Source: Macrostomum hystrix (lineage: Eukaryota > Animalia > Platyhelminthes). Taken from it: a stretch of DNA of 64,000 bases. Where the stretch lies: the NCBI GenBank assembly GCA_950097015.1, contig CATNEN010000007.1, forward strand, positions 6,076,001 through 6,140,000. Direction: 5' to 3'. The position numbers and the translations under genes are program-made. Positions 1 to 64,000 of this stretch are shown one piece after another. A model generated the notes under the pieces. That model did no database searches. It was not told where the DNA came from and saw only the letters and a list, made by a program, of their open reading frames with translations. Position 1 is the first letter of the stretch. Every line of letters starts with the position of its first letter.

Positions 1-104
1 AGCTAATACTAATAAGCTAAACAGATAGACAGGTAGGGGAGAAAGTACAATAAGAATGCGCGAGCGTAAACAAACACGGAGGAAGGAGAAGTAATACGAA
101 TAAT

Positions 105-425
105 AATAATAATAATAATTGCAGGAGGGCTGCGGGCAATGACACATCATTTAGTGACACTAGACCCTCAGCCAGCGAGGAGGCAATTCTGCCCATTTCG
201 CTGACTCCTGAGCACACACGCACTCAGATACTGTACGCAGGCATACACTCACACAGGTGTGTACATCTGCCCTGACTTTCTCATCGTCAGGCGGTGTACA
301 CTTCACTGTGCCTTGGAGGTTGGCCCTCAAGGGCGTAAATTGCACGACAAGCCCCCAAGCCTTCTCTCTGCGGCTGCGCCCCAAATAAATGTGGCCTCGC
401 CGTGGAATCGAACTTAGGGACCGTG
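105..425 (-). mobile_element. tRNA-derived SINE family A, 5'-truncated copy (B box retained, (ATT)n tail)
   Basis: Near-identical to copies at 21787-22070, 32966-33297, 57405-57548 and 63010-63228. Minus strand reads AAGTTCGATTCC (B box) ... CCTGACGATGAGAAAGTCAGG ... GCCTCCTCGCTGGCTG ... (ATT)n. Confidence 0.85.
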
Positions 426-514
426 GATGATTATTCAGTGGATAGTTAGTGGATGATCATTACATTGCATTGCAGTCAGTCTCGTGGCTCATGGACTCGT
501 GGCTTGTCCACCAA

Positions 515-705
515 CCTACGCCCTTGAGGGTCAACCCACAAGCCACAATGGGATCGTTATATACACTGCCTGACGATGAGAAAGTCCGTGCAGATGTACA
601 CACCTGTGTGAGCGTGTGTCTACGTACAGTATCTGTGTGCGTGTGTGCTCAGGAGTCAGCGACATGGGCAGAATTGCCTCCTCGCTGGCTGCGGGTCTAC
701 TGTCG
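515..705 (+). mobile_element. SINE family A, internal fragment inverted relative to the 105-425 copy
   Basis: TACGCCCTTGAGGG...CTGACGATGAGAAAGTC...GCCTCCTCGCTGGCTGCGGGTCTA matches the family body on the + strand. Confidence 0.85.
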
Positions 706-1173
706 CCAATTTATGCGACTTGTACTCATAGTAGTCGGATCATTGCTTTTAGATACAAAGTTTTTCGGGTCCATTTATTTTACATTGTGAGTTTTTTTCC
801 TGGCATTGCCTTCCTGTCCTCACCCTGTGTTTCATTGGCCATGTCGGGTAATATATTCATATGATTCCTTAGACAAGCTACATGCCCATCAAGCACTGAG
901 CATGTCAGGCCTGACAAGGTCATTCTATTTAATATTCAACCGCAATGAGCATTGATTGGCATGCCTTTCAAAATCTTGCGCCATCGGAGCCTGTTGAGTT
1001 CTAGCTCGTACTTGAAATGAAAGCTCTCGAGTCCTCGGTGGCCGAACCCGATTATTGCACGCGTTCGCATTCTCTCACCTGTCACTTTGGTTGATTAGTT
1101 CAGCTAGACTGATGGGCCTAGATCTAATTGATTTGTTTACATTTGTGTTTTCACTCTGGCACAATTTCTACAG

Positions 1174-1974
1174 CCGATTACATCAGCGTCTCGAAGGAGG
1201 CTAAGAAGATCTTTCACGATTTCAACATTCACTGCACCACCATTCAGCCCGAGTTCTCCGAGGTGAGTACCATCGATGGTAACCTGTCTCTATGGCAACG
1301 TATCTGTCCATCCTCAAGGCAGCGCATCTGATACCTTACTTATCCCCATAGCAACGCATCTATAACATTTATGTCCATGGTATTTCATGTCTTACCTTGT
1401 TCATCCCCATGGCAACGCATCTGCTACCTTGTTCATCCACATGGCAACGCATCTGCTACCTTGTTCATCCACATGGCAACGCATCTGCTACCTCCTTTTA
1501 TCCCCATGGCAACGCATCTGCTACATTGTTCATCCACATGGCAACGCATCTGCTACCTTGTTCATCCCCATGGCAACGCATCTGCTACCTTGTTCATCCA
1601 CATGGCAACGCATCTGCTACCTTGTTCATCCCCATAGCAACGCATCTGCTACATTGTTCATCCCCATAGCAACGCATCTGCTACATTGTTCATCCCCATA
1701 GCAACGCATCTGCTACATTGTTCATCCACATGGCAACGCATCTGCTACATTGTTCATCCCCATAGCAACCCTTGCTTTATTTCTCTAGCACGCCGACTGC
1801 CATGACCACGCGGTATCGGACTCGCAATGCATGATCGACTGCGGCAACCAGTGTGAGGCCCGCACCAACTGCTGCGCTAACGCTGCGGCTTCGGCCAACT
1901 CAGCTACTGCGAATTCCGAATCAGGCAGCGAGGACGGCAATCAGCAACATCAGCAGCCACAGCTGAGCGTCTGA
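1174..1974 (+). CDS. SLC30A1: Zinc transporter ZnT1/SLC30A1-like (CDF family), last two exons; gene begins upstream of the window
   Basis: Exon 1174-1262 (cag|...gag|gtgagt) encodes DYISVSKEAKKIFHDFNIHCTTIQPEFSE, containing the ZnT1/ZnT10 HxTTIQPEF motif. Exon 1789-1974 encodes the Cys-rich tail CMIDCGNQCEARTNCC (ZnT1 CELACRTQCALKQCC-like) and ends at TGA. Confidence 0.85.
1340..1770. repeat. 32-bp intronic minisatellite (CATGGCAACGCATCTGCTACCTTGTTCATCCC)
   Basis: About 12 tandem units fill most of ZnT intron 1263-1788. Confidence 0.95.
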
Positions 1975-2469
1975 CTTGACACCGTCTGAGGTTTTTTCGT
2001 CTTTGATTTTTCGTCACTCTGTACTTGTGTACCTGTTTGCCCCTTATCTCTCCTTTCTGTCTCTGTTCTACCGTTCTGTCTGCATCTAAGTGTAACTGAA
2101 GAGTGCACAGTTACTGTCAGGTCATCAACTTTTAAACACAATTGTTATCTGTTAACCAGTGATAGGATCGTTGCTCTCGTGTACATATAAAGCCAAAAGC
2201 TAAGAGCTGTCTCTAAATTTGGTGTCCATTCACTGTGATCTGAGATGACTGCTCTATTTGGACCCAACATGAGCAGTTAAACCGCTTTTTCTCGGTGCGC
2301 TTTTTAACTACCATTCTACCAGCAATAGCATTGCTATTCTGATTTAGGGCACTCAAAGTCAGCTCTGTGCTGATCTCAAACTTGGTCGATTCTGTGTGGA
2401 TGTTCTAGAATTCATTGCATGAACTGTCTGGCCCTTTAAATTTGATCACATGGACCAAAGCAGCAAAAC

Positions 2470-3110
2470 AGGAATCTGCTTCCCTGACCCACTACAATCT
2501 GCTTCCCTGACCCACAGCAATCTGCTTCCCTGGCCCACTGCAATCTGCTTCCTTGACCCACAGCAATCTGCTTCCCTGACCCACTACAATCTGCTTCCCT
2601 GACCCACTGCAATCTGCTTCCTTGACCCACAGCAATCTGCTTCCTTGACCCACAGCAATCTGCTTCCTTGACCCACTGCAATCTGCTTCCCTGACCCACT
2701 ACAATCTGCTTCCCTGACCCACAGCAATCTGCTTCCCTGACCCACTACAATCTGCTTCCCTGACCCACTGCAATCTGCTTCCTTGACCCACAGCAATCTG
2801 CTTCCTTGACCCACAGCAATCTGCTTCCTTGACCCACTGCAATCTGCTTCCCTGACCCACTACAATCTGCTTCCCTGACACACAGCAATCTGCTTCCTTG
2901 ACCCACAGCAATCTGCTTCCCTGACACACTACAATCTGGCTCCCTGATCCACTACAATCTGCTTCCCTGACCCAGTACAATCTGCTTCCCTGACCCACTA
3001 CAATCTGCTTCCCTGACCCACAGCAATCTGCTTCCCTGACCCACAGCAATCTGCTTCCCTGACCCATAGCAATCGGCTTCCCTGACCCACAACAATCAGT
3101 TTCCTGACCA
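2470..3110. repeat. 23-bp minisatellite (CAATCTGCTTCCCTGACCCACAG)
   Basis: Direct tandem units visible. Confidence 0.95.
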
Positions 3111-3639
3111 AAATATCTGATGCTATGAAAATCTAAAGGTAATGGGATCACTGGTTCAACTAAACAGGATCGCCTGGGCAGACAATTGTCATATTTAATC
3201 GTTGCTTCAAAAGCATTCAAATATGACTTATTTACGCACACCGACGCAATTTCCAGTTTTGCACCTACCTCAATCAATCTTTTCGTTTTGTCTAAATAGT
3301 TCAATTCGTCATTATTGATTTGGGACATAAAGTTCAATCGGAACTGTAGCTGATGGTTTATGTGCACAGTTCTTGATCCACTCTCTAACCGTCACGCTTG
3401 CTAACAGGATTCTAAGATTTTGATGCTGGTTGTAATGTTTTCCGTTGTTTTTTTCTTTTGCGAGTAAAAAGAAAATATCTCGCACTAGCCTGTATTATGC
3501 AATTCGCAAATCCTGTCTCATGCTGATTATAATGCGAGTACCCGCAAGTATTGAAAAGCGAAAATTGCACGCAAGTATGGCATGCATATCAGCTCGTGGA
3601 GTCAGCTAACATCTTTGAGAGGCGCAGCGTGGTCGTTTC

Positions 3640-4680
3640 ACAGCTAGCTAAAAAGCCTGTTCTAATAATCTGATTGGCTCCCGCTGCCCCACCTCTCTCC
3701 ACCAGTCTTGCCCGAGTCCCCCCAATCAAGTCCCTGGACTGTCACCTACCCACCCGACTCCAACTTTCTTCACTCGTGAAAAAGGCTCGCGCTCATTGGC
3801 TGTCGCCTATCCACCCCACTCCAACTCGTTCAACTCGTAAAACTGCGCGCTTATTGGCTGTCGCTAGCCCACCTCATCCCAGCCTCTTGCGCAGCAGGCT
3901 TTCGCCACACACCCGACCACACTCCTATCTAGACTGTTCCGCAGTTGTTTTACATAATCTTAGGCTTAGCCTAAATAGTCCAGACCGAAAGTTTCATTTA
4001 AAATCCATTCCTCTGTTTGCTTTCCCCGTGTGTGTCGCTGTTATTCCCAGTCTCCTTTTTTCTTTAATGCGCAACTTTTTATTGTAGTCCTGCCGCCTAT
4101 TTTATAAATTTATTTGATACTTGCATAATTGGCTTTTTAATTTTAATTCGTCCCTAACAAGTAGTATATTGTGAATGTTATCATTTTTTTGCTTACCGAC
4201 CGACTAGTCAGTAAGCCTGCGACAGTGCGCAATAATTGAAGTTGTTTTTTTTCTCGCCAACAGTCACTAGTTTCCTTATTGTTGGCCAGCGTATCTGCAA
4301 TTTGGTTTTCGATGAAATACAGTAAGATAGCATGCCTGTGCAATGTGCTCCGTATTTGTTGGAGATTGTCCGGCTTTTAGTGACCGCTTTCTTTTTTCTA
4401 CCTGATATGCTCATTTTTGCTATCGTATAATTCGCTAAAAAAGACAACCCTAACTCGATTCAATTGAATGCCTTTCTTATTTTAAATAAAATTTCGACAA
4501 TCTTCGTAAGGAGCCTATCGTAACAGCTGGCTAAAAAGTCCGTTATAATTGGCTCCCACAGCCCCACCCCTCTCCACCATTCTTGCCCTCACTCGGGAAA
4601 AAGGCGCGCGCTCATTGGCTGTCGCCTATCCACCCCACTCCAACTCCAACTCGTAAAATTGCCCTTTCGCGCGCGCTTGT
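3640..4680. repeat. Dispersed duplicated CCAAT-rich segment (about 3640-3900 and 4524-4680)
   Basis: Both copies share CAGCTRGCTAAAAAG...ATTGGCTCCC...AAAGGCNCGCGCTCATTGGCTGTCGCCTATCCACCCCACTCCAACTC...CGTAAAA. Confidence 0.75.
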
Positions 4681-5453
4681 CGAGACAGCTTTAAGAAATC
4701 TCCAGTGTCAACAGTTCCAAGTTCAATGGTGGCACAGCTGTAGGGCTAACCAAAAGACACGCGAAGGGGCGTCTTAATTGACCTGATGAAATTTTAAACT
4801 TTTTTAACATACTAGCATTATTACTTTCTCAACGTCCGGCAGTGTACACTCTGATTGTGCCTTGGTGGTTTGTCGTCATGGGCGTAAATAGCTCAATCGC
4901 GCAAAATCGAGCTCAGAGCTTAGTGTTATTTAACCAGAGCTGGGCTACCTGGAGCATTCGATTTACTTTCTCTAGGTTGTCAATGCCTAAATATTAGAAA
5001 TTTACAGCGCGCAGATTTATGTACTGCACAAATTAGTCACTGGAACCAAGCCTTGCGATTAAGATTTGAAGCATCGGTGCGACGACTAAAAAGCGAGCAG
5101 TTTTGTTTCAATTTAAGAGGCCGGCTTGAGCTGCCACAGTCGGCAGGCTTGGCTAAATTTGGCCGGAGCTCCAGCCCGTGACTGACAAACCTTTCTATGT
5201 GAATGGAGTGACGGAAACAGACGGTTAGAGGAAAAAAGTTCAAAAGAAACAAAAGATTTTTGGAACTCACCGGTGGGAAAATTCTCCTCAGGGCTTCGGA
5301 AACATTTTCCACTCGCAGCTCGTCGCTGATTGGACAGTCCCTTACAACGGCCAAGTGGTCACAGCCGCTGTATGGGTCCATTTAACCACTGACCTAGAAT
5401 CTAGGCGGATTGACTGCGCGGATTCGATTCTCTCCCGATCGACAAATTTAGCC

Positions 5454-6980
5454 ATGCGGACCACATCGATTTTCTTGACGATCTTCTGTCGATCCACTGA
5501 GCCACTGACACAGCTGCTGCTGATGCTGCTGCTGCTGCATTCGACTGCGTCAATTGTTGTCGCAGCTCCTGAATCGATCGACTCAGCTCAGGCTATTGAA
5601 TTTCTCGAGGCGCTCCAGTCGGCGGGGGCCAACTTCGGCGGTGCTGGCGGTAGCGGCAGCGGTGGCGGTGGCGGCGATTTCGGCATTCCGCCGCCTCCAG
5701 ATCCGACCATGTTCCGGACGCCGGAAGATCTGAAGGAGTATCTGGAGAGACTGCAGCTTTACTATGCTCTTGTGGGCCTGCCCAGGTGAGATGTCAGTCA
5801 GTTGTGTCGCTTTCTGAGATGTCAGTCCGGTGAGTCACTCTCTGAGATGTCAGTCCGGTGAGTCACTCTCTGAGATGTCAGTCCGGTGAGTCACTCTCTG
5901 AGATGTCAGTCCGGTGAGTCACTCTCTGAGATGTCAGTCCGGTGAGTCACTCTCTGAGATGTCAGTCCGGTGAGTCACTCTCGGAGATGTCAGTCCGGTG
6001 AGTCACTCTCTGAGCTGTCAGTCCGGTGCATGTCACTCGCTAAGATGTGTCATCCAAGCTAACCAGCCCAGTTCTAAAGCATTCCTACAACAAATGTTAT
6101 GCAACGATAGATATCACAGATAGTATATATCTACTACGCTCTTGAGATCTACTATATAGTATGTCTACTACGAGTGTCTATACTATTGATGCAAAAGGTG
6201 CACTTTTCATTCCGCTTCATGCCCTCTCCGATTAACCTAATTGACATTGGGTGATTTGACAGCCATCATGCAATGAGATTTGGAGAATGATGCAGTATAG
6301 AATCTGCAACAGGACTCCCTTTTTGAGCCGCTGGAAGATGAGATGAAAATCTCGGCAAGCTGGTCGCCACAGATCTGTCTGTTTGCCAAGCAATGTTCCC
6401 GGATCTGTCCCGCAACCACTAGTATCCATACATTCACCTGGGCACATGCAGATTTCATCAAGGATGTCAATGTTGATTTATCTGGATGAGGAGAAAAACT
6501 AATAAAATCCTGCATCTTCATTTTATCCTGGCAAATATGGCGGTGAAATGACGTTCCGGGAAAAGCCTGAGATCTTAGGTTCGAATCAGTTTGGAGGCCA
6601 CATTAACCTAGCTTTCAGTAATTTGAGAAATGACCTTCATGTAAAAGGTATTTGAAGTGACATTAAGCTGGGGATCAGCTTACACAAGATTTGTCTGCTG
6701 CAAGGCACTGCTTAAAGGCATCTAAAAATAGCACCAAATAACACCTATCAGAAGGGGTTCACAGAACAATGCTATATGCTAAGTGACAATGCTAAGTTTG
6801 TTTGAGAATGAGATTTGCACTTTATCAAGCCAGAAGAATTCTGTTGTCCTGTCGCCCAATTCCAGGTTCGGCAAGCGAGCTGAGCCCGGCACACGTTCTT
6901 GGACTTTTCGAAAGCCGTCACCTTCGAGGGCCGATCGTCAACAGCTGCGTGATCGCATCGAAGGAGTGCTGGTCTTTTGA
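5454..6980 (+). CDS. npf: Neuropeptide Y/F (NPF) family precursor, 2 coding exons
   Basis: Exon 5454-5785 has a hydrophobic signal-like stretch, then PPPPDPTMFRTPEDLKEYLERLQLYYALVGLP-R. The phase-2 intron splits the Arg codon (AG|gtgag...ccag|G), the conserved NPY/NPF intron position. Exon 6866-6980 gives F-GKR (amidation and dibasic site) plus a C-terminal peptide and TGA. Confidence 0.93.
5790..6030. repeat. 28-bp minisatellite starting at the NPF splice donor (GTCAGTCCGGTGAGTCACTCTCTGAGAT)
   Basis: About 8 units immediately after donor 5786. Confidence 0.95.
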
Positions 6981-9900
6981 GCAGATGGACACTGTGTGAC
7001 GTTACGACAGTCTGCCCACACTGCTTGTAGATATTGTGCAATATCTAACTAACATTAGATAGCTCAAGAATGTTAACTGATCACGGAGGACTGTGAAATC
7101 TCTGTTAACGAAATAAAAAACATCCAAGATAATCCGTGTCTGGCCCCATTACAACTAAGAAGCTACCATTTACCATTTTACCACGCGAATGCCGCGTGAT
7201 AGATAACCTTGACACAAAAAATTCTGCTATTCTTTCAAGGTCCAACAAACAGCACGTGACCTTGGCTAAGCTTGGCTAGCTGTGGCATATTCTTGACTGT
7301 TATTATAACATATTGAACAGACTATTTTCAATTCCAAAATAATGCTAAATTGGATTGAGTCAGCTTTGGTTGAAACACTGTGTCAGTCTCAATCAGGAGT
7401 CAAAGTCTGCTTGTGATAGCTGATAGCTCTTTGTTGTGTGTTTAGTCGCTCTGGTTCTCTGTAACAGTTGAGCAGAATGACGTTTCAGCTGCTCAAGGTA
7501 ATATCAACGTGAATTAAATAAACCTATATGGCCGTTGTGAGGCTCACGGACTGTCTCTGACACTCAGGAGGTCTTTTGAAGTTTTAAACAACACCTTGAA
7601 TTTATTTAGACTTTAAAAGATTCTCTTTTCAACATTTGACTAATCTGCACGTCCCAGCCGTCCCAGCTGATGCCGTGGTAACCCCTAAATATTTCATACT
7701 TTTTTGTAGACGCATAAAGTGTCCCGTTCAAGCAATGAGGACTGACAAATAGGGCTGAGCATCAATCTCGTATGCGCAAAGAATTGTACTGATTTGAGGC
7801 TGCTATGTTATAGACTGGTTGGGGGCAGTGACCCACGAACAGCTCGTAAGCCCACCGCTTGTAGCTTGTCGTTTCCCTACTCTTGTTTTTTCTTGTTATA
7901 CAATAGTTACGCAATTTGTGTTTAAAAAATCAACAGATTTGTTTTAATCTAGCGCAGTTTTCGCTACCTGTTGCAATGCGACAACTGAAGTCGAAGTGTG
8001 TAATTAGCAGTTTGTAAATCTGAATAAGTGTTGGGAGGGCTCCGTGTGATAATTATGCTCGATCCGGTTTCAAAGCAAGCCTTCCCAATTGCTCATCTAA
8101 AAAAAGAAGTAATTTCTGCTCTAAATTGTTTCCCAATGGGTTATTAGCAATTTCCCTTAAACTGCTTTGAACAAACCATTTTCGCACAGCTGCTCGATCC
8201 GCGTGCTTCTTTTAATTTGCTGCTTTTCGCAGAATTGAACAAATTATAGAGAATGCTCATTCCTTTGAATGTCTAATTATATGTAGGTAGTTGCTTTTTG
8301 AGGAGCCGTTCGACCATCTACTCAGAGTATGTTAGATAAAATTACCGTCGTAAAAGCAAGCGGCTTCAAGAATTGCTGCGGCGGATTCGGAGGAAATATT
8401 ATTCCCTGGCGCCGCATTCGAAGAAGTTAAGATATCTAGAACTCTGTGCAAGAGCTCCACTCTTAAACATGTAGTCTAGCTGCTTCTAAGCTTCTTAAAT
8501 TAATATATGGTCCAAGAAATGTGTCCAAAGCAAAGCCAATGAGTCTTTTATAGTCCAATTAAATCTATCGAATTCTTTCTTGGGTTCTTCACTCACTCTT
8601 ATTATGCATGTCAATAGAAGTAAAACACGTAAATCTAAATATTTTTTCAGGACAAGCTACCACTTTTATATCAGCTAAATTATCTTAAAACAGAAGGATA
8701 AATCAGGAATAGGAACTTTTTCCGAATAGAGTAGGTTTTGTTATGTTGATGCCATAAGTGGAGTATTTCGGAAAATCGTTTTGGACACTTCCTTGTGCAT
8801 GATCGTTGTCGCAAGATCCTTGTGTTGACGTTGACAGGTAATTACTTGGCTTTTTGTCTTCTGCGCCGTCACTACCAGCAGCTTTTTTTCGTACGATACA
8901 TCCTATGCTATTTTCATGCAGCACGTCATGTATCAGTATTATATTGTTGAAAGCAGTTCATAGCTACATTTTATGACTGCGGAAATTAACAGATTCAACA
9001 GAATTAATTGGTACTCAGTAAGGTATTTAGCAAATTATTTAGCTTTTTTAAATTAAAAAATTGAATATTCTGGAGCATATAAACTAGAAGATTACGAGAC
9101 TAAAATAAACCGAATTTTTTGTTATAACGTGCTTTTATAAGTATGACGCTTGCAGTGCAGCTATGGCACCAAAATTTAACGTGTTATTTTTTTAACAATT
9201 TTGTGCACAAATAGAGAATAGTACTCAGCTTGTCTTTTGTGCTTGCACAGGACACTGTGTATATTTCTTACTAGCTGTATTTGGTGTAGCATAAATTATT
9301 TTGTAGCTTGATAGTTTATAAAACAATGTCACAGACAATAACAGGGACAAAATCCTCTGTGAACATATTCAAATTATTACTACACTAATCATATCATATA
9401 AGTGCAAATCAATTAAATGTATAATAACTGCTCCACTATCCGAAAACTGGATTTATCGTCTAAACCTAAATGATATATTTGTAATAAACGTTGCTAAGAT
9501 AAATACTGACAAGGGATTTTCATGCATTTGGACTATAAAATCTTGGCAGATCATGTCCAACAGTATTTGTCATTTTTGTCATTTTTCAACAAGGAGTTTG
9601 CGATGCATTGGATTTTGATTGAACTAGTTTAGTTAATAGGGCTCCTTTATATGTAGAAAGAAAATATATAATTCTAAATAACAGTATCTGATTGCTTTTG
9701 GAACAAAACAAAACAAATTTTAAGATTTGACATTTAAGAAGTTTAGGAAATTTAAGAAATAATCCATTTTAGAAATATTACTCACTGGAGATTGAAAATC
9801 GTTGCGTCACATCGGAAGTTTCTATTGCATTATAGTGTTCATATTCCTTTTATTTATTTTCTTTTTGATAACGAAAATGAGCTCATTAATTTACCGAATC

Positions 9901-10048
9901 TATCTGCTAGAAGTGTGATTTCAAATGAATCGTTTGAAATCGAAAAATAATTCTAGACTTCAATATTAAAGCGAGAGCACTCGCTTCTCTATCTCGTTAA
10001 TTAGACCGACAATTCGTGCCTACCTTATTGATATTCAGCCTAATCGTG

Positions 10049-10740
10049 ATGGCTGCCAGAAACTGCTATAGCAAGTACAGCATGGATCCGGCCTTCACTG
10101 GTCCCAAGATTGTCACTCCGCCTAACAATTACCTGTCTGGCGACGGCAAGTCTGAGGTGTACTCCGGCGCCGGCTGGTACGTGCCCTCCGAGCGGCGCTG
10201 GCAGCGCTATCACGAGTACACCGCCCTGCCCAGCACCTCCAGGCGAGACGCCATCGACTTCCAGAGCGAGGACCAGTTTGTACAGTTCCGCCAGGCCCGC
10301 GACCGGCCGAAAGGTGGGTGGCTCTCGAATGGTGCAACAGCTGTTCGAAATGCTCAAAATGCCCAGCCTCGAATGTCCAGTTTCAATCCAATGTCCAGCC
10401 TCGATCCAATGTCCAGCCTCTATCCAATGTCCAGCCTCTCCAGTGTTTGAGCTACACACAAAGCAAACTGCATCCCATTCCAGCCCCGATGATCACCTCC
10501 TACATTCCCGGAGACAAGCCGGCCGACCTAAAACTCGACGGCTACCGGCGTGACGACACTGTGGTGCCGGCGCACAGCCAGTTCTCCACATACGAGCGCT
10601 TTCCCCGCTGGCAGGGCTCCGGCTACTATGGCTACTACCACGAGGCCCTGGACCTTCACGACGGCGGCCGCATGAAGACCCTGCCTGCGCTGCCCCGCTA
10701 CCCCGGCTATCCTCTGGTCAGCAGTGTCACCGGCATCTGA
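10049..10740 (+). CDS. Unidentified 2-exon protein (about 173 aa, Tyr/Pro/Arg-rich; possibly an axonemal microtubule-inner-protein type)
   Basis: ATG 10049; exon 10049-10313 (aaag|gtgggt); exon 10484-10740 (ttccag|), phase 1 joined in frame. Strong GC3 codon bias like the other genes here. Family not recognised with confidence. Confidence 0.75.
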
Positions 10741-10879
10741 GGCCCGCTCTGCGGCGAGGCCTTTTCGAACTGGTTGAACGAACTGAACCTCTGATTTCCT
10801 CGCTCACTACAATGACCACTAGTAGATAGAATAATTCTCTTAGTCCAAACATGAAGTACATAGCTATGAGGATGGGGAT

Positions 10880-11350
10880 CTAAATCTGCTTCGATTCTGA
10901 ATCCTCCTTCGATTCTAGTTCCTTCCTCGATTCTGGATTCTGCTTCGATTCTGGATCCTGCTTCGATTCTGGCTCCTGCTTCGATTCTGGCTCCTGCTTT
11001 GATTCTATCTCTTGCTTCGATTCCAGTTCCCGCTTCGATTCTGGCTCCTGCTTCGATTCTGGATCCGGCTTCGATTCTGAATACTGATTCGATTCTAGTC
11101 CCTGCTTCGATTCTAGTTCCTGCTTCGATTCTGGCTCCTGCTTCGATTCTAGTTCCGGCTTCGATTCTGAATCCTGCTTCAATTCTGGCTCCTGCTTCGA
11201 TTCTATCTCTTGCTTCGATTCCAGTTCCTGCTTCGATTCTGGCTCCTGCTTCGATTCTAGTTCCTGCTTCGATTCAGAATACTTCTTCGATTCTAGCTTC
11301 TACTTTGATTCTGGATCCTGCTTCTATTCTGGATTCTGCTTCGATTCTTG
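10880..11350 (-). repeat. 18-bp minisatellite (CTGCTTCGATTCTGGATC), left arm of an inverted pair
   Basis: Reverse complement of the 11960-12925 array. Confidence 0.92.
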
Positions 11351-11959
11351 ACCTTGAAACTAAAAATTCAGCGCCACGCTACTATCTCTCAATGCATATT
11401 TTCTTATCGCATAGGAGGATAAATATAGTCTAGCTTGCTATACAGTGGTCCTTGACTCAATAAACGCTCTGTTTACTGATAGTAGCAAGTGAAGCTTTTC
11501 ACTCTCTGATAGCTAGAATCTCAATACTCTGCACTATAAGTGTTTTGAATTGGTTTGCATATGCAACAATTATGGCGGAAAATTGTTTATTAACTAGGAG
11601 CTATTTACTGAAATAGCTCGTAGTAATATCTATGTTGATTTTTTAATTAATAAAAAACTGTCCGCTTTTTATCTTCTTTCAAAGCCACTGCTGCCACTTT
11701 TAAGTTTTTTTTGTTTGTTTGTCGCTTTTACAATGCTGCCAATTATTTGGAATGCAGCCAGTTGATCAGTCCAAAGTACGAGTATATGCAGAGAATATAA
11801 AGAAATAGCACTATTAGACTAGCATCTCCTACTTTCTGCTTTCCTTTTCCAAGAAACCCACAATTTGATGGAGAGTTACCTCATTTCTAAAAACGCACAA
11901 ATTGCTATTTTTAACCTTTCGCTTTGCTAATGAACGCAGTTGCCAGGAAAGCCGGACTC

Positions 11960-12925
11960 TAAGCAGGAGCCAGAATCGAAGTAGCATTCAGAATCGAAGC
12001 AGGATCCAGAATCGAAGTAGCATTCAGAATCGAAGCAGGATCCAGAATCGAAGTAGCATTCAGAATCGAGGTAGGATCCAGAATCGAAGTAGCATTCAGA
12101 ATCGAAGCAGGATCCAGAATCGAAGTAGCATTCAGAATCGAAGCAGGATCCAGAATCGAAGTAGCATTCAGAATCGAAGCAGGATCCAGAATCGAAGTAG
12201 CATTCAGAATCGAAGCAGGATCCAGAATCGAAGTAGCATTCAGAATCGAAGTAGGATCCAGAATCGAAGTAGCATTCAGAATCGAAGAAGGATCCAGAAT
12301 CGAAGCAGGATCCAGAATCGAAGCACGAACGAGAATCGAAGTAGGATCCAGAATCGAAGTAGCATTCAGAATCGAAGCAGGATCCAGAATCGAAGTAGCA
12401 TTCAGAATCGAAGCAGGATCCAGAATCGAAGCAGGATCAAGAATCGAAGCAGGATCCAGAATCGAAGCAGGATTTAGAATCGAAGCAGGATGCAGAATCA
12501 AAGCAGGATCCAGAATCGAAGCAGGATCCAGAATCGAAGCACGAACGAGAATCGAAGCACGAACGAGAATCGAAGTAGGATCCAGAATCGAAGTAGGATC
12601 CAGAATCGAAGTAGGATCCAGAATGGAAGTAGGATCCAGATTCGAAGTAGGATCCAGAATCGAAGTAGGAACCGAAATTAAAGCTAGAGCCAGAATCGAA
12701 GCAGGAACCAGAATCGAAGCAGGAACCAGAATCGAAGCAGGAACCAGAATCGAAGCAGGAACCAGAATCGAAGCAGGTTCGAGAATCGAAGCAGGAGCCA
12801 GAATCGAAGCAGGAGCAACAGTTGAAGCAGGAGCCAGAATCGAAGCAGGAGCCAGAATCGAAGCAGGAGCAACAGTTGAAGCAGGAGCTAGAATCGAAAC
12901 AGAACCAAGAATAGAACCAAGATCG
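11960..12925 (+). repeat. 18-bp minisatellite (CAGAATCGAAGCAGGATC, 36-bp higher-order unit), right arm of an inverted pair
   Basis: Tandem units visible; the QNRSRI/ASILDP ORFs are artefacts. Confidence 0.92.
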
Positions 12926-13897
12926 AGGACCCTTGGAGATGTCGATAGGGCGAAGGGATAGGATGTGGTTTCTCAGAGTTTGACTTGTAACTATATAGCG
13001 TCAACGATTTTTTGTTCGCTTAAAAATTCAGTTCTTTCAATGCGTCCGTGGACAGAATGATTTTATGAAATTGACGAAATTGCCGAAAACGCAAGTCTGT
13101 GGAAAAAAATTGACGCGACGCGTGCAGGACATCGCTTGGATATGACAGAGATTGTGCAAGTGTTTAAGCCTTAGATTGTTCAATTATAATTTAACAAAAT
13201 CGGAGTTTGAACTGCAGAAGTCAGTTGGGGTTCGGGTGCAAAACATGTAGCCACAATGGCAATCGAGTGCATCTCATTCATTTAAGCTCAGACATTCTGT
13301 AGTTTTGTGATGATTTTTACAAATCTTCGAATGGCATTTTTTAAAAGAGGGTAACATGAATTTGTCGACTACAATTCAGTAAACATCAAGTTGAATCCAA
13401 TTCCGTTAAAAAAGTCAATAAGCTTCAAAACATATAAATAGACATCAACTTTGTTCCAAAGTGTGCGCGTATCAGACAGTAAAACTTTTTTAACAATTCT
13501 GCCGATTAGAGAACGACAACAAGCACGCGAAAAGTCCATTGCTGCATTCTTTGAAATGAAAAGGTAAATAAGACGAAACTGCATTGCAATAATCAACTTA
13601 ATGAACTTTGAAAAACACTAAAGAATATTTTTTTTCTGGTCGCTTTTTCGTGAAAAAATGCTTTCACTTTTTTGTTTTGTTACGTATGTTCACAAACACT
13701 ACTGAAGAAATTCGACCTAGTAGTATGGTAAGTGTTTTTACATTTACATGCAAATGTTGGTTATGATTTAGTTTAACATTGATTACATCAGTTGCTCCGC
13801 GTCATTCATTCTTGGTCTGCATTGGATTGCATTACTGAAATTGTTTGGCCAATTGGGTGTGTACATCGTCTTGTCACGTGACCCGGAATCGCGAGTC

Positions 13898-14054
13898 TCA
13901 AATCGGCGAGGACATGTAAGCTGGCATCACGTGACCATCCAGCGACGAGTCATACATTGCGCTGGCCTGGTGGTGCATTTGCTGACCAATGGCAACTTGA
14001 CTATGCTGCTCTTGTTGATGATTTTGCTGCTGCTGCTGCTGCTCATGCTGTAGG

Positions 14055-14086
<32 letters not shown>

Positions 14087-17000
14087 ATGCTGCTGGTAAG
14101 CGCTTATCGGGCTGTGATGAGTCCTGTAGGCGCCAGCGGAGAAGTGATGATAGTAGGACGGCGTGTGCATGACAGGCGGTCCAGCCAAGCTGGCAGGGAA
14201 TCCGCCATACTTGGCCAGGTAATCCTCGGCTGCGGCTGCAGCAGCGGCCGCCGCGGCAGCAGCGGCAGCTGAAGTCATGGCCGCTGACGAATGCCCGTGC
14301 AGCTGCTGATGCTGCTGATGATGAAGAAACTGGTGGCCGCCGATGGAGGCGGATTTTCGTCGTTTCGACTTTTGCGACACCTTGCGATTGCGGGTCTGGA
14401 TGCCGTCCTTCTTCATGGACACCGGACGGTTCACCTGGAGAACGAGAATAGTTGAGTGAGCACAGTGAGCACAGTGAGCACAGTGAGCACAGTGAGCACA
14501 GTGAGCACAGTGAGCACAGTGAGCACAGTGAGCACAGTGATAGAACAGAAACTAAAATAGAACAGGATATAATACGAGCTCGTAGAATGGAATAGAATAA
14601 TGCGACTCAGTTGTGCACTGAGGCTGTGTACAGCTGTACAGTCCGTGGACCGGGAAAGCCGCAAAAACCCACCTCAATTTCACCTCAGATGATGCTAATA
14701 AGTAGAGAGATTCAATCAGCTTTCATTCCCGGAGGGAGTTACCCGGCGCCCATTTCTCCCACCCACCTCCTCCTCCTCGCAGACAGCGAAAGAGGCGACA
14801 GTCGCGCTCTCGCACCCCGCCGAGCGAAGCTGCGAACTCGGCGGGGGCGGCCAACTGGAGTGCCGTCATTGTTGAAGAAGAAGCGGAACTGTTGTTCCTG
14901 ACGGCGGTGGTTCCACCGCATGGGCGGTCTCTTTGCGGAGACTTTCTTTTCTCTTGCATTTCTATTTGAAGAAAAAATGTCCTCTACTCTTCTGCAAGCG
15001 TATGAATCGCTGGGATCCCAGGGGAGCGGCAGCTGCGGCGGCCCCCCGGCCCAGTTCCAACCAACGGCGCGCAATCAGGCTCAGCCATCGCCACCGGGGT
15101 GTCAGTCGCGAGGGGTCAACACCGCTGGAGTTCGCGGGCCTGCCCCGTCGCGCCAGGCAAGCAACCAGGCAAGCAGATCGTTTAAAGATTGTTTAAAAGC
15201 TGTGTTTTGAATTGCTGATAACATATCTTCTTCATTTTTTATAGAGAAATGAAAGAAAATATAGAATCATTTTTCAGTGTCCAGGATGTGAAGCCATAGC
15301 CATAGGCAAGATGCTGATAAAGAGCCAGTCATAAAAGTGATTGACAGGTCAAGTAGAATCGGGGTGCTTCGATTACTGATTGACCTTGAAATAGGTGGTT
15401 GCCTGTCAGACAGTTAAGCAAAGATGCAAGTGTAAATTAAGTAGGTCTCTCGGTCGCAGGTGGACAGATCGAGAGACAGGTGGACTGGTCGAGAGACAGG
15501 TGGACTGGTCGAGAGACAGGTGGACTGGTCGATAGACAGGTGGACTGGTCGAGAGACAGGTGGACTGGTCGAGAGACAGGTGGATTGGTCGAGAGACAGG
15601 TGGACTGGTCGAGAGACAGGTGGACTGGTCGAGAGACAGGTGGACTGGTCGAGTGACAGGTGGACTGGTCGAGAGACAGGTGGACTGGTCGAGAGACAGG
15701 TGGACTGGTCGAGAGACAGGTGGACTGGTCGAGAGACAGGTGGACTGGTCGAAAGACAGGTGGACTGGTCGAGAGACAGGTGGACTGGTCGAGAGACAGG
15801 TGGATTGGTCGAGAGACAGGTGGACTGGTCGAGAGACAGGTGGACTGGTCGAGAGACAGGTGGACTGGTCGAGAGACAGGTGGACTGGTCGAGAGACAGG
15901 TGGACTGGTCGAGAGACAGGTGGACTGGTCGAGAGACAGGTGGACTGGTCGAGAGACAGGTGGACTGGTCGATAGACAGGTGGACTGGTCGAGAGACAGG
16001 TGGACTGGTCGAGAGACAGGTGGATTGGTCGAGAGACAGGTGGACTGGTCGAGAGACAGGTGGACTGGTCGAGAGACAGGTGGACTGGTCGAGAGACAGG
16101 TGGACTGGTCGAGAGACAGGTGGACTGGTCGAGAGACAGGTGGACTGGTCGAGAGACAGGTGGACTGGTCGAGAGACAGGTGGACTGGTCGAGAGACAGG
16201 TGGACTTGGTCGAGAGACAGGTGGACTGGTCGAGAGACAGGTGGACTGGTCGAGAGACAGGTGGACTGGTCGAGAGACAGGTGGACTGGTCGAGAGACAG
16301 GTGGACTGGTCGAGAGACAGGTGGACTGGTCGAGAGACAGGTGGACTGGTCGAGAGACAGGTGGACTGGTCGAGAGACAGGTGGACTGGTCGAGAGACAG
16401 GTGGACTGGTCGAGAGACAGGTGGACTGGTCGAGAGACAGGTGGACTGGTCGAGAGACAGGTGGACTGGTCGAGAGACAGGTGGACTGGTCGAGAGACAG
16501 GTGGACTGGTCGAGAGACAGGTGGACTGGTCGAGAGACAGGTGGACTGGTCGAGAGACAGGTGGACTGGTCGAGAGACAGGTGGACTGGTCGAGAGACAG
16601 GTGGACTGGTCGAGAGACAGGTGGACTGGTCGAGAGACAGTCGGACTGGTCGAGAGACAGGTGGACTGGTCGAGAGACAAATGGACTGATCAAGAGACAG
16701 GTGGACTGGTCGAGAGACAGGTGGACTGGTCGAGAGACAGTTGGACTGGTCGAGAGACAGGTGGACTGGTCGAGAGACAGGTGGACTGGTCGAGAGACAA
16801 AGTGGACTGATCAGAGAGACAGGTGGACTGGTCGAGAGACAGGTGGACTGGTCGAGAGACAGGTGGACTGGTCGAGAGACAGGTGGACTGGTCGATAGAC
16901 AGGTGGACTGGTCGATAGACAGGTGGACTGGTCGAGAGACAGGTGGACTGGTCGAGAGACAGGTGGACTGGTCGAGAGACAGGTAAGGCAGCTCACAGCG

Positions 17001-19030
17001 GACTCACATTGTGCAGCTTAAAGTACAGGCCGCAAGCGTTGCAGACCGGCTCCCCGCCGATGTTGCGCCGCCACAGCGTGGTGGAGGTTGTCTCGCAGTT
17101 GGCGCACTGGGTGCCCACTCGGCGACTTGACGACTGCCGGAAGTTGAAAAAATGGAGGCGGGGGCGGGGAGAGACGAAAGGAGTTTCAATGAGAACTAAT
17201 GGGAAAATTGTCCACAGCCTGGCGATAACTGTTTAAGAAGTGCTCAAAATTACATTGAAACCAATAATGTAATTCCGATCAATCCGATCAATCGGAACTC
17301 AACTCGGAACGATAATCCCGTCATGCTAACTTAATTTAACGACAATCCCATCATGGGAACTCAATTGAACGATAATCCATTAGTGAGAACTCAATTGAAC
17401 GATAATCCATTAGTGAGAACTCAATTGAACGATAATCCATTAGTGAGAACTCAATTGAACGATAATCCATTAGTGGGAACTGAATTGAACGATAATCCAT
17501 TAGTGGGAACTCAATTGAACGATAATCCATTAGTGGGAACTCAATTGAACGATAATCCATTAGTGGGAACTCAATTGAACGATAATCCATTAGTGGGAAC
17601 TCAATTGAACGATAATCCTTTCATGGAAATTAAATTCCAGATAATCCTATCATGGTAACTCAGTTTGACGATAATCCCTTTATGGAGACTCAGTTTAAGG
17701 ATTTAATTTTTATGGGAACTTCGGGATTAGGAAATTCTCTTCATGGGAAATTATTTTTCCGATAATCCCTTTAGGAGTCTACTTACAATATTCCCTATGA
17801 AATGGCACAACAAGGTTACTATCTTTTTTTCCGAAGGATGCTGAAATCGACGAGAATCCCATTTTTAAGACTCTAAAAGTGCATCTGCTGAAGAGAGTAC
17901 TCTGAGAGGTTTGGAAGGCTCACCAGCCTGCGCTTCGGCTTAATCAGCGGCCTCGAGCTGCCGTTCATCTTCTGGTAGAGACCGCAGGCGTTGCACAGGT
18001 AGTGACCGGCGCCATCGCGACGCCACAGCGGGGTGCTCGTTGCGCCGCAGTTGACACACTCGCGACCCTCGGCGGCCGCCTTTCGGGCGGCTCCGGAGCT
18101 TCGCTGCAGCGACTGCGACGAAGGCAGCGTCGGCGGCAGAAGTGGCTGGTGGTGGTGGTGCAGGTGCTGCTGATGCTGGTGCAGCTGGTGCTGTTGCTGG
18201 ATTGGATTCTGCGGTGAGTAAAAATGAAACTGCTGCTGTTGCTGCTGCTGCTGTTGCTGCTGCTGCTGTTGCTGCTGCCCGTGCTGGTGGTGGTGCTGGT
18301 ATTGATGCTGCTGCAGGTGATGGTGCTGCTCCAGCTGGTTCTGGAAGTCCAGCTGCTCCTGTTCAATGCTGCAAGGCGACAAAGACTGCTGCTGCTGTTG
18401 CTGCTGCTCCTGTTCTAGCTGCTGCTGCTGATGAAATGGAAAAAAGCTGCTCCCAGCTGTTGCTGACGCGGGGACAGGCGGCTCCGGCTTCACCGACTGC
18501 TGCGCTCCGCCGCCACCGCCGCCACCGCCGCCACAGCCACCGCCGCCGCTATTTCCTAGAAGGCCGTGATAGTCGCTCATGTAGGAGGAGCGCAGGCGAC
18601 TTTCGAAATCCGCGGCAGCTGCCGCTGCCGCAGCTGCGCAGGCCGCCGCAGCTGCAGTGGCTGCGCTCGACGGCGAGGAGGCGCCAACGGAAGCGGTCGA
18701 CGTCCCGGGCGAGGACTTCAGGTTGCCGCCGCCTCTGATGACCCCTCCGAGGCCGCTTGAATAGCCGGAGGAATTTCCTGTGGCGTTTAATGAAGATGTC
18801 TGCATCGGAGACTTGCTCTGCCCTAGCAGCTGCTGAGACTGATGATGCTGCAGCAGCTGCTGTTGCTGTTGCTGATGGTGGTTGTGAGCTCCGCTGCTTC
18901 CAAGCCAGCAGCCGGCTGCGGCAGCGGCAGCGGCAGCGGCTGAGGGCCTCGGCGACTGCTGGGCCCAGGACGGGAAGCGAGCTGACGAGTGATACTGGGC
19001 TGCTGCGGGCGGAGCGGCGAGGCGGTTCAT
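13898..19030 (-). CDS. gata123: GATA1/2/3-class two-zinc-finger transcription factor
   Basis: Exon 19030-17924 has N-finger [44 protein letters not shown]. Exon 17133-17008 has C-finger [33 protein letters not shown]. Exon 14434-13898 begins [18 protein letters not shown] (IQTRNRK is GATA123-diagnostic). All junctions are phase-0 GT-AG. The true 5' end is uncertain. Confidence 0.95.
14455..14540. repeat. 9-bp repeat (CTGTGCTCA in gene sense) at the GATA last-exon acceptor
   Basis: About 9 units ending about 20 nt before the acceptor. Confidence 0.9.
14610..14700 (-). mobile_element. SINE family B 3' fragment
   Basis: Reverse strand reads GTCCACGGACTGTACAGCTGTACACAGCCT, matching the 3' part of the 58480-58715 copy. 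Confidence 0.55.
15457..16985. repeat. Highly homogeneous 20-bp minisatellite (CAGGTGGACTGGTCGAGAGA), about 75 units
   Basis: Begins about 25 nt inside the donor of the GATA C-finger exon. Confidence 0.97.
17350..17625. repeat. 30-bp minisatellite (AGTGRGAACTCAATTGAACGATAATCCATT) in the intron between the GATA finger exons
   Basis: About 9 units plus degenerate flanking units. Confidence 0.95.
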
Positions 19031-20307
19031 GACAGTCAGTCACGTGACCTGCCTGTCAGCACTGGGTGATGTGACAGGTGTCAACAGAGGATTTCTAGTT
19101 TACTAGGAATTTCCTTCGTCAAATCGTTAGGTTTCTGCCAATTATCAAATCTTATCGCGAAGGGCTAATCTAACACCGTGTTAGAAATGCGATACCCTTT
19201 GCTCAGTCTGCATCTCTGTCCCTTTTTCTACCTGCTCTTCAATCTAGTCCGCCGCGCCCTGTTTTATCTTCCACCAGCCCTTGCCAGACGCCACCGTCAG
19301 CCCCGGCTGCAACGTGAGGCGACACTCAACATAGGCGGCGGCGGTGGCGGCAGCGGCGGCGGCGGCGGCGGCGGCGGTGGCTGAGTATCTGCCAGGCCTT
19401 GTTGATAGCGGAAGAACTTGCGGCATTGGGAGCGCCGTGTTAGGGGAGTTCAATAGCGGACTGGCTGGCGACTGCTGGCGGTTAGGCTTGAATATCTTGA
19501 CCCGGCACTGGCGAAGCCGTTGCTGCTGCAGCAGCCACCGCCGCCGCCGCCGGCCCGCTGCCGCCGCAGCCACGCCGACGCTAGTCCCCTCCCTCCCTCC
19601 GCCTTGACTCTGAGGTGCAACACCGCCTCGCCTCCACTGCTCACTTGCCGCCTGTCTGGTCCACCGCCTCCCCCCGCAATATCCCCACCCTTGCAGTATT
19701 GCCCTCCATCATTTATCACCTCCGGTTCTCCAAGCTTGTTATCCTCATTCTTCCCTACATCCCCCACACACAATCCAAATGCCTAACATTGACAACAACG
19801 GTTTAGGCAAAAGGCCATGCATAACAGCTCAAATCCAGCCTTTGTGCGCCGCCTCTCTGATGTTCTCCGCGTCCGCCCCTGTCTCCCCCTTCCCCTCCCC
19901 CTCCGCTCAGTATTTATAATAAAACTGCTTCATTGTCCAAGCAATTGCTCTGCATTAAGCTGGCCCTTATTGTTTAATTATGTCTATTCCTTGATAGCCC
20001 ATTGCTGCATTGTCTAGCCTGGTGAACGATATCTGAAGAAATCTGCAGTTTCTGCAATCACTGATATGAATACTCCCCCCTCCTCATCGCCCACGCTTGC
20101 TTAGACAACGACTGCATGGAGCTGGGCGACTTTGGACTATTTGGACTAATGGGCGGCCTGTTATTCACTCCATCGCAAATTCGCCGCTGCATTTATCCGC
20201 TACTTTTTTATCAGTCTTCTTCTACTTCTACTCGGCAACTTGATTTTTATACCAGTCACATTGTGACTTGCGACACTGGGTCAGCGTCTGCAAGAATCGA
20301 TGCGCTC

Positions 20308-21255
20308 TCTTTCCTCTCTCCTCTCTCCATCCTCTCTCCTCTCTCCATCCTCTCTCCTCTCTCCATCCTCTCTCCTCTCTCCTCTCTCCATCCTCTCTCC
20401 TCTCTCCATCCTCTCTCCTCTCTCCATCCTCTCTCCTCTCTCCTCTCTCCATCCTCTCTGCTCTCTCCATCCTCTCTCCTCTCACCATCCTCTCTCCTCT
20501 CTCCATCCTCTCTCCTCTCTCTCCATCCTCTCTCCTCTCTCTCCATCCTCTCTCCTCTCACCATCCTCTCTCCTCTCTCCATCCTCTCTCCTCTCTCCAT
20601 CCTCTCTCCTCTCTCCATCCTCTCTCCTCTCTCCTCTCTCCATCCTCTCTCCTCTCTCCATCCTCTCTCCTCTCTCCTCTCTCCATCCTCTCTCCTCTCA
20701 CCATCCTCTCTCCTCTCTCCATCCTCTCTCCTCTCTCCATCCTCTCTCCTCTCTCCTCTCTCCATCCTCTCTCCTCTCTCCTCTCTCCATCCTCTCTCCT
20801 CTCTCCATCCTCTCTCCTCTCACCATCCTCTCTCCTCTCTCCATCCTCTCTCCTCTCACCATCCTCTCTCCTCTCTCTCCATCCTCTCTCCTCTCACCAT
20901 CCTCTCTCCTCTCTCCATCCTCTCTCCTCTCACCATCCTCTCTCCTCTCTCCATCCTCTCTCCTCTCACCATCCTCTCTCCTCTCTCCATCCTCTCTCCT
21001 CTCACCATCCTCTCTCCTCTCTCTCCATCCTCTCTCCTCTCACCATCCTCTCTCCTCTCACCATCCTCTCTCCTCTCTCCATCCTCTCTCCTCTCTCCAT
21101 CCTCTCTCCTCTCTCCATCCTCTCTCCTCTCTCCATCCTCTCTCCTCTCACCATCCTCTCTCCTTTCTCCATCCTCTCTCCTCTCTCTCCATCCTCTCTC
21201 CTCTCTCTCCATCCTCTCTCCTCTCCCCTCTCCTCTCTCCCCATTCCTCTCTCAT
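20308..21255. repeat. CT-rich simple repeat (CCATCCTCTCTCCTCTCT)
   Basis: Visible directly. Confidence 0.95.
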
Positions 21256-21786
21256 CTTAAATTCAATTCTGTTTAGATGAAGTGTTCTAGACACTTACCC
21301 TGCGCACAGCATTTTCAGCATGGGTTGTTATTGGCAATCCTAGCTAAAGCATCACAACTGTCTCCTGCAATGCAACTCATACTAGTATAGAACACAGCAA
21401 TTCAGCATTGTCAGCCAATCCACCACTAATTGTGCGGCTGTTCGTAAGAAATGTTGACAGGCAATTTTGAAAATTTTCTAATTTGTTTATGAAATGCAGG
21501 CAAGCGAGACCTGGTGTGTGTTCACAACTTCCTGCTGTGAACTGTAAGAATGGCGGGTCCAACACACTTGGCAGGCAAATTTCATTTTTATACAAGTTTC
21601 CATATTGGCATCAAGTCAAATTCTTCATCACATCTACCTATTAGATACTTGAAGTATATCAACTGCAATAGAATGTACCATTTTGCCCCGCTTGACCAAG
21701 TCGTTGTATTGGAAACGTTTATGCAATAAGTTTGTAAACGACATTTGGGTTGAAAGTGTTTGAAATATGTTTACACACTAATTTAC

Positions 21787-22070
21787 GACACTAGACCCGC
21801 AGCCAGCGAGGAAGCAATTCTGCCCATTTCGCTGACTCCTGAGCACACACGCACACAGATACTGTACGCAGGCATACGCTCACACAGGTGTGTACATCTG
21901 CCCTGACTTTCTCATCGTACGCTCTCACTGTGCCTTGGGCGTAAATTGCACGACAAGCCCCCAAGCCTTCTCTCCGCGGCTGCGCCCCAAATGAATGTGG
22001 CCTCGCCGCGGAATCGAACTCAGGGACCTTGGTGCGAGAGGCAGACACGTTAACCGCTCTGCCACCGACC
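21787..22070 (-). mobile_element. SINE family A with intact tRNA-like head
   Basis: Minus strand GGTCGGTGGCAGAGCGGTTAACG (A box) ... GAGTTCGATTCC (B box), followed by the family body; internal deletion relative to the 32966-33297 copy. Confidence 0.88.
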
Positions 22071-22309
22071 CCAAGCTTTCAACTAAGTATATTCATAGCT
22101 AATCACCGTATGGATGTTGAGTAGGAATATGGTGCTGAGAAGATGAGCTGCCGCCGCCGCTGCCGCCGATTGTGGCGGATTCGTAGGCGGCAGCCGCCGC
22201 TGCGGCGTCACACCAGGACGCGGCTGAGACTGCGTCTGAAGACATTGTCCGGATGTCTGCGAGCATCGGGCGCGTCGGCTGCTGGAATACGGGGAGTGGT
22301 GGTTTTGGT

Positions 22310-22980
22310 TATGTCAGGATAGTTTGGAAGGTGTCAGGATAGTTTGGAAGGTGTCAGAGTAGTTTGGAAGGTGTCAGGATAGTTTGGAAGGTGTCAGAGT
22401 AGTTTGGACGGTGTCAGGATAGTTTGGAAGGTGTCAGGATAGTTTGGAAGGTGTCAGAGTAGTTTGGAAGGTGTCAGGATGTAGTTTGGAAGGTGTCAGG
22501 GTAGTTTGGAAGGTGTCAGGATGTAGTTTGGAAGGTGTCAGGGTAGTTTGGAAGGTGTCAGGATGTAGTTTGGAAGGTGTCAGGATGTAGTTTGGAAGGT
22601 GTCAGGATGTAGTTTGGAAGGTGTCAGGGTAGTTTGGAAGGTGTCAGGATGTAGTTTGGAAGGTGTCAGGGTAGTTTGAAAGATGTCAGGATAGTTTGGA
22701 CGGTGTCAGGATAGTTTGGAAGGTGTCAGGATAGTTTGGATGGTGTCAGGATAGTTTGGATGGTGTCAGGATAGTTTGGATGGTGTCAGGATAGTTTGGA
22801 AGGTGTCAGGATAGTTTGGATGGTGTCAGGATAGTTTGGAAGGTGTCAGGATAGTTTGGAAGGTGTCAGAGTAGTTTGGAAGGTGTCAGAGTAGTTTGGA
22901 CGGTGTCAGGATAGTTTGGATGGTGTCAGGATAGTTTGGATGGTGTCAGGATAGTTTGGATGGTGTCAGGGTAGTTTGGA
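22310..22980. repeat. 20-22-bp minisatellite (GTGTCAGGATAGTTTGGAAG)
   Basis: Visible directly. Confidence 0.95.
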
Positions 22981-23989
22981 ATTAAGCAGTTGGGGTATCA
23001 GAAAGATAATATAATTCGAAGTAACATAAATTAATCGAATTTATTAATACGCTCGTATTAGTCCAATTACAATAATTTAGCAACATGCTAAAGCAAGCCC
23101 TTAAAACTTTTTTCGAAATGAAGTCGATAATGTGAATATACGAGCAACAATGGAACCTCACTATTTATTCTAAAAATAAGACAATTATATCTAAATTTTA
23201 AAAAGATTTCAGCGAATTCGTCCATAAAACACCTGCAGACTGTGGCAGCCGCGATAATTTGCTAACTGCACAATGCTAATCCCCCTAATTTCCCCAGCCC
23301 TGGCTTCAGTCGGCGGGCACAGAAGTGGCGAACAGGGCAATCAAGATCTTCTTACCTGCGGCTCCTGAGTGGATCAGAGATCGCGTGAGCGATTCGGTAG
23401 CGACGGATGGGATTACGGTATCTGAGAGATTAGCGATTACTCCGTCTGTCCGTCTGTCTAGGCTGGGTCGGGCCCACTCGGTCCGGTTGATAAGCTGGGA
23501 TAATATTGTCTGCTTGTTAGCCGTTTTCCCCTGTCTGTTCGCTCCCCCTGTCGCGCTGGCTCCTCGAAGGTTCACATCGCCTGATCATCGCCAGATAAAT
23601 CTTATAGGTGGGGGGGTGCAAAAATCACGGGGTTAGGGTTGGGGGGGCTGACGGGGCCTGTCGAGGAAAGGGATGGCGGCCCGCTCGCTGGGCTCTGATT
23701 GGCTGCGCAAAACAGCTGCCTGAGCTGCAGGTAAGCCAGAATTTTTCTCTGAGAATAAATTTAATTCCCACTCTCACATGAGGAACTTAACAGAATCTTT
23801 AAGTTCCTCATTTTCAATTGCTAATTTATTTTTCCATTGGTTAAAGGAGAGCATTCACATGGGGTTTCTGCAATTCAAAGGAAAGGTTCGCTGATCTCTG
23901 TCTACCAGGTTAAAAGCATCCCGCTAACCTACTGATCGGATGATGAATGCGCCGGAGCTGAAAAAGCCGCTGACAGTTCCCCCTGCGCG

Positions 23990-24003
23990 GTTGCCATAGC
24001 AAC
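23990..24003. promoter_or_regulatory. RFX X-box consensus GTTGCCATAGCAAC
   Basis: Near-perfect palindromic X-box within GC-rich non-coding sequence upstream of GATA; function untested. Confidence 0.4.
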
Positions 24004-24704
24004 AACAGCGAATTCGGTGGGTGCGGGTGGTAGAAAGTCAAAGTGAGAGAGGCGCCCCGCGCTGTTTAACAAGCTGAGGCGCCAGGCACCATCCGGTCAG
24101 TCAGCGGGGCTTCTGCTGCTGGGTGGTGGGCGGGAGCAAGGTGCAAAAGCAAAGATTATTCTTTCACTCTTGTCTTCTTCTTTTCTCTCTCTTGTTTCCT
24201 TTCCGGCCGTCTTCTTTCGTTTCTCTGTAGGGGGGGGTGGGTGAATTTCTATTTTCCATAATCCAAGCTTGGCCCCAGCAAAGTCTTTCGTCAAGTGCTG
24301 CTGCTTCAGTGCCCAGGATGGCCACTTCAGGTGCAGCTGTAAAACTTGTTGGTAGGCACTTGCAACAAAGATGCAATAGTCACACTAATTAGCCAGTATA
24401 TGAGGGCTGACTGCCTACAGCTATGGCTAGCTATATATCTTTTGTCTGCCACTTCAAGCCAGGAAGCTAAAATAATATATATGTATATATAATTATATAT
24501 ACTATTCATATAGAGTCACGGCACAGATCTTAAATAATCATTATTATAGACAACTTCACGTACTGAATATCCAAAACTGTACTGAAGATTATCTATAGCA
24601 ATTTTAAGCAAACTAAAGATACACATGCATATTTGCTTGTACAGCATTGCATGAAAACATGCAGAACTCCTGAGATTATCAAGGATACTGAGATTAAGTG
24701 AATG

Positions 24705-25280
24705 CTGTAGACCCGTGAGATTATCTAATTGTAGACCCGTGAGATTATCTAATTGTAGACCCGTGAGATTATCTAATTGTAGACCCGTGAGATTATCTAA
24801 TTGTAGACCCGTGAGATTATCTGATTATAGACCCTGAGATTATCTGATTCTAGACCCGTGAGATTATCTGATTCTAGACCCGTGAGATTATCTGATTCTA
24901 GACCCGTGAGATTATCTGATTCTAGACCCATGAGATTATCTGATTGTAGACCCGTGAGATTATCTGATTGTAGACCCGTGAGATTATCTAATTTAAGACC
25001 TGTAAGATTATCTAATTTAAGACCTGTAAGATTATCTAAGTGTAGACCCGTGAGATTATCTGATTCTAGACCCGTGAGATAATCTGATTCTAGACCCGTG
25101 AGATTATCTGATTCTAGACCCGTGAGATTATCTGATTCTAGACCCGTGAGATAATCTGATTGTAGACCCGTGAGATTATCTGATTGTAGACCCGTGAGAT
25201 TATCTAATTGTAGACCCGTGAGATTATCTAATTTAAGACCTGTAAGATTATCTAAGTGTAGACACGTAAGATGATCTAAT
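24705..25280. repeat. 21-bp minisatellite (TAGACCCGTGAGATTATCTGA-type)
   Basis: About 27 units; nearly every unit has AGATTATCT. Confidence 0.95.
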
Positions 25281-27154
25281 TATGGACTAGTCTATAGACT
25301 TAGGATCCTAGGATTATCTAATCCTGATAGGTGATGCATGTTGCCTGTCTTCCTCTCGATAAATCGGGTTGGTACTTATCCGGTCGCGGCTTCGGATTGT
25401 AAAGCCTTACTAAATAAGCAAAGTCAATATTATTCAGCAGTTTATAACTACATAGCTGATCCTTCTCAGTTTATGACCATTTATAATCAGGCTTTGCTGT
25501 GCAGTTTTCACAGCAATCCTACTATAGTGGGGCATACATTTTTTATTTGATTGTTGTAAATCCGGCAAATTTTCAGCAACACCTTGAAGGGGGTGAAAGT
25601 GTTGAAATCCCTTAGCGACCTTGTCCAGGTGTGTGTGCATTAAAACGCTTTACGGCTAAGCAAGCGAACCGGCAGTCAATGATGTTTGATGTTTGGATTG
25701 ACCATTCGATTCAAAACTAGTTTTAAAATAGTCATGATCATGAATTTCACAATGCGAGGTCTTTGTTTTAGTTGACTTTGTTTAAATAAAAGGGCTAAGA
25801 AACGATGGGGCGTGCGAATTTCGATAAATTTTACAAGAATATCCAGTAAATAATAAATTGGCATAAACAACACTTCAAACACATGCTTCATCATAGTTTT
25901 TCAGCTAATTTCCAGCATCCTCAAAACTCTGATCATTGTTGCTGAATCGAAAGCATTGTGTAGATTTTTAAAAAATAATTGTTTTTAAACGAAACATGGG
26001 AAAATAAATCAGCAGCAGCAGCAGATCGCATGACTGATAAATCCGCGGCTTTTGTCTGCTGCTAAAAATAGCAATCGAAGTGGAGCTGGTGTGTGCTCGG
26101 AGCTGGGAATCCTCCTAATCGCAGTTTGGAATCTTCCCAAGCTCCATCATTGAGTGGGGATTTTTTTCGACAGGCCAAGCGCAAAAATTAGCCTGGCAGG
26201 TAGAAAAATACAATTTGAGCAACAATTGTCTCGGAGCCATTGTGCCGGCCCCCAACTCTAGCGCTGTTTCGCTCGGACCCGCATGCGAAACTGAGGCAAA
26301 CACGGCCCTTCCTTCATCCATCCTTACTCAAACCGATCTCAAGCCAGGCACATAATTAAGGAAAAAATTAGCTCGAAATCTGCAGCTCAAATCTGCACCC
26401 CCGGCCTCTCATTGTGCGGGCCTCAACCAGATTCTCTCGCTCAACTCTCTCTTTCGGCTGCCCACTTCTCCGCATTTGAGGAGCTGCCGCAGTGTCTCTG
26501 TGCGCCCTGGCTTCCCTCTCTGGGGAGCTGCGGGAGGGGCCCCGAAGGTGGCCTGCCCGAAGCGGCGCAGGAGAAAATCGCTGCAGCCATCAGGGCCGCC
26601 CCGGTCCTCCGGGGGCCCCGCCTCATCAAGATAAGGAGGCCAAAAACACAGCAGCATCCGCGTGCCTTCCTGCCCGGCTCTCCCGCATACCGATGCGAGG
26701 ATTTTTATCCCTAATTTTTTTGGAAAGAGGGATAAAAAATTTCCGGACAGTTTCGACCGCCGCTGCTCATGTCTGTCAAAAAATTCCCCATTCTGAAAAA
26801 TGTCGGCGCACAAGGATTTCTTTCACTGTTTTGCCTCCCATTATGAACCCATGATCCCATGTGGGCGAAAGTTCCAGGGATGGCGGAGGAAAAGTATCCA
26901 AGAAACTGACAGTTTTCTTAGAAACTGAATGCAGGTTTGACAGACGGCTGCGATTGAAATCCCAGATGGGAGCTGAACAGGGAGCTGAACAGGGAGCCCG
27001 ATCTCAATTCTCAAAGCTTAGGCAATGTGTCCATTGTGCATTTAAAATCATGTTTTACAGGCCAACTGAATCACACACTTTCTAGCAGAGGAAATTTCGA
27101 AAGATCCGAGTATAATTTGACCGCATGAAAGAGCACCAGACTTCAGGACCGAGC

Positions 27155-27945
27155 CTGCCATTAACCAATTTCTTCAGGTTGGAACCAACATTAACCAATT
27201 TCTTAAGGTTGGATCCATCATTAACCAATTTCTTAAGGTTGGATCCATCATTAACCTATTTCTTCAGGTTGGAACCACCATTAACTTATTTCTTCAGGTT
27301 GGAACCATCATTAACTTATTTCTTCAGGTTGGAACCAACATTAACCAATTTCTTCAGGTTGGAACCATCATTAACTTATTTCTTCAGGTTGGAACCACAT
27401 TAACCAATTTCTTCAGGTTGGATCCATCATTAACCAATTTCTTCAGGTTGGAACCATCATTAACTTATTTCTTCAGGTTGGATCCATCATTAACCTATTT
27501 CTTCAGGTTGGATCCATCATTAACCAATTTCTTCAGGTTGGATCCATCATTAACCAATTTCTTCAGGTTGGAACCATCATTAACCAATTTCTTCAGGTTG
27601 GATCCATCATTAACCAATTTCTTCAGGTTGGAACCATCATTAACCTATTTCTTCAGGTTGGATCCATCATTAACCTATTTCTTCAGGTTGGAACCATTAT
27701 TAACCTATTTCTTCAGGTTGGATCCATCATTAACCAATTTCTTCAGGTTGGAACCATCATTAAGCTATTTCTTCAGGTAGGAACCATCATTAACTTATTT
27801 CTTCAGGTTGGAACCATTATTAACCTATTTCTTCAGGTTGGAACCATCATTAAGCTATTTCTTCAGGTTGGAACCATCATTAAGCTATTTCTTCAGGTTG
27901 GAACCATCATTAACTTATTTCTTCAGGTTGGAACGGCCATTAATC
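27155..27945. repeat. 30-bp minisatellite (CCATCATTAACCAATTTCTTCAGGTTGGAW)
   Basis: Visible directly. Confidence 0.95.
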
Positions 27946-28759
27946 AATAGTTTCAGGATTTTCATTTCTCATGATAAGCATACTTCATAACTACATTCCA
28001 ATGTGTCCATTAGGAAATTTGCATCAAAAAATAGAACTTGGCAGCTTTCAGTCTGGGGGCGAACCGGCGCATGATGCTTTGATGTCGCCCTGAGACGAAA
28101 TCGCATCTGCGTCGTGAAGGAGTCAAAAGGATTTTCGAACAGACCCGAGTGCCTGCTCTTCTTCAGATCCGAAGCAAAATAAGATCAGGGGGCAAGAGTG
28201 AAAGCAGAGAGCTTTGTTTTGTTATAATCAGGCCAGTCTACCTTTCAAAAAACGCTGCATCGGGCAAGTGTAGATAAAAATCTCACTTTGAAAGAAATAT
28301 TATACGGGTCGGCCGGCCCACATTTTCTTTTCTCCTCGCCTCGCCTTCGACGAAAAAACAAAAAAAGACTGGCGCAAGGCGACGCCAAAATCTGATTAAA
28401 AAAAAATTCCGTTCATTGTCTACCTCCGCCCGCCTCGCCCGCCGCGTGTCAAAATGAATGATCTGACATAGGAGATATGACTGGTTCCTCCCCTACTGAC
28501 TTGTCCCCTCCGCAATGTCCAATGCATTCTATAGCATTGCTGGCTCTATGCAGACTGCGCCGCAGTAGCTGCAGTGGGAGAAAAGATTTACAATAGCGCT
28601 GGACAGTCGTGTCCCACCTCTCTGATTTCTTCAGCGCTCTGTCTGCAAAAGGTCGAATGTGACAAAACATTTTAGCCCTGTCAGGCGGTGCGAATGTCAA
28701 CATAAATCGGTTCAGACATAAAATATATTCGATATCTAATGCGTGTCTTTGAGCATCTT

Positions 28760-29560
28760 CTGACAGTTCAGAGCACTATCTGACAGACAGTTCTGAGCGA
28801 TGTCTGACAGACAGTTTTGAGCGATGTCTGACAGACAGTTCTGAGCTCTATCTGACATACAGTTCAGAGCTCTATCTGACATACAGTTCAGAGCTCTATC
28901 TGACAGACAGTTCAGAGCTCTATCTGACAGACAGTTCAGAGCTCTATCTGACAGACAGTTCAGAGCTCTATCTGACATACAGTTCAGAGCTCTATCTGAC
29001 AGACAGTTCAGAGCTCTATCTGACATACAGTTCAGAGCTCTATCTGACAGACAGTTCAGAGCTCTATCTGACAGACAGTTCAGAGCTCTATCTGACAGAC
29101 AGTTCAGAGCTCTATCTGACAGACAGTTCAGAGCTCTATCTGACAGACAGTTCAGAGCTCTATCTGACAGACAGTTCAGAGCTCTATCTGACATACAGTT
29201 CAGAGCTCTATCTGACATACAGTTCAGAGCTCTATCTGGCAGACAGTTCTGAGCGATTTCTGACAGACAGTTTTGAGGGATCTCTGAGAGACAGTTTTGA
29301 GCTCTGTCTGACACACAGTTTTAAGCGATGTCTGACACACAGTTTTAAGCGATGTCTGACACAGTTTTAAGCGATGTCTGACACACAGTTTTAAGCGATG
29401 TCTGACACAGTTTTAAGCGATGTCTGACACACAGTTTTAAGCGATGTCTGACACACAGTTTTAAGCGATGTCTGACACACAGTTTTAAGCGATGTCTGAC
29501 ACACAGTTTTAAGCGATGTCTGACACACAGTTTTGAGCAATGTCTGACAGACAGTTCTGA
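28760..29560. repeat. 24-bp minisatellite with two sub-variants (TCTGACAGACAGTTCAGAGCTCTA grading to TCTGACACACAGTTTTAAGCGATG)
   Basis: Visible directly; polar variant gradient along the array. Confidence 0.95.
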
Positions 29561-30019
29561 GCGTCGTCTGGCAGTACGTGAAAAGAAAGTATATACAAAA
29601 GGCAGTATGTCTTTACTCTCATTTAACATTTTACGATGTTATGATGAACATTTTTATTCGTCATTTCACGTTGATCAGTTAAAAAGCTTCCAGTGCTAAA
29701 AAAATGGGATCAGTTTAGATTTTAGATTTAGAAAAAAGTACTTGTATAACATAATTTGGTCATTGTAACAAAAACTAATTTTAATTATAAACAGCCTTAG
29801 TACAATCAACATTACAAAAACTTGTTCGCAACTAAGCTTAAGAGAAAATAAGAGGCAATAAAGTCCAGCCTGCGGGGAAAATAGCAATCTTTTCACAATA
29901 GAGCAGCAATAAGTAGAGCAGAGTATAGATCAAAAACACAGCGAAGCATATTTAGGGGCTAAATTTACTACTTATGGTAGCAGGGGAGGTAATAATTTGC
30001 ATCTGCAGGAAGTTTTAGC

Positions 30020-30235
30020 CCCATGGACGAAGCTTCGTACTTCTGATTGAGAGCGAGGTCAGGAGTTCAAATCTCAGCCCTAGGACACAAATTTTGTTGA
30101 TGAGGAGTGCGCATAGACATAATTATTTATTTAGTTACCCCAGCTGAGAAATGGGTAGAATGAGTAGTTAACTGGTTGTGGTGGCCTCCCCCCAGTCCAT
30201 GGACTGTACAGCTGCACGAAGTCTTTTGTACATTT
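30020..30235 (+). mobile_element. SINE family B (CORE-like)
   Basis: B box GGAGTTCAAATC, CORE-like CAGCTGAGAAATGGG, 3' CCCAGTCCATGGACTGTACAGCTG. Confidence 0.65.
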
Positions 30236-30426
30236 AGGCCCAATTTTGGTATTAATTCGATCAGTTCTGTCTAATGATCTGCCAATTTGGCATGCATGGC
30301 TAGCTTTAAGTTTTCATATCGCAACGCGAAATCAAAGACATTTTGCAAGCTTTCAGCTTCAAAACAGAAGAAAAAATGGACGGAATTTGTGTCGGGGCAA
30401 ATCCACGGAACCAGTCAAATCCGCAT

Positions 30427-35552
<5,126 letters not shown>

Positions 35553-37047
35553 CAGCAATCAATCATTCCGTGTGGGAACTGTTGATCTGAAGTTTAAATT
35601 ATGGTGATCACCAAAGCTTTAAGCTTATAGAAACTTTCACAGTCTGTAAATACTAAGCTAAGAAAAAAGAAATTACAGTTAAGTTAGGTAAGGCGAGAAA
35701 CCTATCCAGTAGAACATGCACATGTATTAAGCTTTGTCTCTGTCGTTTTTCCGTAAACAACTCTGGACGCACTTATGAATAGTAACACAATATCCGTAGA
35801 AAATATTAAGCGACCTAAATATTAAGCAATCTAAAATATTAAATCTGTTTTAACAGATTAGATAGTTGCCTAAGATGGGACTACTAATGGTATTTGAAAT
35901 TTTCGCCATAAATGAAAAATTCTGATTGTTTCAAAACTTCGTATTCCTTGCATTATAAAACCCTGTATGGATTAGATTGCGCAAGTGAAAATGTGTATAT
36001 GCCTGTTCTGCTGATCAGAAATGTAATTAAAGAACTGATCAAAGATTACATTTAATATAAAGCGTTTAGTTATTGTAGGATAAAAGTACTTAAGATTACT
36101 TCAAACAAGCATAATAATTATACGTGGTTACTATAATTTTTACTGTCCATTAGTTATTGTTAATATGCAGTTGTGATTTTCGAAGCGCAAATAATCTACA
36201 GAGAGATACTTATTGCTATATTTATAATTTGAATGCCTTAAACATAATGCTGTAAAAAAACATGGTCTTAATAAAATCAAAGAGAAATTGTATTAATTTT
36301 TTTACTCGACAGAAACAAACAACTTCTTATCATTGATATATATAAGTAAGATTTTTTTCAAAGTAACACATGCTGCATTGATTTAGAAAAAAATTCTACA
36401 ATAAGCTAGAGATAAAAATTCTAAGTTCTTTAGAACAGAGAAATATTAGGAACAATGATGACCGTCTAGTAGTGAATGAATATTTAAGAGTTAATGAATA
36501 TTTACTTCATAAAGTAAGACAAATGTAAAAACTACATTCGCAGCGATTTTAAACATTCAACATGGCAAATTGCCATGGCAAATATTTAAAACACATATTT
36601 AAGTACCTAAAAATTAATTTAAATAAAATTTTATTTTCAGTACGCTAAGTAAATGTACTTTTTTATTTATTAGATCAAAACGTCACTACTTTTGTTATAC
36701 TGCTTAATATTAAATTTTTTAATTTGTTTGATATTTGACAGGGTTATTGTGTATTCGGAAGAAAAAATTATAGGACCATTACTGTCTCGCTGGTGTGATT
36801 GACTTTTGTTTCCTTTAAATACTCTAGCTGTAATATCTAAAGCATCTGAAGCGTTATTCAGTACCTATAAAATTCTATCTCAGCAAAATTTTCTACTTGA
36901 CAACAATATCTTCAATCGAAATCTGAGCAACTTAGCAAACTTTTATTTTTTATAGTTAACTAAATATATTCTTAAGACTAAATCTACGGAATAATTAGCT
37001 ACTTGATTTGCACATTTTTTTCCATTAGAAAATCGCATCTAAACATT

Positions 37048-39733
37048 ATGGTTAACTATGTAAAAGGTACTCTGGTGAAGTGGTAAGTAAAATTTGCTTA
37101 GCTAAAAAGCTTAGCTATGGTACATATTCTTAAAAATTTTAGAGCTACCATTGTCAAAGATATAGTTTTTATTCCATTTCTAATATTAATTTTTTTACTT
37201 TTGCAATACCATTCCATATGCTGCTTTACATAAAAATTTTAAAGTTAATCATTACAATTATTCTTTATTAAAAAATAACTTTTCTTTTTTGCACTGTTTT
37301 TGCTTTATGCAAATGCTAGTCCTAAAAACTTGGCTCAGAGTTTATGAAGAAAAAGTAAAGTGTAAAAATTATTTTAAATATTATGTAAAAATTTTATTAT
37401 ACTACTGTATATATCTTAAATAGTTTTAAGAACTTTAAGAGTTTTAAGGCAACTTAAAGCACAAAAATGCCCTAGGGATTTGTTATTGTAAATTTTGCTC
37501 ATTTGTTTAAATCACAGGAGAATAAAACAAAAAAGTGAAAGCAAGTTACTTAATTATAGGCCTAGTATTCTAATCTTTATGTAAACTTACAAATATCAAA
37601 ATTCTTTATTTTTACATACCTTTAAAACTTGAGATTTTTCTGCCCACTTCAATAACAAAAATAGTTACATGAAGTTATAATATGTACTTAACTTAATTTT
37701 AAGACCATTAAGAATTTCTTGGAAATTAATTTAATGCAATTTAAAGTTACATTAAAAACAACAATTTAATGACAAAAACTCAATCAAACACTTATGTTTA
37801 AATAGTTCCTTTTAAAATGTTCTTTGTGCTGATTCAAGATTAAAGTTTTAAGATTCAAGATTGATTCAATTTTAATTTCAATTTCAATTTTAATTCAGCA
37901 ATGTTTTAAAGAGTCAAGACCAGTCCCTGCTCAAGACAAGACTGCCAGTCTAGTGCAGTCGTGAATTACATTGTCTAGAAAATGATTTTAAATGGGCATA
38001 AGTGGGCTAACATTGACACACTGGTTTTACTAATTAATTAATTTATTAACATAATTATTTATTGATTGTGCTGTGTTGCTTGTTTGAAATTAAGATATTA
38101 AAGTTTATTGTATAAATGAATAGCTATGACTAGGACTAGGTCCACATAGATTTTGCTTGTACTTTTGGGGACAGCTTTTAAAAAGGATTTTCCAACCCAG
38201 GAACCCATGTTGGAAATTATGCAGAAAATTGTTCAGAATAAGTCAAATACATGAGAATTTTTCTTTATGTGTTTCTGAGCTTCTCACTTAGCAGAGTGTT
38301 AGTGGAAGTTAGTTGCAAATTTATAATCAGTAAAATATAACTAGGAGCTAAGGTTGAGCAGCTAACACTTATTTGAGAGTTAATAAAGTTCAAAATATAT
38401 TAGAATAATCATACTGTTGCACCACTAGATGCCAGTTAATAATTAATTTTGCATTAAATCACAATCACATCTTGGAATTTCTACCTTATTGGCAAACTTG
38501 GCCAGCCTTTAGTATTCACTTTGAGCAGCGCTAGTAAGTACTCGTACTTTACAACTTTAAATGACACTTAACTACAAAGGATGAAATATAGGATAAACTG
38601 AGCCACTGCTTTTCATGCTTTCTACCTCTAGCAGCTTAAGTAAATGTTTCTTATTGCAGTCTCATGCTGTACATTATAAGTGGCTGGAAAGTGGCCGTAT
38701 ACAAGTGTAGTTGCCCAATTGGAACAATTTCGGCACCTCTTGGCCACTTGCATCCGGCCACTTATAATGCTTCAGGTTCAGCGCTAGGAATGCCATCAGG
38801 TACAAGATCATAGAATCTAGAGTGACTCATTCTTGATTTCAAAATATGATGTTACTCTACTCCAACAATTGTTAGAATCATCCTTGATAATGCTTACTGT
38901 CCTTTCTGAATTGAAAATGCATTCAAGGTGCAAGACTTTCATCTTAATGCTTCTCTAGTATATCTCTAGCTTCTCTTGAATGGCACTGGGAAAGACTGAC
39001 TGCTACCATTCTAAAGCAGCCAGTTTCAGTTGATCTGATGGTCAAATTTTCAAAGATATTCCATACACTATATGTCAGCATTATCCATGAACACTATTAA
39101 TCATTAGGATTGCACCCCGCTCATTAAGAATTTGGCTGTCAGCCTCAGTTTCAGCCTACAAAATATGATATACATTTTTGTTTGTCACTTTTCTTAGTAG
39201 TGAAGTAATTTTTATCCTTCATAGGCATGACACTAATTTCTTTAGCTTGCCCTGCTGAGAAATGTCACAATTCTCAAAAGGCGCAGATAAAACCAAAATG
39301 TATAGAATATAATTTGTTTAATTTGTTTAGCTTTAATTACATAAATTAGGCCGACATATCAGAAGTTGCAGTAACCACTTCGATTTAGAATTTGTTAGTG
39401 TAGAAAGCTACTAGAAGATTTGCATAAGAGGTATTTTTTGCTGTGTGTAATAAATCCTGATATGCTAATTGCAAGCTGATCTGCTTGTTAATTTTGTATA
39501 CATCTGTAATTTAATTAACAGCCCATGTTTCCTAACCTTATCCCAGCGATCCAGCGATGAAGCAACTTCTACTGCACCTGTCCGAGTCTCACGCCCTGGG
39601 CAAAGCCTTCGTTGTGATGGATTTGGACGAGGAGCACCTGTTTGTTGAGACTTCGATGGTGGATAAAATCAAGGAAAAACTAGCCTCGGAGATGGACAGA
39701 ATTTCTTACACGCCGTCAAGTGTTTATGAGTAG
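37048..39733 (+). CDS. GTF2H5: TFIIH subunit p8/TTDA (Tfb5), 73 aa, 2 exons; absent from the ORF track
   Basis: Exon 37048-37082 MVNYVKGTLVK-C (tg|gtaagt) plus exon 39547-39733 DPAMKQLLLHLSESHALGKAFVVMDLDEEHLFV...*. Aligns with human [45 protein letters not shown]. Confidence 0.95.
37683..38265 (+). repeat. About 600-bp AT-rich segment duplicated at 41420-42042
   Basis: Colinear matches from TACTTAACTTAATTTTAAGACCATTAAGAATTTCTTGGAAA through GTCAAATA..GAGAATTTTT. Confidence 0.9.
38672..38769. other. 98-bp inverted repeat (tiny MITE or hairpin RNA) in the GTF2H5 intron
   Basis: CATTATAAGTGGCTGGA..AAGTGGCC pairs with GGCCACTT..TCCGGCCACTTATAATG. Confidence 0.6.
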
Positions 39734-41419
39734 TTTAAAGAAAATTAATTTAAACTACATTGCAATGCTTTTTTGCTTCTTTAAGCCGTGTGCCTTTCTG
39801 CATTTCAATTTTTTATAATTAAAAGTTTTCCTCTATGTTTCACTTAGGCTAACAACAAGTGTATTGCAACACAAATTTATGTTTAGCAGGGCCCGATTCT
39901 GTACAGGCCAAAAAGTTTTTACGATAGGTGCATGAGTGGAAATTCAGTAAAATAAGATTTTTTATTTTAACAACAATGACATGTTTATATCTTATTACAA
40001 TAAACCCAGAAGTGTAACAATGTTTAATAATTGGCTAATACTAGCTCAATTGTATTGTGGATGATTCCATTTTTTGTGTTTATGTATTAGAAACAACAAT
40101 TTATTTTCGCAATTTACTGGGAGCTTCTAGCTTTTAATCTCGGATTTCTAACAGATAGGTCGTGAGTTCGAATTTCTACACCAGGGTCTATAACGGGTAT
40201 GGTTTGCTGGGGTAGAAATTAGGTGGGTGTTCCGGCTCTCAGTCCATGGACATGTGTAATATCTTATTTTATCTTATTTTAACTTACAGGGATGATATGT
40301 ATCATAATATCAGAACATGCATTTAATAAGTAAATATGCAAAAGCGTAGGTAACTGAACTTACTTTATGTGTAGAGCAGACGTTTACAAAAGCAGAATGC
40401 GTTGTCGCTAAAGTCGCTGTTCCACCAAGACAACCTTTAGAGGAAAAACGATGAAAGTCAAATTACGTGATAAAAGCATCGGCATAGCAAAAGCCAAAAG
40501 CAAAGCCATGGCGGAGACCCCCGGCCTGATGTTGGACGTGCTCTTTGGTACTCAAGTCGATCAGCTCAACGAAATTGAACCCTGCCATGCCCATTGTACT
40601 GCATGTTTCTTCAAAATGTCCCAGCATGCAAGTATTTTGCCAGAAACTGTCAGCCGGACGAGAAATTTGTTGGAAGACGTGCTGGCAGACGAGGGTAAAT
40701 CCAGTTGGTGAATCTGTGTATTATGTTGTTCTCTCGGTGTTTTTCTAAGACAACAACTTGCGGAGGGATCCTTAAAAAGGCTGAGATGAAATGCAGTAAA
40801 GATATGATGTACATTTTTACAGCATGGCTATTCATGCCTTTCTCCAGTCTTTTCTTCCGCCCTCAGTTCTATTAGTCAAGACTCGCTTTCCATTCGGCTC
40901 GGTCAATTTTATGGATTTTTACATCTCTACATATGGCTCCACTACATTACCAGAGGATTCAGATCAAAATTAATCTTTCTAAAATTCATAGAAGCATTAT
41001 GTTTTGCAAGATATTACAAGAACAGCATCTGCTTCCAAAAAAATTATCAATATGTTAATGTAAAATATTGAAATTTTCCAATCTTGCTGGTGCATTTTGC
41101 ACTAAAATATGCCTTTAATAATTTTTCTAACAAACGAAGTGTTAGGTCTTTCTTCTAGTAGTCCTTACTAAAATTCAGTAGCCTACTAAAATCTCTAGCT
41201 TTTAGTACAGATAAAAATTAGTCGCAACTGTTTACTCGATATACTGTTACAGCTTGCGAATGGACCATCGACGCATTAAACAGGCTTTAAAGTCGGTGCA
41301 AAATATTTCTTAAATTTAACGCTCTCTTTCGTTAAATATTGCTTCATGGAAAACTTTTCTGAACATTTAAATGACGAAAAACAGTTACATACTCTGGACA
41401 CAGTGTTGATGATTATATC

Positions 41420-42042
41420 TATACTTAACTTAATTTTAAGACCATTAAGAATTTCTTGGAAAGAATTTAGTGCAATTGAAAGTTACATTAAAAACTACAA
41501 TTTTATGACAGAAACACAATCAAACGCCTATGTTGTAATAGTTCTTTTTTAAATGTTCTGTGTCCTGATTCAAGATTGAAGTTTTTAAGATTCAAGATTG
41601 ATTTGATTCAAACCATAAGCATAAAAACATGCACTTTTTGTTTAAAGCTCAATTTTAATTCAGCAATGTTTTAAAGAGTCAAGACCAATCCCTGCTCAAG
41701 ACAAGACTGCCAGTCCAGTGCAGTCGTGAATTACATTATCTAGAAAACGATTTTAAATGGGCATAAGTTAACATTGCTAACATTAACACATTGGTATTAC
41801 TAATCAATTACACTATCAACATCGTTAGTTAATGATTGTGCTGTGCTGCTTGTTTGAAATTAAGTTATTATAGTTGATTGTATAAATGAATAGCTATGAC
41901 TGGACTAGGTACAGTATAGATTTTGCTTGTACTTAAATTGGGGACAGCTTTGAAAGGTGATTTTCCAATGGAACCCATGTAGGAAATCAAGCAAAAAATG
42001 CAGGAAATTGCTCAGAAAAAGTCAAATATGTGAGAATTTTTC
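41420..42042 (+). repeat. Second copy of the 37683-38265 segment
   Basis: Colinear with the first copy, with scattered substitutions and short indels. Confidence 0.9.
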
Positions 42043-42468
42043 TGTTGGTCAAGTTTGTCTGGGCTAAATGCTTCTGGTTCTTGCATTTCAGGTCAACCAT
42101 CAACCATAGTTATTTTTGCAGATTTCACTACAAACCTTTTCTCTATTATAAGGGCCCTATGTCTATGTGATGTTTCAGTTGAATAACTTGCCACTTTAAC
42201 GTTTTTAATGTAAAAACGTTTCAAAGCTAAAAGTGAACCAAAACAGTTCAGTAAAAAAAGAAATGGTTTCTGTTAACTTAGCAAAAGTTTAGCTATGGCT
42301 TATTAAAAGTTAACAAAGAGGCAAATTCTTATTAACATTTTCTAACAGATCAAAGTTTATCAATTAACCAATGCCCAACACTGCTTGTAATTTTTAGGCC
42401 TATTCACAAACTGTATTTACTTAGGCCTATTGTCCTTAACAAGCATTTTTTATATATACCTGGATATA

Positions 42469-43009
42469 CGAGGGGTGTTGCAAAATTTTCCGGACTAATG
42501 CTAATCCTGGTGACAATTCATGTTTGATTTGGCTGAAAATTGATGTCTATGGTATTCAGCCATAGAAAAGACTTTTCCAAAAATTTTATGCAGCTTAGTC
42601 AACCACAGCATACATGAGGGCCAAAATAGGTTGCAACCCTTTGAAGCTGTTGACATGATTTTTCACAAACCAAAAGTGAGCAAAAATGAGTCGACCAAAG
42701 AATCCATCAGAGTTCTGGTCTAAGGAAAGCCAGCGCCACTTTATCATGGCATGCCAACGATAGGGCAAAACAGCCAATTTCTGATTTTCACTGATTTCCA
42801 CCTCTTTGGCCCAATGAAGATACCAATGTGGGGCAAGATCTTCACAACACGCAAGGTCATCAAAGCAGCTAACAAGTCTCTACGTCAGTTCGATGCCAGC
42901 TTCTGGGGGTCTGGCTTCGACAAGCTGATTGAGCGCTATCAAAAATGCAATCAGACTAAAATTATCACCATGACAAGCATTAGTCCAGAAACTTTTGCAA
43001 CACCCCTCG
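42469..43009 (+). mobile_element. Internally deleted mariner (Tc1/mariner) non-autonomous element, 541 bp
   Basis: TIRs CGAGGGGTGTTGCAAAATTTTCCGGACTAATGCT / AGCATTAGTCCAGAAACTTTTGCAACACCCCTCG, TA on both sides (42467-68, 43010-11). Remnant DFHLFGPMK...FWGSGFDKLIERYQKC matches the mariner transposase C-terminus. Confidence 0.92.
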
Positions 43010-43497
43010 TACTTAATTAAGTAAAAATATGTTTATATGGAATAAATAAGTCCATATTTATTAAACTTTTGCAATAAGTATAATTGTTTAATAAATTTAA
43101 AATGATAGATTTGTGGAGCCATATATAAGGTTTTTACTTTATGTGTTCTGGTTGTTTGGTCAACCAGAATACTTAATTCGATAATTTCTGAAGCTTTTGC
43201 AGTTACTTATTACATTTGCTAGTTTGCTGTATAAATGCAACAATTATAATATATCTTTGTATATGGCCAAGCAAAAATATAATGTTTTAGTTTCTTTAAA
43301 TACTGTTTCTGCTACTTGATATACCATCTTAGAAGACCTGTGCATTAAATTTAATTATTTAAATGTAAGTTTTTATAAGGAAATTTTTGTTTAAAATAAA
43401 CAGTACTTTTAGTTGCTCTTCACACTATTTTTTTGTAAGCAATGTTTTCTAAACTTGAGTCTTTAAACTTCATTGAAGCTGCAGCTGCTCTGGCACA

Positions 43498-44866
43498 ATG
43501 GTTGTCTACCTGGATGGCAACACTCATCAGTTGGCACACGACAAACTGTCCAGCCCGCAGGCCGCCATACATGCTGTACTCTCCTGCCAGACTGTGGCCA
43601 ACTCTTCGCATCAGCTTGTCTCCAAGCCTCCCACTGAGCTGGGCCCGGCCGGCCTGCTCTACCTGCATCAGCGCGAGTGCGCCCTAGTGCGCAGCTCCGA
43701 CCCCGCCATCCAGCTCCTGGCATCCGACGATGCCACCACCTGTCACCTGATTGTGGTGCGCAACCCCATCAGCTGCGACACCTTCATGTGCCACTTTGAC
43801 GGCGTCGGCGTCTCCAGTTTGTTGGAAATAATTGATAAGCGTTTCTCTAGCAGCCAATCAGGTGCCAAACTGAACTCTAGCAACTATTTAGATTTGCACC
43901 TGATTGGCGGATTCAATGACTCGCGCGGCGAATCTGCAGCTCTAACGCTGGGCCTGCTGCGCGCCCTCTGCCGATCCCGCCTGCGGCTTCGACTGCGCAC
44001 CGCCTGCCTGTCTCAAGCGAACGGTGCCCGGCGCTCCGACGGACACATCTACCCCATCATCACCGGCCTGGCCGTGTCCTTAGCCGACGGACGCCTGACG
44101 CCTGCTAGCGTGCCGCTCTCGGCCAGAGGACCCTGGCAGGCGTTGCGCGGCCTGCGGTTTCTCAGCGCAGAGGATTGCGTATTCGAGGCGAGGTCCTTTT
44201 GCCGCGTTCTTTACAAATGCGACAAAGTTTGCTTTTTATACACTGACAGTTACACTTCACTAGCTGTCAAGCCTCACTGACAGTTACACTTCACTAGCTG
44301 TCAAGCCTCACTGACAGTTACACTTCACTAGCTGTCAAGCCTCACTGACAGTTACACTTCACTAGCTGTCAAGCCTCACTGACAGTTACACTTCACTAGC
44401 TGTCAAGCCTCACTGACAGTTACACTTCACTAGCTGTCAAGCCTCACTGACAGTTACACTTCACTAGCTGTCAAGCCTCACTGACAGTTACACTTCACTA
44501 GCTGTGATTGGTAATGTGTAGCTGTAAAAAGTCAATTTTACCCTATCATATTCGCTGCATTCTGTGCAGGTGTACGACCCAGACAGACGGTGCCTAGTGC
44601 TGAGACCCTTCAACTACGGCCGAAGCCACATGTTTGATTTTTACCCTGACGAGCCCGACTCCGTCCTGGCCACCCTGTCCACTTCGCCACGTCAGGAGCC
44701 CGCGCACTTTGTACACAACATGCGCAAGTCGCTGCGATTCGGTCGCGCCAATCGGCGCCCCAATCAGCAAGTGTTTCACCTCGGCGACATTGTTGAACGG
44801 CCGCTTCCGGGCGGCGCTTGGCAGCACGAGGCCGGCTCGACCGAGAAAGATTTAAAAGCCGCATGA
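43498..44866 (+). CDS. NTAN1: Protein N-terminal asparagine amidohydrolase
   Basis: Exon 43498-44187 contains LLYLHQRE, ASDDATTCHLIVVR (catalytic Cys motif), HFDG, LHLIGGFND and PIITGLAV. Exon 44570-44866 contains LSTSPRQEPAHFV. The donor is probably GC-type. Confidence 0.93.
44240..44505. repeat. 34-bp perfect intronic minisatellite (CTGACAGTTACACTTCACTAGCTGTCAAGCCTCA)
   Basis: About 7.5 identical units. Confidence 0.95.
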
Positions 44867-45049
44867 AATGAAAAACTTGTTACTGACTATATAGTATGAG
44901 TTATCAGATATTTCTTTTTTCGTGATACATTTATTTGTCTAGCAGCTGGTCTTTCAGCATCTTTTTAAATGAAATATACAAAACCAAAATGCTTTATTGC
45001 AGTATTTAGTTCTGAAAAAAACTTCACCAACTGTCAAAGATAGGCACGC

Positions 45050-45290
45050 CATCCTCTCAATTCGCTGATTAGCTCACCGCCCTTCCAGTCCTCCGATTGG
45101 CTCACAGCCCTTCCAGTCCTCTGATTGGCTCACCGCCCTCCCCGTCCTCTGATTGTCTCACCGCCATCCCCGTCCTCTGATTGGCTCATCGTCCTCCCAG
45201 TCCTCTGATTGGCTCATCGTCCTCCCAGTCCTCTGATTGGCTCACCGCCCTCCCAGTTCTCTGATTGGCTCATCGTCCTTTCAGAACTCT
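45050..45290. repeat. 28-bp CCAAT-box-containing repeat (CTGATTGGCTCAYCGYCCTCCCAGTCCT) between NTAN1 and THOC7
   Basis: About 8 units, most with CTGATTGGCT. Confidence 0.9.
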
Positions 45291-45376
45291 AATTCGTCTG
45301 CAAATTCACTCAGTACCTATTGCACTCCAGCTAGTTTTCTCATTAGACAGATCACTTACTGAATAGGTTGGTTGTC

Positions 45377-46483
45377 ATGGCAATATACTTCCAGGCTGTA
45401 ACAGAAGAGGAGGTGATCAAGCGGCGCCTGCTAGTTGAAGGCGACTCCGGGCGCGAGGACAAGAAGCTGCAGTACGCCACCAGGCAGCTGGCAGCCTGGA
45501 TCGAGGCTGAACCTTCGCCGGCCAAGGACGGCCAGACTTTGCAGCAGCTGCTGGTGCACGTAGCCCAGCTGGAGGCGGCGATGGGTCGGGCGGCCAGAGC
45601 CGAGGAGGTCAACCGGATCGAGCAGCAGCACTATCAAGCCCTGGGCGAGCAGGTGGCCGATGAGATCAAGGCGGCTGAGAATCGCATCGTACAGTTGCAG
45701 GTTTGTTAGAAGTGGGCGATTCGATTCTAGGTTCTGTGTTCTTGCTTCGATACTGCTTCTTACTGCTTGACTGTGTTCTTGTCTTGCTTGCTTGATACTG
45801 CCCTTGCTGCGATTCTAGGGACTGCCCTTGCTGCGATTCTAGGGACTGCCCTTGCTGCGATTCTAGAGACTGCCCTTGCTGCGATTCTAGGGACTGCCCT
45901 TGCTGCGATTCTAGGGACTGCCCTTGCTGCGATTCTAGATACAGTCCTTGCTGCGATTCTAAATACTTTTTTCCTCCTTGCTTCGATTCTAGCTACGACT
46001 GCTGCTGCTGCTTCTCTACCTTTAGCTTCTGCTTTGAAAACTAATATTTTCTCAGTACCTGACATTATTTTCTGCAATACGCTAATCTCACCACATCTCC
46101 TTTCATCTCCACAGTCCGAGCTGCAGGTCGCCATGGAGCGCCGTCGCAATCGTCAGGAATACGACACCTTGGCCGGGGTGATTGTCGGGCACGCCGACCG
46201 AGCCTCCAGCGAGGCCCGCCTAGCCGAGACCGGCGCCAGGCTCGCCAGCCTGCGCCAGACGGACCGGCGCCTAGGCGCTAGACTCGAATCCCGGCGCCGC
46301 CAGTGCCGACTATTGGCCGCTGCGTTGCGCGACTTCGCCCTAACCGAGGAGGTGGCCACCTCGCTGGAAGGCGAAGACGACCTCGGCGAAGCGGTGGACG
46401 ATGCCGATTTGGGCGCCGCCGAGGGTGAAGCTGCGGACAGCGGTGGAGACGCTGTCATGGCAGAGGTTGCCTCGACTAGCTGA
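45377..46483 (+). CDS. THOC7: THO complex subunit 7
   Basis: AVTEEEVIKRRLLVEGDSGREDKKL matches human GAVTDDEVIRKRLLIDGDGAGDDRRI. Exon 1 ends at 45700 (cag|gtttgt). Exon 46115-46483 has RRNRQEYDTLA...LESRRRQCRLL. Start is either ATG 45377 or the acceptor at 45395. Confidence 0.92.
45795..45965. repeat. 24-bp intronic minisatellite (ACTGCCCTTGCTGCGATTCTAGGG)
   Basis: About 7 units in the THOC7 intron. Confidence 0.9.
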
Positions 46484-47039
46484 CAGACTTTTAATTCTGT
46501 TGTTGTATTAAAATCATTCTACTCATTAGTAGTGAAGTGCAGCAATGAAGAATAACGACTGAAATCGTGTGTTTTTTGTGTCACTCATCTGCTTGTAACT
46601 GCTTTGATTTTTTTTCTGCTAACTGCACATGTGAGATAAAAGTACTTGTGTCAGCATTCAAGAAGCCCTGTTAGGCAGTGCGAGCTGGTTGCATTTTAAT
46701 TCTACTCCTGTGCGGTTTACTGTTATCCCAACTTAGTATCTGCTGATTGTGAATAAACAATAACAGTGCTGTTCTGTTGGGACTGCTCAATGACCATACT
46801 TTTGGCCTCTTTATTTCACATGCTCAAATATTGTACATTCTTATAGTCATTTTAGAGTCATTTTCCCAGATACTTGATTACCTGTTTGTGTTCAGTTCAC
46901 CTGTCAGAAACATGGGTACCAGAATCAGCTGGAGTAGTCAATTTTGATGTGTGTGGCAAACTGTGTGCCAGTCCATGGACTGAACGATTGTACACATCTT
47001 TGGGAGAGCCGCTCAATAGCTGCGATTGTGCCAGTCTAT

Positions 47040-47495
47040 CTCAGCCTATCTCACAGGGAATCTCACCCTATCTCACAGGGAATCTCACCCTATGTCACAG
47101 GGAATCTGACCCTTTCTCACAGGGAATCTCACCCTATCTCACAGGGAATCTCACCCTGTGTAATATAGATTCACAGGGAATCTCACCCTTTGTAATATAG
47201 GCTCACTGGGAATCTTACCCTCAATATAGACACACAGCGAATCTCACCCTTTGTAATATAGGCTCACTGGGAATCTTACCCTCAATATAGACACACAGGG
47301 AATCTCACCCTGTGTAATATATATTCACAGGGAATCTCACCCTTTGTAATATAGACTCACTGGGAATCTCACACTCAGTAATATAGGCTCACTGGGAATC
47401 TTACCCTCAATATAGACACACAGGGAATCTCACCCTCAGTAATATAGACTCACAGGGAATCTCACCCTTAGTAATATAGACCCACTGGGAATCTC
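47040..47495. repeat. Minisatellite built on CACAGGGAATCTCACCCT, abutting the first ASK1 acceptor
   Basis: Variable-length units ending about 14 nt before tttcag|47510. Confidence 0.9.
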
Positions 47496-47509
47496 TTGTC
47501 AAATTTCAG

Positions 47510-50500
47510 GCCTCGAGCTTGCACAGTCAGCAGGCCGCCTCCAGCGCCGGCGCCGCCGCGGTCGCCGCAGCCGCAGCAGCTTCAGCGCCCGGTTCAAATG
47601 CCACCCGACTGCGCGTCGTTTGTGTCGTCGACCAGGCTACGCCCCAAGCAACCGGCGCCACGGCGGCGCCGCGACAGAAGGCCTTTGCGGATGTTGAGCG
47701 CGCCTGCAAGAGGTGAGCACACTTTGAGAAGGATCTAGTACCTGATATTAGCGGGTTTAACTTAATTCTTGCTTTTAAAGTGGGTCGTATTCTCGTGCTG
47801 CAGATATTTAGGTTGCTAAATTCTAAATATGCAAATATGTAATAGGAACTGAATATCAATGGAATTTAATAACTTACTTTAATTTGTTCTGTTTGAAGCA
47901 TTTGTCCAGCCAGGATTGCGCACTCATCTTCATGCAAATTTTACTAGTATACGTTGTAAGTCGTTATTATTAGGCGTATTGCAGATAATTAAGCATTAAT
48001 TTAAATTCCTTGACAAATAATATAAAAGGTAGGGTACAATAATTATATTCATGTTGTTCGAGTGTCTGTTTTAGAATTCCCAATAGGCTGTTACTAGTAT
48101 TTTGCTAAAAGTGCATTTTGTTTTGCACTATTCGCGCATTTAGTTTGTCTGCTTTAAACAGCTTTCTATCCCAGTTGCTTTCGGAAAATTTATTGTATTA
48201 TTTAATGACTGGTACCAAACATCAAAGAATCTACGAGTAAATAGCCTCTGAAAAACTGACACATTTAAGCATTCCCCTTAATACATACAGGTGTAGACAC
48301 CCTCTAACAAACCCACAGGTGTACACACCCTCTAACAAACCCACAGGTGTACACACCCTCTAACAAACCCACAGGTGTACACACCCTCTAACAAACCCAC
48401 AGGTGTACACACCCTCTAACAAACCCACAGGTGTAAACACCCTCTAACAAACCCACAGGTGTACACACCCTCTAACAAACCCACAGGTGTAAACACCCTC
48501 TAACAAACCCACAGGTGTAAACACCCTCTAACAAACCCACAGGTGTAAACACCCTCTAACAAACCCACAGGTGTAAACACCCTCTAACAAACCCACAGGT
48601 GTACACACCCTCTAACAAACCCACAGGTGTACACACCCTCTAACAAACCCACAGGTGTACACACCCTCTAACAAACCCACAGGTGTAAACACCCTCTAAC
48701 AAACCCACAGGTGTAAACACCCTCTAACAAACCCACAGGTGTAAACACCCTCTAACAAACCCACAGGTGTACACACCCTCTAACAAACCCACAGGTGTAA
48801 ACACCCTCTAACAAACCCACAGGTGTAAACACCCTCTAACAAACCCACAGGTGTACACACCCTCTAACAAACCCACAGGTGTACACACCCTCTAACAAAC
48901 CCACAGGTGTACACACCCTCTAACAAACCCACAGGTGTAAACACCCTCTAACAAACCCACAGGTGTACACACCCTCTAACAAACCCACAGGTGTAAACAC
49001 CCTCTAACAAACCCACAGGTGTAAACACCCTCTAACAAACCCACAGGTGTACACACCCTCTAACAAACCCACAGGTGTACACACCCTCTAACAAACCCAC
49101 AGGTGTACACACCCTCTAACAAACCCACAGGTGTACACACCCTCTAACAAACACACAGGTGTAAACACCCTCTAACAAACCCACAGGTGTAAACACCCTC
49201 TAACAAACCCACAGGTGTAAACACCCTCTAACAAACCCACAGGTGTAAACACCCTCTAACAAACCCACAGGTGTACACACCCTCTAACAAACCCACAGGT
49301 GTACACACCCTCTAACAAACCCACAGGTGTAAACACCCTCTAACAAACCCACAGGTGTAAACACCCTCTAACAAACCCACAGGTGTAAACACCCTCTAAC
49401 AAACCCACAGGTGTAAACAGTCTCTTAGAAAGCCAAATATCAAAGAAATGTTTTTCAGCATTATATTTTTTAAAGGCCTTTCTAATTCTTAAAAAATAGA
49501 GTATTGTTTAGCCCTTGCTTTCAATTTTCGTAGATTTTTAATCAACAAATTATTTTCTTTTTAAGTTAGTTTGAGAATGACATAATAAATGCAGTATTGA
49601 ATGCAGCACTCCGTACTCTATAGCAACAAGTCATTCCATGGCATTCAATTTCGCAGTGTTGGCCTAACCTGCATCAGCTTTGCTCACATTATCAACGATG
49701 TTGATAGCGCGGCTGAGCTGTTCTACAGCGCGCACGCTGTTATCGTCATGCTGTCGGATCTGGTAAAAATTCCCTCCGTGTTTGTTGGAGATGCCGATTG
49801 AGAAATTGCTACTGCCATTGACGCTGGCTAGGTTCATTGGAACCTGATTCTGGGTTTGCTTTGATTTCCTAGACAAGGCATTTTGAAGCGTGTCTTTCAT
49901 GGTGGGTTTCGGGTTTTTGGAGTTTAGGTGTGAGACTTTGAGGATTTACTGTTTAGTAGGGGTGAAATTTTAAGCCTTCTTTTTCAGGATGAGATTTTGA
50001 GATTATGAGCTGTACTCTGTGGAGGTTTTAGGGAGTTTTTTCTTAGGAGGGGTGAGATTTTGAGCCGTTTTTAGGGGTGAGATTTTAAGCCGTTTTTAGG
50101 GGTCAGTTACCCAGCAGTTTTTAGGGATGAGATTCCCAGCCATTTTTAGGGGTGAGATTCCCAGCAGTTTTTAGGGGTGAGATTTCCAGCAGTTTTTAGG
50201 GGTGAGATTCCCAGCAGTTTTTAGGGGTGAGATTTCCAGCAGTTTTTAGGGGTGAGATTCCCAGCAGTTTTTAGGGGTGAGATTCCCAGCAGTTTTTGGG
50301 GGTGAGATTCCCAGCCGTTTTCAGGGGTGAGATTTTGAGCCGATTTCTAGGGGTGATTTTGAGCCGATTTCTAGGGGTGAGATTTTGAGCCGTTTTTAGG
50401 GGTGAGATTTTGAGCCGTTTTTAGGGGTAAGATTCCCAGCCGTTTTTTGGGGTGAGATTCCCAGCCGTTTTTGGGGGTGAGATTCCCAGCCGTTTTTGGG

Positions 50501-53500
50501 GGTGAGATTCCCAGCCGTTTTTGGGGGTGAGATTCCCAGCCGTTTTGTTGGGGTGAGATTTTGATCAATTCTCTCTGTGGGTGTGATTTTAAAGTTTCTT
50601 TGCTTAGGAGAGATGAAATTTAGTTTAATCTTAAAAGACTTGGATGAGGAATCTTAGTCTAACTTTTGGGACTTGAAAACAGCAGATGTAAGACTTGTGT
50701 TCATGGTTGACATTTTTTACTGGTCAATAAATTTCAGACAGGTAATCTATTAAAAACGTGTTTTTCTTTATCGGATAAATTTTTTGCAATCTCACTGATT
50801 CTGCCTGCTAGATTTAAGTCTGAAACAGCGCTTTGCCGGCATGTGTAAATATTTTTAAGTCTCTTTGACCCCCTTTTACCGCGCCCTGTTGTTGTTCTCT
50901 ATATTTTTATTAGTCGTTGATTATTTTTTCAGCTTTTTTTTTGTTTTATTTTACCACAGAAAGTGTTTTGCGTTTTTCGATTTAGTCAGTAAAATACTAG
51001 CATTTTTTAAATCCTTTCTATATGGCTTTTGCAGTAGTAATGAATATTTGTGCAAGTCCTGGCTGGACAGGCATGCGTGAATGCACCGCTTGCAGTATTC
51101 AAAATAAGCGCATTTAGCGGGCTTGGAAAAATGATCCACCCCTGGGGAAAAGACGACAGCTGGCTGTATTGACAGGAAAGGAATAAGAGAGAAGAGAGAT
51201 GAGATACGGTAGAGATGAGACAGGAGAGAGTTGAGATACGATAGAGATGAGACAGGAGAGAGTTGAGATACGGTAGAGATTAGACAGGAGAGAGTTGAGA
51301 TACGGTAGAGATTAGACAGGAGAGAGTTGAGATACGGTAGAGATGAGACAGGAGAGATTTGAGATACGGTAGAGATGAGACAGGAGAGAGTTGAGATACG
51401 ATAGAGATGAGACAGGAGAGAGTTGAGATACGATAGAAATGAGACAGGATTGAGTTGAGATACGGTAGAGATGAGACAGGAGAGAGTTGAGATACGGTAG
51501 AGATGAGACAGGAGAGAGTTGAGATACGATAGAGATGAGACAGGAGAGAGTTGAGATACGATAGAAATGAGACAGGATTGAGTTGAGATACGGTAGAGAT
51601 GAGACAGGAGAGAGTTGAGATACGATAGAGATGAGACAGGAGAGAGTTGAGATACGATAGAGATGAGACAGGAGAGAGTTGAGATACGATAGAGATGAGA
51701 CAGGAGAGAGTTGAGATACGATAGAAATAAGACAGGATTGAGTTGAGATACGATAGAAATGAGACAGGAGAGAGTTGAGATACGATAGAGATGAGACAGG
51801 AGAGAGTTGAAATACGATAGAGATGAGACAGGAGAGAGTTGAGATACGATAGAAATGAGACAGGATTGAGTTGAGATACGGTAGAGATGAGACAGGAGAG
51901 AGTTGAGATACGGTAGAGATGAGACAGGAGAGAGTTGAGATACGATAGAGATGAGACAGGAGAGAGTTGAGATACGATAGAAATGAGACAGGAGAGAGTT
52001 GAGATACGGTAGAGATGAGACAGGAGAGAGTTGAGATACGGTAGAGATGAGACAGGAGAGATTTGAGATACGGTAGAGATGAGACAGGAGAGAGTTGAGA
52101 TACGATAGAGATGAGACAGGAGAGAGTTGAGATACGATAGAAATGAGACAGGATTGAGTTGAGATACGGTAGAGATGAGACAGGAGAGAGTTGAGATACG
52201 GTAGAGATGAGACAGGAGAGAGTTGAGATACGATAGAGATGAGACAGGAGAGAGTTGAGATACGATAGAAATGAGACAGGATTGAGTTGAGATACGGTAG
52301 AGATGAGACAGGAGAGAGTTGAGATACGATAGAGATGAGACAGGAGAGAGTTGAGATACGATAGAGATGAGACAGGAGAGAGTTGAGATACGATAGAGAT
52401 GAGACAGGAGAGAGTTGAGATACGATAGAAATAAGACAGGATTGAGTTGAGATACGATAGAAATGAGACAGGAGAGAGTTGAGATACGGTAGAGATGAGA
52501 CAGGAGAGAGTTGAAATACGATAGAGATGAGACAGGAGAGAGTTGAGATACGATAGAAATGAGACAGGATTGAGTTGAGATACGGTAGAGATGAGACAGG
52601 AGAGAGTTGAGATACGGTAGAGATGAGACAGGAGAGAGTTGAGATACGATAGAGATGAGACAGGAGAGAGTTGAGATACGATAGAAATGAGACAGGAGAG
52701 AGTTGAGATACGGTAGAGATGAGACAGGAGAGAGTTGAGATACGATAGAGATGAGACAGGAGAGAGTTGAGATACGATAGAGATGAGACAGGATTGAGTT
52801 GAGATACGGTAGAGAAGAGACAGGAGAGAGTTGAGATACGGTAGAGATGAGACAGGAGAGAGTTGAGATACGATAGAGATGAGACAGGAGAGAGTTGAGA
52901 TACGGTAGAGATGAGACAGGAGAGAGTTGAGATACGGTAGAGATGAGACAGGAGAGAGTTGAGATACGGTAGAGATGAGACAGGAGAGAGTTGAGATACG
53001 GTAGAGAGTTATTGGAGTTAGTCAATCCACGCCAGAGAATAACCAGTGCCCTTGTTTATTAACTAAATAATATATCGTTTCTATCCTAAAACTCACTAAA
53101 AATTAACTATGAGTGCTACTCGGTTTTCAGTAGCTAGTCTCGGATACGGCAACCAAATATTGATCATATGGTCCTAATTTGTATATATTTAGTACCTTGA
53201 TGAAAATTTCAGGTTTGATTTCAATTGATTGATGTTTTAAAAAACTAACACAGGCTAGATGTTGAGCTGCACAAGGTGCTATTTACTCACCTGGACTATG
53301 GCACAACGACTGCTTTGCACGAGTTTTACAACTCCGAAGTGGCCATCACGGAGATGTCCGCCAAGGTTTGTCATCCTTGTTGTCTCCCAGAGTTTGTACG
53401 GCCGGCTGTTCTGCTAATTAACTAATTGTTTTATTTCTTTAAACTAATCTTTTTGAGGTGCTTTTTTCGTTTCTTTTCATGTGCATTTGAATCGAAGTTA

Positions 53501-56500
53501 GTGCGCATTATATACTACTAACCGAACTACTGAGGGTTCAAATCCCAGTTAAGGTGAAAATAGTTTGTATCCTTGAAAAAAAGACAGTTGATTTCCCTTG
53601 GCTTTAGCTGTAAAATTGGCTCTACTCAGCATCAGCTGTTCTTGTCCATGGACTGACTAGCTGTACACAGCCTTTAGATGCGTACATAGCTGCGGCTGAG
53701 CCGCTGTCTGTACTGTACATCTGGCCCCATACTGGGTATTGTACCAACGCTTTTATAATATTTCCTATGAGGATTCGAACTTTAGACCTTCGGTCGCGAT
53801 AAGATTATTCATAACACAAATTTAGTATTCATTTATATACTTGTGATATAAGAATATCTATATTAATATGGTGAACGATACGATTATAAATCGTAATTCA
53901 TGTTTCCATCTTTTCTAATCGATATTTTGAGACACCTCAGACTACCTTTAGATTCTGATTGCGAGCTTTATAGGCGGTAAGTGAGCCCCCCCTGCAATCC
54001 GACTGTTTTGGATGGCGGCACTGGCGCGGCCGGGAGAGGCACTTTGGAGTGGCATGCAAATTCATGCAAATCTCGGCCAGCCTGCATCCCGCAGCTACTC
54101 ATCATCTACCCAGCCCCCCCACCCGGCTTGGCCGACACTCCAACGGATCTCAGAAGGGGAGCCTTGAACCAGCCCCGGATAATGTATGGAGCACTGCCAC
54201 TGCGCGTGTGTGTGCCGGCCTTCACATTTTCTTTATCCTGCTCTTCGGCGCTTGCTGCTGCTGCTGCTGCTGCTGCTGCTTCTTTGCATTGCCCAGCCTA
54301 ATGGGTGAAATTGGCCCTCCATCGTTTGCCTTTTCCCCTTTTTACCCGGCTCCCTATCCCACTCCCCACTCTTCCCAATCCCAATCTGAGCCATTGCGCA
54401 CTTCTTCCCAGTTTTGAGTTGCCGCTCATATCTCAGCTCAAGTTGGGAAAATTCTGTCTGTTATTATTACTTGTTACTCTTCGTGTACGCGACTCGAAAT
54501 TCATCTATGCCCGCGTGCACTTTTATTGCAAACGAAATCCCATCTTTGGAATGATTTGCGCAATTTATTTTGAAAGAGTAAACACTTCTCCGATTATGCT
54601 ATTGTTAACAGTCAGTCTATGCGTGAACACTATTTCCTTGCGTGCACACTCATTAGTCTACTTATTCATTTTTTAGAATGCTTCTCTCATCATGAAACTT
54701 TCGTTCATGTTATACTCCAAATATACTTTAATAGTAATCTGTCCACTGTTCTCATAAGTATTATTCATAGCAGCTCAATCCTGTCTCATACCAGGTGCAA
54801 CAGTACTCGATCCTCTATCACCTGGGCGTTCGGGAGAATCTCGGCATGCGAGACAACATCATCCTTGTGCACGACTTAAATAAGGATGAGACTGACTCAC
54901 TGAGGGTGAGCACTGAGCCCTCCCGAATCCAACTAGCTGCTCTCCCACTGCCCCGAATCCAACTAGCTGCTCTCCCACTGCCCCGAATCCAACTAGCTGC
55001 TCTCCCACTGCCCTGAATCCAACTGGCTGCTCTCCCACTGCCCCGAATCCAACTGGCTGCTCTCCCACTGCCCCGAATCCAACTAGCTGCTCTCCCACTG
55101 CCCCGAATCCAACTGGCTGCTCTCCCACTGCCCCGAATCCAACTAGCTGCTCTCCCACTGCCCCGAATCCAACTGGCTGCTCTCCCACTGCCCCGAATCC
55201 AACTGGCTGCTCTCCCACTGCCCCGAATCAAACTAGCTGCTCTCCCACTGCCCCGAATCCAACTAGCTGCTCTCCCACTGCCCCGAATCCAACTAGCTGC
55301 TCTCCCACTGCCCCGAATCCAACTGGCTGCTCTCCCACTGCCCCGAATCCAACTGGCTGCTCTCCCACTGCCCCGAATCCAACTGGCTGCTCTCCCACTG
55401 CCCCGAATCCAACTAGCTGCTCTCCCACTGCCCCGAATCCAACTAGCTGCTCTCCCACTGCCCCGAATCCCGCAGAACTCGCTGTCACCTTCCTACCGGC
55501 TGTTTCCGTACCTGGTGGACGAGAGCACAGGCCGCTGCGTGGTGCCGGACTCGGCCTGTCACAAGCTGCTGCTTGCCAACTGTCACGGCGGCCACGATCA
55601 CAGTCCGGACACGCTGCTGGTGTCTAAACTCAAACGCGCCCTAAGAGAAGTTGAATCGACTTCCAAGGCTCAACTAAAGGCCAAATTCTTAGACGACCTG
55701 CAGAAGGCGCGCAACGAATACAAGGGCGACAATTTGAAAGACTTCCTACGCCGGATGCGGTCCCGACTGGACGATCCCGACCTGATCTCGCCGGACATCA
55801 TTCACAACATGCTGCTGAGCTATCGCAAGGCACAGGACTACTCGGCCATGGTTGGCCTAGTTGAGGAGCTGAAAACTTTGCCTCACGCCAAGAACCTAGT
55901 GGACATTGTCGGCATTCAGTACCTGTACGCGTTCGCGCTCAACCGGCGCAACCGGCCGGGCGATCGCAAGGAGGCTCTCGACGTTATCCTGCGCGCTGTG
56001 CAGCGCTGCGACAAGCCCGTGCCAGACATGCTCAGCCTAGTTGGCCGCATCTACAAGGACATGTTCACGGACTCCGACTACACTGACACTGAGAGCCTGG
56101 CCCACGCCACTGAGTGGTATCGAAAAGGTTTCGATGTGAGTTCGACTCATCTCTTCTGTCACTCTCTGTCCACAATTCAGCCCCAACCTTTCCCATTCTG
56201 TTTCTCCCCTCTCTCCCCTGCTGCTCTTCTGTCTTTCTCCCCTCTCTCCCCTGCTGCTCTTCTGTCTTTCTCCCCTCTCTCCCCTGCTGCTCTTCTGCCT
56301 TTCTCCCCTCTCTCCCCTGCTGCTCTTCTGTCTTTCTCCCCCTCTCCCCTGCTCCTCGTATCTCTTTCCTCCCTTCTCACCTATTCATCTATCCTCTCTT
56401 TCAATTATCTCTCCCATTTCTCATCTCTATAACCATCCTTATCCACCCTTGTCTCCAGGTGCAGCCGAACGAGTATTCCGGCATCAACCTGGCCACCCTG

Positions 56501-59500
56501 CTTGTAGTCTCCGGCCAGGAATTGCGCTCGAACTCGGAGCTCCAGCGTGTGGCCCTGGTGCTAAACAACCTTATCGGCCGGAAGGGCTCTCTGCGCGACC
56601 TCAAGGACTACTGGGACGTGGCCACGTTCTTTGAGATCAGCGTCCTAGCTGAGAATTATAACAAAGCGTGCGTGGCTGCGGAGTGCATGTTCAAACTGGA
56701 CCCGCCAGCCTGGCACATCAAGTCCACCATCAACAACATCCAGCTGATCAACCGCTTCCGCCAGAAGAAGGAGATTGAGCGCCGCGAGCCGCAGCCAGTC
56801 GGGCCGGAGGATCGGCACAAGGAGGCCTTCCACTTCTGGGTGGACTTCTTCAACGCGGCCACCAGCCATCCAGCTGGAGGCGGCGGCGGTGGCGGCGGAG
56901 GAGGAGGAGGCGCTAAAGACGCGGTTGCATCGGAAGGCGGCGGTGGTGACGCCAGCCCGCCAGAAGCTCCGGCTCTGTATCACGTCCTAGTGCAGGAGTC
57001 GGACCAGGTGTTCAAGCCCAGTTATCTGCAGCTCAATCTAAATGCCGAGCCGCGCAGTCTCGCCCTTTGGTACGTCACCGGTGGCGGTGGCAGCGGCGGT
57101 GGCAACGGTGCTGGCAACGTCGAAGATGGCGAAACGGGCGGCCCCGATGGCGCAGCTAGCGGCGGAGGTGGGGGCGGAGGAGACTGGTTCTTCCCAGAGC
57201 ATCAGATTCGGCGCATCAGCCTGGCCAAGAAGGATCCGCGCGGTGTCTACCTGTTCGTGGTGTCGGCCGCTGACGATTTTCACCTGCTATTCCCGTCTGA
57301 GCAGATGCGGCGACTGTTTTATGCTTCAGCCACCACCGGCCTGCTGTCTGTCGCGCAGGGCGAGGAGGACCTCGAGGAAGCTTTTGACCAGGTTTGCTAT
57401 GCAATAATAAGAATTGCAACCAGCGAAGAGGCAGTTCTGCCCATTTCGCTGACTCCTGAGCACACACGCTCACACAGGTGTGTACATCTGCCCTGACTTT
57501 CTCATCGTCAGGCGGTGTACACACTTTCACTGCGCCCTTGAGGTTGGATAATTTTATTTCTGGCTAACGAAAGATTTTAGACCAGTGGTTAGAACTTGTA
57601 ACTAGGAAACTAGGGAAATTTCCTATGTCTAGGACACAATTATCCGATTGCTGCGGTTCCCCAAGCTGTGAGAAGCTTATCTGGGATTCTCCAGGAGCTT
57701 CCCAGTCCATGGACTGGATTGCGAGAAGCTTATCCAGGATCCTCTCAGTCCATGGACTGAGCTGTGTGAAGCTTATCCGGGATTCTCCAGGACCCTTCCA
57801 GTCCATGGACTGAGCTTTGAGAAGCTTCTCCGGGATTATCAAGGATCCTTTCAGTCCATACTCTGAGCTTTTAGAAGCTTATCCGAGATTCTCCAGGACC
57901 CTTCCAGTCCATGGACTGAGCTTTTAGAAGCTTATCCGGGATTATCCAGGACCCTCCCAGTCCATGGACTGAGCTTTTAGAAGCTTATCCGGGATTATCC
58001 AGGACCCTCCCAGTCCATGGGCTAAAAAGACTTTAAATGATAAGTGGCTGCTGTCTGTGCCACTATTAATAGATTTCATAGGGTGATCTCAAATTATGCC
58101 TCAAATCAAGGTTTTCGAGTTTGACTACGAGTTGGAAGATCGCGGCGGCGGCGCCCGCAAGCTGCTGGGCCGGGGCACTTTCGGCACCGTGTACGCCGGC
58201 ATTGAAAAGCGTCGCCAGATGAAGATCGCCATCAAGGAGATCAACGAGGATCAGGTGAAGGAGGTGCAGGCCCTGCACGAAGAGATTCGCCTGCACTCGC
58301 GGCTCAATCATCGCAACATTGTGCGCTACCTTGGTTCCATTTCTGAGGCCGGCATCATCAAGATATTTATGGAACAGGTTAGAGACATTTTCATGCTGTT
58401 CGACTCTCGCACTAAAAGTACACTCAAACCTAAGTTCCCGAATTCGAACTCGGGACCTCTTTAGTTCATGACTTAGAGACAACTCATAGTGGTTAGAGCA
58501 TCAGACGCACCACTTGGAGGTCGGAGGTTCGATTCCCGACTCCACTGTAATAGTTTGTGTCCTTTCGCAAGATAACCATGCATTGATTCAGTTCGCACAG
58601 CTGTTAAATGGGCCCAGCATCAGCTGGGTAACTGATGGTGGGTGTGGCGTCACCCCAGTCCAAGGACTGAACAGCTGTACGCAGCCTTCAGATGTGTACA
58701 CAGTGTCGCATATTGCTCTCCGCAGGTGCCCGGGGGCTCCCTGAGCTCCTTGCTGAAAAAGAACGGCCCGCTGACGGAGCAGACGGCGGCCTACTACTCC
58801 CACCAGATCCTAGAGGGCCTGCAGTATCTGCACGACAACAAAATTGTCCACCGCGACATTAAAGGCGACAATATCCTGGTGAACACGTACAGCGGCGTGC
58901 TGAAGATCTCGGACTTTGGCACCAGCCGACGATTAGTTGGCATGGCTCCAGCCGCCACCTTCACCGGCACCATCCAGTACATGAGCCCGGAGGTCATCGA
59001 CCTCGGCATCAAGGGCTACGGCCTGCCAGCCGACATCTGGTCCTTCGGCTGCACCGTCATTGAGATGCTGACTGGCCAGCCGCCGTTCATTGAGCTGGGC
59101 TCAGCCCAGGCCACCATGTTCAAAGTTGGCTTTTACAAGGTGCACCCGGACATCCCCGAGACCAGCAGCCAGACCTGTACGGATTTCTGCCTTCAGTGCT
59201 TCGCCATCGATCCGAATCAGCGGGCCACCTGCGCCCAGCTGCTGGCACACCAGTTCCTGGCCGACGCCGCCCGCCTGCTGCACCGCAAGCGGGGCACCAA
59301 CCGCGGCGTCAGCCGAACCGACCAAGTCGGCGGCGGCCACGGCCGACGGCATCCGCACCATCTGGCTTCTATCGACGTTGCCGCCGCCTCGGCTGCCGCT
59401 GCCGCTTCTGCCAACGCAGCGACCGCCGCCACCTCCTCCTCGATGACTGCAGCCACCTGTGCCGGCGGCGCGCACGCTGCTCAAAACGCAGCCGTCGTGG

Positions 59501-61001
59501 CCGCCGCCGCAGCCGGCAGCTCTTCGGCCGCGAACACGCCGAGCCCGCCATCCAGCTCCGCGGATCATCTGCTTAGCCCCTTCATCAGTGACATGCCGAC
59601 TAGCAGCATCGGCAGCGGCAGCGGCGCCAGCAACAAGTTCTTTCTGCTGCGCAAGGACTCGGAGAGGCGCGAGACGCTGCACAGCATCATGCTGCAGGAC
59701 GGCGGCGAGATTGTTCAGCGCTGGATCCAGCTTCTGGGCGACAGGCACTGCGAGTGTGGCGGCTCCACAGACGCAGCCGCCGCCACCACAGCCGCCGCCG
59801 CCGCAGCCGCCGCCGCTCCTCCCGCAGCCGTGTCAGCCACCGCCACCTCTATCATTGAGGTGCCCGACTTGGATCTTCTTGCTCAGCTGTTGCGCGCATT
59901 CGCCGCCTACGTCAAGGAGCGGCATGCTCGTCTGGGCGAACTGGAAGAAGCCATGCGTCGGCTGGTTGCTGCCACCGGCAGCCGGACAGCGAACCTGGTC
60001 GTGTATTCGTTGGGCGAAGCCGTCACGGCGGCGCTAAGACGCCGGCACATTCAACCGCACTGGGTGTTCGCTCTGGACAGCATTCTGCGCGACGCTGTTG
60101 AAGCTGCGGCCAGGTGCCTTCGGGTCTCCAATCCTGATGTGGCCGGAGCCGCCGCTGCAGCCGATGGTGGCCACGCCGCTGCCGGAGGAGCAGTCGGTGG
60201 CGACGCCGAAGACGAAGACGCCTTGACCTCCGGTGTGTCCACCTACGATAGCCGCGATGCCGTTGGCGCTGGGAGGCAGCCGCATGCGCAGCACCAGCAC
60301 GAGCTCCAGCCGGCTCCGGTTGCAGCCGCGGCCGCCGCTGCTGCAATGGCTGTTGCTGTCGACGAGTCGGCGCCAGAGTCCGAGTTGAAGCGTCTGCGGC
60401 GTCGCTACAGCGAAGCCACGTCAGAGTACGCGCGCCTGCTGGAGCAAGCCTGCGCCAGCCGCATTAACGAATGTCAGCAGCTCCGCCTCCGCCTGCACCC
60501 GTCGCCGACAGAAGCAGGAGTCACCGCCGCCGCGGACGTGTCAGTAGCCGAGACGGTGCGCATCGACCCGGAGATGGTCGCCTGGGCGGAGCGCGAGGCC
60601 CGGATTGGCAGCATTGACCTGGCTGTGCTGGCCATGCAGGATTTCGATTTGGAGACACTGCTGCTGTGCGACAAGGAGGACCTGGCCAGAGCCCCGATCA
60701 GGTGCGCCGAAAAAATTTTTTGGACCTGTTTAGTCGGAATAGTCGCTAATATATTGTGACTGAGATTCGAACTCCCGACCTCCCGACCAGAATTTAAAGA
60801 ACTGTAACCCACTCGGCTCACAGCTGCAGCAGCCATTATGCGCATTAAATGAGCTATTTTTAATAATTATATTTCAGAGGAGGCGCCGTTGTCCGACTGT
60901 GGCGGGCCATTCAACGGCACCGAGCTGTGCAGCAGCAGCAGCAGCAGCAGTCTTCTAACAGCACTGAAGCTGTTGCCGATGACAATCAACAATCAAAATA
61001 G
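47510..61001 (+). CDS. MAP3K5: ASK1/MAP3K5-MAP3K15-family MAP3 kinase
   Basis: Exons 47510-47712, 53254-53365 (or 49657-49762), 54795-54905, 55476-56135, 56459-57391, 58111-58377, 58726-60701 and 60878-61001. Motifs LDYG...[127 protein letters not shown] and a C-terminal SAM-like [12 protein letters not shown]. No genomic ATG was found. Confidence 0.95.
48285..49420. repeat. 28-bp minisatellite (ACAGGTGTAMACACCCTCTAACAAACCC), about 40 units
   Basis: Visible directly; binary A/C variation at one site. Confidence 0.97.
49657..49762 (+). CDS. MAP3K5: ASK1 alternative (mutually exclusive) exon 2a
   Basis: ttcgcag|T GTT GGC...GAT CTG|gtaaaa, phase 2-0 like exon 53254-53365. [28 protein letters not shown] aligns without gaps to [28 protein letters not shown]. 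Confidence 0.75.
50045..50565. repeat. About 26-bp minisatellite (GGGGTGAGATTCCCAGCMGTTTTTA-type)
   Basis: Core GGGTGAGATTCCC is the reverse complement of the 47040-47495 core. Confidence 0.93.
51190..53008. repeat. 32-bp purine-rich minisatellite (GAGATACGRTAGAGATGAGACAGGAGAGAGTT)
   Basis: About 56 units; the 581-aa minus ORF is an artefact. Confidence 0.97.
53515..53710 (+). mobile_element. SINE family B, degenerate copy
   Basis: GGGTTCAAATCCC, TGTATCCTTG, AGCTGTAAAATTGG, GTCCATGGACTG..AGCTGTACACAGCC. Confidence 0.65.
54915..55470. repeat. 30-bp minisatellite making up essentially the whole ASK1 intron 54906-55475
   Basis: CCCCGAATCCAACTRGCTGCTCTCCCACTG units run from about 10 nt after the donor to 5 nt before the acceptor. 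Confidence 0.96.
56200..56345. repeat. 30-bp pyrimidine-rich intronic repeat
   Basis: TTTCTCCCCTCTCTCCCCTGCTGCTCTTCTG units. Confidence 0.88.
57405..57548 (-). mobile_element. SINE family A fragment just inside an ASK1 donor
   Basis: CCAGCGAAGAGGCAGTTCTGCCCATTTCGCTGACTCCTGAG...CTGACTTTCTCATCGTCAGGC. Confidence 0.85.
57640..58025. repeat. Roughly 40-50-bp tandem repeat containing CAGTCCATGGACTG (SINE-B-derived core)
   Basis: Repeated AGAAGCTTATCCGGGATTCTCCAGGACCCTTCCAGTCCATGGACTG. Confidence 0.85.
58480..58715 (+). mobile_element. SINE family B (tRNA-headed, CORE-like), best-preserved copy
   Basis: A box TAGTGGTTAGAGC, B box GGTTCGATTCCC, CORE-like TGTGTCCTTTCGCAAG...CAGCTGTTAAATGGG, 3' CAGTCCAAGGACTGAACAGCTGTAC. 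Related fragments at about 40150-40255, 46890-47000, 60760-60830(-) and 63275-63345(-). Confidence 0.75.
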
Positions 61002-61529
61002 AATCCCTTGTTTATAAAAAGCTTTGTTTGAAAGCATCCCTGAGTGACAGACACTATTGACTCAATGAAACTAGTTTCTCTTGGTCTCAGTGAATTTGTC
61101 AATTATAGAACAAAACAGATTTTCTGTGTGTAAATATCTTAATAGATGATTCTCTGTTCTGTGTTAGAGATTAATTCTTCTAATTCATTGCCTGCCCAAC
61201 TAAAAATTATTCTCTAAACTAACCCATTTTCATTCACCCTTGCTTGCAACTCTAACCTACTGTCTCTATTTTAACCCTGTGAGTATTGCTAAGCGTTATA
61301 GTCCACTGTTTTATTGTGTTTGTCTGTCCGCTAGCTGTTTGATTAGATTTTTTATTGATTGTTTGTTTTTGAAATTATTCTACTTCACTGTCACAGTTGC
61401 TTGTGTTCGTTTTTTCATTTAAATAGACTTTTTTCATTAGTATTTTCTGTTCTGATAATTTGTTTAAACTTTAGCTCAAATCAGCACATTATTAGAGTTG
61501 ATAAGTGACTTCCTATCAGGTTTGGCCAA

Positions 61530-62452
61530 CATCATCAGGTGTCTGTCACCCTTCCCAGATCATCATGTGTGTCTGTCACCCTTCCCTGATCATCAGGTGT
61601 GTCTATCACCCTTCCCTGATCATCAGGTGTCTGTCACCATTCCCAGATCATCATGTGTGTCTGTCACCCTTCCCTGATCATCAGGTGTGTCTATCACCCT
61701 TCCCTGATCATCAGGTGTCTGTCACCATTCCCAGATCATCATGTGTGTCTGTCACCCTTCCCTGATTATCAGGTGTGTCTGCCACCATTCCCAGATCATC
61801 AGATGTGTCTGTCACCCTTCCCTGATCATCAGGTGTCTGTCACTATTCCCAGATCATCAGGTGTGTCTGTCACAATCCCCTGATCATCAGATGTGTCTGT
61901 CACCATTCCCTGATCATCAGGCGTGTCTGTCACCCTTCCCTGATCATCAGGTGTGTCTGTCACCCTTCCCAGATCATCAGGTGTGTCTGTCACCATTCCT
62001 AGATCATCATGTGTGTCTGTCACCCTTCCCTGATCATCAGGTGTGTCTATCACCCTTCCCTGATCATCAGGTGTCTGTCACCATTCCCTGATCATCAGGT
62101 GTGTCTGTCACCATTCCTAGATCATTAGGTGTGTCTGTCACCATTCCCAGATCATCAGGTGTGTCTGTCACCATTCCCTGATCATCAGGTGTGTCTGCCA
62201 CCATTCCCAGATCATCAGATGTGTCTGTCACCCTTCCCTGATAATCAGGTGTGTCTGTCACCCTTCCCAGATCAATAGGTGTCTGTCACCATTCCTAGAT
62301 CATCATGTGTGTCTGTGACCCTTCGCAGATTATCAGGTGTGTCTGTCACCCTTCCCAGATCATCAGATGTGTCTGTCACCCTTCCCAGATCATCAGATGT
62401 GTCTGTCACTATTCCCTGATCATCAGGTGTGTCTGTCACCCTTCCCAGATCC
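61530..62452. repeat. 28-30-bp minisatellite (TCATCAGGTGTGTCTGTCACCCTTCCCTGA)
   Basis: Visible directly, downstream of ASK1. Confidence 0.95.
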
Positions 62453-63009
62453 TGCTATTCTTATGTTTTAGAAGCAATAAGTGTATCAGGAGGTCAATTG
62501 ACATGACCTTACACACCTATTGAGAGTCATGCTTAATCCACGAGTCGTGTGCTTGTTCTCTATTGAAAATGATCGACCTACCTTACCGACCTATCTTTGG
62601 TTACATGTAAAATATCTCCACACATCAGGAAGCCTATTGTCAGAGATTGTGTACATGAGGAATGTGTCCATGCAGTATTCATTAATTGGCTCAGCCTGAC
62701 TAGTTTTAAGTAGTTCAAAGCGAGTTGCAATAAGTACATGTTTTCTCTGTCTGCGTAGCACAGTGTAACCAATGTGTTTGCCCCGTTGCCACACTAAGAC
62801 CTGATTTAGATTCTTACTATATTTCTTATTATTTTTGCTATTTTAGCATGCTAATCTCTACTAGAATAGAACTCATTTGTCTTGTGTCGAGTGATTTTTG
62901 CAAACCTGATCAAGTCACAGAAAAGTGCAACCGATTATCTGAAATCGCTTCAACTTTATCGGCGTTCAGTTTTTTAACGCATAATATTGATTGATTGCAC
63001 CTGGATCTA

Positions 63010-63228
63010 GTAATAATAATTGCAGCAGGGCTGCAGGCAGTGGCGCATCATTTAGTGACACTAGACCCGCAGCCAGCGAGGAGGCAATTCTGCCCATTCC
63101 GCTGACTCCTGAGCACACACAGCACACAGATACCGTACGCGCGGCTGCGCCAAAAATTACTGTGGGCAGGGAATCGAGCTCAGGGACCTTGGTGCGAGAG
63201 GCAAACGCGTTAACCGCTCTGCTACTCA
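63010..63228 (-). mobile_element. SINE family A copy with large internal deletion
   Basis: Head AGTAGCAGAGCGGTTAACGCG...GAGCTCGATTCC joined to the 3' body and (ATT)n tail. Confidence 0.85.
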
Positions 63229-64000
63229 CCCCCCTGCCTCACTTGGGCCATTTGCACCCTATTGCACAGCCGTAGCTGCTGCCAGTTCAGTCCATGGACT
63301 GGGGAGGCGCCACACCCACCCTCAATTACCTCAGCTGATGCAGCTAAAAGCCTTAGTAGTTTTAAAAGTACTTTCGCCATGAAACCTGGCCGATAATATT
63401 TAACAAGAAAAAAGTCTTAATACACTATTTTCTTAGTGTCGTACGCTGATTAGGTGTACGGGCACAATTATTATTATCAGCAGCAGCAAGTCGGTCAAAT
63501 TGGAAGATTCCGAATTCTTAGAACTCGATCCCGACTCCGGATTTGACCGCAAAATTTGGGATTAGCATAATCTGGGCAAGAGATAGCACAATGCAGCTAT
63601 TGCCGATGACAAAGACCGCAAGGAATAATGCCCTCATAGAACCAGAAAGCTGCATGCACTGATTTCGGCCAATTCAATTATGAAAATCAGACATTTCCAT
63701 CGGCATTTTCTTTGATGCCCTATTAGGTGCTCGAGCAATTTTATTGGTTATTTGTTTCTTGACATTGTGCGTGGAGGTATTAACGGATGACGACTTTACA
63801 ACGCTGTGTCATTGCAGTATGGTAAATTAATCATTATTTTGAACTATAATGACCTGGGTCATAGCATTGGTGTGACTAATGCCAATTATGAAGTTCAGTC
63901 ATGGTTTTGGTCACAGCAGTAAATATAATAATTAATCATGATACTCATGATGTTCATGATTTTGTCACAGCTGCGGAGACAAATAACAACTATTTCTCCA

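Follow-up and report, generated by a model that had tools for sequence, protein, structure and literature searches.

The locus analysed here, an ASK1/MAP3K5-family gene of a Macrostomum flatworm, is a candidate for RNA-structure control of mutually exclusive splicing through a single long-range stem; it is no two-way switch. Two tandem homologous copies of its second exon, 2a and 2b, are spliced mutually exclusively, and the choice between them is probably biased by a single stem, formed between an element of intron 1 (arm U) and an element of the intron that separates the two exons (arm C). A second stem that would compete with it is not found above background.

The host gene and its two versions of exon 2

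The family of the gene was assigned from its sequence. Its Pfam domains are PF13281 (at 2.6e-68), PF20308 and PF19039 (at 3.5e-20), MAP3K_TRAF_bd and ASK_PH being the names given, and the best PDB matches of the product are the human MAP3K5 structures 8qgy and 5ulm. As in the ASK family (MAP3K5/6/15), a TRAF-binding/TPR region is followed by an ASK PH domain and the N-terminus can be aligned to ASK1; the assignment thus covers the N-terminal, MAP3K_TRAF_bd and ASK_PH regions rather than the kinase domain.

All features described below lie on the forward strand, and reading frames were taken one exon at a time, no joined spliced model being used. Exon 1 (47510-47712), whose frame was read from the sequence, ends in phase 2, with two codon bases, at an AG|GTGAGC donor (GT at 47713-47714); its 5' boundary is inferred from the AG at 47508-47509, and its last 30 nt (47681-47710) were found as a loose end joined to exon 2b in four of four RNA runs. 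Translation delimits exon 2a (49657-49762; AG at 49655-49656, GT at 49763-49764), the divergent copy of 106 nt, and exon 2b (53254-53365), the canonical ASK1-like version of 112 nt, both of 3n+1 length. Exon 3 (54795-54905; AG at 54793-54794, GT at 54906-54907), of 111 nt and phase 0, was placed from the sequence together with pieces and joints of RNA contigs.

Exon 2b aligns with the human ASK1 chain 8qgy_A and scores 60-82 against the ASK1 of other animals, where exon 2a reaches 30-36. Both exons are kept in the M. lignano gene model P0001, with 32 of 35 residues for 2a and 29 of 30 for 2b in a comparison at the protein level. Only one exon 2 is present in the paralogue on contig 30, which therefore offers no structural comparison for the pair. 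The alternative exon exchanges roughly 36 residues of the N-terminal regulatory domain, and the corresponding region of human ASK1 is part of the thioredoxin-binding portion. No similarity at the DNA level was detected between exons 2a and 2b or between their flanking introns, and a test of the duplication-of-one-arm model (PMC6071210) found no residual intronic homology in the flanks of 2a and 2b. A degenerate pattern of exon 2b scanned over metagenomes gave no match, and no Rfam family was found within 47400-55600.

The either/or use of the two exons can be seen in the RNA contigs, which were read for joints over 53008-54921 and which show joints, not isoform ratios. The joint between exons 1 and 2b and that between 2b and 3 were present in all four runs, and the 3' end of 2a was joined straight to exon 3 in two of the four (X1, X3); no joint of 2a to 2b occurred among the contigs over 53008-54921, a stretch beside the arrays only. 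The reading frame acts in the same direction: because 2a and 2b are each 3n+1, exon 2b read after 2a meets a TGA at its codon 4, and when exon 3 is read directly after exon 1 the frame closes after 27 codons. A premature stop therefore results whether both exons are included or both skipped, and transcripts of either kind are presumably removed. The two mutually exclusive copies of exon 2 proposed in the original prediction are thus borne out by their homology and by the observed joints, and they form a tandem homologous exon cluster of the kind known from docking/selector systems.

A long-range stem around exon 2a

Arm U (47898-47933) begins 185 nt past the donor of exon 1, and arm C (51040-51076) is situated 1.29 kb past exon 2a and 2.17 kb before exon 2b. 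The core of U, 47903-47915, is the exact reverse complement of the core of C, 51057-51069 (13 bp); past a bulge of 1 nt, 47916-47922 pairs with 51049-51055 with one G-U, and flanking pairs stretch the helix to 47898-47933 with 51040-51076, about 27 bp in total. All strings quoted in the original prediction were found where it had placed them, and its upstream duplex of 13 perfect pairs with a 7-nt extension was confirmed. The stem brackets exon 2a only. Since U is 1.7 kb from the acceptor of 2a and C is 2.2 kb from that of 2b, no splice site is occluded.

The strength of the pairing was compared with chance by RNAduplex in windows of 40 nt, whole introns having given one meaningless global duplex. 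The energy is -41.0 kcal/mol for the segments as originally predicted and -42.5 for the best 40-nt windows, and no other pairing of unique sequence in intron 1 with unique sequence in the intron between 2a and 2b is stronger. In 100 dinucleotide shuffles the best pair had a mean of -26.5 (sd 2.65) with an extreme of -36.1, none reaching U-C, and in none of 510 trials of C against a shuffled upstream intron was -41 attained. Comparison with shuffled controls was a check proposed in the original prediction, and the upstream duplex passed it against all 610 shuffles. A cruder base-pair alignment score had given p of about 0.06 (18 of 300 shuffles); it was replaced by nearest-neighbour energies because it over-rewarded long A-U/G-U runs. 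The only strong partner of U in the pre-mRNA is C (-41.4), the runner-up standing at -23.9, and neither arm has another partner above background, their second-best values falling inside the shuffle range. U-C therefore has the property expected of a docking site, an intronic element complementary to the neighbourhood of a variant exon beyond chance.

Two counts weigh against the stem. Perfect inverted 13-mers are not in themselves rare in the window, by which we mean the whole analysed stretch of 64 kb. It holds nine perfect inverted 13-mers 300-6000 nt apart where about 4-5 are expected, and some 20 independent pairs reach -40 kcal/mol by raw energy. After correction for composition eight inverted pairs, U-C included, have a z of -5.9 or below; in six of the other seven the tested element is a member of a dispersed or tandem repeat family (the 53-mer array family among them), and single-copy arms were shown for U-C alone, pair 225/627 not having been searched itself. 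Within the 220 Mb genome arms U and C each match only themselves, flanks included, and the 13-mer occurs 8 times against about 6.6 expected. Accordingly the arms are not a genome family, the outcome that would have spoken against the original prediction, and an origin as a dispersed repeat or as transposon terminal inverted repeats was rejected; the ends of the arms show no target-site duplication. Within these A+T-rich introns U is the 30-mer of highest G+C in intron 1 (0.57, the intron averaging 0.31), and C ties for the highest in the middle intron. The looping-out placement given to the upstream duplex is thus upheld in so far as a non-random, single-copy long-range stem brackets exon 2a.

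The introns are heavily loaded with minisatellites. Tandem Repeats Finder delimits 40 copies of a 28-nt unit inside the loop upstream of exon 2a (48287-49419) and 57 copies of a purine-rich 32-nt unit of a genome-wide dispersed family (51186-53007); 20 copies of a 25-nt unit (50048-50560) are the reverse complement of an array at 47138-47495. The three arrays sum to about 3.47 kb, in agreement with the predicted 3.5 kb, and the claim that the stem survives them holds in part. When the nascent RNA 47700-51185 is folded without constraints, the minimum-energy structure contains U-C, and the pair probability of its core is 0.96-1.0 both there and in a two-piece cofold. Folding the 7.2 kb pre-mRNA segment with the arrays kept single-stranded also gives a minimum-energy structure that contains the stem, but in the unconstrained equilibrium fold of this segment it is displaced, because the 32-mer array binds T-rich parts of the introns across U-C, and enforcing it costs 43.7 kcal/mol.

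Claimed second pairings and known systems

According to the original prediction arm C would pair either with U, looping out 2a, or with a downstream partner D (54055-54086), looping out 2b, the two duplexes sharing a GGCTGG core. The pairs between C and D can indeed be drawn as described; however, D shows complementarity at background level within a single-copy G+C-rich island (53960-54440), and the energy of C-D is -27.8 to -29.9 kcal/mol, the latter value being equalled or bettered in 38% of trials in which the downstream intron was shuffled. In the real sequence C is bound better than by D in three windows or more, among them those at 54009, 54193 and 53337, and no pairing of the middle with the downstream intron goes beyond -31.4, which is on a level with the average of the shuffles (-30.8). 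In three of three full-length folds D is paired locally (54091-54193, or 54052-54064 with U-C enforced), and the gap of about 12-14 kcal/mol between the two duplexes means that C-D could hardly compete. The two or more alternative pairings for the same bases that mark docking/selector systems are thus lacking, and the two-way switch is most improbable: the attractive bidirectional scheme depends on a duplex for which over a third of the shuffling trials yield an equal. The nested helix of 48094-48108 with 50986-51000, said to reinforce the upstream fold, exists at -14.6 kcal/mol, but this is a chance-level value, much weaker than the best pairing that chance provides; in both full-length folds whose pairs were listed for it the helix is absent and the region is otherwise engaged.

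A different second stem could also be imagined, in which seven variant units of the 32-mer array (the first at 51439-51457) pair with 54771-54789 shortly before the acceptor of exon 3, loop out 2b and oppose U-C. It would consist of 19 uninterrupted pairs, one of them G-U, at -34 kcal/mol, the 19-mer is found with at most one mismatch at these eight genome sites only, and the unconstrained full-length fold does pair the exon 3 acceptor region with the array. Nevertheless we regard this stem as very unlikely, as the purine-rich array binds many pyrimidine-rich sites nearly as well (elsewhere in the window -32.2 and -31.6 with the variant unit, -34.4 with the consensus unit), the stem and U-C share no bases and so are not mutually exclusive, the polypyrimidine tract that it would mask is that of a constitutive exon, and the genome-wide dispersal of the family makes recent insertion the likelier origin.

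Comparison with described systems places the locus more precisely. In Dscam1 exon 6 and 14-3-3xi of arthropods one docking site is served by one selector per variant, and the conserved selectors compete for the same bases; the likeness lies in the long-range intronic pairing beside tandem homologous mutually exclusive exons, whereas here there is one pair only, known from one genome. The closest parallel in geometry is the two-exon mutually exclusive cluster 4.1/4.2 of Drosophila serpent (srp), which is governed by bidirectional RNA pairing (Yue et al., RNA 2016, PMC4691838). Its stem I, in which a docking element of the upstream intron and an element of the middle intron loop out the proximal exon and activate the distal one (PMC4691838), has exactly the geometry of U-C. 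In srp, however, a second stem between the middle and downstream introns was shown experimentally, and the pairings are shared among Drosophila species and were confirmed by compensatory mutations (PMC4691838), while in the flatworm no middle-downstream stem rises above background and U-C is known from the sequence of one genome. In human ATE1 (exons 7a/7b) the elements R1 and R4 compete against R3 (Kalinina et al., NAR 2021, PMC7797038); R1 and R4 stand directly upstream of the two exons, overlap the polypyrimidine tracts and resemble each other (PMC7797038). A homologous mutually exclusive exon pair and a middle-intron element pairing across the first exon are common to both genes. Unlike in ATE1, U is remote from the acceptor of 2a, C has no partner at that of 2b, and a second selector is lacking: the acceptor windows pair with U at just -22 to -23 kcal/mol, and the best 25 partners of C exclude the 2a acceptor region, a window inside exon 2b scoring -30.9 with C. 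FGFR2 IIIb/IIIc, cited in PMC7797038 as a mutually exclusive pair whose exons are frame-incompatible and kept in check by nonsense-mediated decay, resembles our case in that inclusion of both or neither exon shifts the frame into an early stop; here, however, the decay is presumed, and the frame mechanism enforces exclusivity without choosing between the exons.

Possible mechanism and significance

We infer that U-C forms in vivo and influences exon choice. Once paired, arms U and C would form the helix of about 27 bp and loop out exon 2a, which would draw the donor of exon 1 towards exon 2b and favour the canonical 2b isoform. The choice would fall on exon 2a when its splicing to exon 1 precedes the transcription or the pairing of C, or when the stem is opened or blocked. 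That a single bridging stem favours 2b in this manner while the reading frame enforces exclusivity has, in our estimate, slightly less than an even chance.

The main rival is that U-C has no role in splicing, being either fortuitous or the neutral remnant of some ancient local rearrangement, and that the exon is chosen by splice-site strength, RNA-binding proteins or the kinetics of transcription, with frame and decay producing the exclusivity. This is nearly as likely: the frame safeguard alone can account for exclusivity, inverted 13-mers are near their chance frequency in the window, the stem is missing from the equilibrium fold of the full intron set, and the regulated acceptors lie over 1.5 kb away from either arm. 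Against it stand the full helix, which none of the shuffles matched, the single-copy arms, which set it apart from the other strong inverted pairs with tested elements, the position of both arms on the G+C peaks of A+T-rich introns, and the fact that exactly one of two mutually exclusive exons is bracketed. The more specific form of the one-stem model, in which U-C forms co-transcriptionally once C has been made, is later challenged by the purine-rich minisatellite, and controls exon choice in Macrostomum ASK1, is conceivable but on the unlikely side.

Control of mutually exclusive exons by RNA structure is known mainly from arthropods and from a few vertebrate genes, and our literature search found no paper on such control in flatworms. 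In Macrostomum lignano transgenesis and RNA interference are available, so that the prediction can be put directly to the test. If the co-transcriptional form of the model is true, RNA structure would guide mutually exclusive splicing in a spiralian, a group apart from both arthropods and vertebrates, and the animal would possess two redox-sensing versions of a stress kinase. Validation of the stem would widen the phylogenetic range of the mechanism and tie it to a well-studied stress kinase.

Exons 2a and 2b of the ASK-family gene

The plus strand between 47.5 and 57.5 kb of the window encodes an ASK-family MAP3K: the translations of exons 4 and 5 match the Pfam families MAP3K_TRAF_bd (2.6e-68), TPR-S and ASK_PH, the nearest solved structures to the gene product are the human MAP3K5/ASK1 entries 8qgy and 5ulm, and the nearest database protein is that of a gene model from Macrostomum lignano (UniRef A0A1I8JIM8, 91% identity), which places the window in another species of the genus. 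As read from the sequence, exon 1 runs to 47712 in phase 2 with donor AG/GTGAGC and is followed on the same strand by exon 2a (49657-49762, 106 nt), exon 2b (53254-53365, 112 nt) and exon 3 (54795-54905, phase 0), with GT-AG at every intron. Reading frames were taken exon by exon and not from a joined spliced model. Exons 2a and 2b both contain 3n+1 bases; TGA is the fourth codon of exon 2b when it is read after 2a, and exon 3 read directly after exon 1 meets a stop after 27 codons.

RNA evidence was drawn from the assembled contigs of four runs, compared over 53008-54921, the longest stretch that holds two exons and is free of long arrays. The GT..AG joint between exons 2b and 3 (53365 to 54795) was present in all four, and the loose contig end ahead of exon 2b was the final 30 nt of exon 1. 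Runs X1 and X3 additionally contained a 165-nt contig of which 30 nt lie on exon 3; of the 135 letters ahead of these, the last 30, the only ones seen, correspond to the 3' end of exon 2a. Since this end abuts exon 3, exon 2a was spliced directly to it and 2b was skipped. The 2b form was thereby found in 4/4 runs and the 2a form in 2/4, in contigs that give no isoform ratios. In record 9 of run X2 there are 226 nt upstream of exon 2b as against 203 nt of exon 1 (counted from the AG at 47508-47509), and a spliced leader or an additional exon farther upstream could account for the surplus of about 23 letters at the 5' end.

Both exons are kept in the M. lignano model in unchanged order (32 of 35 residues identical in 2a, 29 of 30 in the modelled part of 2b), therefore both are under constraint. 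Alignment scores against ASK1 of other animals were 60-82 for exon 2b and 30-36 for exon 2a, and to judge from these alignments 2b is the one that resembles the canonical ASK1 exon. Residues 79-144 of the M. lignano protein join exon 2a in frame to a truncated 2b through an internal AG of the latter, which is probably a mis-annotated mutually exclusive pair. In a second ASK-family gene, on contig 30 (625562-625822) and 57% identical over the TRAF-binding region, exon 2 is present in one version only, with a 2a-like start (LGLTC) and a 2b-like remainder. A metagenome scan with a degenerate exon 2b pattern gave no match.

The predicted long-range stem around exon 2a

The 13-mer at 47903-47915 in intron 1 does have, as originally predicted, its exact reverse complement at 51057-51069 in the intron between exons 2a and 2b. 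Around this core the arms U (47898-47933) and C (51040-51076) form a helix of about 27 bp, which includes pairs on either flank and one bulged nucleotide and would loop out exon 2a. Its energy is -41.0 kcal/mol for the segments first proposed and -42.5 kcal/mol for the best windows, and no stronger duplex was obtained between the unique sequence of intron 1 and that of the middle intron. It lay beyond every shuffle: 100 dinucleotide shuffles of the two introns gave a mean optimum of -26.5 (sd 2.65) with an extreme of -36.1, and C set against the shuffled upstream intron reached -41 in 0 of 510 trials.

Both U and C, each with its flanks, are single copy in the genome (220 Mb, 42 contigs), and neither arm is, genome-wide, a dispersed-repeat fragment; for the 13-mer itself 8 occurrences were counted in 220 Mb, where chance predicts about 6.6. 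Perfect inverted matches of at least 13 nt, 300-6000 nt apart, number 9 in the 64 kb window against about 4-5 expected, and about 20 independent inverted pairs there reach -40 kcal/mol, therefore the raw figures of U-C are unimpressive on their own. After correction for arm composition U-C stands eighth in the window (z = -5.9), and U and C are the top G+C 30-mers within their A+T-rich introns. That the complementarity has no function at all is a reading only slightly less likely than a role in exon choice. The tested elements of the seven stronger pairs, the pair 225/627 itself being outside the searches, belong to repeat families (a MITE-like one, another for which candidate copies run to hundreds, local arrays in inverted orientation, and a 53-mer array family), thus U-C is the only strong pair of the window shown to be single-copy sequence. 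No other notable partner was found for U or for C. The MITE-like element (42467-43011) carries perfect terminal inverted repeats of 19 bp at a spacing of about 510 nt, and it has at least 40 related copies genome-wide, many of which form inverted pairs spaced by about 730 nt.

It was shown by folding models that U-C would be favoured co-transcriptionally, and not clearly at equilibrium. The core pairs had a probability of about 1.0 in a two-piece cofold with 100 nt on either side, and in unconstrained nascent RNA transcribed through C but prior to the array of 32-mers (47700-51185) the stem belonged to the minimum-energy structure with core probabilities of 0.96-1.0. In a 7.2 kb segment it was present when the arrays were held unpaired; in the unconstrained segment it was absent and its enforcement cost 43.7 kcal/mol, as T-rich stretches of the introns are engaged across U-C by the 32-mer array immediately downstream of C, although at such a length a global fold is unreliable and takes no account of proteins, kinetics or pseudoknots. 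The 25-mer array in the 2a-2b intron (50048-50560) is matched in reverse complement by a minisatellite of GGGAATCTCACCC-type units just upstream of exon 1 (47138-47495); many copies of the two could pair across exons 1 and 2a, provided that transcription takes in the region ahead of exon 1 as an outron.

Other pairings of the locus

In the original prediction C was to pair either with U or with D (54055-54086, downstream of exon 2b), and a nested helix (48094-48108 with 50986-51000) was to reinforce the upstream fold. The C-D base pairing is possible in the form proposed, with an energy of -27.8 to -29.9 kcal/mol, but this was equalled by 38% of shuffled downstream introns, and C has better partners in windows 54009 (-34.4) and 54193 (-32.4) and inside exon 2b (-30.9). 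Nor does any pairing of the middle intron with the downstream intron stand out, the best (-31.4) being the same as the shuffle mean. D was locally folded in all three full-length models, and energies are lower in general there because it lies inside a single-copy G+C-rich island. The nested helix, at -14.6, is far weaker than the chance optimum and was absent from the 7.2 kb fold with unpaired arrays. With C-D at background and the nested helix at chance level, bidirectional, mutually exclusive pairing has no support, and such a two-way switch is scarcely to be expected. The island (53960-54440, up to 80% G+C per 30 nt) carries low-depth RNA contigs in all four runs, which could be unspliced pre-mRNA, a separate transcript or a regulatory element.

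A system of two stems, in which U-C acts together with pairing between the 32-mer array (51186-53007, purine-rich) and the exon 3 acceptor region, is very unlikely. The site just upstream of this acceptor (54771-54789) is complementary to a variant unit by 18 Watson-Crick pairs and one G-U (-34 kcal/mol), and with up to one mismatch the genome has no further occurrence of this 19-mer. The variant unit is found in 7 of the 57 copies, at 51439-51457, 51567-51585, 51855-51873, 52143-52161, 52271-52289, 52559-52577 and 52783-52801. However, other pyrimidine-rich sites are nearly as good partners for the array, and the 19-nt complementarity is therefore of uncertain significance.

A possible role in exon choice

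We tentatively infer that a single U-C stem, by loop-out or bridging, acts on the choice of exon, a reading with a fair prospect of being correct. In Drosophila srp the 'stem I' pairing favours the distal exon (PMC4691838), and U-C is placed as that stem; its pairing would likewise promote the use of exon 2b, whose alternative 2a would be taken if exon 1 were spliced to 2a before C emerged or paired, and products with both exons or neither would be eliminated by the reading frame. The ATE1 type (PMC7797038) was rejected because no element overlaps the acceptors here. With docking/selector systems the locus shares a homologous cluster of mutually exclusive exons and a non-random long-range pair beside a variant exon, whereas it lacks the competing pairings; the U-C stem and exons 2a and 2b are a one-stem candidate for this kind of system.

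What the first reader, a model, noticed from the sequence alone, without database searches (positions are those of the whole stretch)
49657..53365. Hidden tandem-duplicated, mutually exclusive exon 2 in the ASK1 regulatory N-terminus
Seen: a 106-nt segment with a good acceptor (ttcgcag) and donor (CTG|gtaaaa) has the same phase (2-0) as the canonical 112-nt exon 53254-53365. It aligns gap-free over 28 residues (F.H......A...FY.....I...S), so it looks like an old, strongly diverged exon duplicate. Including both exons, or neither, frameshifts the kinase. Known: this block (human LDFGETTVLDRFYNADIAVVEMS) lies in the N-terminal thioredoxin-binding regulatory domain of ASK1. Inference: two ASK1 isoforms with different regulatory surfaces, as exon 2a has lost the conserved LD[FY]G. 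I do not know of mutually exclusive splicing at this position in ASK1 elsewhere.
Basis: partly seen in the sequence, partly recalled or inferred. Interest (0 to 1): 0.85.

Follow-up and report, generated by a model that had tools for sequence, protein, structure and literature searches.

The report
Alternative exon 2a in flatworm ASK1
A stress-kinase gene (ASK1) of the flatworm Macrostomum hystrix has a second, strongly diverged copy of its exon 2 that is spliced into mRNA in place of the usual one and is conserved in M. lignano, so the worm probably makes two versions of the kinase's regulatory N-terminal domain.

Summary

**The exon.** Exon 2a (49657-49762, 106 nt, AG/GT, phase 2-0) is real.

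**RNA evidence.** In one public run (X3) a 165-nt contig reads exon 1 tail, then 2a, then exon 3 head. It has exact junctions 47712>49657 and 49762>54795 and skips exon 2 (checked).

**Homology.** The 7/28 identity to exon 2 is only borderline on its own. However, 2a and exon 2 of a paralogous ASK gene on contig C30 are reciprocal best hits (E 0.038 and 0.016). They share an exact 12-mer at the same exon offsets, and one 2-codon gap accounts for 106 versus 112 nt.

**Conservation.** Two M. lignano gene models carry 2a at 32/35 identity. That matches the conserved domains (about 90-97%) and is far above the loose part of exon 1 (67%, with indels).

**Exclusivity.** Including both exons or neither gives early stops.

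**Not shown:**
- the canonical exon 1-2-3 junctions in RNA
- the ratio of the two isoforms
- any functional difference between them

**Prior record.** The M. lignano models fuse 2a to a shortened exon 2, probably an annotation artefact. The scan's only earlier notes on this are on this same stretch (s1-840140, s1-840133). I found no paper on such splicing in ASK1.

The parts
47510..47712 (+). ASK1 exon 1 as read here (acceptor tttcag|, donor AG|gtgagc). It ends with 2 bases of a codon.
   Evidence: The tail 47683-47712 is the loose end of the X3 contig joined to 2a.
49657..49762 (+). Exon 2a: 106 nt, phase 2-0, 35 full codons. A diverged duplicate of exon 2.
   Evidence: Spliced contig exon 1-2a-exon 3 in run X3. 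Homology to the paralog's exon 2. 32/35 identical in M. lignano P0001 and P0002.
53254..53365 (+). Canonical exon 2: 112 nt, same phases. Encodes the LDYG...[12 protein letters not shown] block of the thioredoxin-binding (DRHyd-ASK) domain.
   Evidence: Pfam PF20309, E 2.1e-5. 28-29/30 identical in M. lignano. Aligns to human ASK1 in 8QGY.
53274..53276 (+). Internal AG|G inside exon 2. Splicing from 2a to 53276 stays in frame and reproduces the M. lignano gene models (2a plus 30 residues of exon 2).
   Evidence: Not seen in RNA here.
54795..54905 (+). Exon 3 (111 nt, phase 0-0), the start of the MAP3K_TRAF_bd domain.
   Evidence: Its head 54795-54823 follows 2a in the X3 contig.
49643..50012 (.). 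Stretch covered by two unspliced contigs colinear with the genome: X1 49643-49923 and X2 49823-50012. Either pre-mRNA or retained intron, or a separate transcript. Strand unknown.
   Evidence: table 8.
49664..49900 (-). 78-aa ORF on the opposite strand, codon-for-codon in register with 2a. Most likely the open antisense shadow of the coding exon plus chance.
   Evidence: No Pfam hit, no other copy in the genome, no homologue found.
48287..49419 (.). 28-mer tandem array (40 copies) between exon 1 and 2a.
50048..50560 (.). 25-mer tandem array (20 copies) just downstream of 2a. Its core is the reverse complement of the array at 47038-47495.
   Evidence: consensus units.
51186..53007 (.). 32-mer tandem array (57 copies) between 2a and exon 2. 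Its units are complementary to the site in front of exon 3.
54771..54789 (+). 19-nt site 6-24 nt upstream of the exon 3 acceptor. It is 95% complementary to 7 units, and 84-89% to many more, of the 32-mer array. A possible selector/docking pair that would loop out exon 2. Untested.
   Evidence: Duplex -34 kcal/mol.
47895..47925 (+). Arm in the intron after exon 1 that can pair with 51050-51080 (13-nt exact core, longer with a bulge). Pairing would loop out 2a. Untested; the 13-nt core alone is within chance for 7 kb.

Best explanation
The window comes from the Macrostomum hystrix genome and holds an ASK-family MAP3K gene (an ASK1/MAP3K5 homologue).

Its intron between exon 1 and exon 2 contains exon 2a, an old tandem duplicate of exon 2. 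Exon 2a is spliced between exon 1 and exon 3 in place of exon 2.

Both exons have length = 1 mod 3. A transcript must therefore carry exactly one of them to keep the kinase in frame. With both or with neither it hits an early stop and would be expected to be removed by nonsense-mediated decay.

The swap replaces a roughly 36-residue strand-loop-helix-strand piece of the N-terminal thioredoxin-binding (DRHyd-ASK) domain.
- The core hydrophobic pattern is kept (F-x-H-[LI], FY, [AV][VI]V, [ML]S).
- The conserved LD[FY]G-T-T loop becomes I-I-N-D-V-D-S.
- The two isoforms should therefore fold alike but present a different loop surface on the regulatory domain.

**Shown:** the exon, its splice junctions in RNA, its homology, its conservation in a second species, and the frame logic.

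**Inferred:** use of exon 2 in the other isoform, removal of the out-of-frame forms, and a difference in regulation (for example thioredoxin sensitivity).
For: **1. RNA.**
- Run X3 holds a 165-nt contig (depth 6.3) with 0 mismatches. It is 28 nt of exon 1 tail + AG, then 49657-49762, then GT + 27 nt of exon 3 head.
- The two loose ends occur once each in the window, at 47683 and 54797.
- The three runs hold only 42-50 Mb of contigs for a 220-Mb genome, so they look like transcriptomes.
- The genome has a single copy of the stretch, so a retrocopy is unlikely.

**2. Homology.**
- 2a against exon 2 of the paralogous ASK gene: score 45, shuffle p 1.5e-4, 11/35 identical with one 2-codon gap that explains 106 versus 112 nt.
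- Paralog exon 2 against the whole window: 2a is the second hit after exon 2 (E 0.038; noise starts at 0.5). 2a against 30 kb of the paralog locus: the best hit is its exon 2 (E 0.016).
- An exact 12-mer sits at exon offsets 5-16 in both.
- The V-G-x-T start of 2a is also the start of the equivalent human block.

**3. Conservation.**
- The only hit among 1.84 billion representatives is M. lignano A0A1I8JIM8, E 6e-12. A second model, P0002, is the same.
- 2a is 32/35 identical, with changes A>G, S>T and S>T.
- For comparison: exon 2 28-29/30, exon 3 36/37, exon 4 159/176, exon 1 51/76 with indels.

**4. Frame.**

**5. Gene identity.** DRHyd-ASK, MAP3K_TRAF_bd, TPR-S, ASK_PH, Pkinase and HisK-N-like.

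**6. Species.** 220,453,370 bases in 42 contigs equals the M. hystrix assembly in PMC10468722.
Against: - Only one contig in one run of one study shows the spliced form. Runs X1 and X2 show only unspliced sequence across 2a.
- The canonical exon 1-2-3 junctions, and any forms with both or neither exon, were not examined. Exclusivity rests on frame logic plus that one contig.
- 2a does not match the Pfam DRHyd-ASK profile.
- Its similarity to the gene's own exon 2 is at the level of the best chance hits in the window.
- The M. lignano models place 2a in tandem with a shortened exon 2, not instead of it.
- Conservation was measured at protein level only.
Confidence: 0.8

Rival explanations
1. 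Tandem inclusion, not exclusion. The real product carries 2a followed by a shortened exon 2, through the internal acceptor at 53276. This is what the two M. lignano gene models show, and it would give an ASK1 with a duplicated insert in the thioredoxin-binding domain.
For: - P0001 and P0002 read ...CKR-2a-VQFTHLDYG....
- In the window, 2a joined to 53276 is in frame.
- tblastn maps the models to exactly these pieces.
Against: - The X3 contig joins 2a directly to exon 3.
- The internal AG lies inside coding sequence without a pyrimidine tract.
- Human ASK1 has no counterpart for an extra block. In the alignment 2a is left over ahead of the exon 2 part, and Pfam DRHyd-ASK matches only the exon 2 part of P0002.
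- Automatic gene models often fuse exclusive exons at whatever site saves the frame (my own knowledge).
Confidence: 0.1
2. Splicing noise. 2a is a cryptic exon included now and then without function, and its likeness to exon 2 is chance.
For: - One low-depth contig in one run.
- Three other chance hits of equal score to exon 2 in the window.
- No Pfam match for 2a.
Against: - Reciprocal best hits with the paralog's exon 2, in register and with equal phases.
- 91% protein identity to M. lignano with only conservative changes, where the loose part of exon 1 has dropped to 67% with indels.
- Open frame and both splice sites intact.
Confidence: 0.07
3. The conserved coding unit is the 78-aa ORF on the minus strand (49900 to 49664). 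That ORF would be expressed from the unspliced transcript seen in X1 and X2, and the plus-strand frame would be its shadow.
For: - The ORF runs from an ATG to a stop and spans the G+C-richer island.
- Colinear contigs cover 49643-50012.
- The two frames are codon-for-codon in register, so either could keep the other open (read from the sequence).
Against: - No Pfam hit, no second copy in the genome, no homologue among proteins of 43-136 aa.
- The plus-strand reading is the one spliced precisely at AG and GT into ASK1, and the one that resembles ASK exon 2.
- Contigs carry no strand information.
Confidence: 0.03

Closest known systems
Mutually exclusive exons born by tandem exon duplication and kept exclusive by reading frame (for example FGFR2 IIIb/IIIc; many cases catalogued in insects and mammals). 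From my own knowledge.
   Same: Two neighbouring homologous exons of nearly equal length and equal phase. One of them is seen replacing the other in a transcript. Both together, or neither, breaks the frame.
   Different: The pair is very diverged (about 25-31% identity). It is separated by 3.5 kb of intron filled with tandem arrays. It sits in a gene (ASK1) for which I found no report of such splicing.
Human ASK1 (MAP3K5) thioredoxin-binding domain, cryo-EM structure 8QGY (PMC10972558)
   Same: - Exon 2 aligns to the human block ...HFGKLDFGETTVLDRFYNADIAVVEMS.
- The paper reports protection on TRX1 binding at residues 128-143, 184-195 and 206-259.
- By the alignment the first of these lies in or next to the exon-2 block. 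The numbering is approximate, because the deposited chain is about 10 residues longer than the 88-973 construct.
   Different: I know of no alternative exon at this position in human ASK1. 2a keeps the hydrophobic core positions but replaces the LD[FY]G-T-T loop.
M. lignano gene models UniRef100_A0A1I8JIM8 (P0001) and P0002
   Same: They contain the orthologue of 2a (32/35 identical) between exon 1 and exon 3 sequences.
   Different: They put 2a in tandem with exon 2 cut at an internal AG. The M. hystrix RNA contig instead joins 2a straight to exon 3.
Exon choice steered by competing RNA pairing (docking and selector sites, as in Dscam1 exon 6 and 14-3-3 zeta). From my own knowledge.
   Same: - A 19-nt site in front of the exon 3 acceptor can pair with units of the array that lies between 2a and exon 2.
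- A second pair (47895-47925 with 51050-51080) would loop out 2a.
   Different: - The arms are satellite-array units, not conserved unique sites.
- Pairing would also cover the exon 3 pyrimidine tract.
- No conservation or experimental data exist, so this is a lead only.

Membership tests
Tandem-duplicated mutually exclusive exon pair | Two adjacent exons in one slot, on the same strand and between the same flanking exons | tested here: met
   49657-49762 and 53254-53365 lie between the donor at 47712 and the acceptor at 54795.
Tandem-duplicated mutually exclusive exon pair | The two exons are homologous | tested here: met
   Weak against exon 2 itself (7/28). Supported through the paralog's exon 2 by reciprocal best hits, shuffle p 1.5e-4, and a 12-mer at equal offsets.
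Tandem-duplicated mutually exclusive exon pair | Similar length and identical phases | tested here: met
   106 and 112 nt, both = 1 mod 3. The 6-nt difference is one 2-codon gap.
Tandem-duplicated mutually exclusive exon pair | Mature transcripts carry exactly one of the two | tested here: inconclusive
   Exon 1-2a-exon 3 was seen once. Exon 1-2-3, both-exon and neither-exon forms were not examined. The M. lignano models show both in tandem.
Tandem-duplicated mutually exclusive exon pair | A mechanism that enforces exclusivity | tested here: met
   Frame: both exons give a stop at codon 4 of exon 2, and neither gives a stop in exon 3. Decay of such transcripts is inferred, not shown.
ASK-family MAP3K (MAP3K5/6/15) | Domain set DRHyd-ASK, MAP3K_TRAF_bd/TPR, ASK_PH, protein kinase, HisK-N-like | tested here: met
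   Pfam hits exon by exon. 8QGY and 5ULM are the best solved relatives of the M. lignano orthologue.
DRHyd-ASK domain segment (PF20309), asked of 2a | Match to the family profile | tested here: not met
   No hit for 2a at E up to 10. Exon 2 scores 24.7 bits and the paralog exon 27.9 bits against a cut-off of 26.6. The link from 2a to the domain rests on exon-level homology and position, not on the profile.
RNA-pairing-controlled exon choice (docking/selector) | Complementary intronic arms placed so as to loop out one exon | tested here: inconclusive
   The arms exist. However, one is a satellite unit, and the 13-nt core of the other is within chance for 7 kb.
RNA-pairing-controlled exon choice (docking/selector) | Arms conserved, or co-varying, across species | not testable with these tools

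The most novel reading that the evidence does not exclude
Macrostomum makes two ASK1 kinases that differ in the loop of the thioredoxin-binding domain which, in human ASK1, is protected on TRX1 binding. One isoform would be thioredoxin/redox-gated. The other would be insensitive or tuned to another partner. The choice between exons 2 and 2a would be steered by competing RNA duplexes built from intronic satellite arrays: the array at 51186-53007 pairing with the exon 3 acceptor region, and 47895-47925 pairing with 51050-51080.
Probability: 0.15. Interest if true: 0.75.

Novelty: new member of a known kind. Interest (0 to 1): 0.55.

Why it matters
ASK1 is the textbook redox-gated stress kinase, and its N-terminal thioredoxin-binding domain is the gate. 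A conserved exon swap inside that domain is a natural experiment. It replaces one loop-bearing module and leaves the rest of the protein untouched.

If the two isoforms differ in thioredoxin binding or in packing against the TPR domain, they would point to the residues that matter.

Macrostomum is amenable to RNAi and transgenesis, so this can be tested in a regenerating animal.

On the practical side, two public M. lignano gene models probably fuse two exclusive exons and should be corrected.

Tried and rejected
**Searches that found nothing or failed.**
- The same tool with the 66-aa open frame around 2a (region 17-58) found no candidate of 36-115 aa.
- The same tool with the minus-strand 78-aa ORF found none. 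These blanks are limited by the tool's length window.
- Pfam on 2a, on its extended frame and on the minus ORF gave nothing.
- The genome holds no second copy of the island, of the 2a peptide or of the minus ORF.
- 30 kb around the paralogous ASK gene holds no 2a-like exon of its own. Only its exon 2 matches.
- Literature: no paper on mutually exclusive exons in ASK1. The ten papers holding both terms are unrelated by title and abstract.

The M. lignano DNA could not be fetched and no dN/dS was computed.
- I laid reads only on the repeat-free island 49420-50047. The tool turns away stretches with long repeats, and 2a is flanked by arrays of 0.5-1.8 kb. Exon 2's own junctions were therefore not seen.
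- I did not build or search a joined exon 1-2a-exon 3 or exon 1-2-exon 3 protein, and I did not fold the two isoforms.

**Analysis judged uninformative.**
- RNAduplex over whole introns was not informative (last two lines).


Full report
**What is in the sequence.**
- The segment 49657-49762 is 106 nt. It is preceded by ttcgcag and followed by gtaaaa.
- Exon 2 is 53254-53365, 112 nt, with acag| before it and |gtttgt after it.
- Exon 1 ends at 47712 with two bases of a codon, and exon 3 starts at 54795 in phase 0.
- Both middle exons have length = 1 mod 3.
- 2a sits in a 630-nt unique island between tandem arrays: 48287-49419, 50048-50560 and 51186-53007.

**The gene and the organism.**
- Pfam assigns exon 2 to DRHyd-ASK and exon 3 to MAP3K_TRAF_bd. 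The downstream exons go to MAP3K_TRAF_bd/TPR-S, ASK_PH, Pkinase and HisK-N-like. The gene is therefore an ASK-family MAP3K.
- The assembly has 220,453,370 bases in 42 contigs. These are exactly the figures given for Macrostomum hystrix in PMC10468722.

**Is the likeness more than chance?**
- Against the gene's own exon 2, only marginally.
  - The best ungapped segment scores 35, with shuffle p about 0.003.
  - A six-frame scan of the window finds three other places scoring 35 or more.
  - 2a does not match the Pfam profile.
- The genome holds a paralogous ASK gene on contig C30, whose exon 2 is also 112 nt and 54% identical to exon 2.
- Against that exon, 2a scores 45 with shuffle p 1.5e-4. 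It is 11/35 identical, with a single 2-codon gap that accounts exactly for 106 versus 112 nt.
- In tblastn, the paralog exon finds 2a as the second hit in the 64-kb window (E 0.038, noise from 0.5). 2a finds the paralog exon as the best hit in 30 kb of that locus (E 0.016, noise from 1.5).
- The two share an exact 12-mer, GGCCTAACCTGC, at exon offsets 5-16. It occurs once in the window.
- The V-G-x-T start of 2a is also the start of the equivalent human block, whereas the gene's own exon 2 has lost it.
- I conclude that 2a is a true, old duplicate of exon 2.

**RNA.**
- Three public runs of one 2020 study hold parts of the island.
- They carry 42-50 Mb of contigs each for a 220-Mb genome, which fits transcriptomes.
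- In run X3, a 165-nt contig (depth 6.3, no mismatches) covers 49655-49764. It has 28 loose letters before and 27 behind.
- These loose letters occur once each in the window, at 47683-47710 (the tail of exon 1) and 54797-54823 (the head of exon 3).
- The two ambiguous bases at each side arise because the intron's AG equals the last AG of exon 1, and the donor GT equals the first GT of exon 3.
- A retrocopy is unlikely, because the genome has a single copy of the stretch.
- Runs X1 and X2 hold only unspliced pieces, 49643-49923 and 49823-50012. No run covers 49420-49642.
  - These pieces may be pre-mRNA, a retained intron or a separate transcript. Contigs do not give the strand.
  - A 78-aa ORF on the minus strand (49900 to 49664) is in register with 2a. 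It has no Pfam hit, no second copy and no homologue. I take it for the antisense shadow of the exon plus chance.

**Conservation.**
- A search of 1.84 billion representative proteins with the 35 residues of 2a gave one hit at E 6e-12. It is UniRef100_A0A1I8JIM8, a MAP3K model of M. lignano. A second M. lignano model, P0002, has the same segment.
- 2a is 32/35 identical, with the changes A>G, S>T and S>T.
- Other identities: exon 2 28-29/30, exon 3 36/37, exon 4 159/176. Exon 1 is 51/76 with two indels.
- 2a is thus kept as well as the conserved domains, and far better than the loose N-terminal part. This argues for purifying selection since the two species split.
- To my knowledge M. hystrix and M. 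lignano sit in different major clades of the genus. PMC10468722 calls them 'somewhat diverged'.

**The M. lignano models.**
- Both read ...CKR, 2a, VQFTHLDYG..., that is, 2a followed by exon 2 cut at an internal AG.
- In the window that site is 53276 and is in frame.
- Human ASK1 has no counterpart for a second block, and Pfam matches only the exon 2 part.
- The site lies in coding sequence without a pyrimidine tract.
- I read this as an automatic model that fused two exclusive exons. A real tandem isoform is not excluded (rival, 0.1).

**How it works.**
- With 2a and the whole of exon 2, the frame hits TGA at codon 4 of exon 2.
- With neither, exon 3 is read out of frame to a stop at codon 28.
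- Only one-of-two keeps the kinase. This is shown by arithmetic; decay of the faulty forms is inferred.
- The swap changes a strand-loop-helix-strand piece of the thioredoxin-binding domain.
  - Kept: core positions F, H, [LI], A, FY, [AV][VI]V, [ML]S.
  - Replaced: the conserved LD[FY]G-T-T loop.
- In human ASK1, TRX1 binding protects residues 128-143, among others (PMC10972558). By the alignment, these lie in or next to this block (numbering approximate).
- A different regulatory surface is therefore a reasonable but untested inference.

**A possible switch.**
- The 19 nt at 54771-54789, just before the exon 3 acceptor, are 95% complementary to seven units, and 84-89% to many more, of the 32-mer array between 2a and exon 2 (-34 kcal/mol). 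Pairing would loop out exon 2.
- 47895-47925 can pair with 51050-51080, which would loop out 2a.
- This agrees with the scan's other note on the same stretch (s1-840133).
- Reasons for caution:
  - One arm is a satellite unit.
  - The 13-nt core of the other is within chance for 7 kb.
  - Pairing would also mask the exon 3 pyrimidine tract.
  - Conservation could not be tested.
- It is a lead, not a finding.

**Limits.**
- My one read-laying run covered only 49420-50047, to avoid the long arrays that the tool turns away. The canonical junctions and the isoform ratio are therefore unknown.
- The joined step (searching or folding a joined exon 1-2a-exon 3 or exon 1-2-exon 3 protein) was left out.

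**Verdict.**
- This is a real, conserved, tandem-duplicated alternative exon in ASK1. It is very probably mutually exclusive with exon 2.
- It is a new member of a known kind, unreported for ASK1 as far as my searches reach.

Noticed in passing
window 49661-49672 and L008:7104-7115 (G000:C30): Exon 2a and exon 2 of the paralogous ASK gene share an exact 12-mer (four identical codons, G-L-T-C) at the same exon offsets. Elsewhere the two exons are only about 45% identical at DNA level. For an old duplication this is surprising. It could reflect a constraint at RNA level or a short gene conversion.
   Followed up: partly
G000:C30:619100-619211 and downstream (L008, L009): A second ASK-family gene in the same genome. 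Its exon 2 is 112 nt and 54% identical, with kinase motifs about 10 kb downstream. No 2a-like exon was found in the 14 kb upstream of its exon 2.
   Followed up: partly
window 47038-47495 and 50048-50560: The tandem array just upstream of exon 1 and the array just downstream of 2a carry reverse-complementary cores (GGGAATCTCACCC and GGGTGAGATTCCC). If both are transcribed, they could pair over many copies and bracket exon 1 plus 2a.
   Followed up: no
window 54771-54789 and 51186-53007: A 19-nt inverted fragment of the 32-mer satellite unit sits 6-24 nt upstream of the exon 3 acceptor.
   Followed up: partly
window 49643-50012: Unspliced contigs from two RNA-like runs tile this stretch at a depth about half that of the spliced 2a contig. 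None covers 49420-49642. This could be pre-mRNA, intron retention after the GTAAAA donor, or an independent (possibly antisense) transcript.
   Followed up: partly
P0001 and P0002 (M. lignano, UniRef100_A0A1I8JIM8 and a second model): Both public models appear to fuse exons 2a and 2 through an internal AG. P0001 also departs locally from the window and from P0002 (for example a short SRSS stretch in place of VGLVEEL). These look like gene-model errors.
   Followed up: partly
window 54922-55470: A 30-mer tandem array (18 copies) starts 17 nt after the exon 3 donor. In this gene almost every intron near the 5' end is filled with a different satellite.
   Followed up: no
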